From: an uncultured Muribaculaceae bacterium | GTDB lineage: Bacteria > Bacillota_I > Bacilli_A > RF39 > UBA660 | NCBI GenBank assembly: GCA_964575655.1 | Contig: CAZNQV010000002.1 | Location: 1-50,051, forward strand | Direction of reading: 5' to 3' | DNA: 50,051 nucleotides | Shown: positions 1-50,051 of the stretch, piece after piece | How the letters are laid out: each line of letters opens with the position of its first letter | Numbering within the stretch: the first letter of the stretch is position 1 | Notes under the pieces: model-generated | What the model was told of the DNA's origin: nothing | Databases searched by the model: none | The model's input: only the letters and a program-made list of their open reading frames with translations | Made by a program: the position numbers and the translations under genes

Positions 1-54
1 TTTTTAGAATATTTAAATATAGTTAATTTACAAATAAAATTTTAAAAAATATCA

Positions 55-83
55 TTGCTAAAACGTTTACATATTGTTACAAT
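55..83 (+). promoter_or_regulatory. Sigma-A-type promoter candidate
   Basis: TTGCTA (55-60), a 17-nt spacer, then TACAAT (78-83). It lies about 35 nt upstream of the ATG at 118. Confidence 0.45.
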
Positions 84-117
84 ATAAAACATCTTTAAAT
101 GAAAGGGATGTTTTATT

Positions 118-585
118 ATGAAACCAGACACTTATAATATACCGGCTTATAAATTTGAAATAATTATTCCAATAGAACCAATAAATGCAACAAGTGATTT
201 TGAATCAGTTACAAAGTTTAATAGTTCTATTGCCACAGGGAAAATAATTTCAATTCCTTGGGAATCGTTTGATGGCTTAACAATTGCCGATGCTTTTAAA
301 TATTTAGAAAGAAAAGATTTTATGTTTCTTTGCTCTGTTACATGGGAAAATGATAATCGATCATCACTTACAACAACGAAGAATGGTTTGTTTAATATAG
401 GTTTTAGATTTGATTTGACAAAAGATTTTGCAAATATGAGAGTTGATAAAGCGATTGAATCATATATGGAAGAACAATATAGCAAAGCTAGTGAAACAGA
501 AAAAAAAGTATTTAGATGCTTTTTTGAAAGATATCAAGATAGAAATTACGAAGAAACAAAAGAAAGAATTAAAAGACTTAGTTAA
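118..585 (+). CDS. Hypothetical protein (155 aa), no recognisable motif
   Basis: Long ORF with AAAGGGA about 10 nt upstream of the ATG. The codon usage looks like that of its neighbours. I recognise no family. Confidence 0.55.
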   Translation: MKPDTYNIPAYKFEIIIPIEPINATSDFESVTKFNSSIATGKIISIPWESFDGLTIADAFKYLERKDFMFLCSVTWENDNRSSLTTTKNGLFNIGFRFDLTKDFANMRVDKAIESYMEEQYSKASETEKKVFRCFFERYQDRNYEETKERIKRLS

Positions 586-644
586 CGCAATTATCTTGAA
601 CTGTTTTTGTTTACTTTTTAATTAACATTTAGTATAATTAAGTC

Positions 645-840
645 AGTTTAAGTGATGAAAAGGAATAGTAATAAAAATATTTATTACAGTGAGTTAACGG
701 GTAGTGCGAGTTAATAATAAAGTTTTATGAATGAGCCTTGGAACTTAATCGCTAATCAGCGTTAAAGATTTAAGCGCATAGGATTCTATGAAGTAAGGTG
801 GCAACGCGATAAATCGTCCTTATTTTATAGAATTTTTTTA
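645..840 (+). promoter_or_regulatory. T-box leader (tRNA-sensing riboswitch) controlling argS
   Basis: T-box core AAGGUGGCAACGCG at 795-808. It is followed by AUCGUCCUU (813-821), which can close the antiterminator. Upstream are an AG-bulge-like CAGUGAG and a distal-loop-like GGUAGUG. There is a U-run at 833-839. A TATAAT at 633-638 is a possible -10. I could not confidently resolve the specifier codon or the terminator helix by eye. Confidence 0.7.
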
Positions 841-852
841 ATAGGAGGATGT

Positions 853-2577
853 ATGAGTTTAATAAGGGAAACAGAAAAATATTTGAAAGACACGATCTAT
901 CAACTTGGTTATGAGATTGATGAAGTTAAATTAATTAGATGTAATTTACCTGAATTAGGACAATTTCAAATTAATTGTGTTATGGGTTTAGCGAAAAAGT
1001 ATGGGCAAAATCCTAGAGAAATAGCAGATAAAATTGTTAAACAATTAGACGATAGATTTGTCAATGTTAATATAGCAGGTCCTGGTTTTATTAATATTAG
1101 TTTTAATGATGAACTGTTGATTAAATCTTTTAATCTATGTATTAATGATTTCAACAGATTTGTTGATAAATCAGAACCAAAGAAAATTATCGTTGATTAT
1201 GGTGGTGCTAACGCTGCTAAGGCATTACATGTTGGACATATGAGAAGTGCTAATATAGGTGAAGCAATAAGAAGACTGTTAGTTTTATTTGGTAATGATG
1301 TTATAGGGGATGTTCATTTGGGTGACTTAGGACGTCAAGCAGGGATGGTTATATCACAATTACAAATTGAGCAACCAGAATTACCATTTTTTGATGAAAA
1401 CTATGTGGGTGATTATCCAAAAATTAATCTAACAACAGCTGATTTAAAGAGAATATATCCTGAAGCTAGTAAAAGCGCAAAGGAAGATCCTGTTCGTATG
1501 GAAGAAGTTCGTCGTATTACTGCCGAAATTGATAAAGGTCATAAGGCCTATACCGAGTTGTGGAAACAAATAGTAGATGTTTCTTTAATATCTATTAGAG
1601 AAACATACAATAAGTTGAATTGTAATTTTGACTTGTGGGAAGGGGAACTAGACGCCTTTCAATATATCCCAGCGATGATGGAAATAGTAAAGCCATACTT
1701 ACATGAATCTGATGGAGCTTTAATTATGGATATCAAGAAAGATGATGATAAAGTAGAAATGCCACCTTTAATTGTTATAAAACAAGATGGTGCTACTATT
1801 TATGGGACAAGAGATTTAGGGACAATATATTCTCGTATGAAAAGATTTAATCCAGATGAAATGTGGTATTTTACCGATCAAAGACAAGCTTTATACTTTG
1901 AACAGGTTTTTAGAGGATCATATAAATCAGGTTTAGTTCCAGAAACTACTAAATTATTTCATTTTGGATTTGGTACGGTTAATGGTCCTGATGGTAAACC
2001 GTTTAAAACAAGAGATGGTGATGTGATGGATTTAGATACTCTAATTGAATTAGTTCATAAAGAAGTTTATGATAAGATCAAACCCGAAATAATTGATTCT
2101 GAACGCGAAAAAATTGCAGATAAATTAGCAATCGCTACATTAAAATATACTGACTTATTACCACATCGTAAAACTGACTATATATTTGATCCCGTTAAGT
2201 TTAGCGCACTTGAGGGAAAAACAGGTCCATATATTTTATACACGGTAGTTCGTATAAAATCATTATTAAGTAAAACGGATAATAATAATTATCAAATAAG
2301 GAATATTGATAATTCTGATGTGAAGGATGTATTAGTAAAATTGATAGAATTACCCGATGCATTAAATAATGCATATAACGAGGCATCACTAAATTATATA
2401 AGTGACGCATTATATGAAATATCAAGTTTGTATAATAAGTTTTATAATAACAATAATATTCTAAATGAAAGTGATAATGATAAAAAGGAAACTTATATAG
2501 CGTTATCTAAATTAGTTTATACTGTGTGTCATAATTTGTTAGATGTATTAGCAATTGAAGAAGTAGATAAAATGTAA
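853..2577 (+). CDS. argS: Arginyl-tRNA synthetase
   Basis: 574 aa. Class I HIGH-type motif '[15 protein letters not shown]'. The '[13 protein letters not shown]' region is typical of ArgRS. The C-terminal DALR-like domain ends in ...DKM. AGGAGG RBS 5 nt upstream, and a T-box leader further upstream. Confidence 0.93.
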
Positions 2578-2600
2578 TTATTATAAAAACCGGTTTTTTA

Positions 2601-2630
2601 TTGACATTTTGGTATATAATTGATTATAAT
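2601..2630 (+). promoter_or_regulatory. Sigma-A-type promoter candidate for rpmH
   Basis: TTGACA (2601-2606), an 18-nt spacer, then TATAAT (2625-2630). The -35 coincides with the TTG that the ORF track used as a start codon. Confidence 0.55.
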
Positions 2631-2660
2631 TATAAGCGAATTGTTTGGAGGTGTACAAAA

Positions 2661-2783
2661 GTGAAAAGGACATTTCAACCTAATAAAAGAAAAAAAGCTA
2701 AAAAACATGGATTTTTCTCAAGAAAGAAATCTGGAATCTTAGGATTGAGAAGAAGAAAAGGAAGAAAAATCTTATCAAGATAA
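2661..2783 (+). CDS. rpmH: 50S ribosomal protein L34
   Basis: GTG start at 2661 gives '[40 protein letters not shown]', the canonical L34 sequence. GGAGG RBS 7 nt upstream. Confidence 0.92.
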
Positions 2784-2784
2784 C

Positions 2785-2809
2785 ATCCACTGAAAATCAG
2801 TGGATTTTT
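2785..2809 (+). terminator. Rho-independent terminator after rpmH
   Basis: Stem ATCCACTG / CAGTGGAT (8 bp), 5-nt loop AAAAT, then TTTTT. Confidence 0.8.
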
Positions 2810-2828
2810 GATATGAGAAAGGAATATT

Positions 2829-3176
2829 ATGAAAAAGATTAATGTAGTAAGGGAAAATAAAGAGTTTAAGCGCATAATTACTTTAAAAAAATCTTATGCT
2901 AATAAGTACTTTATTGTGAATTATGATTATAACAATGATAATATTCCAAAGTTTGGTATATCAATAAGCAAGAAATTAGGAAATGCGGTAGTTAGAAATA
3001 AAAATAAACGGCAAATAAGAAATATTCTTGATACCAACAAAAAAGTCTATCAAAATAATCTAAATTATATTATAATAATAAGACAAGGGGCAGTAGAAGC
3101 TGATTTTAATAAAAAAAGTGCAGCCCTATTAGAATTATTGAACAAAATAAAGGAGAAAATGGATGAAAAAAAATAA
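2829..3176 (+). CDS. rnpA: RNase P protein component
   Basis: 115 aa and basic. The RNR-type motif 'VVRNKNKRQIRN' is present. The gene sits in the conserved position after rpmH. Confidence 0.9.
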   Translation: MKKINVVRENKEFKRIITLKKSYANKYFIVNYDYNNDNIPKFGISISKKLGNAVVRNKNKRQIRNILDTNKKVYQNNLNYIIIIRQGAVEADFNKKSAALLELLNKIKEKMDEKK

Positions 3177-4086
3177 TAAGCTTATTGTAATTATTTTGTT
3201 AGTATTTATGTTGTGTGGATGTACTCAGACATTAAAAGATAAAGAAGGCAAAGTAGTAGTTAATGAGAAAACAGGGCAATCAGTTACCTCTAATATTATA
3301 TGTAGGCCTACTGATGAAAAAGTAATTGAGATGTATGCAAATGCTGAAGTGGATATTTCAGAATTACCTGAATGTGAAAGCATAAAGTTTGCTTCTAAGT
3401 ATGAAGGACTTTGGTATAATGTTTTTGTTAGACCATTGGCATATGTAATAATTAAAATTGGTAATTGGGTTAATAGTTATGCTATAGCATTAATGATAAT
3501 TACATTATTAATTAGATTGGCATTATATCCAATTACTAGAAAAACAGCAATGCAATCAGAAAAAATGAAGGAAGCCCAACCAGAGATCAAGAAATTGGAA
3601 GAAAAATATAAAGATAAAACATCTCAAGAAGATCAAATGAAAAAGAGTCAGGAAACAATGGCACTTTATAAAAAGTATAACATCAATCCAGTTTCCGGTT
3701 GTATTTTTGCATTCTTGCAGTTACCAATATTCTTTGCATTTTTAGAAGCAATAAATCGTGTACCTGCTATATTTGAGAATACATTTTTAACACTACAATT
3801 AGGAACTACTCCTTGGGTAGGAATTACAGGAGGCAGTTATCAATATATTATTTTAAATGTGTTAATTGCAGCTACTACATATTTTTCATTCAAGAATACA
3901 AGTAATGATACTGCAGCAGTAGCAGGACAAGGCAAAATGATGACAATATTTATGACAGTTTTTATAATATTTATTTCATTCAGATTACCAGCTGCAATCG
4001 CGATATATTGGATTGTTAATAGTGCCTTTACTATTGGTCAGAATTTATTAGTGAAAAGAGGTAAGAAAGATGTTACAAAAGCATAA
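3163..4086 (+). CDS. yidC: Membrane protein insertase YidC/SpoIIIJ-type (lipoprotein)
   Basis: 307 aa with a lipobox-like 'FMLCGC'. Multi-TM core with 'PITRKTAMQSEKMKEAQPEIKKLEEKYK' and 'YWIVNSAFTIGQ', typical of the YidC/Oxa1 family. Synteny also fits. Confidence 0.9.
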   Translation: MKKNNKLIVIILLVFMLCGCTQTLKDKEGKVVVNEKTGQSVTSNIICRPTDEKVIEMYANAEVDISELPECESIKFASKYEGLWYNVFVRPLAYVIIKIGNWVNSYAIALMIITLLIRLALYPITRKTAMQSEKMKEAQPEIKKLEEKYKDKTSQEDQMKKSQETMALYKKYNINPVSGCIFAFLQLPIFFAFLEAINRVPAIFENTFLTLQLGTTPWVGITGGSYQYIILNVLIAATTYFSFKNTSNDTAAVAGQGKMMTIFMTVFIIFISFRLPAAIAIYWIVNSAFTIGQNLLVKRGKKDVTKA

Positions 4087-4681
4087 TTTCATTGGTAAGA
4101 ATAAAGAGGACATATTAGGACAAATTAGTAATGAATTGAACAAAGAAGAAAATGAATTGGTTATGATTCCGGTTGAACAGAAAAAAAGTTTATTTGGAAA
4201 AAAAGAGGAATACAATGTGGTATTGAAAGATGATGTAAATAATTTCATTAAAAATCAGATTATTGAAATTATTACTAATATGGGTTTAGAACCACAAATT
4301 GAAACTAAAAAAAGAGAAGACAATATCATATTTACTGTTAGATCAGATAATAATGGAATATTGATTGGAAGAAATGGAAGAACAATTGATGCAATTCAAA
4401 CTATTATAAGAGCAATTTTATATAAAGAGATTGGTGCAACATACAACTTTACGATTGATGTCAGCGATTATAAACAAAAAAATCAATCAAGATTGGAGCG
4501 CCTTGCAAAATATACAGCAAAAGATGTAGCACGAAGCAAGGTAGCGGTTAAACTAGATCCAATGAATTCATATGAAAGAAGAATTATTCATAGCATTTTA
4601 ACTGATTCAAAGGATGTTATGACAATATCTGAAGGAGAAGAACCAAATCGCTATGTAGTAATAAAACCAAAAGAGGATTAA
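4070..4681 (+). CDS. jag: Jag/KhpB RNA-binding protein (KH + R3H domains)
   Basis: 203 aa. KH-like 'ILIGRNGRTIDAIQ'. R3H-like 'LDPMNSYERRIIHSIL'. Conserved position after yidC. Confidence 0.85.
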   Translation: MLQKHNFIGKNKEDILGQISNELNKEENELVMIPVEQKKSLFGKKEEYNVVLKDDVNNFIKNQIIEIITNMGLEPQIETKKREDNIIFTVRSDNNGILIGRNGRTIDAIQTIIRAILYKEIGATYNFTIDVSDYKQKNQSRLERLAKYTAKDVARSKVAVKLDPMNSYERRIIHSILTDSKDVMTISEGEEPNRYVVIKPKED

Positions 4682-4691
4682 ACCTCTTTTT
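4671..4691 (+). terminator. Possible rho-independent terminator after jag
   Basis: AAGAGG / CCTCTT stem with a 6-nt loop, followed by a T-run. It overlaps the jag stop codon. Confidence 0.5.
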
Positions 4692-4748
4692 CTATTGTAA
4701 AAAAATTAATTTTATAATATAATAAGTACGTCTTTAAGGGGTGATATC

Positions 4749-6101
4749 ATGAATGATACAATAGCAGCAATATCAACATCTTTAGGTGTTGGTGCCATAT
4801 CAATCATTAGAGTTAGTGGTAGTTTAGCAATTAGTAATGTTAATAAATTGTTTTCCACAGACCTGTTGAAAAAAGAAAGCCATACAATCAGTTATGGTTT
4901 TATTCGTGATAATCAGGAAATCATTGATGAAGTATTGGTATCTATTATGAAAGCTCCTAAAACGTTTACTAAAGAAGATGTAGTTGAAATATCATGTCAT
5001 GGTGGTGTAGCCACAACTAAAAAGATATTAGAATTATTACTAAAAAATGGTTGTCGCTTGGCTGAACCTGGTGAATTTACTAAAAGAGCATTTTTAAATG
5101 GGCGAATTGATTTAATTGAAGCTGAAGCTGTTATGGATTTAGTATCAGTTAAGAACGAGGAAGCTAGGAAAATAGCCATTAATAATTTACAGGGTAGAAC
5201 AACAAAAACAATTAAAACTTTGAGAAGTAAAATACTAGAGTTATTAGCAGCCATTGAAGTTAATATAGATTATCCTGAATATGAGGATATTGAAGAGATG
5301 ACCAATGATAAGGCAAAACCATTGTTGAATGAAATAAAGAATAAATTATTAGAAATTATAACAAATTCAAAAAATTCAAAATTAATTAAAGATGGAATAA
5401 ATGTTGCTATAGTTGGACGCCCTAATGTTGGTAAAAGTTCATTGCTAAATCTTTTACTAGATGAAAATAAGGCAATTGTAACTGATATAGAGGGAACAAC
5501 AAGAGATATAGTTGAAGGTAGTGTCAATTTAGATGGAATTATGCTTAATTTTATTGATACAGCAGGAATTAGAAATACTAATAATGTTATTGAACAAATA
5601 GGTGTTCAAAAATCAATTGAGAAAATTGAGCAAGCTGACTTAGTATTAATGGTTTTAAATAGTAATGAAAAAATTACAGTAGAAGACAGAAAAATTATTG
5701 ATTTAGTCAAAGATAAAAAACTTATTGTTGTATTAAATAAAACTGATTTAAAACAAGAATTAAATTTGGATGAATTGAATTTTGATAATGTTGTTAAAAC
5801 CAATACTTTAGATAAACAAGGTATTAACGAATTAATTGTTAAAATAAAAGAAATGTTTGATTTAGGTAATTTAAATACTAAAGATTTTAATTATGTATCT
5901 AATATCAATCAAATTGTTATGTTAGAAGATGCATTAAAATATTTAAAAGAAGCAGAAAAAGGTATTGATAATAATATGCCTATTGATATGATTGAAATAG
6001 ATATAAAAAATATGTGGAATAAACTGGGTGAAATAGTTGGTGAGGTCTATACCGATGAATTATTAGATCAATTATTTAGTCAATTTTGCTTAGGAAAATA
6101 G
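4749..6101 (+). CDS. mnmE: tRNA modification GTPase MnmE
   Basis: 450 aa. G1 motif 'GRPNVGKSS'. 'DTAGIR'. 'NKTD'. C-terminal 'CLGK' motif. Confidence 0.95.
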   Translation: MNDTIAAISTSLGVGAISIIRVSGSLAISNVNKLFSTDLLKKESHTISYGFIRDNQEIIDEVLVSIMKAPKTFTKEDVVEISCHGGVATTKKILELLLKNGCRLAEPGEFTKRAFLNGRIDLIEAEAVMDLVSVKNEEARKIAINNLQGRTTKTIKTLRSKILELLAAIEVNIDYPEYEDIEEMTNDKAKPLLNEIKNKLLEIITNSKNSKLIKDGINVAIVGRPNVGKSSLLNLLLDENKAIVTDIEGTTRDIVEGSVNLDGIMLNFIDTAGIRNTNNVIEQIGVQKSIEKIEQADLVLMVLNSNEKITVEDRKIIDLVKDKKLIVVLNKTDLKQELNLDELNFDNVVKTNTLDKQGINELIVKIKEMFDLGNLNTKDFNYVSNINQIVMLEDALKYLKEAEKGIDNNMPIDMIEIDIKNMWNKLGEIVGEVYTDELLDQLFSQFCLGK

Positions 6102-6109
6102 GTGGTACT

Positions 6110-7969
6110 ATGTATGAAGTAATAGTAGTTGGTGGTGGTCATGCTGGCTGTGAAGCGGCCTTAGCATGTGCTAGACTTAATCATAAAACTCTTTTGATAA
6201 CGGGTAATATCAATAATATTGGTGATACTCCGTGTAATCCTTCTATTGGTGGCCCTGCTAAAGGAATTGTGGTTCGCGAAATAGATGCCCTTGGTGGCGA
6301 AATGGGTAAAAATACTGATAAATCTTTATTACAAATAAAGATGTTAAATACAAAAAAGGGCCCTGCTGTTAGAGCTTTAAGGGCTCAAATAGACAAGGTA
6401 ACATATCCTAAAAATATGATTGAAACATTGAAAAAAACTAATAATTTAGAATTATTAGAAGCAATGGTTGAGGATTTAATTATTGAAAATAATGTGATTA
6501 AAGGTGTCATTTTAAGTGATGGTAGTATAATCAATAGCAAAATTGTAATATTAACAACTGGAACATATTTAAAAGCTTGTGTTTTGCAAGGTTCAACAAA
6601 AAAAGTAGAAGGACCACATGGCGAGAAACCATCACATCATTTAAGTGATAATTTAAGAAAACTAGGTTTTACAATCCAGAGATTAAAAACGGGAACTCCA
6701 CCAAGAATTGAAAAATCATCAATTGATTTTAGTTTTGCTGAAGAACAACCAGGTGACAAAGTTTATCATACTTTTAGTCATTATGCAGAACCAAACTATA
6801 AAATTGAAGAACAAGAATTATGCCATTTAATTTATACCAAAAAAGAGACTCATGAAATTATTAGTAATAATTTAAATAAATCAAGTATGTATGGCGGTTA
6901 TGTAGAGGGAATTGGTCCAAGATATTGTCCTTCAATAGAAGATAAAATAGTTAGATTCAGCGATAAAGAACGTCATCAGTTATTTTTAGAACCAGAAAGT
7001 AGATATTATAATGATATATATATTCAAGGTTTTTCAACTAGCATGCCAACAGATATTCAAGATTTAATGGTTCACTCTTTACCGGGATTAGAAAATGCAA
7101 TTATTAATAAATATGCTTATGCAATTGAATATGATGCTATAGATCCAACACAATTAAAGCAAACACTTGAAACTAAAGTTATTGAAAATTTATATACAGC
7201 GGGCCAAATAAATGGAACTAGTGGCTATGAAGAAGCGGCATGTCAAGGATTAATAGCTGGTATTAATGCCTCATTAAAACTTGAAGCCAAAGAACCATTA
7301 ATTCTAAAAAGAAATGAAGCTTATATTGGAGTATTGATTGATGATTTAGTAACAAAGGGAACAAAAGAACCATATCGATTATTAACTTCAAGAGCTGAAT
7401 TTAGATTATTACTTCGTAATGATAATGCTGATTTGAGATTAACTGAATATGGTTATCAAAAGGGTTTAGTAACTGATTGCCAATATAATAAATTTTTAGA
7501 AAAGAAAAACAACATAAATGAATTAGTTGATTTGTTAAAAAATATAACAATAACCCCTAAAACCGATATTAACGATTATCTAAATAGTGTTAGTATAAGT
7601 CCTATATGGGATAAAATATCTTTGTATGATTTATTAAAAAGATCTGATGTTACATATGATAAACTTAAAAAATTTATTGATAAAGATTATTCGTTTGATA
7701 TTATTGATGAGGTTGAAACAATTATTAAGTATGAAGGTTATATTAACAAAGCGATTAGAGAAAAAGAGAAAATGGATACTTATGAAAATATATTAATACC
7801 CGATAATACAGATTATAGTAAAATTAGTAATTTAGCATTAGAAGCAAGAGATAAATTAAATAAAATCAAACCTACATCAATTGGTCAAGCAATGCGCATA
7901 AGTGGCGTAAATCCTGCAGACATATCAGTATTAATGATATATTTAAAGAAAGGTGATTCTAATGAATGA
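6110..7969 (+). CDS. mnmG: tRNA uridine 5-carboxymethylaminomethyl modification enzyme MnmG (GidA)
   Basis: Start 'MYEVIVVGGGHAGCEAA' (FAD fold) at 6110, with an AGGTGG RBS upstream. About 620 aa. Conserved 'GPRYCPSIEDK'. Confidence 0.95.
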   Translation: MYEVIVVGGGHAGCEAALACARLNHKTLLITGNINNIGDTPCNPSIGGPAKGIVVREIDALGGEMGKNTDKSLLQIKMLNTKKGPAVRALRAQIDKVTYPKNMIETLKKTNNLELLEAMVEDLIIENNVIKGVILSDGSIINSKIVILTTGTYLKACVLQGSTKKVEGPHGEKPSHHLSDNLRKLGFTIQRLKTGTPPRIEKSSIDFSFAEEQPGDKVYHTFSHYAEPNYKIEEQELCHLIYTKKETHEIISNNLNKSSMYGGYVEGIGPRYCPSIEDKIVRFSDKERHQLFLEPESRYYNDIYIQGFSTSMPTDIQDLMVHSLPGLENAIINKYAYAIEYDAIDPTQLKQTLETKVIENLYTAGQINGTSGYEEAACQGLIAGINASLKLEAKEPLILKRNEAYIGVLIDDLVTKGTKEPYRLLTSRAEFRLLLRNDNADLRLTEYGYQKGLVTDCQYNKFLEKKNNINELVDLLKNITITPKTDINDYLNSVSISPIWDKISLYDLLKRSDVTYDKLKKFIDKDYSFDIIDEVETIIKYEGYINKAIREKEKMDTYENILIPDNTDYSKISNLALEARDKLNKIKPTSIGQAMRISGVNPADISVLMIYLKKGDSNE

Positions 7970-8666
7970 AGAAAATTTTATCAAAGAGTTATCTAACTTA
8001 GGAATAGAATTAACAAATACTCAACTTAATCAACTATCTAAGTATTGTAATTTATTAATGGAAATCAATAAAACAACTAATTTAACAGCGATAACTGATA
8101 AAGATAATATTTATTTAAAACATTTTTTGGATTCAATACTTGCATGTCAAATTGCAAATTTTAACGAGGAAGTAAATGTTTGCGATATTGGTACTGGGGC
8201 GGGTTTTCCTGGAATTGTATTGAAAATAATTTTTCCTAATTTAAATATTTCTTTAGTTGATGCTACAAAAAAGAAAACTGATTTTTTAGAATTAGTGATC
8301 AAAGAGTTAGGATTAACTAAAATTAAGATTTATAATCAAAGGATAGAAGACTTTGCATATCAGCATATCGAAGAATTTGATGTTGTTATTTCAAGAGCTG
8401 TGGCTAAATTAAATGTTTTATTAGAACTATCTTGTTTAACAATAAAAATTAACGGTAGTTTTGTAGCGATGAAATCAATTGTTGATGAAGAATTACAAAC
8501 TGCATCTAATGCAATTAATAAATTGAATATGAAATTAAACAATGTAATTAAATATAAATTACCAATTGAAAACAGTGATCGTAGTTTAATTAGAATAATG
8601 AAAATTAAATATACACCTGATGGTTACCCTAGAAATTTTTCTAAAATTAGTAAATTTCCATTGTAA
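7962..8666 (+). CDS. rsmG: 16S rRNA (guanine527-N7)-methyltransferase RsmG (GidB)
   Basis: SAM motif 'VCDIGTGAGFPGIVLKI'. 'SRAVA'. Follows mnmG as expected. The start could be 7953 or 7962. Confidence 0.9.
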   Translation: MNEENFIKELSNLGIELTNTQLNQLSKYCNLLMEINKTTNLTAITDKDNIYLKHFLDSILACQIANFNEEVNVCDIGTGAGFPGIVLKIIFPNLNISLVDATKKKTDFLELVIKELGLTKIKIYNQRIEDFAYQHIEEFDVVISRAVAKLNVLLELSCLTIKINGSFVAMKSIVDEELQTASNAINKLNMKLNNVIKYKLPIENSDRSLIRIMKIKYTPDGYPRNFSKISKFPL

Positions 8667-8741
8667 AAATACACTTTTCTATGTTAAAATAGTATGTAAC
8701 ATATAGGGGTGTTTTTAGATTGATAAAAAGGGGCAATTTTT

Positions 8742-9878
8742 ATGATTAATGAAAAAGAAATTAGAGACATTTCGTTAGAAGATATTATTCCTAATCGTTT
8801 TCAACCAAGGGAAGTTTTTAACGAGGAATCACTTAATGAATTAGCATCATCAATTAAAGAACATGGTGTAATCCAACCAATAGTGGTTCGTCAAGTTGGC
8901 GATAAATTTGAGATAATTGCGGGAGAAAGAAGATATAAAGCATCACAACTCGCTGGGAAAACTACAATACCTTGTATTGTTAGAGAATTAGATGATGTTA
9001 AAAGTTCAAAGATTGCACTTCTTGAAAATCTACAAAGAAAAGATTTAACACCAATTGAGGAAGCTAGAACTTATCAAACTATTTTAAAAATAGGTGGTAT
9101 GACACAAGATGAACTAGCAACTAGTTTAGGTAAATCTCAATCAGCAGTTGCCAATAAATTACGCTTGTTAGCATTAGATATAGATGTGCAAAATGCATTA
9201 TTATCTGAACAAATATCTGAACGTCATGCAAGAAGTTTACTTAATGTAACTGATAAGATAAAACAAAAAGAATTATTGGATTTAATTGTTAAAAATAGAT
9301 TAACTGTTAAAGAATTAGATGGCGAGATTGCTAAACAAAATGGTAATCAAGCAATTACTAATAATTTTATTGGTGAAATTAGTGATGATGGAGCAAATGG
9401 AACAACTGGGGGACAGATTATTCAACCCGTAACCCAAAATATGAATGTGGATGTAGATCAAATAAAAAAACAAGCTGTTGATATAAATCCTCAAACTAAT
9501 TTCGCTAATTTGAATGAATTGTTAAAAACAGCACCTGTTATTGAGGATAAGCCAATAAATAATAATATGTTTATCCCTAATATACCGCAGGAACAAACTA
9601 CTGCAGCTAATGAGGATACGGAAACTTTAGATATAATAGAGCCAATGAAAGAAGCAACAACTACTGAAAATAATCAAATTCCTGAAACCCCTTCAATTAT
9701 TAATAACAATATGTATCAACAGGCGACTCCGGATCAACCTCATGATTTAAGGTTTGCCATTAATAATATCAGGCAATCAGTACAAGCAACTGAGAAATTT
9801 GGATTTGTAATTGATACTGAAGAATTTGATTTTGAAAACATGTATCAAATTGTAATAAAAATTGATAAAAACAAATAG
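8742..9878 (+). CDS. noc: Noc-like ParB-family protein with a long low-complexity insert
   Basis: N-terminal ParB/Noc core ('IIPNRFQPR', 'IIAGERRYKAS', 'LENLQRKDL', HTH 'QDELATSLGKSQSAVANKLRLL'). The C-terminal 'DLRFAINNIRQSVQATEKFGFVIDTEEFDFENMYQIVIKI' resembles the B. subtilis Noc C-terminus as I recall it. The position between rsmG and soj also fits. A Q/N/T/P-rich linker covers roughly aa 197-335. Confidence 0.75.
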   Translation: MINEKEIRDISLEDIIPNRFQPREVFNEESLNELASSIKEHGVIQPIVVRQVGDKFEIIAGERRYKASQLAGKTTIPCIVRELDDVKSSKIALLENLQRKDLTPIEEARTYQTILKIGGMTQDELATSLGKSQSAVANKLRLLALDIDVQNALLSEQISERHARSLLNVTDKIKQKELLDLIVKNRLTVKELDGEIAKQNGNQAITNNFIGEISDDGANGTTGGQIIQPVTQNMNVDVDQIKKQAVDINPQTNFANLNELLKTAPVIEDKPINNNMFIPNIPQEQTTAANEDTETLDIIEPMKEATTTENNQIPETPSIINNNMYQQATPDQPHDLRFAINNIRQSVQATEKFGFVIDTEEFDFENMYQIVIKIDKNK

Positions 9879-9899
9879 TAGATAAAACTACTATTTTTT
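9875..9899 (+). terminator. Rho-independent terminator after noc
   Basis: ATAGTAG / CTACTAT stem, 6-nt loop, then TTTTTT. It overlaps the TAG stop. Confidence 0.6.
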
Positions 9900-9958
9900 G
9901 ATTTCCAAAACTCTTTTTTTTTGATAGAATATATTTAGTACAGAAAAGAGTGGTAGTC

Positions 9959-10733
<775 letters not shown>

Positions 10734-10750
<17 letters not shown>

Positions 10751-11633
10751 TAATACAAATAGCAATCGCAGAAAAGCGTTAGGTAGAGGATTAGAAGAGC
10801 TATTTTCGAGTGATGTAATTGACTATGATAGTTTCGAAGAAAAAATAATTGAATCAACTTCTAAAGAAGAAGTTGTGGAAATTTCACTTGATGAATTAAG
10901 AAGTAATCCATATCAGCCAAGAAAGAATTTCGATCAAGAAGCATTAAACGAATTGGCAGCATCGATAAAAGAAAATGGAGTAATTCAGCCAATCATTGTA
11001 AAGAAGAGTATTAAAGGCTATGAAATTATAGCTGGTGAGCGTCGCGTTAAGGCATCAAAAATTGCAGGATTGGATAAAATACCTGCAATTATTCGTAGTT
11101 TTACAGATGATGAAATGATGCAGATTGCATTGTTAGAAAACTTACAAAGAGAGAATCTTAACGCAATTGAAGAGGCTCAAGCGTACAAGAATCTTTTATC
11201 ATCATTGAATGTAACACAAGAAGAATTAGGAAAGAAACTAGGTAAAAGTAGAAGTCATATCACAAATATGATTGGATTACTAGTATTACCAAAAGAAGTA
11301 AAAGAATTAATTGCAATTGAAAAATTATCAATGGGACATGCTCGTGTTTTAAGTAAACTACAAGATAACGAAAAAATAATTACATTAGCAAATAAAGTAG
11401 TCGCTGAAGGAATGAGCGTTCGTGATTTAGAAATATTAACTCAACAAAATGATTTTGAAAGAAAAGTAAAACAACAAAAAACAAAAATGGATAGCCCATA
11501 TAAATATTTAGAAAATGATTTGGAAGAAGTATTGGGAACTAGAGTCAAAATATCAAATAAAAAGGTTGAGGTTTATTTTTCAAATACAGCCGATTTGAAT
11601 AGATTATTAGAAATTATGCATTTAAATAAGTAG
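10734..11633 (+). CDS. spo0J: Chromosome partitioning protein ParB/Spo0J
   Basis: 'NPYQPRKNFD', 'IIAGERRVKAS', 'LENLQRENL', HTH 'QEELGKKLGKSRSHITN'. Overlaps the soj stop codon. Confidence 0.92.
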
Positions 11634-11641
11634 GTGTTATC

Positions 11642-11833
11642 ATGAATAAAAATTATGATATAGGTACTAGAGTGGTATTAAAAAAAGGTCATCCTTGTGG
11701 TGGCAATGAATGGGAAATTATAAAACTTGGTGCCGATATTAAGATTAAATGTACTAAATGTGGTAGAATGGTATTCATTCCCCGCATAGATTTTAATAAG
11801 AGAATTAAAAAAATAATAGAGAATAAGGAGTAA
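11642..11833 (+). CDS. DUF951-family small protein (YyzM-like, Zn-ribbon CxxC...CxxC)
   Basis: 63 aa. 'LKKGHPCGGNEWEIIKLGADIKIKCTKCGR' matches my recollection of DUF951. In Bacillus this family is syntenic with spo0J and ychF. Confidence 0.7.
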   Translation: MNKNYDIGTRVVLKKGHPCGGNEWEIIKLGADIKIKCTKCGRMVFIPRIDFNKRIKKIIENKE

Positions 11834-11835
11834 TT

Positions 11836-13434
11836 ATGGCAATTAGAAAAAGAAAACTAAAAAAATTTAATTTACATCCAGTAACTACGATTATATTGCT
11901 TATTTTACTTGTGGTTTTGTTAAGCGCAATTCTATCGTTATTTGATGCGTCAGCTACTTATAATACAATTGATTTAGCTACAGGACAAATTCAAACTAGC
12001 ATCATTACTGTTGAGAATCAACTAACTTATCAAGGGGTTAAGAATTTGATTAGTAATGCTACTAAGAATTTTATTAGTTTTGCACCATTAGGAACATTGT
12101 TAATAACCTTAATTGGATTAGGAATTGCAGAAGCGACTGGATTAATAGATACTGTTTTAAGAAGAAGAATACTTAAAATTTCACCAAAATTGGTAACATT
12201 CTTACTAATTTTGTTTGCAATATTCTCAAGCATTGTTAATGAAGTGGGATATGCCATTATGATTCCGCTAGGCGCATTAGTGTTCTTAATTAATGGTCGT
12301 AATCCGTTAGCTGGTATAGCTACTGCTTTTGCAGGCGTTGCTTTTGGATATAGTATTAGTTTCTTTGTTGGAGCAACTGATATATCTTTATTACCATATA
12401 CAAGAGTTGCCGCTCGACTAATTGATGAAAGTTTTCATGTTAGTATGACATCGAATTTATATATTATAATTGTTTCTTGCTTTGTTTTGGCAGCAATAGG
12501 TACTTTCGCCGCCGAAACTTTTGCAATAAAAAAATTTGGTCGATATACATCAAAAACAAGAGATGATTTAGGTCAAACTAAAGAAATTGAATTTTTAGAT
12601 TTGAAATATGAAGAACAAAAAAAATTAAAAGAAGCATCAAACGAGAAAAAGGGGTTAAAAGCTGCTTTAATTACGGCAATTGTTATTACGATTATATTTG
12701 TATATATGGTTATTCCGGGATTACCTCTTTCTGGAATGTTATTGGATTTAGATTCCATTGCATATGTTGATCAATTATTTGGAGCTAATTCTTATTTCCA
12801 AGATGGTTTCACTTATATGATTGCAATATTCTTTGGTATAACTGGTATAGCTTATGGTATAGGTGCTAAAACAATTAGAAACGACAAAGATATTATTAAT
12901 AGTTTAACTGAGAAATTAAAAGATATTGGGTTGATTTTAGTTATGATTTTCTTTGCTTCTCAATTAATCGCATTATTTAAAACTACTAATATTGGAACTT
13001 ATTTGACTGCATCGTTGACTAATATATTAAAAATGGTATCGTTAGATGGAATGTTGTTAATTATTGTTGCTGTTTTAATTATTGCAGTTTCAAACTTGTT
13101 TATGCCTAATTCTTTAGCTAAATGGTCAATAATTTCACCAGTATTGGTCCCATTGATGATGCAATCTAATGTTTCACCACAATTTAGCCAATATATTTTT
13201 AGAGCAGCAGAATCGATGACTAATGGCATAACACCATTATTAGGATATTTTATAGTTTATTTAGCGTATTTAAATATTTATAATAGAGATCCAGAACGAC
13301 CTATTTCAATAAGAAAAGGGATTGCCTATATGATGCCATACATGTTTTGGTTTAGTATTGGTTGGATTTTAATTATAATTACATGGTACATTGTTGGATT
13401 GCCATTAGGCCCAGGAGTAATGCCTACTTTATAG
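11836..13434 (+). CDS. AbgT-family transporter (p-aminobenzoyl-glutamate/antimetabolite efflux family)
   Basis: 532 aa polytopic membrane protein. The N-terminal 'HPVTTIILLILLVV' and the stretch 'NFISFAPLGTLLITLIGLGIAEATGLIDTVLRR' are typical of AbgT. Confidence 0.75.
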   Translation: MAIRKRKLKKFNLHPVTTIILLILLVVLLSAILSLFDASATYNTIDLATGQIQTSIITVENQLTYQGVKNLISNATKNFISFAPLGTLLITLIGLGIAEATGLIDTVLRRRILKISPKLVTFLLILFAIFSSIVNEVGYAIMIPLGALVFLINGRNPLAGIATAFAGVAFGYSISFFVGATDISLLPYTRVAARLIDESFHVSMTSNLYIIIVSCFVLAAIGTFAAETFAIKKFGRYTSKTRDDLGQTKEIEFLDLKYEEQKKLKEASNEKKGLKAALITAIVITIIFVYMVIPGLPLSGMLLDLDSIAYVDQLFGANSYFQDGFTYMIAIFFGITGIAYGIGAKTIRNDKDIINSLTEKLKDIGLILVMIFFASQLIALFKTTNIGTYLTASLTNILKMVSLDGMLLIIVAVLIIAVSNLFMPNSLAKWSIISPVLVPLMMQSNVSPQFSQYIFRAAESMTNGITPLLGYFIVYLAYLNIYNRDPERPISIRKGIAYMMPYMFWFSIGWILIIITWYIVGLPLGPGVMPTL

Positions 13435-13442
13435 GAGGATTT

Positions 13443-13832
13443 ATGACTAAAAGTGATTATAATATTTCTAATACTTTTGTGGCAAATGTTTGCGATGTTG
13501 TTAATTTTGGTAAAGTAAGCAATGGTTTTAATGAGAATATCGAATTAATTAGGCCGGTAATTGTAAAACAAGTAGATAAGCCGCTAAAAAGTGATCCAAA
13601 AGTGACAATAACTTATTATAAAGATATTTTTAACCAAGAAAACTATACTTCATATTTTCAACATCGTTTTAGTCAAAATAATGTTATAATAAGGGATATA
13701 TTTCCCATTAAAAGTTTTTGTAATGATGAAGAAATTAAAAAGGGTACTATTAATAAAGGGAGATTATTAGAAATATATAGATTTTTATTAATTCAACATC
13801 AAGAAGCTTGTGAGAATAATAAAGCAAGATAG
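13443..13832 (+). CDS. Hypothetical protein (129 aa)
   Basis: ATG at 13443 preceded by TAGGAGGA. The longer 13362 start in the ORF track overlaps the AbgT gene and has no RBS. I recognise no family. Confidence 0.55.
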   Translation: MTKSDYNISNTFVANVCDVVNFGKVSNGFNENIELIRPVIVKQVDKPLKSDPKVTITYYKDIFNQENYTSYFQHRFSQNNVIIRDIFPIKSFCNDEEIKKGTINKGRLLEIYRFLLIQHQEACENNKAR

Positions 13833-13846
13833 AAAGAAGTGATTTT

Positions 13847-14944
13847 ATGGCACTTAAAGCTGGGATAGTTGGTTTGCCAAATGTTGGTAAATCAACTTTA
13901 TTTAACGCTATAACTAAGAAAAATATTTTAGTAGCAAATTATCCGTTTGCTACAATTGATCCTAATGTTGGAATGGTTTTAGTTCCGGATAAGAGATTAG
14001 CAATACTGGAAGAAATGTATCATCCGGAAGAAGTAAAACCGGCGGCCTTTGAATTTGTTGATATTGCAGGATTAGTAAAGGGAGCTTCAGTTGGTGAAGG
14101 GCTTGGTAATAAATTTTTATCGCATATTCGTGAGGTTGATGCAGTTTGTGAAGTAGTTAGATGTTTCGATGATAAAGAAATTACTCACGTTGAGGGAAAT
14201 GTTGACCCAATAAGAGATGTAGAAATTATTAATTTAGAATTAGCCTTAGCCGATTTAGAAATTGTGAATAATCGTATTGATAAAATTAAGAAAAAAGCTG
14301 AAACAACAAAAGAAAAAGATGCCATCATAGAGGTTGAAGCATTATTAAAATCAAAAGAAAATTTAGAGAAAAATGTTCCTTTAAGATTAGTAGATTATAC
14401 TAAAGAGGAGTTATTTGCGATTAAGTCGTATAACCTATTGACTTTAAAACCACATATTTATTTAGCAAATGTTAATGAAAGTGATATAGTAACAGGTAAT
14501 GATTATGTTAATAAGTTAACTGAATATGCTAATAATGAAAATTCAGGAGTTGTTATGATTTCCGCTAAAATAGAATCAGAATTGTCAGAGTTAAATGATG
14601 ATGATAAATATGAATTATTGAAGGAATTAGGAGTTAAAGAAAGTGGACTTGATAAATTAGTAAAAACAACCTTTTCATTATTAGGTTTAGCAACATACTT
14701 TACTTGCGGACCACAAGAAGTAAAAGCATGGACTTATAAAGTTGGTATGAATGCGAAAGAATGTGCTGGGATAATCCATACTGATTTTGAAAAAGGGTTT
14801 ATTAAAGCAGAAGTTATTGGATATAATGATCTGATTGAGGCAGGTAGCGAGCTGAAAGTAAAAGAAAGTGGTAAGTTTAGGATAGAAGGCAAAGAATACT
14901 TAATGCAAGACGGGGATATTTGTCATTTCAGATTTAATTTATAG
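13847..14944 (+). CDS. ychF: Ribosome-binding ATPase YchF
   Basis: 365 aa. '[16 protein letters not shown]'. '[12 protein letters not shown]'. C-terminal TGS-like '[12 protein letters not shown]'. Confidence 0.95.
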
Positions 14945-14972
14945 AAAAGAAAAATAATTCTTTTCTTTTTTT
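14943..14972 (+). terminator. Rho-independent terminator after ychF
   Basis: AGAAAAGAA / TTCTTTTCT stem (9 bp), 6-nt loop, then T7. Confidence 0.75.
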
Positions 14973-14979
14973 ATTAATA

Positions 14980-14988
14980 TGATATAAT
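14980..14988 (+). promoter_or_regulatory. Extended -10 promoter candidate for rpsF-ssb-rpsR
   Basis: TGaTATAAT, about 75 nt upstream of rpsF. Confidence 0.5.
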
Positions 14989-15062
14989 ATAGAAGAAATT
15001 GATTTATTCAATTGATTTCCTTGCTCGCAAGAGCCGAATAGTCCAAAAGGAGGTGTCGAAAA

Positions 15063-15350
15063 ATGAATAAGTATGAAATGATGTTTATAGTTAATTCTAC
15101 CTTAGAACAAAATGCTATTTCCGATGTTGCTGAATTAATTAAATCAACTATTGAGAAAAGTAAAGGCAAAATTCTTGAAGTTAAAGAGATGGGCCAAAGA
15201 GAATTAGCATATGAAATTAAGAAACATAAAAATGGATATTATTACTTATTAACATTTGAAGCAAAAGAAGATGTGATTGAGAAAATTAATCATATAGCAA
15301 ATGTTAATGAAAACATCTTAAGATATTTAGTATTAAAAATTGAAGATTAA
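15063..15350 (+). CDS. rpsF: 30S ribosomal protein S6
   Basis: 95 aa, 'YEMMFIV...'. AGGAGGT RBS. Canonical rpsF-ssb-rpsR operon. Confidence 0.95.
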
Positions 15351-15361
15351 GAGGTATATTT

Positions 15362-15826
15362 ATGAATAAAGTTTTTTTAATAGGAAGACTAACCAAAGAT
15401 CCAGAATTGCGTTACACTGGATCAAACATTGCGGTTGCAACATTTTCAATAGCAGTGAATCGAACTTTCACTAATCAAAGTGGTGAAAGAGAAGCTGATT
15501 TTATTAATATTGTTGTGTGGAGAAAGCAAGCCGAAAATGTTAAAAATTATCTTTCACAAGGTAGTCAAGTAGCGATCGATGGTAGAATCCAAACTAGAAA
15601 TTACGATGATCAAGATGGTAAAAAGAGATATGTAACAGAAGTAGTAGCTGATAATGTTGAGTTTTTAGGTTCTAAATCTAATCGTGAATCAACAGGACCT
15701 GCTCCTATGGACAATCCATTCCAAACAGAAAACGAAGTTGATATGAAAATGGATGATGTTAAAAATGATCCTTTTAAAGATTTTGGTGAAGAGATAAAAA
15801 TTTCTGATGATGACCTACCATTCTAA
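15362..15826 (+). CDS. ssb: Single-stranded DNA-binding protein
   Basis: OB fold '[19 protein letters not shown]'. Acidic C-terminal tip 'DDDLPF'. Confidence 0.95.
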
Positions 15827-15845
15827 AAATAAAGGAGGAATGAAG

Positions 15846-16061
15846 ATGGCAGAATTTTATCGTAAAAAGAAAAAAATATGTTATATGTGCACTGGTAAAG
15901 ATATAAATTATAAAGATGTAGAAATCTTAAGAAAATATGTAAATGAAAAAGGTAAAATCTTACCTCGCCGTGTAACTGGTGCTTGTGCTAAACATCAAAG
16001 ATATATTGCTGAACAAGTAAAAAGAGCACGATTTGTAGCATTATTACCATATACTAAATAA
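15846..16061 (+). CDS. rpsR: 30S ribosomal protein S18
   Basis: '[37 protein letters not shown]'. AAAGGAGGA RBS 7 nt before the ATG at 15846. Confidence 0.9.
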
Positions 16062-16086
16062 ACATTCTTTGGGATGTTTTTTTCTT
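16060..16086 (+). terminator. Rho-independent terminator after rpsR
   Basis: AACATTC / GGGATGTT stem (includes G-U pairs), 4-nt loop, then a T-run. Confidence 0.6.
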
Positions 16087-16143
16087 TCTATTGAGTTAAG
16101 AATATAGTATAATAAATAGTAGAAAGAAAAAAAGAGGTGTTTT

Positions 16144-17112
16144 ATGTCAGTAAAGGAATTAGCACAGTTTTTGATTAAGTTTATTAAGCAAAGTAATGTT
16201 GTTTATATTACTGCACATAAAAATTTAGATTTAGATGCATTAGGTTCAATGGTTGGATTGGCATTATTAGCCGAAAGATTTAATAAGCAATCATATATCA
16301 TTATAGATGATACTAAGCACGAACCATCTGTAAAAAAAGCCTTAGCACAACTAAATAGTTTAAATATTATCAAAACTAAGGAAATTATTAAAATTGCTGA
16401 TGATGATTTGTTAATAATAACAGATACTAATCGAAGTAATCTATTACAGAACGAATTATTGTTAGAAATGTTTAATAAAAAGATTATTTTAGATCATCAT
16501 GATGAAGATGAACACACAATTGAAAGTGATATGAATTTAATATTTAGTAATGTGTCTAGTGCATGTGAATTATTAACACTAGTTTTAGAAGAAAAAAATT
16601 TAATTCCTAAAGATAGTTTCTGTGCAACACTATTATTATCAGGAATAGTTTTAGATACTAGTAACTTCACTTTAAAAGTTAATGCTCATACTTATCAAGC
16701 GGCATATTATTTATCTAAAGCTGGTGCAGATAATAACCAAGTTCAGTATATGTTAAAACAAAATTTAAAAAAATATGTAGCTAGACAAAAAATGTTGTAT
16801 GATATTGATATCTTATTTGGAAAATATGCGGTGTCATTGGGTAGTAAAAGATATATTTATCGTCGCGAAGATTTAGCGAAAATTGCTGATACCTTGTTGC
16901 AATTTGAAAATATTGAAGCTTCCTTTGTTATTGGTTATTTGGATAAAGATAAAATAGGTATTAGTGCTAGATCAATGGGAACAGTTGATGTTAGTTTAAT
17001 TATGCAACAATTAGATGGTGGAGGAAATACAACAGTAGCGGCAACGATGATTAAAACTAATGATATAAAAACTGTTTATAAAGAATTGAAAAAGATATTA
17101 AAGAATTTGTAG
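16144..17112 (+). CDS. Stand-alone DHH/DHHA1 phosphoesterase (NrnA/GdpP-catalytic-domain-like)
   Basis: 322 aa. Motifs 'NLDLDALGS', 'IITDTN', 'LDHHDED'. The DHHA1 motif reads 'DGGGNTTVAA'. It occupies the gdpP (yybT) slot between rpsR and rplI. Confidence 0.8.
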   Translation: MSVKELAQFLIKFIKQSNVVYITAHKNLDLDALGSMVGLALLAERFNKQSYIIIDDTKHEPSVKKALAQLNSLNIIKTKEIIKIADDDLLIITDTNRSNLLQNELLLEMFNKKIILDHHDEDEHTIESDMNLIFSNVSSACELLTLVLEEKNLIPKDSFCATLLLSGIVLDTSNFTLKVNAHTYQAAYYLSKAGADNNQVQYMLKQNLKKYVARQKMLYDIDILFGKYAVSLGSKRYIYRREDLAKIADTLLQFENIEASFVIGYLDKDKIGISARSMGTVDVSLIMQQLDGGGNTTVAATMIKTNDIKTVYKELKKILKNL

Positions 17113-17124
17113 AGGAGGGTTACA

Positions 17125-17565
17125 ATGGAAGTAATATTTTTAAAAGATGTTAAAGGTCAAGGAAAAAAAGGGGAAGTAAAAAAGGTCAAGGATGGTTATG
17201 CAATTAATTTTTTAATTAAAAATAACTTAGCAGTTGCTAAAACTGATAAGGGGTTAGAAATCCTTGATAAAGAGAAAAAAGAAGAAAAAGCAAAAGAAGA
17301 AAGAAATATAGAAGAAGCAACAAAAATTAAAACAAAACTTGAAAAAGAGATAATTTCATTTAAAATTAAAACAGGAGATATGGACAAAGTATTTGGTAGC
17401 ATATCAACTAAACAAATAAAAGAAGAATTAGATAAATTAGGTTATAATATAAATAAAAATCAAATCATTCTAGATCATGCAATTACATCATTGGGTATTC
17501 ATGATGTTGAGATTGTTATTTATAAAAAAGTGAAAACGAATTTAAAAGTAAAAGTAACAAAGTGA
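17125..17565 (+). CDS. rplI: 50S ribosomal protein L9
   Basis: '[30 protein letters not shown]'. 146 aa. Confidence 0.95.
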
Positions 17566-17575
17566 GGTGTTACAT

Positions 17576-18931
17576 ATGGCAAAAGAATTGCCTAGCAATT
17601 TAGAAGCTGAAAAATCAGTTTTAGGATCAATGTTTTTATCACAATACGCATTACAAAAAGCTAATGAAACACTTTATCCTGAAAACTTTTATTATGAAAA
17701 AAACGCTAAAGTATTTAGCGTAATCAAGGATTTAGTTAATGAATCAACCCCAATTGATATTATGACAGTAGCTGCAAAATTGAAAGATCGTAAAGAGTTA
17801 AAAATGATTGGTGATGTTGAATATCTAACAGAATTAATTGAATGTGTACCAACGGCGGCTAATGTAGACTATTATATAAAAATAGTTGAAGAAGCAAGTG
17901 TACTAAGAAACTTAATTGAAGAAGCAACGGGGATTGTAACGTTAGGTTATGATCACGAAGAAAGTGTTAATGAAGTATTAGATAAAGCTGAAAGTAAGAT
18001 TTTGAATGTTATTAAAAAACGTAAATCAGCAGAATTAAAACCTATTTCTGAAGTTTTGACTAAAGCTCAAGAAAACTTAGAAATATTGGCTTCAAATAAA
18101 AGTGATATAGCAGGTATTCCGACTGGATGGTATGATTTTGATAAATTAACATCTGGTTTAAAAGGTACCCAGTTGATTATATTAGCAGCTCGTACTGGTA
18201 TGGGAAAAACAGCATTTGCCTTAAATATGGGGACTAATATTGCAATAAATACTGGTAAGACAGTAGCAATATTCACATTAGAAATGGGTGCTGAACAATT
18301 AGTCAATCGTATGATTAGTTCAGTAGGTCAAATTGAAGGTACTAAGCTAAGTACAGGTAAACTATTTAGTGAAGACTGGAAAAGGGTTAATGAGGCAATG
18401 AGCCAATTAGGTGATACTAATATTTATATAGATGATTCTCCAGGAATTACTGTTGGTGATATTAGAGCGAAATGTCGCCGATTAGCGAGCAGCGAAAAAG
18501 GCTTAGGTATTGTTATTATTGACTACTTACAATTGATTCAAGGATCATCTAGATATGCTGGTAATCGTCAACAAGAAGTAGCTGAAATATCTAGATCATT
18601 AAAAACAATGGCTATTGAGCTTGATGTGCCAGTAGTTGCATTATCACAATTATCTCGTCCAGTTGATTTGCGTGCTGACAAAAGACCGATGTTGCCAGAC
18701 TTAAGAGAATCTGGATCTATTGAACAAGATGCTGATATAGTAGCATTCCTATATATGGAAGACTATTATGATAAAGAAAAAAAACGACCTGATGGTGGCG
18801 CTCCTTGTGAATTAATTATAGCAAAACATCGTAATGGACCTACGGCGACGATAAATCTATACTTCAAGCGAAATACAAGTTCATTTGTCAGTTATAAAGT
18901 TGATGAACAGGCTGGTGCAAGAAATGAATAA
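17576..18931 (+). CDS. dnaB: Replicative DNA helicase DnaB (DnaC in B. subtilis nomenclature)
   Basis: 'LPSNLEAEKSVLGSM'. Walker A 'AARTGMGKTAFALN'. 'LRESGSIEQDADIV'. About 451 aa. Confidence 0.95.
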   Translation: MAKELPSNLEAEKSVLGSMFLSQYALQKANETLYPENFYYEKNAKVFSVIKDLVNESTPIDIMTVAAKLKDRKELKMIGDVEYLTELIECVPTAANVDYYIKIVEEASVLRNLIEEATGIVTLGYDHEESVNEVLDKAESKILNVIKKRKSAELKPISEVLTKAQENLEILASNKSDIAGIPTGWYDFDKLTSGLKGTQLIILAARTGMGKTAFALNMGTNIAINTGKTVAIFTLEMGAEQLVNRMISSVGQIEGTKLSTGKLFSEDWKRVNEAMSQLGDTNIYIDDSPGITVGDIRAKCRRLASSEKGLGIVIIDYLQLIQGSSRYAGNRQQEVAEISRSLKTMAIELDVPVVALSQLSRPVDLRADKRPMLPDLRESGSIEQDADIVAFLYMEDYYDKEKKRPDGGAPCELIIAKHRNGPTATINLYFKRNTSSFVSYKVDEQAGARNE

Positions 18932-20426
18932 TTTTAAGTTTATTGTATTTATTTTTCTTGCATTCATAATAAGTTTTATTTTAATGATAACTAACACTAA
19001 GGCAGATACTTATTATGGTGCTGTTGAAGCTTATCGAGTTTATCTAGATGGAGAATCATTAGGATTAATAAAATCTGATCAAGAATTAAATGAATTTATT
19101 GATAATGAACAACAAGAAATAAAGGATACCTATCATGTTGATAAAGTTTACGCTCCACAAGGATTAGAAATAAAAAAAGAAATGACCTATAGTAATTTAG
19201 TACAAGATACAAAAGATATATATGAGAAAATAAAAGATAAAAGTTCTTTTACTATTGAAGGGTATGAGATATTAATTACTAAAAAAGATATCGAATCTAA
19301 TACAGATAAGAGTGGTAAAAAAGAAACTTATGTTGAAGAAACAGTTATTTATTCATTAGATGATGATATTTTTAAAAACGCTGTTGCAACAGTTGTAAAA
19401 TCATTTGTTGATGAAGAACAATATCAAAAATTTCTAGAAAATAATCAAGAAAAAATTATTGATACTGGCGTTATCATTGAAAATGTTTATATTGAAGATG
19501 ATTTTCGAATTAAAAAAACGCTAGTACCAACAGATAAAGTAATTTTTACAGATGAGGTTAGTTTAGCTGGTTACTTATTATTTGGTACTACTGAAAAACA
19601 AAGTACATATACAGTTCAGGCTGATGATACTATTAAAAAGATTGCTGATGAAAATAAAATGTCAACTACTGAATTTTTAATCGCTAATCCTGATATTCAA
19701 GATGAAAATGCATTATTATACAAAGGACAAAAAGTAGTTATTGGACTAATTAATCCTAAATTTGTTGTTATTGAGGAAGTATATAGTGTTCAAAATGAAG
19801 AAATACTATATCAAACAGAAACCAGATATAATAATAGATTGTACACTGGAGTTGTTAAAGTTATTCGTGATGGATCGTATGGCGAATCAAAGGTTAGCAA
19901 AAAGATTAAATATTCTAATGGTGTTATCACTGATGTTAGAAATATAAGCTCAGAAGTTATTATTGAACCAGTATCTAGAATAATTGAAAAAGGTGCAAGA
20001 ACAACATATATTGTTGGAGATGCTGGAATATGGAAGTGGCCAACAAAAGTACCTTATACAATTTCTAGTTATCAAGGATGGCGTGCTAGTGGTTTCCATT
20101 ATGGAATTGATATTACAGGTATTCGTGGTGGTTCACATAACTCACCAATTTACGCAGCCCAAGGTGGAACTGTGGAAGTAGCTGGATGGGCAACTAGTTT
20201 CGGAATGTCATGGACCTATGGAAAAATAGTTATCATAAATCATAACAATGGTTATCGCACTAGATATGCTCATTTGAATAAAGTATATGTATCAGTAGGT
20301 GAAGGAGTAGAAATGGGTGATGTTATTGCAGGAATGGGAACAACTGGTAGATCTAGTGGTACACATTTACATTTTGAAGCTTGGTATAAAGGCAAACTTA
20401 TCAACCCATTTGATTTATATCAATGA
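18924..20426 (+). CDS. Secreted or membrane-anchored M23 metallopeptidase with LysM and G5-like domains
   Basis: N-terminal TM 'FKFIVFIFLAFIISFILMI'. LysM 'YTVQADDTIKKIADENKMSTTEFLIANP...YKGQKVVI'. G5-like 'VIRDGSYGESKV...IIEPVSRIIEKG'. M23 motifs 'FHYGIDI' and 'GTHLHFE'. The start overlaps the end of dnaB by 8 nt. Confidence 0.8.
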   Translation: MNNFKFIVFIFLAFIISFILMITNTKADTYYGAVEAYRVYLDGESLGLIKSDQELNEFIDNEQQEIKDTYHVDKVYAPQGLEIKKEMTYSNLVQDTKDIYEKIKDKSSFTIEGYEILITKKDIESNTDKSGKKETYVEETVIYSLDDDIFKNAVATVVKSFVDEEQYQKFLENNQEKIIDTGVIIENVYIEDDFRIKKTLVPTDKVIFTDEVSLAGYLLFGTTEKQSTYTVQADDTIKKIADENKMSTTEFLIANPDIQDENALLYKGQKVVIGLINPKFVVIEEVYSVQNEEILYQTETRYNNRLYTGVVKVIRDGSYGESKVSKKIKYSNGVITDVRNISSEVIIEPVSRIIEKGARTTYIVGDAGIWKWPTKVPYTISSYQGWRASGFHYGIDITGIRGGSHNSPIYAAQGGTVEVAGWATSFGMSWTYGKIVIINHNNGYRTRYAHLNKVYVSVGEGVEMGDVIAGMGTTGRSSGTHLHFEAWYKGKLINPFDLYQ

Positions 20427-21121
20427 TTATTAAAGTATTAGCATCGGGTTCTAAAGGTAATTCAACTCTAATTCAAACAAAAAACGCTAATATCTTGATA
20501 GATGTTGGTTTAAGTACTAAAGAATTAGAAATTAGATTAGGAAATATCAAATTAGATAGTATTGATGCAATCTTAATTACACATACACATACCGATCATA
20601 TTAAAGGGCTACAAATAATATCAAAACGATACAATATTCCTGTTTATACAATAGAGAATATTTGTAATGAACAAGTAATTAAAGATATTCATATTACCGC
20701 TTTTAACTTATCACATGATACACCATGTATTGGCTTTATAATAGAAAATAATAATCAAGAATTAGTCTATATAACCGATACAGGTTATATAAATCGAAAA
20801 CTAATTCCAATTACAACTAATAAAGATGTTTATATTATTGAAAGTAATCATGATGAAAAAATGTTATGGGAGGGTACTTATCCTTATATTCTGAAACAAA
20901 GAATTAGTGATGATTATGGTCATTTGTCTAATGCAGCTGCTAGTAAATACATAAAAAAAGTAAAAGGTGATAAAACCAAATGTGTTATTCTGGCTCATTT
21001 AAGTGAAGAAAATAATTTGCCGGATGTAGCGTATGAAAATATGAAAAAAGTACTAAAAGATACCGATATTGAATTATTAGTTGCTAAACAATATGAAGTA
21101 TTAGATGATGTAAAAGTATAA
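20423..21121 (+). CDS. MBL-fold metallo-hydrolase (YycJ/WalJ-like)
   Basis: 'ILITHTHTDHIKG' (HxHxDH). 232 aa. ATGA overlap with the upstream M23 gene. Confidence 0.8.
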   Translation: MIIKVLASGSKGNSTLIQTKNANILIDVGLSTKELEIRLGNIKLDSIDAILITHTHTDHIKGLQIISKRYNIPVYTIENICNEQVIKDIHITAFNLSHDTPCIGFIIENNNQELVYITDTGYINRKLIPITTNKDVYIIESNHDEKMLWEGTYPYILKQRISDDYGHLSNAAASKYIKKVKGDKTKCVILAHLSEENNLPDVAYENMKKVLKDTDIELLVAKQYEVLDDVKV

Positions 21122-21142
21122 GTATATTCTTATACTTTTTTT
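21115..21142 (+). terminator. Rho-independent terminator
   Basis: AGTATAAG / CTTATACT stem (8 bp), 6-nt loop, then T7. Confidence 0.75.
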
Positions 21143-21154
21143 ATATAATTTATT

Positions 21155-22411
21155 ATGGTAAATAAGATTATATGGACAATTGCGATTGTTTTAATGGTGT
21201 TTAATGCAGGATATTTTTCAATTAAATTAGGACTACCTCAATTAAATATTAAAAATATGTTTAAGAATTTATTTAAAAAAGATAAAACTACTGGAATTAG
21301 TACTATTGATACTTTGATGATGTCACTAGCTAATAAAATAGGAGTAGGTTCTTTAGCGGGGATATCATTAGCAATATATATTGGTGGCCCAGGAACTATT
21401 TTTTGGATGTGGATAATTACAATTGTTGTGGCAATAAATACTTATTTGGAAAGTGGTTTAGCAGTTATATATAAAGAAAAAGATGGCGATTTTTATAAAA
21501 GTGGTCCATCATATTACATAAAAAAAGGATTAAATAATAAAAAACTATCAATTGTTTATGCAGTATTAATTATTTTTGCATATATCTTTTGTTTTCTTAC
21601 TATTCAGACTAATACTATTTCGGTATTAGTGAGTGAAATATTTGAAATTGATAAAATAATTATTTCGATAATTGTAACATTGATTTCAGCAATTGTAATT
21701 TTTAAAGGATTAAAAGTTATATCAGATGTTTGTTCAAAGATTGTACCTTTAATGGCAATTATTTATTTATTAACTGGTATCTATGTAGTTATAACTAATT
21801 TGTCTTTAATCCCTAGTATTTTTCAAACAATTCTTTATGATGCTTTTAGTATTAATGGAGTTAGTGGAGGAATCTTGTATACTTTTTATATAGGATTACA
21901 AAAATCAATCTTTGCCACTGAAGCAGGACTAGGAACTGGGGCAATTGCAGTTGGTGCGGGAGGTAATAATGATTATAAACAACAGGGATATGTCCAAATT
22001 ATTGGTATTTACTTTATTGGCTTAATAATAACTACAATTACGGCAATTATAATACTAACTAGTAATTATCAAGGCTTGGAACTAATTAATCCCAATGGTA
22101 TTGAATTAACAAAATATGCTTTTAATTACCATTTAGGTAATTTTGGTAATTATGTTTTATTAATTATTTTAATACTATTTGCCTTTTCTACTATTATTAC
22201 TGGTTATTATTATGGTGAAAGTAGTTTAAAATCATTAACTAGTAAAGGAGTCTTAATCCTAAAAATAATTACAGTTGTCTTATTATTTATTGGTGGAATC
22301 ATAAAACCTAATTTTATATGGGAGATAGTTAATATTTCGACAGCTTTATTAGCAATTATAAATATTTATAGCATTTATCAATTAAGAGATAGAGTTATTA
22401 AAAAAATGTGA
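21155..22411 (+). CDS. Alanine/glycine:cation symporter (AGCS family)
   Basis: 418 aa polytopic protein. 'IGGPGTIFWMWI' and 'ATEAGLGTGAIA' are typical AGCS motifs. Confidence 0.75.
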   Translation: MVNKIIWTIAIVLMVFNAGYFSIKLGLPQLNIKNMFKNLFKKDKTTGISTIDTLMMSLANKIGVGSLAGISLAIYIGGPGTIFWMWIITIVVAINTYLESGLAVIYKEKDGDFYKSGPSYYIKKGLNNKKLSIVYAVLIIFAYIFCFLTIQTNTISVLVSEIFEIDKIIISIIVTLISAIVIFKGLKVISDVCSKIVPLMAIIYLLTGIYVVITNLSLIPSIFQTILYDAFSINGVSGGILYTFYIGLQKSIFATEAGLGTGAIAVGAGGNNDYKQQGYVQIIGIYFIGLIITTITAIIILTSNYQGLELINPNGIELTKYAFNYHLGNFGNYVLLIILILFAFSTIITGYYYGESSLKSLTSKGVLILKIITVVLLFIGGIIKPNFIWEIVNISTALLAIINIYSIYQLRDRVIKKM

Positions 22412-22434
22412 TAAAATGATATTGGTGAAGTAAA

Positions 22435-23097
22435 ATGATTACTAAACAATGGGATAATCTGTTACAAGAAGAGTATAAAAAAGAATACTTTTTAAGTCTT
22501 ATGGAAAATATAAGAAAAGAATATAATACAAAAACATGTTTTCCACCAGCTGATTTAGTTTTTGCAGCCTTAAAGTTAACTGATTATGATCAAATAAAGG
22601 TAGTTATTTTAGGTCAAGATCCTTATCATGGAGTGGGGGAAGCAGAAGGACTTGCTTTTTCCGTTAGAGATAACATTAAAATGCCACCATCACTTATTAA
22701 TATATTTAAAGAATTAAAAGATGATTTGGGTTATGAATTACCTAAGACAGGTTCTTTAAAAAAATGGGCAAATGAAGGTGTCTTATTATTAAATAGTATT
22801 TTATCAGTTGAAAAAGACAAAGCAGCTTCTCATCGAGGATTAGGATGGGAAATGTTTACTGATGAAATAATTAGAAAAGTAAATGAAAAAAATACCCCGG
22901 TAGTTTTTATATTATGGGGTAATTATGCTAAAAGTAAAAAAGAATTAATAACTAATCCAATTCATTTAGTATTAACTGCTGCTCATCCATCTCCGTTTTC
23001 TTGTTATAATGGATTCTTTGGTAGCAGACCGTTTTCCAAAACAAATGAATTTTTAATAAAAAATGAAATTAGTCCAGTTGATTTTAAACTAGACTAA
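22435..23097 (+). CDS. ung: Uracil-DNA glycosylase
   Basis: 'VILGQDPYHG', 'GVLLLN', 'AAHPSPFS'. 220 aa. Confidence 0.95.
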   Translation: MITKQWDNLLQEEYKKEYFLSLMENIRKEYNTKTCFPPADLVFAALKLTDYDQIKVVILGQDPYHGVGEAEGLAFSVRDNIKMPPSLINIFKELKDDLGYELPKTGSLKKWANEGVLLLNSILSVEKDKAASHRGLGWEMFTDEIIRKVNEKNTPVVFILWGNYAKSKKELITNPIHLVLTAAHPSPFSCYNGFFGSRPFSKTNEFLIKNEISPVDFKLD

Positions 23098-23621
23098 TTT
23101 TTTAATATTTCTAATTCTGTTATCTTTCGAATATCAAATTTTTCTCGTTTTTTAATTTTAAATATTTTGCAAATTAAACTATAGAATGGTCGATCTAACA
23201 ATTTATTTAATAGACTAACATTACGATTATAATAATCTTTTAAACCAATTATATCCTCACTAGTGTCTGTTAATTCCTCTTTGATATCTATTATTTTTTG
23301 ATCTTTTGCTACTTTAGATTGTTCATCAATAATTTTATCAAATTTTGCCTGTATATCTTTTAAATTTTTATCCAATTCGAAATCATAATCTTCATTTAAA
23401 TTTTTATTACCTATTAAAGGTAACTCAATATCATATTCTTCTTTTAATCTCTTGCTAGCTTTATTAAAAATATTAACTTGTTTTCCTGATAGACTAGATA
23501 TATTCTTTTTAGATGTATCTATTTTATGAATAATATCTTTAATGTGATTATATTTAGTTATGAAAATTAATACTAAAATAATAATAATTGCAATTATACC
23601 AGTTATTATATATATTGTCAT
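23094..23621 (-). CDS. Membrane-anchored coiled-coil protein, unknown function (LemA-like architecture only)
   Basis: The only minus-strand gene. The ATG at 23621 is preceded by GAGGG and gives 'MTIYIITGIIAIIIILVLIFITKYN...'. That is an N-terminal TM followed by a charged helical region. The 3' end overlaps the ung stop by 4 nt. Confidence 0.55.
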   Translation of the reverse strand: MTIYIITGIIAIIIILVLIFITKYNHIKDIIHKIDTSKKNISSLSGKQVNIFNKASKRLKEEYDIELPLIGNKNLNEDYDFELDKNLKDIQAKFDKIIDEQSKVAKDQKIIDIKEELTDTSEDIIGLKDYYNRNVSLLNKLLDRPFYSLICKIFKIKKREKFDIRKITELEILKN

Positions 23622-23823
23622 AAACATCCCTCGTATTCTATTAAACATTATAACAAGAATTAAAATTGTTTTCAATAATATAAAAAGATAGCCACACAAA
23701 TTATTATGTGTGGCTATCACCGACAAAGGATATAACCTTTGTCATTAATATAGTATGTAGTTATTATAAAAATATACATATTATTTTAAAAAAATAAGTT
23801 ATAATTTATTTAGGTGAATAATT

Positions 23824-24576
23824 ATGATGATAGATACACATTTTCATATCCCAGATAATATTAATGATTTAGATCAAATAATAAAAGATGCTAAAGATAA
23901 TAATGTATTATATATGATTACGGCAGGAACAGATGTAGAAACTAATAAAACATTAATTGATGTAACTAATAAATATAATAATTTGTTTTTAGGATTAGGT
24001 TATCATCCAGAATATGCCGATAGTATTACAGATAAAGATATTAATTTATTAGAAGAACAAATTATTAAATATCATCCAGTTAGTATTGGTGAAATAGGAT
24101 TAGATTATCACTATACGAAAGATAATAAAGAAAAACAAATTAGTTTATTCAAAAAACAATTAGATTTAGCAACTAAATACAATTTACCAGTTGTAATTCA
24201 TTCAAGGGAAGCAACCAATGATACAATTAACATTTTAAAACAATATAATTTAACAGGAACATTACATTGTTTTTCAGGTAGTTTAGAAGTTGCAAGAGAA
24301 TATATCAGATTAGGATATTTATTAGGAATTGGTGGAGTTATAACTTTTAAAAATAGTAATTTAGGCGATGTAATAAAACAAATAGATTTAAATAATATTG
24401 TTTTAGAAACAGATTCTCCTTATTTGTCTCCAATAAGAGGTGAAGTTAATTATCCTAAGAATATTAAGATAATTAATAATTATATTGCAGAATTAACTAA
24501 TAAAGAAAATGATGAAATAGCAGAAATTACCAGTAATAATGCGATTAGATTATTTGACTTAAAGATTGATAATTGA
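23824..24576 (+). CDS. tatD: TatD-family metal-dependent hydrolase/DNase
   Basis: 'IDTHFH', 'IGEIGLDYHY', 'VIHSREA', 'LETDSPYL'. 250 aa. Confidence 0.9.
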   Translation: MMIDTHFHIPDNINDLDQIIKDAKDNNVLYMITAGTDVETNKTLIDVTNKYNNLFLGLGYHPEYADSITDKDINLLEEQIIKYHPVSIGEIGLDYHYTKDNKEKQISLFKKQLDLATKYNLPVVIHSREATNDTINILKQYNLTGTLHCFSGSLEVAREYIRLGYLLGIGGVITFKNSNLGDVIKQIDLNNIVLETDSPYLSPIRGEVNYPKNIKIINNYIAELTNKENDEIAEITSNNAIRLFDLKIDN

Positions 24577-24606
24577 TAGAATATAAAGATATATTGAAGG
24601 TGAAAT

Positions 24607-25206
24607 ATGAAAAATAATAATTTACAAGTAATTCTTACTTTTGTTGCAGGATTACTAATAGTTATTGGATTAGATATATTATATATACCATCAAGCTCAA
24701 CTAAAACAATTGAAACTAAGAGTATAACTAATGATAAAGCATTATCAATAGAACAAATGAAAGATAATTATTTTGTTTTAGAAAAGAAAACCTTAGAAAC
24801 AACTTTTTATAGTGATTTCTATGATGCTGTTAAAAATGCAAAATATGGTCCTACAAGTTTTAAGGGTAAACTAACACATTATGGACCTGATTGTGTTGGG
24901 TGTGGTGGTACAACAGCGTGTAGAGGGCAAAATGTTAGAAATGGTAATATTTACTATAATGATAAAGAATATGGAAAGATTAGAATAGTTGCAGCGGATA
25001 GATCATTACCTTGTGGTTCAATCATTAAAATTAATATTGATAAATATGATCCTGACGGTATGTATGCTGTAGTTTTAGATCGTGGTGGAATTATCAAAGG
25101 AGCTAAAATTGATTTACTTAAAACATCAGAAAAAGCAAAATCACCAGTAAGGACTATTAATAACGCTTCTTTCGACATTATTCGACTAGGATATGCAAAA
25201 AAATAA
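24607..25206 (+). CDS. 3D-domain (double-psi beta-barrel, MltA/YabE C-terminal-like) cell-wall protein
   Basis: N-terminal TM. The C-terminal 'YGPDCVGCGGTTACRGQ...RIVAADRSLPCGSIIKI...AVVLDRGGIIKGAKIDL' resembles the 3D domain. It sits where yabE follows tatD (yabD) in Bacillus. Confidence 0.7.
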   Translation: MKNNNLQVILTFVAGLLIVIGLDILYIPSSSTKTIETKSITNDKALSIEQMKDNYFVLEKKTLETTFYSDFYDAVKNAKYGPTSFKGKLTHYGPDCVGCGGTTACRGQNVRNGNIYYNDKEYGKIRIVAADRSLPCGSIIKINIDKYDPDGMYAVVLDRGGIIKGAKIDLLKTSEKAKSPVRTINNASFDIIRLGYAKK

Positions 25207-25214
25207 AAAAAATT

Positions 25215-25246
25215 AGTGCTAAAAAGATTGTAAAGCACTTTTTTTT
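25215..25246 (+). terminator. Rho-independent terminator
   Basis: AGTGCT / AGCACT stem, 13-nt loop, then T8. Confidence 0.55.
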
Positions 25247-25280
25247 ATGATATATTTATTATCGTAAGGAGGTAAGATAA

Positions 25281-25907
25281 ATGTTAAACGAAGGAAAGTC
25301 TAGACAAGTGCTACTATCAGTACTAGGTGTTGCAATTCTAGTAGTGGCAGTAGTAGGTATTTCGTATGCTGCATTTACAGTAGGAGGAACTGCAAACACT
25401 AATACTATTAGTACTGCAACTATTACTATGGCATATGCACAACCTACAAATGGTATTTACATTAATAATGCATTACCAATGGATGAAACTGCTGGTAAAG
25501 GACAAAATACTTGCACCAGTTCAACTGATTGTACTGTATTTGATTTTACTGTTACAGCTTCAGCTTCAGCAGCAGTTAATATACCATATACGATTAGTGT
25601 AACAGAAGTTTCTGGTAATACAATTCCTGATGCAAATGTTAGAGTTTATTTAACAAACATGAATGGTGATGCAGACACAGAAATTGTATATGATACTGTA
25701 GATCATTTGACTGCATATACTGGTCATAGCAGAACAAATTCTTATACTTTGACTACAGGTACATATGCAGTAGTTGCTGGAACACCTACTGTCAATGAAT
25801 ATCGTTTAAGAATGTGGTTAGATGCAGATTATGTTCCACCAACTGGAACAGCTGCAGTATATAAACTTCTTGTTAATGTAGATGCAGATGCTACACCATT
25901 ATCTTAA
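25281..25907 (+). CDS. Secreted Thr/Ala/Gly-rich protein with a SipW-class signal peptide, TasA-like module (paralogue 1)
   Basis: 208 aa with a perfect AAGGAGGT RBS. The signal anchor ends in 'VVGISYA|AFTVGG'. Module motifs: 'NTISTATITMAY', 'FDFTVTA', 'VRVYLT', 'EYRLRMWLDADY', 'YKLLVNVDA'. Confidence 0.75.
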   Translation: MLNEGKSRQVLLSVLGVAILVVAVVGISYAAFTVGGTANTNTISTATITMAYAQPTNGIYINNALPMDETAGKGQNTCTSSTDCTVFDFTVTASASAAVNIPYTISVTEVSGNTIPDANVRVYLTNMNGDADTEIVYDTVDHLTAYTGHSRTNSYTLTTGTYAVVAGTPTVNEYRLRMWLDADYVPPTGTAAVYKLLVNVDADATPLS

Positions 25908-25962
25908 TATTTTAGCCAATATTTATAATAATTTTTAAAATCTATAAAGGAGGAATAGTAAA

Positions 25963-26631
25963 TTGGAAAAGAATAATTCAAAGCAAATAGTGCTTTCAAT
26001 ATTAGCGGTAGTTGTATTAGTAATCGCTGTTGTTGGAGTATCATTCGCTATGTATACATTTAGTGGAACAGGTACTAAAGAAAATACAATTAATACTGCA
26101 ACTCTTAGTATTACATATAGTGAAGAAACATATATAAATCTTACAAATCAGTTTCCACAAGCAGATAGCCGCGGTTTTGCACTTGATCGTGAAACACCAG
26201 CTTCATCTACTGCAACTGCAGGAGCTGTATTAGAGTTTTCAGTACAATTAGCAACTAGTATACCAACTACTGTAAACTATGATGTTAACTTTGATGCTGT
26301 TGTTAATGGTACAACTTTAACAACTGATTATATTAAATTATATGTAACAACAGTTAGTGGTGCAACCGAAACCCCATACACAGGATTCGGAACTACTGGT
26401 TCACCTACTGCTAAACTTATGAATTTATATTATGATGTTGATCCAGCAGTAGATTTACCTATTATTGAAGGTACGTTTAGTGCAGAAGGAACACATACTT
26501 ATGTAATTCGTGCTTGGGTAAGTGATGCATATGATTTACCAACAACTGATAATACTTCTGGTGCTACAATTGGTAACACAACAACAACTGATACTATAAC
26601 ATTTAAGCTTAAAGTATCTGCAACAGACTAA
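25963..26631 (+). CDS. Secreted Thr/Ala/Gly-rich protein with a SipW-class signal peptide, TasA-like module (paralogue 2)
   Basis: 222 aa. TTG start 7 nt after AAAGGAGGA. 'VVGVSFA|MYTFSG', 'NTINTATLSITY', 'LEFSVQL', 'IKLYVT', 'HTYVIRAWVSDAY', 'FKLKVSAT'. Confidence 0.75.
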   Translation: MEKNNSKQIVLSILAVVVLVIAVVGVSFAMYTFSGTGTKENTINTATLSITYSEETYINLTNQFPQADSRGFALDRETPASSTATAGAVLEFSVQLATSIPTTVNYDVNFDAVVNGTTLTTDYIKLYVTTVSGATETPYTGFGTTGSPTAKLMNLYYDVDPAVDLPIIEGTFSAEGTHTYVIRAWVSDAYDLPTTDNTSGATIGNTTTTDTITFKLKVSATD

Positions 26632-26644
26632 TGAAGTATAAATT

Positions 26645-26671
26645 AGACTTATTTACATAAGTCTTTTTTTT
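26645..26671 (+). terminator. Rho-independent terminator after paralogue 2
   Basis: AGACTTA / TAAGTCT stem (7 bp), 6-nt loop, then T8. Confidence 0.8.
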
Positions 26672-26690
26672 ATGATATTTATGTTTATTT

Positions 26691-26719
26691 TTGATAATTT
26701 TTGTGATACTATTTATTAT
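26691..26719 (+). promoter_or_regulatory. Sigma-A-type promoter candidate for the LysM-paralogue/sipW operon
   Basis: TTGATA (26691-96), a 17-nt spacer, then TATTAT (26714-19). Confidence 0.5.
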
Positions 26720-26749
26720 AGAGAATACTATAGAAAGGGTGTATCATTT

Positions 26750-27517
26750 ATGTTTAGTAAAAAGAAAGATAATGATGATGATTATATAATTTATATTGTG
26801 CAAGAAAACGATACTCTTAATAGTATTGCTAATAAGTATGATGTGACAGTTAAATCAATTATGAAAATTAATGAATTAGAAGACGAAAATATTGTTGTTG
26901 GTCAGCAATTGTATATTGAAAGAACAAAAGATGCGATACCTATATTTTTATTAGTGCTTATGTTGTTAGCGTTAATTGCAGGAGCATCTTTTATTACATT
27001 TGCAATTACTGATTATTTTTCTAATCAAGGTGGCGGTGGACCTAATAATATTGATGTCGGAACTGTTATTTTTTCATTTAGTGAATCCGATAATGCGATT
27101 AGTATTGTTGATGCTTATCCAACATCTGATATGGTTGGTAAGACATTAAGTGGCGATGATCAATACTTTGATTTTACTGTATCTTTTCAATTTAGTGAAG
27201 AAGCAGAAAAAGTTGTTTATGAAATTAATTTAATTGAATCGGCTATTAGTGGAACAAAACTTGATCCTAAATTTGTTAAAGTTTATTTAGAAGAAAATGG
27301 AAGCGCAGCTACTGGTTTTACGAATACAGTACCATTATTTAGTGAATTGCAAGATAGCAAATATCGTCAAGACACGAAAGTTTTATATACTAAAGAGATT
27401 ACTACAACGCAAACCAATTCATATCGTTTTAGAATGTGGGTTGCTGAAGGATATAATGTTGATGAAGTAGTTAGAATATTTAAATGCTTAATTAATGTAG
27501 ATGGTTATGTAGAATAA
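26750..27517 (+). CDS. LysM domain, TM/signal anchor, then TasA-like module (paralogue 3)
   Basis: The ATG at 26750 is preceded by AAAGGGTG. LysM 'YIVQENDTLNSIANKYDVTVKSIMKINELEDENIVVGQQLYI'. Hydrophobic helix ending in 'GASFITFA|ITDYFS'. Module motifs 'NIDVGTVIFSF', 'FDFTVSF', 'VKVYLEE', 'NSYRFRMWVAEGY', 'FKCLINVDG'. Confidence 0.7.
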   Translation: MFSKKKDNDDDYIIYIVQENDTLNSIANKYDVTVKSIMKINELEDENIVVGQQLYIERTKDAIPIFLLVLMLLALIAGASFITFAITDYFSNQGGGGPNNIDVGTVIFSFSESDNAISIVDAYPTSDMVGKTLSGDDQYFDFTVSFQFSEEAEKVVYEINLIESAISGTKLDPKFVKVYLEENGSAATGFTNTVPLFSELQDSKYRQDTKVLYTKEITTTQTNSYRFRMWVAEGYNVDEVVRIFKCLINVDGYVE

Positions 27518-27530
27518 AAAGGGAGATTAT

Positions 27531-28223
27531 ATGAGAACAGTAAGGCTAATTTTCAAAATAATAGGCAAAGCAATAATGGCATTTTTGATTATTGTTATAG
27601 TTTGTTTGGCAGCATATGTAATTACAATTAAAGTGATGCAAAAAAAAGGGCAACTTGATAAATTGCCAATAAATATATATGTTATTCTTACGCAGAGCAT
27701 GCATCCAACAATAAAAGCAGGCGATATGATTGTTGATTATCGAAATCAAGATGGATTATATAATGTTGGAGATATTATTACCTTTGTATCAAGTGATAAA
27801 TTTAGTAATGGTGTTACTATAACTCACAGGATTGTTGAAATATTAGATTCTGGTGATAAGATAATGTATCGTACGAAAGGTGATAGTAACAGCACAGCCG
27901 ATCCGACACCTACGCCAAAGGAAAATGTAATAGGTAGAGTGCTATTTAAAATACCTAAAGTGGGATTCATACAACAGTTTTTAGTTACTAAAACTGGTTG
28001 GATAGTAGCAATTGTATTGCCTTGCATGGGAATAATTGTATTTGATATTGTAAAATTATTTACAAGAAGACCTAAAAAGATTAAAGTTGAACCAGAAAGG
28101 TCTGTTATTATTCAACCAAGTCTAGCACAGGAAGACACAGAGAAAACGAAAGAGATTATTGTGAAAAATGAAAATGTAGAAAGGGTTGAAGAGGATGAAG
28201 ACGATTTTTGGGGAATTAATTAG
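27531..28223 (+). CDS. sipW: Signal peptidase I, SipW (archaeal/ER Sec11) type
   Basis: 230 aa. N-terminal TM, 'ILTQSMHPTIKAGDMIV' (catalytic Ser box), 'ITHRIVE' (His box), 'YRTKGDSNSTADP'. A second TM is followed by a charged tail. The layout matches B. subtilis SipW. Confidence 0.85.
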   Translation: MRTVRLIFKIIGKAIMAFLIIVIVCLAAYVITIKVMQKKGQLDKLPINIYVILTQSMHPTIKAGDMIVDYRNQDGLYNVGDIITFVSSDKFSNGVTITHRIVEILDSGDKIMYRTKGDSNSTADPTPTPKENVIGRVLFKIPKVGFIQQFLVTKTGWIVAIVLPCMGIIVFDIVKLFTRRPKKIKVEPERSVIIQPSLAQEDTEKTKEIIVKNENVERVEEDEDDFWGIN

Positions 28224-28905
28224 AGAGATGATTAATTTGTTAGTAGGTGCGATGCTTGTTATCTGCCTATTAATGACGGGTTATTTAATATTTGCCAATA
28301 TTTATCATACAAAAGAAACGACTTATCGATATAATGTTGTTATTGCAGAAGATGAAACATATAAAACTTTTACTAATAGAGTTAATAGAATTGATGAATT
28401 AGTTTCAAAATATGATTACTCTAATATAGATAGTGGCTCTCAAAAACAATATTATGAAAACATTATTGCTATTATAAATAATTGTAATACCGCCTTTAAG
28501 TCTAGTAAGCTATATGCTTCTAACAATGTAACATCAGTTAGTACAAGAGATGTTTATGATTACTATGGATATTATAGTGGTACAATAATAAATAAATGTA
28601 TGGTAATGGAGATGACAAAACTAGATACTATAAATGAATTAAATAGTTTTAAAGATCCTTACTTTGATTCGGCAAAAGATTACATTAAGTTAACAAGGGA
28701 ACAGTTATCTAAAAATACTAGTTCTATGATATCAACATTATTTCAGAATAGTTCTTATTCATATATTACAGATGTTTCGAGGGATACAATATATAATCCA
28801 ACTAAAATGATGTTTTATCAAATGTTAAGTAATTATGATAGTTCTGCTAAATTAGTAGAAAAGTTAGCTGAATATATGGCGACTAAGTTAGGAGGGGTAG
28901 CATAA
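28195..28905 (+). CDS. Single-pass membrane protein, unknown function (sipW operon)
   Basis: About 236 aa. N-terminal TM 'INLLVGAMLVICLLMTGYLIFANIY', then a Tyr/Asn/Ser-rich, probably helical ectodomain. Overlaps the sipW 3' end. The start could be 28186 (TTG) or 28195 (ATG). Confidence 0.6.
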   Translation: MKTIFGELIREMINLLVGAMLVICLLMTGYLIFANIYHTKETTYRYNVVIAEDETYKTFTNRVNRIDELVSKYDYSNIDSGSQKQYYENIIAIINNCNTAFKSSKLYASNNVTSVSTRDVYDYYGYYSGTIINKCMVMEMTKLDTINELNSFKDPYFDSAKDYIKLTREQLSKNTSSMISTLFQNSSYSYITDVSRDTIYNPTKMMFYQMLSNYDSSAKLVEKLAEYMATKLGGVA

Positions 28906-35697: not shown

Positions 35698-37650
35698 GTG
35701 AAAAATAATAAAGATATTAAAAAGAAAGTTGCACCTTATATATTTTTAGGATTATTTTTGTTAGGTATTTATTTGGTAATGAATTTAGCTAACAAAGATG
35801 TTAAGAATTTTACATATGATGAGTTTATTGGTCATTTAGATTTAAATGAGGTAACTGATATAGCGATTACTCCAAAAGATGGAGCTAAAGTTTATGAAAT
35901 AACTGGTAAATTGAAAGATTATAAAGAGAATCAGTCGTTTTTTGTAAGAGTACCAATGTCTGAAGGAGTATTAACTGAAATATTATCTTACAAAAATGGG
36001 ACAGATATTAATATTGAAACTAATCGTGATCCTTCTTCATCTTCTATTTTATATATTTTAGTTAACATAGTTCCATTTTTATTATTAGCAGGATTAGCAA
36101 TTATATTTTTAAATAAACAAATGGGTGGAGCAGGAAAGTCATTTGATTTTGGTAAAAGCAAAGCTCGTTTAAGCACCGATAATAATAAAACAACATTTAA
36201 AGATGTTGCGGGATTACAAGAGGAAAAAGAGGAAGTAAAAGAATTAATTGATTTCCTAAAGAATCCTAAAAAGTTTCAAAAACTTGGAGCTAGAATTCCT
36301 AAGGGAGTATTATTAGTAGGTCCTCCAGGAACAGGTAAAACTTTACTAGCTAAGGCAGTTGCTGGTGAGGCTAATGTACCATTTTATTACATTAGTGGAT
36401 CTGATTTTGTAGAATTATTTGTGGGTGTTGGAGCGTCTCGTGTTAGAGATATGTTTGCGCAAGCTAAGCGCACTGCACCATGTTTAATATTTATCGATGA
36501 AATTGATGCTGTAGGTCGTCAAAGAGGAACTGGTTTAGGTGGAGGTCATGACGAAAGAGAGCAAACATTAAATCAATTATTAACAGAAATGGATGGTTTT
36601 GGTTCAAACGAAGGAATTATTATTATTGCTGCTACCAATAGACCGGATGTTTTAGATCCAGCATTATTAAGACCTGGAAGATTTGATCGCCAAGTTACAG
36701 TAAGTTTACCTGATGTTAAGGGTAGAGAAGCTATATTAGGAGTTCATGCAGTTAACAAAATATTATCTCCTAATATAAATTTACATAATCTTGCAAAACG
36801 AACTGTAGGATTTAGTGGTGCTGATTTAGAAAACTTACTTAATGAAGCTGCATTATTAGCCGCAAGACGTAATAAACAAATGATTACAATGAGTGAATTG
36901 GATGAAGCACATGATCGTGTCTTAATGGGCCCTGCTAAAGTATCAAAACAAATAAGTTTGAAAGATAAAAAAATTACAGCTTATCACGAAGCTGGACATG
37001 TAATAGTTGGATTAAAATTAGAGAATTCAAATGTAGTTCAAAAAGTTACAATTATTCCTCGTGGTATGGCTGGTGGTTATACTAATATTCAAAGTGAAGA
37101 AGAAAAAGAACATGTAACAAGAACTGAACTAACAGAAACTATTTCTACTTTATTAGCAGGTCGAGTTACTGAAAAATTAGTATTTGATGAAATTACAACA
37201 GGAGCTACTAACGATATAGAACGAGCTACTAAAATTGCTCGAGCTATGGTCACAGAATATGGTATGAGTGATTTAGGACCGGTTCAATTAGAACAAAGTG
37301 AATCTAGTATTTTCTTAGGAAGAGATTATAACAAGGCTCGTAACTTCTCTGATAATGTGGCATTTGAAATAGATGTGGAAATTAGAAAAATTATCGATAA
37401 TTGTTATAGTAAAGCTGAAGATATCATTGTTAAAAATAGAGAATTGGTTGATTTGATAGCCAATAATCTTGTTAAGTATGAGACTCTAACTAAAGAACAG
37501 ATTGATTACTTATTAGAAAATGGTGAAATGCCAAAAGATGATACTTTAGATGATATGTCTCTTACTAAATTAAAAGAGTTAGCGAAACAACAAGGGATAA
37601 AAGGGTATAGTTCAATGACTAAAGAGGAACTGATTGATAAAATAAAATAG
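35698..37650 (+). CDS. ftsH: ATP-dependent zinc metalloprotease FtsH with a C-terminal Rho_N/SAP-like extension
   Basis: GTG start after AAAGGAGAG. Walker A '[13 protein letters not shown]'. 'FIDEIDA'. Zn motif '[10 protein letters not shown]'. Tail '[28 protein letters not shown]'. Confidence 0.95.
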
Positions 37651-37668
37651 AGTTATACTCTATTTTTT
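37646..37668 (+). terminator. Rho-independent terminator after ftsH
   Basis: AATAGAGT / ACTCTATT stem (8 bp), 3-nt loop, then a T-run. Confidence 0.65.
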
Positions 37669-37722
37669 ATTTATTGAAAAAATGTGTTATATGTGATATA
37701 TCTATAATAAGGAGTTGGCTAT

Positions 37723-40005
37723 ATGAAAGATAATCAAGAAAAAAATAGAATTGATGAATTACAAAACCAATTAGAAGAATTAGAAGATAAAGTGGCATAT
37801 GTAAAAGATGATGTTGCTGATTTAACTGCGGAAGAAGCAAGAGAGGACAAGGAAGAAGCTGCTAAAGCTGAGCTTGAGAAAAAGAAAAATGAGAAAAAAA
37901 GAAAGATAAAGCAGATTGTTTTAATTTCTTTAGGAATATTGGCTTTGATTATTATTGGGTTCTTGTTATATTATTTTGTATTGAAAGATAAAGGATGTTT
38001 TAAGTACAATGCCGAGGGTGTGATTAGTTCATATACTTGTAATGCCAAAGAAGTAATTATTCCATCTAAAATAGAAAACATTAAAATTACGAAGATAGAT
38101 AAAAATGTTTTTAAAGATAAAGGAATTACTAAGTTAATTTTAAATGATGATATTGTAGAAATTGGGGACTATGCTTTTGCCAATAATTTTCTGAAAGAAA
38201 TAGTCTTTCCTAAATCTATTACGAAAATAGGTGAAGGTGCTTTTGCTAATAATCAAATTGAAGAAGTGGTTATTCCAGAAGCTTTAACTGAGATAGCAAA
38301 TGAAACTTTTTCAAATAATAAAATTAGTAAAGTTATTTTTAATGAAAGTATACTAAATATCGGAAATAAAGCTTTTTTGGATAACAAATTAAATACTATT
38401 GAATTGCCTGTTTCACTTGTTTCAATTGGTAGTGAAGCATTTAAAAACAATGATTTGACAGTAGTTAATATACCAAAATATATAACTAAGATAGGTAGTA
38501 AAGCATTTTTGAAAGATAAACAATCTAATTCAAAATTGGCAGAAGTTTATAATTTAACAAGCAATACTTTTAATTGGGGTTTTATTATAAATGGTAAAAG
38601 TGGCTATGAGCAAGCAAGGGGAACTGTTGAAAATGCAGAAGGTGATGTTTCGGTAGTAGCATATACTAAAGCTGAATGTTTTGATTTTTCAAAAGGGATA
38701 ATTAATGGTTATAGTTGTAATGATAAAGTTGTTGTTATTCCACCAACTATTTCGAATGTGGCAGTTACTGCAATTAGTAAAAAAGCATTTGAAGGTGAGA
38801 GAATAACCTCAATTATTATTCCGGAAGGAGTTAAACAAATTGGGGATGAAGCATTTAATTATTGTACAAAACTAACATCAGTGTCATTGCCAGAAACATT
38901 AACTAAAATAGGTAAATATGCTTTTGAAAGCAGCGCACTTACGACTGTAGTGTTGCCTTCAAGTTTAGTAGAAATAAATGATGGTGCTTTTTCTGATAAT
39001 GCATTGACTACTATTACAATTCCAAATAAAGTTACAACAATTGGAGAGTATGCTTTTGCATATAATGACTTAAAACAAGTTGTTATCCCTAATAGTGTTA
39101 CAAAAATAGGTGATTGGGCCTTTTCTGACAATAAAATAGATACTTTAACATTGTCGAATAAATTAACTGTTTTAGGACGAGGAGCTTTTAATTTCAATGA
39201 TTTAACTACAGTTACAATTCCGGGAACAATTAAGACAGTGTATGATTCGTTTTATGAAAATCCACTGAAGACATTGGTGATTTCTAATGGTGTTACAACA
39301 ATAGAAGATGCAGCATTTGAAAGTTTAGAATTAACCTCATTAACATTGCCTAATAGTGTTACAAAAATAGGCGAAGGAGCTTTTGCAAATAATAAATTAA
39401 CGTCATTAGTATTACCTAATAAATTAGTGGTTTTGGAATCGAGAGCGTTTGTCAATAATTCAATAAAGCAAGTAACAATTCCTTCTAGCTTAAAGGTAAT
39501 TAGTTCTTCGGCATTTAATAATAACCGAATTACGACATTAGTAATTCCTAATGGAGTAACTAAAATTGATAAAGCAGCTTTCATTGGTAACCGAATTACG
39601 ACATTAACGATAGCAGGAAGTGTAAAAACAATAGAAGAAGATGCTTTCTTAGAAAATATGAGTTTATCATCGATAACCTTTAATGAGGGATTAGAAACGA
39701 TTGGCGCTAATGCATTTAATGGTAATGTAGTTAGGACATTAGTTTTACCACAAAGTTTAAAATCGATTGGTAATAGGGCATTTGAAGGGGCACTTATTAC
39801 AACCATTACGATTCCTGCTAATGTTACTAATATTGGTAGTGGTGCTTTAGGTTCTAATGGTACAATTACTTCAATTGTGAATAAAACGGGTGGTTCATTT
39901 GATTGGTATAAAATACTAACTGGTCAATCTAATGATTTATATCCTGCAGCGGTTACTGGTACTGTATTAATTAATGGAACTCAAACAGTTACAATAACAA
40001 ACTAG
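37723..40005 (+). CDS. Membrane-anchored BspA-type leucine-rich-repeat (LRR_5-like) surface protein
   Basis: 760 aa. Acidic coiled-coil N-terminus, a basic stretch, then TM 'IVLISLGILALIIIGFLLYYFVL'. More than 20 tandem units of about 22-25 aa follow, of the type 'I.IP.SVTKIG..AF..N.LT.V'. Confidence 0.8.
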   Translation: MKDNQEKNRIDELQNQLEELEDKVAYVKDDVADLTAEEAREDKEEAAKAELEKKKNEKKRKIKQIVLISLGILALIIIGFLLYYFVLKDKGCFKYNAEGVISSYTCNAKEVIIPSKIENIKITKIDKNVFKDKGITKLILNDDIVEIGDYAFANNFLKEIVFPKSITKIGEGAFANNQIEEVVIPEALTEIANETFSNNKISKVIFNESILNIGNKAFLDNKLNTIELPVSLVSIGSEAFKNNDLTVVNIPKYITKIGSKAFLKDKQSNSKLAEVYNLTSNTFNWGFIINGKSGYEQARGTVENAEGDVSVVAYTKAECFDFSKGIINGYSCNDKVVVIPPTISNVAVTAISKKAFEGERITSIIIPEGVKQIGDEAFNYCTKLTSVSLPETLTKIGKYAFESSALTTVVLPSSLVEINDGAFSDNALTTITIPNKVTTIGEYAFAYNDLKQVVIPNSVTKIGDWAFSDNKIDTLTLSNKLTVLGRGAFNFNDLTTVTIPGTIKTVYDSFYENPLKTLVISNGVTTIEDAAFESLELTSLTLPNSVTKIGEGAFANNKLTSLVLPNKLVVLESRAFVNNSIKQVTIPSSLKVISSSAFNNNRITTLVIPNGVTKIDKAAFIGNRITTLTIAGSVKTIEEDAFLENMSLSSITFNEGLETIGANAFNGNVVRTLVLPQSLKSIGNRAFEGALITTITIPANVTNIGSGALGSNGTITSIVNKTGGSFDWYKILTGQSNDLYPAAVTGTVLINGTQTVTITN

Positions 40006-40031
40006 GAATCAATGATTCCTTTTTTTTTTTT
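40004..40031 (+). terminator. Rho-independent terminator after the LRR gene
   Basis: AGGAATC / GATTCCT stem (7 bp), 3-nt loop, then T12. Confidence 0.8.
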
Positions 40032-40058
40032 GACTTTTTTATAATTTTATGATAAAAT
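40030..40058 (+). promoter_or_regulatory. Sigma-A-type promoter candidate
   Basis: TTGACT (40030-35), a 17-nt spacer, then TGaTAAAAT (40050-58). Confidence 0.6.
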
Positions 40059-40088
40059 CATGTTATATTTTATGAGGGGAGTTTGGGC

Positions 40089-40493
40089 ATGAAAGAAAAA
40101 GTATGCATTGTTGTTGATTCACCGCAAAATAATTTAGGCGATAATAATAGTGATTTAGCAAGCTTATTATTTAAGATTTTTAAAGTATGGGGTTTGTTAG
40201 ATTTAGATGAGTCAAATGAATATGAGTTAACAGGAATACTTTTAGCGACTGATTTAACGGCGTGGACAAGCGATGAAATAAGAGCAACAAAAAATTGCAT
40301 TTTGATTCGTCATCCACAGAATAATGGACTTATTTCACCAGAATCAAATTCGTTCATTAAAACAGCGCAAAGAATGGGAAAAAGATTTTATGTGATTGGA
40401 AATGTTAATCCTGAAATCGATTTATTTCCTAAAAATGAAGCTGACGAAGTAGAATCTAATAATACTGGCTTAAGACGAGTATTTATCAAATAA
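40089..40493 (+). CDS. Hypothetical cytoplasmic protein (134 aa)
   Basis: The ATG at 40089 is preceded by GAGGGGAG. It has its own promoter and terminator. I recognise no family. Confidence 0.55.
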   Translation: MKEKVCIVVDSPQNNLGDNNSDLASLLFKIFKVWGLLDLDESNEYELTGILLATDLTAWTSDEIRATKNCILIRHPQNNGLISPESNSFIKTAQRMGKRFYVIGNVNPEIDLFPKNEADEVESNNTGLRRVFIK

Positions 40494-40513
40494 AGAGAAT
40501 TATCTCTTTTTTT
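40492..40513 (+). terminator. Rho-independent terminator
   Basis: AAAGAGA / TCTCTTT stem (7 bp), 4-nt loop, then a T-run. Confidence 0.75.
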
Positions 40514-40532
40514 GTGATAAAATGAAGGTGTG

Positions 40533-41507
40533 ATGATTATGAAAATTGGAAATGTAGTAATAAATGGCAAAATAGTTTTAGCACCTATGGCAGGTATATC
40601 TGATAGTGCGTTTAGAAGGATTGCAAAAGAGATGAAATGTGCACTAGTATATGCTGAGATGGTTAGTGATAAAGCGATTGTTTATGGTAATAAAAAAACT
40701 TGTGATATGTTGTATATGTTAGATTGTGAACGGCCAATTGCCCAACAAATATTTGGTAGTGATAAAGATTCTTTTGTAAAAGCGGCTAAATATATTGAAG
40801 AAGTTATGCATCCTGACATTATAGATATTAATATGGGATGTCCTGTACCTAAAGTTGCTTTGCGTTCTCAGGCAGGATCTGCTTTGTTAAAAGACTTGGA
40901 TAAAATAAAAGAAATAGTAAAAGCGGTTGTTAATAGTGTTAGTTGTCCGGTAACCGTTAAAATAAGAAGTGGTTGGGATGAACAACACATCAATGCTGTA
41001 GAGGTGGCAATGGTTTGTGAGGAAGCAGGGGCTAGTGCGATAACAATACATCCTCGAACAAGAGCTCAAGGTTATAGTGGCAAAGCTGATTGGAGTGTAA
41101 TTAAACAGATAAAAGATAATGTAAATATTCCAGTCATTGGTAATGGAGATATTAAAACAATATATGATGCTAAAAAAATGATTGACGAGACGGGGTGCGA
41201 TTTAGTCATGATTGGTAGAGGATTATTAGGTAATCCGTGGTTAATTAAACAATGTGATAGTTATTTAGAAAAAGGTATTATCATGGATGATCCCACTGCT
41301 AGTGATAGGATAGATATGGCTCTTAGACATATGGACTATTTATTAGAATTTAAGAGTGAGAAACAAGTTGTGTTAGAAATTAGAACTCATATTACATGGT
41401 ATTTAAAAGGTATTCCAGGCTCTAATGATATTAAAAATCAAATATTTAAAACAAAAGATATTAGTGTAATAAGAGATATACTTAAAAAATATAAAACTAT
41501 GATATAA
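40533..41507 (+). CDS. dusB: tRNA-dihydrouridine synthase DusB
   Basis: 'LAPMAGISDSAFRRIAKE', 'IDINMGCPVPKV', 'VTVKIRSGWD', 'ITIHPRTRAQGYSGKADW'. The start is ambiguous (40530, 40533 or 40539). Confidence 0.92.
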   Translation: MIMKIGNVVINGKIVLAPMAGISDSAFRRIAKEMKCALVYAEMVSDKAIVYGNKKTCDMLYMLDCERPIAQQIFGSDKDSFVKAAKYIEEVMHPDIIDINMGCPVPKVALRSQAGSALLKDLDKIKEIVKAVVNSVSCPVTVKIRSGWDEQHINAVEVAMVCEEAGASAITIHPRTRAQGYSGKADWSVIKQIKDNVNIPVIGNGDIKTIYDAKKMIDETGCDLVMIGRGLLGNPWLIKQCDSYLEKGIIMDDPTASDRIDMALRHMDYLLEFKSEKQVVLEIRTHITWYLKGIPGSNDIKNQIFKTKDISVIRDILKKYKTMI

Positions 41508-41526
41508 TTATAATAGGTGATTTAAT

Positions 41527-41682
41527 ATGGAATTTAAAAAAGTAAAAATAGGTGATCAAGAAGTGGACTTTGCAACAAATATTCTTGAAGAAGAATTAGA
41601 AACTAATGAAAGTATAGATGAATTGGAAGATACTATGGATTTTTCTAATCATGTGATTGTTGAGGAGAAGAATAATGACTAG
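41527..41682 (+). CDS. Small acidic protein (51 aa), not in the supplied ORF track
   Basis: My own translation: 'MEFKKVKIGDQEVDFATNILEEELETNESIDELEDTMDFSNHVIVEEKNND*'. AGGTGA RBS about 7 nt upstream. Its stop overlaps the ATG of the next ORF (AATAATGACTAG). Confidence 0.5.
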   Translation: MEFKKVKIGDQEVDFATNILEEELETNESIDELEDTMDFSNHVIVEEKNND

Positions 41683-43135
41683 ATATGAAAGAGAAGATGC
41701 CTTTATAAAGAAAATGGCATTAATTGCCCAATATAATCCAGATTTAATTATGAATGCTTTTGATGTCTATGCCAATCTTACTAGAATTGATATAAATGAT
41801 AAAGAAGTTAAAGCTAATGAGAAGTTTTTTAATTCCTGGATTGAATATTTCAACAATGTTCCGGATATTGATGTTTTTGTAAATCAGAGCTTTTCATATT
41901 TTTGTCAGTTTGTTAATAATCCGGAGAGAACATATAATTGTAATATAAAAATGTATATACCATTAGATAAAGAACATATTGAAAGGGGAGCAATTTCAAT
42001 ATTTAGTTTTATGGCACAACAAGGAATAACTCATCAATCAAAGATAGGTAAAGATATTAGAAACGATGACATTGTAATAAGAGTAGAGAGACTAGAGGAT
42101 GCTTTTAAAATACAATCGTATGTTGACTCTAATAAATATATTCAAGAAGGTAAAATACCACTAAGTCCTTTTTCAATTAGCAATGGTGCTGTTGCATATG
42201 CAATGGATGATAGTATTTCTTATAATATTGAAGTAGCTACTAATATTTGGGGTTATTTAAATGCTTTAAAAAAAGATAATCGATTAAATGATGCATCAAT
42301 TGAAGGATTTAGAAATTATGTATCTGATGTAATTTCAGCTGTTTCTATAACAGGTGATGGATTAAGAGAGTATATGAAATCTAGAGATATATTTGGTGAT
42401 TTTGATGATGTTACAGATAAATTGGTTAATCATGTGGAAGTTATGAAACTAATATATAAGGCGTCTAGCGCTGAAGCGTCGTTACATGAACTTATGAATC
42501 ATCGGGTAGAAGTATTGTCTACTGAAAAAAGGGAACAAGATAGGAAACAAATTCAGCAAGTTTTGTTAAAAGTATCTGGAACAAAGGTAGATAAGTCGGG
42601 TGATAAGAGTGAAATATTGGGGCAAGCTACTATTGAAACATATAAAAAGTATGGTGAAAATTGGATAAAAACTGCCCTTGGAGAATATATTAAAAAGGGT
42701 GAAACAAGAGGATTTACTAGAGAGAAAGACTCACGCATGAAAGTTTCAGTTTACTTAACTCCAACTGATGCTGAAGTAATGGCAATAAATCCTGAAACAA
42801 ATCTATTGGATATTGATGGATATGTAGATTCTGTTGTTAAAAAATACAAAGAAGAACTTGCAGCAAAAAATCAAATATTAGCATCAGCTGTTCATGAAAT
42901 ACATAATATGTATGGATTTGATTCTGCAGTTAAATCAGTAATTAGTTATATCGAAAATAAAGGTGTTCAAGGCTTTGCGGAAACAGATCAAGCTAAGAAC
43001 TTAGTGATATCAAATTTAACACCAGAAGATGTAAGAGAATTAGTAACTAATCCCAAGACAAAACAGGAAGAAGTTATGACATATGTTAATAATGTGATAT
43101 CCAAACCTGAAGTGGAAGAAAACTATTCAAGATAA
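41675..43135 (+). CDS. Hypothetical protein (486 aa) with a C-terminal tandem repeat
   Basis: The ATG at 41675 follows GAGGAG. No TM segment. The N-terminal stretch 'IKMYIPLDKEHIERGAISIFSFMAQQGITHQSKIGKDIRNDDIVIRV' only vaguely recalls HopA1/LanKC-N-like folds. Two repeats of about 75 aa lie in the C-terminal third. Confidence 0.6.
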   Translation: MTRYEREDAFIKKMALIAQYNPDLIMNAFDVYANLTRIDINDKEVKANEKFFNSWIEYFNNVPDIDVFVNQSFSYFCQFVNNPERTYNCNIKMYIPLDKEHIERGAISIFSFMAQQGITHQSKIGKDIRNDDIVIRVERLEDAFKIQSYVDSNKYIQEGKIPLSPFSISNGAVAYAMDDSISYNIEVATNIWGYLNALKKDNRLNDASIEGFRNYVSDVISAVSITGDGLREYMKSRDIFGDFDDVTDKLVNHVEVMKLIYKASSAEASLHELMNHRVEVLSTEKREQDRKQIQQVLLKVSGTKVDKSGDKSEILGQATIETYKKYGENWIKTALGEYIKKGETRGFTREKDSRMKVSVYLTPTDAEVMAINPETNLLDIDGYVDSVVKKYKEELAAKNQILASAVHEIHNMYGFDSAVKSVISYIENKGVQGFAETDQAKNLVISNLTPEDVRELVTNPKTKQEEVMTYVNNVISKPEVEENYSR

Positions 43136-43141
43136 AAAGTG

Positions 43142-43170
43142 TTGCCAAAATGAATGTTTTGTGCTAAAAT
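43142..43170 (+). promoter_or_regulatory. Sigma-A-type promoter candidate for the lysS leader
   Basis: TTGCCA (43142-47), a 17-nt spacer, then TGcTAAAAT (43162-70). Confidence 0.6.
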
Positions 43171-43176
43171 TCAATA

Positions 43177-43397
43177 CATAAAAAGCAAAGAAGAGACGAG
43201 TAAGGTATTACTTGCTAGTAGAGAGTTATTGATTGGTGAAAAATAACAGTAAAGGATATCTGAATAAAGACTTGGAGCTAAATGTTGTATATAAAATATT
43301 TCGGGCAGTTCCGTTAAAAACGAGAGATATATATGTTTAATATATAATTAAGGTGGTACCACGAATAATTCGTCCTTTGGATGGGTTATTTTTTTTA
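43177..43397 (+). promoter_or_regulatory. T-box leader with a lysine specifier and an intrinsic terminator, controlling lysS
   Basis: AG bulge 'AGUAGAGAG'. Distal stem-loop GUUAUU-GAUUGGUGAAA-AAUAAC. Candidate specifier 'AAUAAAGAC' at 43263-43271 (AAG+A or AAA+G, both Lys). T-box core AAGGUGGUACCACG at 43350-63. Terminator AAUAAUUCGUCC / GGAUGGGUUAUU followed by a U-run (43364-43396). Confidence 0.85.
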
Positions 43398-43417
43398 TAG
43401 TAAAAAGGAGAGATAAA

Positions 43418-44896
43418 ATGAGAAATTTTACAGAACAAGAATTAGTAAGAAGAGAAAAAGCGTCAGCATTACGAGAAATGGGCATTGATCCTTTTGGACA
43501 TCGTTTTGATGTAGATTCAGACAGTAAAACTATATTGGAAGAATATGGTGAAATGTCGGCTGAAGAATTACAAGAAAAAGATGTACATGTTGTGATTGCT
43601 GGAAGAATTATGACTAAACGAGGCAAAGGAAAAGCTGGATTTATTAATATTCAAGATAAGTTTGGGCAAATTCAAATTTATGTAAAAATTGATAATATTG
43701 GTGAAGAAGCATATGATATTTTTGAAAAATCTGATTTAGGAGATATTGTTGGTATAAAAGGTACTATTATGCGCACCCATATGGGAGAATTAAGTGTTAG
43801 GGCATTGGAATACATTCACTTAGTTAAAGCATTAAGACCATTACCTGATAAATTTCATGGACTAGTTGATACAGAAGAACGCTTTAGAAGAAGATATGTT
43901 GATTTAATTATGAATGAAGATGCAAGAAGAGTAGCATTTACAAGACCTAGGATTATTAGATATATTCAAAAGTTTTTAGATGATTTAGGTTATGTTGAAG
44001 TTGAAACACCGGTACTTGGTACAATACTTGGTGGAGCTAATGCAAGACCTTTTGTAACACATCATAATGCTTTAGATATTGATATGTATTTAAGAATTGC
44101 GACTGAACTACCACTAAAAAGATTATTAGTTGGTGGAATGGATGCTGTTTATGAAATAGGTAGATTATTTAGGAATGAGGGAATGGATAAAAATCATAAT
44201 CCTGAATTTACAACAATCGAATTGTATAAAGCTTATAGTGATTTAGAGGGTATGATGGAAGTTGCTGAAAACTTATTTAGTGGTTTAGCAATGGAAATAT
44301 TAGGTAAATATGACTTTGATTGGCGTGGTCACCATATTTCTTTGGAAAAGGGATATAAAAGGGTTCATATGGTAGATGCCATAAAGGAACAGACAGGGAT
44401 TGATTTCTTTAAAGTAACTAGTACAGAAGAAGCTAAAAAGTTAGCTGAAGAGCATCATGTTGAAATTGAAGAACACTATGAATATGGACACATAGTAAAT
44501 GCCTTTTTTGAAAAATATGTTGAAGAAACATTAATTCAACCAACTTTTGTATATGGTCACCCAATTGAAATAAGCCCATTAGCTAAGAAAAATGATAAAG
44601 ATCCAAGATTTACTGAAAGATTTGAATTATTTATTGTAGGAAGTGAATATGGTAACGCATTTACTGAATTAAATGATCCAATAGATCAATATGAAAGATT
44701 TGAATCACAAATTAAAGAAAAAGAACTTGGTAACGATGAAGCTAATGAAATGGATTTAGATTATGTTGAGGCGTTAGAATATGGAATGCCACCAGCTGGC
44801 GGAATGGGAATAGGAATTGATCGATTAATTATGATGCTAACGAATAGTGAAACAATTAGAGAAGTAATTCTATTTCCAACAATGAAATTAAAATAA
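43418..44896 (+). CDS. lysS: Lysyl-tRNA synthetase, class II
   Basis: 492 aa. '[10 protein letters not shown]', '[20 protein letters not shown]', '[14 protein letters not shown]'. Confidence 0.95.
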
Positions 44897-44942
44897 TTAA
44901 TGATATTGATTCTTTTTCGAAAAATAGTTACTCAGAATAAAT

Positions 44943-44970
44943 AAAAAAGTAGGTTTTCACCTATTTTTTT
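44943..44970 (+). terminator. Rho-independent terminator after lysS
   Basis: AAAAGTAGGT / ACCTATTTTT stem, TTTC loop, then a T-run. Confidence 0.75.
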
Positions 44971-45040
44971 CATTTTTTATTACATTTTACTTTATTTTAC
45001 ATTAAAATGGTGTCATAATTATCTTAGAGGAGGTTTTTTA

Positions 45041-46465
45041 ATGAAAAAAAATAGTTTATTTAAGGTGCTTGGCATCACTTTTCTAGTTGCAGTTTTGTTA
45101 ACTTGGATATTACCTACTGCTGAATATGCTAGTACATTAACAGTTGGCGATAGAGTTCCTATGGGTTTATTTGATATTTTTACATATCCGTTATATTCAC
45201 TAGGTTATTTTGCTGGGATAGTATTATTCTTATTAGCTGTTGGTGGATTATATGGTGTGTTAGAGAAAACAACTGTTTATCCAAAGTTTTTAGATAAGAT
45301 TGCAACTAAATTAAAAGGAAAGGAACATTGGCTTTTAATTGTTTCTGCAGTTTTATTTGCTTTACTTGCATCATTAACAGGATTAAATTTTGGGTTATTT
45401 ATGGTATTCCCATTTGTTATCGCTGTTGTAGTTGCTTTAGGGTATGATAAACTTACAGCTTTATCAGTGACTTTAGGGGCAACTATAGTTGGTATGTTTG
45501 GTGCGACATTCTCACCATCTCTTTTAAAGTTTGTTAATACTAACTTAGGGGTTGCTTATACTGATGAAATTATTGCTAAAATTGTTTTATTCGTATTGGG
45601 GCTTGCTTTATTATTAGCATTTGTACTAATGTATGCTAGAAAACAAGTAGCAAAAGCGGAAAAAACAAAGAAAATTAAAGCTGAAAAGAAAAAAGAAAAA
45701 GTAAAGGTAAAAAAAGAAAAACCATATATATGGCCGTTAGTTTTGATATTAAGTATTTTGTTAATACTTGTTATTGCAGGAGCAATAGATTTCAATACAG
45801 GTGAATGGTTTACTAATTTACACACAAAGATTATGGCAGTTAACATTAAAGAATGGCCAATATTTGCAAGAATACTTGGTGGCATTCCTGCTGTTGGATC
45901 ATGGTTAGTTGATACATATGGTAATCCAAATTATTCAACTTACACCGTATTTATAGTTATGGCTAGTATTATAATAGCTCTTATTAATAGAGTTAAATTT
46001 GATGATTTACTAGAAAATTTCTGTGATGGTGCTAAAAAAATGGTTGTTCCATCTGCCTTATGTATGTTGGCATATACAATAGTAATAATTACAGTATATA
46101 ATCCAGTTTTCTTAAATATTACTGATTTTGTGGCAAGTATTACTGGTAAGTTTAATGTTGCAACTAGTGGATTAGCAATGTTAATTGGTAGCATATTTAA
46201 TCCTGATATGTATTATTATGGTTATAGTCAATTAATATATTATGCTGATTTAATTGATGATAGTTCACTATATCCATTACTTTCAATGATGTTTACAAGC
46301 TTACATAGCTTAATGTCATTAATAATGCCAACTGGAATACTTCTACTAGCATCATTAAGTTATACTGATGTTTCATGGACTAAATGGATGAAATTCATTT
46401 GGAAAGTGTTCTTAGGCTTATTAGTAATTTCATTTATAACATTTACAATTGTATTGTTAGTGTAA
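45041..46465 (+). CDS. Polytopic membrane transporter, YfcC/DcuC-like (putative basic amino acid or C4-dicarboxylate carrier family)
   Basis: 474 aa with at least 10 TM segments. The N-terminus 'FKVLGITFLVAVLLTWILPTAEY' resembles YfcC-family starts. A central Lys-rich loop is present. The family call is tentative. Confidence 0.45.
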   Translation: MKKNSLFKVLGITFLVAVLLTWILPTAEYASTLTVGDRVPMGLFDIFTYPLYSLGYFAGIVLFLLAVGGLYGVLEKTTVYPKFLDKIATKLKGKEHWLLIVSAVLFALLASLTGLNFGLFMVFPFVIAVVVALGYDKLTALSVTLGATIVGMFGATFSPSLLKFVNTNLGVAYTDEIIAKIVLFVLGLALLLAFVLMYARKQVAKAEKTKKIKAEKKKEKVKVKKEKPYIWPLVLILSILLILVIAGAIDFNTGEWFTNLHTKIMAVNIKEWPIFARILGGIPAVGSWLVDTYGNPNYSTYTVFIVMASIIIALINRVKFDDLLENFCDGAKKMVVPSALCMLAYTIVIITVYNPVFLNITDFVASITGKFNVATSGLAMLIGSIFNPDMYYYGYSQLIYYADLIDDSSLYPLLSMMFTSLHSLMSLIMPTGILLLASLSYTDVSWTKWMKFIWKVFLGLLVISFITFTIVLLV

Positions 46466-46467
46466 TA

Positions 46468-46494
46468 AAAAGAGCAAAATATTTGCTCTTTTTT
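46468..46494 (+). terminator. Rho-independent terminator
   Basis: AGAGCAAA / TTTGCTCT stem, short loop, then T6. Confidence 0.85.
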
Positions 46495-46557
46495 GTTGCA
46501 ATAATTTTTGTTAAAAAACTTCATATCTACATAAACTATTTATAAGGAGATGAAGAT

Positions 46558-48849
46558 ATGTTTTCAAAGTTTAGTGAAGAAGCAAAAAAAATATTAATTG
46601 AAGCAAAGAAAGAAATGCAGGAACTAAAACATCCTTATGTTGGTAGCGAGCATGTGATGTTAGCTTTATTAAAAGATAAAGATAACGAATATATTAATAA
46701 ATTAAAGAAGTATAAATTAAATTACAAGAGTTTTAAAGATGAGTTAATTAAGATAGTTGGAATTGGCAAAGAGGCGAGTTCTTTATTTTTGTATACACCT
46801 TTGTTGAAGAATGTGATTGCGAATGCAGTTTGTGACAGTGAAGATAAAGGTAAAGATATGGTTGATACCACTGATCTGTTGTTTGCAATATTCGATGAAG
46901 GTGATGGAGTTGCAATAAGAATCATTGCAGGGATGGGGATTAATATTGAAGACATATATAATGATTTGATAAATGATTTTGTTAAACCTAATAAAAAAGG
47001 TAAATTATATATTGATGGGTTTGGTATAGATTTGAATAAGAAGGTTCTGGATAATGAAATTGATCCAGTTGTAGGTAGAGAAAAAGAAATATTGCGCTTA
47101 ATGGAGGTATTAGGACGCAGAACGAAGAATAATCCATTATTATTGGGTGATGCTGGAGTTGGAAAAACGGCAATTGTTGAAGAATTGGCGCGACGAATAG
47201 TGGAAAATAGAGTTGGTAATGGCTTAAAAGGCAAGAGAATTGTTTCGGTTTCAATGGCTGGATTAGTTGCAGGGACTAAATATCGTGGTGAATTCGAAGA
47301 ACGAATTGGTAAAATAATTAGTGAATTAGAAAACAATAGCAATATTATTCTATTTATAGATGAGATTCATACTTTAGTTGGAGCTGGTGGAGCAGAGGGG
47401 GCAATTGATGCTTCAAATATTTTAAAACCGGCATTAGCTCGCGGAAAAATTAAAATTATTGGAGCTACTACGGTTGATGAATATAAAAAATACATTGCGG
47501 ATGATAAGGCGTTAGATAGAAGATTTCAAATTGTTGATATTGAAGAGCCTAGTCTTGAAGAAACAGAAAGCATTTTGTTAAAGCTAAAACCGATTTATGA
47601 AAGTTATCACCATGTTAGTATTAATAAACAGATAATTAAAGATATATTAACTTTATCAGATAAATATTTATATGATCGTAGGCGCCCAGATAAAGTAATT
47701 GATGTTTTAGATGAGGTATGCTCTAAAGTATCTATTTCACGAATTAGTGAAGAAAATGACTTAGAAAGATTAAATAGGGATTATTTATTGATAAAAAATT
47801 TAAAAAACAATGCTGTTATTAATAACGATTTTAAAGGAGCTGCAGTTTATAAAAAGCAGGAATTAGAAATTGAAGATAAGATAAATAAGTTAGAATTAGA
47901 ACAATATAAAAAGCAAAATGTTAAAATAGTTAGTAAAGAAGATGTATTAAGTGTAATTGAGTCAAAATCTAAAATACCAATATTTGATGGTAATTATGTA
48001 GAATCTATTAATAATATGAAAAAAAGTTTGAAAAAAAGTATTATTGGTCAAGATGAAACGATTAATAAACTGTGTGAGATTACTAAAATAATTAGAATGG
48101 GTATTCATAAAAACGGAAAGCCAATGTCAATATTATTGACAGGATCAACCGGAGTTGGTAAAACTTATTTAGCAAAAAAATATACAGAATTGTTACTTAA
48201 TAAAGATAATTTAATTAGATTAGATATGAGTGAATACAAAGAAGCACATAGTATTAGTAAAATAATTGGTTCACCACCGGGATATGTTGGTTATCAGGAA
48301 AACAAGAATATTTTAGAAGAGGTGAAAGATAAACCATATGCAGTTATTTTGCTTGATGAAATTGATAAGGCTCACAATGATATTTTACAATTGTTTCTAC
48401 AAATACTAGATGAGGGTAAAATAAAAAATTCTAAAGGTGAAATTGTTAGATTTGATCATAATACTATTATTATGACAGCGAATATAACTGGTAATAAATC
48501 AGTAGGTTTTGCTCATGATAAAACTTTGATGTTCGAAGATGATTTAAAAGAAAAAATAGGCTTAGAAATAATTAATCGTATCAATGTTATTCAACATATG
48601 AATGATTTAGGTGAAAGTGATATTAAAAAGATTGTTGAAAATAAGATTAAACAAATTATTAGCAAATATCATAACATTAAAATTAATATAGCAAATTCTA
48701 TTGTTGATGAAATAGTTTTATCAACTAAATATAATAAATTTGGAGCTAGACAAGTTGATAATCTGGTGGCAAATTATATAGAGAGTAAAATTGTTGATGC
48801 ACTTTTATTAGGAAATAATTATGTTGATATTGATATCTTAAAAGTATAA
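46558..48849 (+). CDS. clpC: ATP-dependent Clp protease ATP-binding subunit ClpC-type (class I AAA+)
   Basis: 763 aa. Clp_N repeat '[14 protein letters not shown]'. D1 Walker A '[12 protein letters not shown]'. D2 Walker A '[12 protein letters not shown]'. 'SPPGYVGY'. ClpP-docking-like 'SVGFA'. No ctsR/mcsA/mcsB upstream. Confidence 0.9.
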
Positions 48850-48873
48850 CACATTATTTTGTGTTAATTTTTT
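48847..48873 (+). terminator. Rho-independent terminator after clpC
   Basis: TAACAC / GTGTTA stem, 8-nt loop, then ATTTTTT. Confidence 0.55.
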
Positions 48874-48885
48874 CGTGATTAATAA

Positions 48886-48914
48886 TTGCATTAAACTCTT
48901 TAAAATGGTATGAT
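48886..48914 (+). promoter_or_regulatory. Sigma-A-type promoter candidate for the 48947 gene
   Basis: TTGCAT (48886-91), a 17-nt spacer, then TGgTATGAT (48906-14). Confidence 0.5.
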
Positions 48915-48946
48915 AATATCAAGATAATAGGTTTGGAGAATAGTTT

Positions 48947-50051
48947 ATGGCTAAGATGAAACAAACATTAATGAAACAAGTAAAAACTATTTATATATAC
49001 TATGTTGTGGTGATGGGATTAGTAATGTTGCTAGTCAATTTTTCATATGCAATATTTCAGGTTACTACTATGAGAAATGGTGCCTTATCTTTGATTACAC
49101 TAAGTAATTATGTAACAATTACCAGCAATATATCTGCTTTAACGACTACTGGGATAACAGTGCCGGCAAATAATACGGTTGTTGCTAAAGTAACTTTAGA
49201 AAATATTAGTAGCTTTGATTTAGCGTATCGTACTTTGTATGCTGGAAATGCAAATATAAGTGTGGCAGCGATGACAAATGGCTCAGATACACTGACTGGA
49301 ACATTAACAAAATACATTGGAAATGACGCTGATAAAGAATTAGTGTTAGTTATAAAAAACAATGGTTCAAGTAATACAACTGTAAGAATATTGAATGAAT
49401 TTGTGCAAAATGGTTCAAATTTCTCATCAATTCCAGATGGATTATATGCAATAACTAGTACAACTGCAAATGCTGAATATACATATACAGGTAGTTATCA
49501 GGAAATAACAATACCTAAGTCGGGATGGTATGAAATAGAAGCTTGGGGCGCCCAGGGTGGAGGAAATACGACAGGAGGAAAGGGCGGCTACACAGAAGGT
49601 AAGGTAGAATTACAGCAGGGGGAAAAATTATATATATATGTAGGTAATCAACCGGCAAGAACAGAAAATGCATATAATGGTGGTGGTGAGGCTAATAACA
49701 CTTATTATCCTACAGATGATGGTGGAGGAGCCACAGATATAAGATATTTCGGTGATACTAACCCTGACAGTGCAGATTTAACAGATGAATTATCCACTTT
49801 AGGGCTTAATTCAAGAATAATGGTTGCTGCAGGTGGCGGTGGTTTTGAAGCTGCTTCTGGTGGAGCACAAGGTGGCCATGGTGGAGGATTAACTGGTTCA
49901 AATGGTAGCTATACCGGTACTATTGGTTCTTATAAACCACCTACTGGTGGAACACAAATTAAAGGTGGAAATAAAGATACTAATACAAATTTTGTATCAG
50001 AAGATGGAGAATTTGGAAAAGGTGGAAATGGTGAACCAGAATATGGTGGCG
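48947..50051 (+). CDS. SipW-class signal peptide, N-terminal module, then ALK/LTK-type glycine-rich domain (second paralogue, 3'-truncated by the window end)
   Basis: Missing from the ORF track because it has no stop codon within the window. My own translation from the ATG at 48947 (GGAGAA RBS): 'MAKMKQTLMKQVKTIYIYYVVVMGLVMLLVNFSYA|IFQVTT...EYTYTGSYQEITIPKSGWYEIEAWGAQGGG...GEKLYIYVGNQ...DDGGGATDIRYFG...LGLNSRIMVAAGGGGFE...'. It stays open to base 50051. Confidence 0.8.
   Translation, partial: MAKMKQTLMKQVKTIYIYYVVVMGLVMLLVNFSYAIFQVTTMRNGALSLITLSNYVTITSNISALTTTGITVPANNTVVAKVTLENISSFDLAYRTLYAGNANISVAAMTNGSDTLTGTLTKYIGNDADKELVLVIKNNGSSNTTVRILNEFVQNGSNFSSIPDGLYAITSTTANAEYTYTGSYQEITIPKSGWYEIEAWGAQGGGNTTGGKGGYTEGKVELQQGEKLYIYVGNQPARTENAYNGGGEANNTYYPTDDGGGATDIRYFGDTNPDSADLTDELSTLGLNSRIMVAAGGGGFEAASGGAQGGHGGGLTGSNGSYTGTIGSYKPPTGGTQIKGGNKDTNTNFVSEDGEFGKGGNGEPEYGG

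What the first reader, a model, noticed from the sequence alone, without database searches (positions are those of the whole stretch)
48947..50051. Second glycine-rich-domain paralogue hidden from the ORF track (runs off the window end)
**How it was found**
- An ATG at 48947 lies downstream of a clpC terminator and a TTGCAT-17-TATGAT promoter, with a GGAGAA RBS.
- It opens a reading frame that stays open to base 50051, so a stop-to-stop ORF caller misses it. Only an 84-aa antisense shadow (49108..49362) is listed there.

**What it encodes**
- A signal anchor ending in 'NFSYA|IFQVTT'.
- An N-terminal beta-rich region of about 170 aa ('VVAKVTLENISSFDLAY', 'ELVLVIKNNGSSNTTVRIL').
- From about nt 49475, a glycine-rich domain collinear with the 31290 protein: 'YTGSYQEITIPKSGWYEIEAWGAQGGG', 'GEKLYIYVGNQ', 'DDGGGATDIRYFG', 'STLGLNSRIMVAAGGGG'.

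**Significance**
- The two genes are clearly homologous but well diverged at the nucleotide level, so this is an old duplication and not an assembly artefact.
- The N-terminal module here is much less similar to the sipW-locus module. That suggests modular swapping of stalk domains under one kind of head domain.
Basis: seen in the sequence. Interest (0 to 1): 0.6.

Follow-up and report, generated by a model that had tools for sequence, protein, structure and literature searches.

The report
Cut-off gene for ALK-like surface protein
The window ends inside a real gene for a large secreted surface protein that carries a bacterial version of the glycine-rich ligand-binding domain of the human ALK receptor; it is one of about six such genes in this small gut-type genome, so it is a sound annotation catch but not a new kind of system.

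Summary
ATG 48947 opens a frame with no stop up to base 50050. The window is the whole contig, so the gene is cut by the end of the assembly.

- **What it encodes.** The 368 residues are a signal or anchor ending in SYA|IFQ, a roughly 115-aa Ig-like sandwich, and the first two thirds of a PF12810 ALK/LTK glycine-rich (TNF-like + GRD) domain (101 bits, profile positions 6-166 of 243). Foldseek's top 21 hits are ALK/LTK structures.
- **Relation to 31290.** It is homologous to the 31290 protein only in the GRD (38% aa; 73% nt over 130 nt). The two GRDs lie in different subfamilies.
- **Copy number.** The genome holds six GRD-bearing ORFs or fragments, several of them at contig ends.
- **Missing 3' end.** Contig C52 (reverse complement) is the probable continuation (about 70%). 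That would leave about 13 unassembled poly-Gly residues, followed by discoidin-like, CBM-like and Big_3 domains and a second discoidin domain, for roughly 1,275 aa in total. A same-genus orthologue of 803 aa lies directly after clpC and is collinear with both pieces.
- **Module swapping.** This is supported. The closest GRD relative has a pilin-type N-terminus, and paralogues C32 and C62 share a near-identical head on unrelated N-terminal halves.
- **Function.** Binding is inferred, not shown.
- **Weak points.** The promoter and terminator calls are weak. SipW dependence is unproven.

The parts
48840..48873 (+). AT-rich hairpin plus U-run that overlaps the clpC stop codon (48847-48849). It is a possible weak intrinsic terminator.
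   Evidence: The RNA fold gives -9.1 kcal/mol with z = -1.84. The terminator scan did not list it, because the stem has fewer than 3 G-C pairs.
48886..48914 (+). Candidate sigma-70-type promoter: TTGCAT, a 17-nt spacer, then TGG-TATGAT (an extended -10).
   Evidence: Read directly from the sequence. The promoter scan did not list it, because the -35 hexamer matches only 3 of 6 positions.
48935..48940 (+). Shine-Dalgarno GGAGAA, 8 nt upstream of the ATG.
   Evidence: Read directly from the sequence.
48947..50051 (+). 5' part (368 codons plus 1 base) of the GRD surface-protein gene. It is cut by the contig end.
48947..49051 (+). N-terminal signal peptide or signal anchor (residues 1-35). It has a Lys-rich n-region, a 17-residue hydrophobic core and the junction S-Y-A|I-F-Q.
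   Evidence: Sequence. hhalign aligns the signal, the junction and the first strand to the sipW-cluster proteins at probability 93.7%, E 1.9e-7. A TM helix followed by S[YF]A-x-[FYIL] is found in only 5 other ORFs in the genome. The TIGR04088 model does not hit it.
49106..49414 (+). Ig-like beta-sandwich N-module (about residues 54-156).
   Evidence: The AF2 models have pLDDT of about 85 in this region. Foldseek returns only generic PapD/MSP/Ig-like sandwiches at E about 1e-2, and no TasA. The module is 36% identical to the N-module of P0002 and G001 and 39% identical to the pre-GRD module of C62.
49472..50050 (+). First two thirds of the ALK/LTK-type TNF-like + glycine-rich (TG) domain (residues 176-368, 24% Gly).
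   Evidence: PF12810 scores 101 bits over profile positions 6-166 of 243. A profile search of PDB gives ALK at 8e-5. The Foldseek top 21 are all ALK/LTK TG/GRD structures. Glycine fraction.
31290..32939 (+). Complete in-window GRD paralogue of 549 aa. It belongs to a different GRD subfamily and clusters with C32 and C62.
27531..28223 (+). SipW/archaeal-type signal peptidase I. It is a candidate processing enzyme for the SYA|xF junction class, but this is only an inference.
   Evidence: TIGR02228 at 1e-29 and NF046067 at 1.5e-29. The genome also has at least 3 other SipW-type and 2 bacterial-type SPase I genes.
46558..48849 (+). Upstream ClpC-type AAA+ ATPase gene. It serves as a synteny anchor: the orthologous GRD genes in G001 and in GCA_964453505.1 also lie directly after clpC.

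Best explanation
Bases 48947-50051 are the 5' end of an intact gene for a large secreted, multidomain cell-surface protein.

**What the window encodes.**
- A Sec-type signal peptide or anchor with an S-Y-A|I-F junction.
- One Ig-like sandwich that acts as a stalk.
- A TNF-like/polyglycine 'TG' head of the ALK/LTK type (PF12810).

**Where the rest probably is.** The contig breaks inside the low-complexity poly-Gly coding run of that head. The most likely continuation is contig C52 read in reverse complement. About 13 residues (roughly GGGGSGYYGGGGG) would be missing between the two. C52 then supplies the end of the GRD, a discoidin-like domain, a CBM-like jelly roll, a Big_3 domain and a C-terminal F5/8 type C domain, followed by a stop and then secE-nusG-rplK-rplA. 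The full protein would be about 1,275 aa.

**Inferred mechanism.** After export, the protein displays the GRD head and its lectin-like domains as binding modules for a surface ligand, such as host or microbial glycans or proteins. In this lineage the head is a swappable cassette, mounted on different N-terminal carriers and homogenised between paralogues by recombination.

**Shown versus inferred.** Shown: the gene is real, the domain identities, the paralogy, the synteny with clpC and the mosaicism. Inferred: the contig join, signal cleavage and any role of SipW, and the binding function.
For: **The gene and its domain.**
- The frame is open and chance is excluded.
- PF12810 scores far above its cut-off.
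- A profile search of PDB matches ALK at 8e-5.
- The AF2 model has pLDDT 75.7, and the Foldseek top 21 are all ALK/LTK TG domains.

**Orthologue.** In same-genus genome G001 a complete 803-aa gene lies directly downstream of clpC. The same clpC-GRD order is seen in GCA_964453505.1. The G001 protein aligns P0001 residues 3-293 to its residues 8-305, and C52 residues 4-393 to its residues 403-796 (43.5% identity, 282 bits, its best match in the genome).

**The join to C52.**
- P0001 ends in GNGEPEYGG, and C52(rc) starts with ANMSHVSSGAGGSSYISG.
- Among 120 homologues, the string GNGE..YGG-GGGGSGYYGGGGGGN..HV[SA][ST]G[AG]GGSS occurs only in the 11-member GRD clade that contains P0001.
- C2 is the only contig end with an open Gly-rich frame.
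- C52 is the only GRD fragment that starts within the domain, at profile position 186.

**C52 domains.** F5_F8_type_C and Big_3. The discoidin-like stretch is 55% identical to G001.

**Binding-head inference.**
- The TNF-like + GRD of phage Pam3 tail fibre gp24 is the receptor-binding tip and resembles C. elegans ALK structure 7LIR (PMC9608196).
- By N-terminal motif scan, 24 of the 121 proteins scanned (120 homologues plus P0001) have SipW-like junctions and 23 have pilin-type N-termini. About 26 more look pilin-like by eye.

**Head swapping.**
Against: **The join is not proven.**
- The contig ends share no k-mer overlap.
- No public contig spans the gap.
- Every database member of P0001's GRD clade has the 'long-form' GRD end (ISGH.GC..., MIDG.GY.W...). 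C52 has the 'short-form' end (ISGYAGVN...HYSGKYFID), as in G001, P0002 and P0032. The joined GRD would therefore be a mosaic.
- Contig C82(rc) starts with a long-form GRD end and is an alternative partner, though its motif is not specific to any clade.
- Gene order upstream of secE-nusG is not conserved among relatives, so synteny does not help.

**Function and processing are untested.**
- No ligand is known for any bacterial PF12810 protein. No paper on them was found.
- The curated SipW-cognate signal model TIGR04088 does not hit this protein.
- The genome also has two ordinary SPase I genes.
- No C-terminal wall anchor is seen on C52, so how the protein is retained on the cell is unknown.
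Confidence: 0.6

Rival explanations
1. The gene is a shorter GRD protein whose 3' end is not C52. Either it ends soon after the GRD, like the 549-aa 31290 protein and the 430-480-aa clade relatives P0003, P0007 and P0008, or it continues on C82(rc). C82(rc) carries the end of a long-form GRD, an Ig-like domain, a second GRD and a stop. In this reading C52 is the 3' part of a different gene whose 5' end is unassembled.
For: All members of P0001's GRD clade have long-form ends and lack a following discoidin domain. C82(rc) begins with a long-form end, YDGTGNMTGNAGDGYARITF. The MAG is only 88% complete and has 113 contigs. There is no sequence overlap between C2 and C52.
Against: The long-form end motif occurs in many clades and so is not diagnostic. 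The HVSSGAGGSS motif at the start of C52 is specific to the clade. The clpC-adjacent orthologue in G001 has exactly the post-GRD domains seen on C52. A C82 join would need about 95 unassembled residues, against about 13 for C52. C82 could equally continue C32 or C62, because G002:C81 shows a GRD-discoidin-GRD architecture.
Confidence: 0.25
2. The protein is a dedicated SipW substrate that is built into, or caps, the TasA-superfamily fibre encoded at 25281-29372. After cleavage at SYA|IF, its new N-terminal strand would serve as a donor strand, making the GRD a fibre-tip adhesin.
For: The signal, the junction and the first strand align with those of the sipW-cluster proteins. The junction class is rare in the genome, and 3 of its 6 members carry GRDs. 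A SipW-type peptidase lies 21 kb upstream. TasA-superfamily loci use a dedicated TIGR02228 peptidase and donor-strand complementation, and Tafi loci include tip adhesins (bioRxiv 10.64898/2026.01.04.697558).
Against: Beyond the first 51 columns the N-module does not align to the TasA-like module. Foldseek gives generic Ig-like folds and no TasA. TIGR04088 does not hit the protein. The gene is not in the sipW cluster and has its own syntenic place after clpC in relatives. The genome has 2 ordinary and at least 4 SipW-type peptidases, so no assignment can be made.
Confidence: 0.12
3. It is a decaying pseudogene fragment, an assembly chimera or a phage tail-fibre remnant, and not a functional cellular gene.
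For: The frame cannot be followed to a stop within the contig. Database homologues P0004 and P0070 show frameshifts inside the poly-Gly run. GRD tips occur in phage tail fibres.
Against: There are 368 open codons where about 9% of random codons would be stops. An RBS and start context are present. The position after clpC is conserved in two other genomes. No phage genes are nearby. The candidate continuation is open for a further 892 codons.
Confidence: 0.03

Closest known systems
Extracellular TNF-like + glycine-rich ('TG') domain of ALK/LTK receptor tyrosine kinases (Pfam PF12810; PDB 7N00, 7NX1, 7LRZ, 7LIR)
   Same: The sequence matches the family above threshold. A profile search hits ALK chains. 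The predicted fold matches ALK/LTK TG structures as the top 21 Foldseek hits. It has the conserved W-G-A-x-G-G, NGGG, GGGATD and SRIMVAGGGGG blocks.
   Different: The protein is bacterial. It has no kinase, no EGF-like module and no ALKAL-type ligand. The domain is embedded in a secreted multidomain protein. Identity to ALK is only about 23-26%. The last third of the domain lies outside the window.
Uncharacterised bacterial PF12810 proteins of small-genome Bacilli, for example P0002 (GCA_964453505.1), the G001 803-aa orthologue and P0003
   Same: P0002 and G001 share the N-module, the GRD and the discoidin architecture, and both follow clpC. The GRD is 60-63% identical to that of P0003. The family is present in 27 of 60 other genomes of the same taxonomic family.
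   Different: No database protein is closer than 43% overall. Compared with the syntenic orthologue, this copy has a head from a different subfamily. If the C52 join is right, it also has about 470 extra C-terminal residues (Big_3 and a second discoidin domain).
Tail fibre gp24 of myocyanophage Pam3 and adhesin gp38 of Salmonella phage S16 (PDB 6F45), which are polyglycine-rich receptor-binding tips
   Same: Both have a TNF-like sandwich with polyglycine loops forming a distal binding head. Pam3 gp24 superposes on ALK structure 7LIR (PMC9608196).
   Different: There is no N-terminal trimerising helical shaft, no chaperone gene and no prophage context. The resemblance is by way of ALK and was not tested directly here.
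The 31290..32939 protein of the same window (SipW-class signal + TasA-like module + GRD)
   Same: It has the same kind of signal junction and the same domain family at the C-terminal side.
   Different: GRD identity is only 38-42%, and the two lie in different GRD clades. The N-modules are unrelated. The 31290 protein ends after a long-form GRD, whereas this gene probably continues.

Membership tests
PF12810 ALK_LTK_GRD | Match to the Pfam HMM above the gathering score | tested here: met
   101.1 bits against a cut-off of 24.5, E 1.3e-28, residues 191-364. Also found by the genome search.
PF12810 ALK_LTK_GRD | TNF-like beta-sandwich with inserted polyglycine loops (the TG fold) | tested here: met
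   The AF2 model has pLDDT 75.7. The Foldseek top 21 PDB hits are all ALK/LTK TG/GRD, probability 1.00, E 1e-3 to 2e-2. TM-scores are low because the model has two domains and is truncated.
PF12810 ALK_LTK_GRD | Complete domain, including the C-terminal third (profile positions 167-243) | tested here: inconclusive
   The window stops at profile position 166. A fragment covering positions 186-242 sits at the end of contig C52. The join is supported by motif and orthologue collinearity but is not physically shown.
PF12810 ALK_LTK_GRD | Ligand-binding function | not testable with these tools
   No experimental data exist for bacterial members. No relevant paper was found.
SipW-cognate signal peptide class (NCBIfam TIGR04088) | Match to the TIGR04088 model | tested here: not met
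   A genome-wide search at E <= 10 hits only C65:951-1043 and C6, and nothing in the window. An ncbifam scan of P0001 returned no family.
SipW-cognate signal peptide class (NCBIfam TIGR04088) | The signal, the junction and the first strand resemble those of proteins encoded beside a SipW-type peptidase | tested here: met
   hhalign probability 93.7%, E 1.9e-7 over 51 columns against the 25281/25963/31290-type set. The junction is rare across the genome. Compositional bias of TM helices may inflate the score.
TasA superfamily fibre subunit | TasA-like jelly-roll core able to polymerise by donor-strand complementation | tested here: not met
   The N-module has no Pfam or NCBIfam hit. hhalign finds no alignment beyond column 51. 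Foldseek on the N-module model gives generic Ig/PapD/MSP folds and no TasA or Abp entries in the top 50.
Type IV pilin-like (prepilin N-terminus, PF07963) | G-[FY]-T-L-x-E cleavage/methylation motif at the N-terminus | tested here: not met
   The motif is absent from P0001. It is present in the GRD relatives P0003 and P0012 and in paralogue C62.
Phage tail-fibre receptor-binding tip | Phage structural-gene context and an N-terminal trimerising shaft | tested here: not met
   The neighbours are clpC and an amino-acid transporter-like gene. The locus is syntenic in relatives. The N-terminus is a signal peptide followed by an Ig-like domain.

The most novel reading that the evidence does not exclude
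In these reduced-genome Bacilli, the ALK-type glycine-rich head is an interchangeable receptor-binding cassette. Recombination moves it between at least three display systems: SipW/TasA-type fibres, type IV pilin-like proteins and Ig-stalked giant adhesins. It diversifies in the way phage tail-fibre tips do. The clpC-adjacent gene would then be a hot spot where the head was replaced while the stalk and the lectin tail were kept. This would make the bacterial GRD family the prokaryotic source and functional analogue of the metazoan ALK/LTK ligand-binding domain.
Probability: 0.25. Interest if true: 0.6.

Novelty: new member of a known kind. Interest (0 to 1): 0.35.

Why it matters
**For annotation.** A real gene, probably about 1,275 aa, is lost when ORFs are called stop to stop. 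The contig breaks of this MAG coincide with paralogous GRD genes, so surface-protein content is systematically under-called in such assemblies.

**For biology.** Bacterial PF12810 proteins are abundant. More than 1,000 relatives were found, and the family is present in 27 of 60 other genomes of the same taxonomic family, with up to 21 matches in one genome. None has a known function. This genome gives a compact, testable set: one head type on three different N-terminal carriers, with evidence of recent head exchange. That set could be used to ask what the ALK-like glycine-rich fold binds in bacteria. The finding itself is an additional family member, not a new system.

Tried and rejected
1. 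**Contig-end overlaps.** Exact overlaps of 21-127 nt between the window end and any contig end of the genome: none found.
3. **Public metagenome contigs.** An exact 26-mer from the window end gave 0 hits. A protein-guided scan gave only distant relatives at 34-43% identity. The 5.8-billion-protein search found nothing closer than 43%.
4. **Synteny test of the C2-to-C52 join.** The genes downstream of the G001 orthologue (cysS, mrnC, rlmB, sigH) lie mid-contig on C6 next to dnaA in this genome. The region upstream of secE-nusG differs in each of five relatives. The test is uninformative.
5. **C82 as the partner.** Considered, but its long-form end motif is not clade-specific. It is kept as a minority rival.
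6. **TasA-like nature of the N-module.** Rejected on hhalign and Foldseek results.
7. **TIGR04088.** No hit.
9. **Literature on bacterial PF12810 proteins.** Nothing relevant was found.
10. **Earlier findings by sequence.** Nothing was returned.
Full report
**Observation.** The window is the whole of contig C2 of a 966-kb, 113-contig, 28.5% GC genome bin that is 88% complete. From ATG 48947 a frame stays open to 50050 (368 codons). With this base composition about 9% of random codons are stops, so an open run of this length has a chance probability of about 2e-16. A GGAGAA Shine-Dalgarno sequence lies 8 nt upstream. The only stop-to-stop ORF in the region is the 84-aa antisense frame at 49108..49362. 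The gene is 'hidden' only because the contig ends inside it.

**Upstream signals.** The consensus scan did not list it, because the -35 hexamer matches only 3 of 6 positions, and it found no terminator. An AT-rich hairpin with a U-run overlaps the clpC stop codon and folds at -9.1 kcal/mol (z = -1.8). These signals are plausible but weak.

**What the 368 residues are.**
- Pfam PF12810 (ALK_LTK_GRD) matches residues 191-364 at 101 bits against a cut-off of 24.5. The match covers only profile positions 6-166 of 243.
- A profile built from 31 homologues hits ALK and LTK chains in PDB at 8e-5.
- An AlphaFold2 model (pLDDT 75.7) gives ALK/LTK TG/GRD structures as the top 21 Foldseek hits.
- Residues 176-368 are 24% glycine.
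- Residues 1-35 form a Lys-rich n-region, a hydrophobic core and an S-Y-A|I-F-Q junction.
- Residues of about 54-156 form a confident beta-sandwich. Modelled alone (pLDDT 77), it matches only generic Ig-like, PapD-like and MSP-like folds at E about 1e-2, with no TasA-type entry in the top 50.

**Relation to the 31290 protein and to the sipW cluster.**
- BLASTP finds similarity to the 31290 protein only in the GRD: 38% over 226 columns, E 1e-23.
- At nucleotide level the two GRDs share one 130-nt stretch at 73%. This is not an assembly duplicate.
- A profile-profile comparison was made between this N-module family (A2) and the TasA-like module family of the sipW cluster (A3). It aligns only the signal peptide, the junction and the first strand: 51 columns, probability 93.7%, E 1.9e-7.
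- A transmembrane stretch followed by S[YF]A-x-[FYIL] occurs in only five other ORFs of the genome. Three are in the sipW region of this window, and one is the GRD gene on C32.
- The curated SipW-cognate signal model TIGR04088 hits none of them.
- The genome has two ordinary SPase I genes and at least four SipW/archaeal-type ones.
- SipW processing is therefore a reasonable inference but is not established.

**How many GRD genes.** PF12810 matches six places in the genome:
- C2:31290, complete, 549 aa.
- C2:48947, cut at its 3' end.
- C32, 782 aa, cut at its 3' end.
- C62, 702 aa, cut at its 3' end, with a prepilin-type N-terminus.
- C82 minus strand, cut at its 5' end. It carries the end of one GRD, an Ig-like domain and a second GRD.
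- C52 minus strand, cut at its 5' end, starting at profile position 186.

A maximum-likelihood tree of 113 GRD segments places 31290, C32 and C62 in a tight clade (79% aa identity; SH-aLRT 100). The 48947 GRD sits in a separate 11-member clade (SH-aLRT 95) together with P0003 (63% identity), P0007, P0008 and P0011. The two window copies are therefore members of different subfamilies. A simple 'old duplication' in this lineage is not demonstrated.

**The missing 3' end: evidence for C52.**
- The same-genus genome G001 has a complete 803-aa gene directly after clpC. A second assembly, GCA_964453505.1, shows the same clpC-GRD order.
- The G001 protein aligns P0001 residues 3-293 to its residues 8-305. 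It aligns the C52 fragment, residues 4-393, to its residues 403-796 at 43.5% identity and 282 bits, which is its best match in the genome.
- P0001 ends in ...GKGGNGEPEYGG, and C52 read in reverse complement begins with ANMSHVSSGAGGSSYISG.
- In six members of P0001's GRD clade, and in no homologue outside it, the same region reads GNGE..YGG-GGGGSGYYGGGGGGN..HV[SA][ST]G[AG]GGSS. That implies a gap of about 13 residues in a poly-Gly coding run.
- C2 is the only contig end with an open Gly-rich frame.
- The first 75 nt of C52 include 50 nt that are 94% identical to C32. Both ends therefore abut repeated sequence, which explains the break.
- The C52 fragment is open for 892 codons. It carries the GRD end, a discoidin-like domain (55% identical to G001), a CBM-like domain, Big_3 (residues 485-551) and F5_F8_type_C (residues 740-873). 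A stop follows, then secE-nusG-rplK-rplA.

**The missing 3' end: evidence against C52.**
- There is no sequence overlap between the contig ends.
- No public contig spans the gap.
- All database members of P0001's clade have the long-form GRD end, while C52 has the short form seen in G001, P0002 and P0032.
- C82 starts with a long-form end, although that motif occurs in many clades.
- Synteny around secE-nusG is not conserved among relatives and cannot decide the matter.

I put the C52 join at about 70%.

1. The N-module is closest to P0002 and G001 (36% identity), whose GRD is only 48% identical. The closest GRD (60-63% identity) sits in P0003, which has a prepilin-type N-terminus.
2. By motif scan, 24 of the 121 proteins scanned (120 GRD homologues plus P0001) have SipW-like junctions and 23 have pilin-type N-termini. 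About 26 more are pilin-like by eye.
3. Within this genome, C32 and C62 have unrelated N-terminal halves. C32 has a SipW-like signal, a TasA-like module and Ig domains. C62 has a prepilin-like N-terminus and an Ig module 39% identical to that of P0001. From the first GRD residue onward the two are 88% identical at nucleotide level, with about 360 nt at 99-100%. This indicates recent recombination.

**Function.** No bacterial PF12810 protein has a described function in the literature searched. The nearest functional analogues are two:
- the ligand-binding TG domain of ALK/LTK;
- the TNF-like + glycine-rich receptor-binding tip of phage Pam3 tail fibre gp24, which superposes on C. elegans ALK (PMC9608196).

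If the join holds, the domain company is discoidin, CBM-like and Big_3. Together with the N-terminal export signal, that makes a displayed binding or adhesion role the most likely one. This is inference.

**Distribution.** PF12810 is found in 27 of 60 other genomes of the same taxonomic family, with 1-21 matches per genome, and also inside giant ORFs of 3,100-5,479 aa. It is found in none of 14 control genomes. It is thus a common, expandable surface module of this lineage.

**Verdict.** This is a real, correctly interpreted extra member of a known but uncharacterised family. Its value lies mainly in annotation and in a clear in-genome example of head-cassette exchange. Earlier notes of this scan on the 31290 protein and on the shared junction agree with what I tested. 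They were used as leads only.

Noticed in passing
G000:C32:7470-9816 (+) and G000:C62:1553-3659 (+): Two GRD + discoidin genes have unrelated N-terminal halves. C32 has a SipW-like signal and a TasA-like module, and C62 has a prepilin-like N-terminus. From the start of the GRD onward they are 88% identical at nucleotide level, including about 360 nt at 99-100%. Both contigs end at the same residue. This indicates recent gene conversion and explains the fragmented assembly.
   Followed up: partly
G000: C2:27561-28049, C3:9738-10094, C57:818-1180, C1:43597-44061, C9:2909-3301, C7:5792-6232, C41:62-472: A genome of about 1 Mb carries at least four SipW/archaeal-type signal peptidase I genes, plus one copy on C9 with three in-frame stops, and two bacterial-type genes. 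This suggests several separate fibre or secretion clusters.
   Followed up: no
Database homologues P0004 and P0070 (alignment A1, columns 840-900): Both read ...YGGGRSWCWILWRRPEV or ...GGGGRRRL..WRWPEV, which is a frameshift inside the GGN poly-Gly run. This is exactly where contig C2 breaks. The run is prone to errors or slippage.
   Followed up: no
Relatives G013, G045, G056, G064 (same family): G013 has 21 PF12810 matches. Other relatives carry GRDs as repeated modules inside giant ORFs of 2,765-5,479 aa.
   Followed up: no
G000:C82:862-2031 (-): A 5'-cut ORF carries the last 20 residues of one GRD, a Bact_surface_Ig-like domain and a second complete GRD before its stop. This is a tandem-GRD architecture, also seen as GRD-discoidin-GRD in G002:C81.
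   Followed up: partly
window 37723-40005 (+): A 760-aa protein has an N-terminal anchor and many leucine-rich repeats of the BspA type. It is another large surface protein in the same window.
   Followed up: no
G000:C6:4552-8572 versus G001:C1 (L024): The block of a 223-aa gene plus mrnC-rlmB-sigH-yvcK-whiA follows the GRD gene and cysS in G001. In this genome it sits next to dnaA. The chromosome has been rearranged with a breakpoint at the 3' side of the clpC-adjacent GRD gene.
   Followed up: partly
G000:C65:951-1043 (+): This is the only place in the genome that matches the curated SipW-cognate signal model TIGR04088 above its cut-off (24.9 bits). It lies in a 397-aa ORF that was not examined further.
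   Followed up: no
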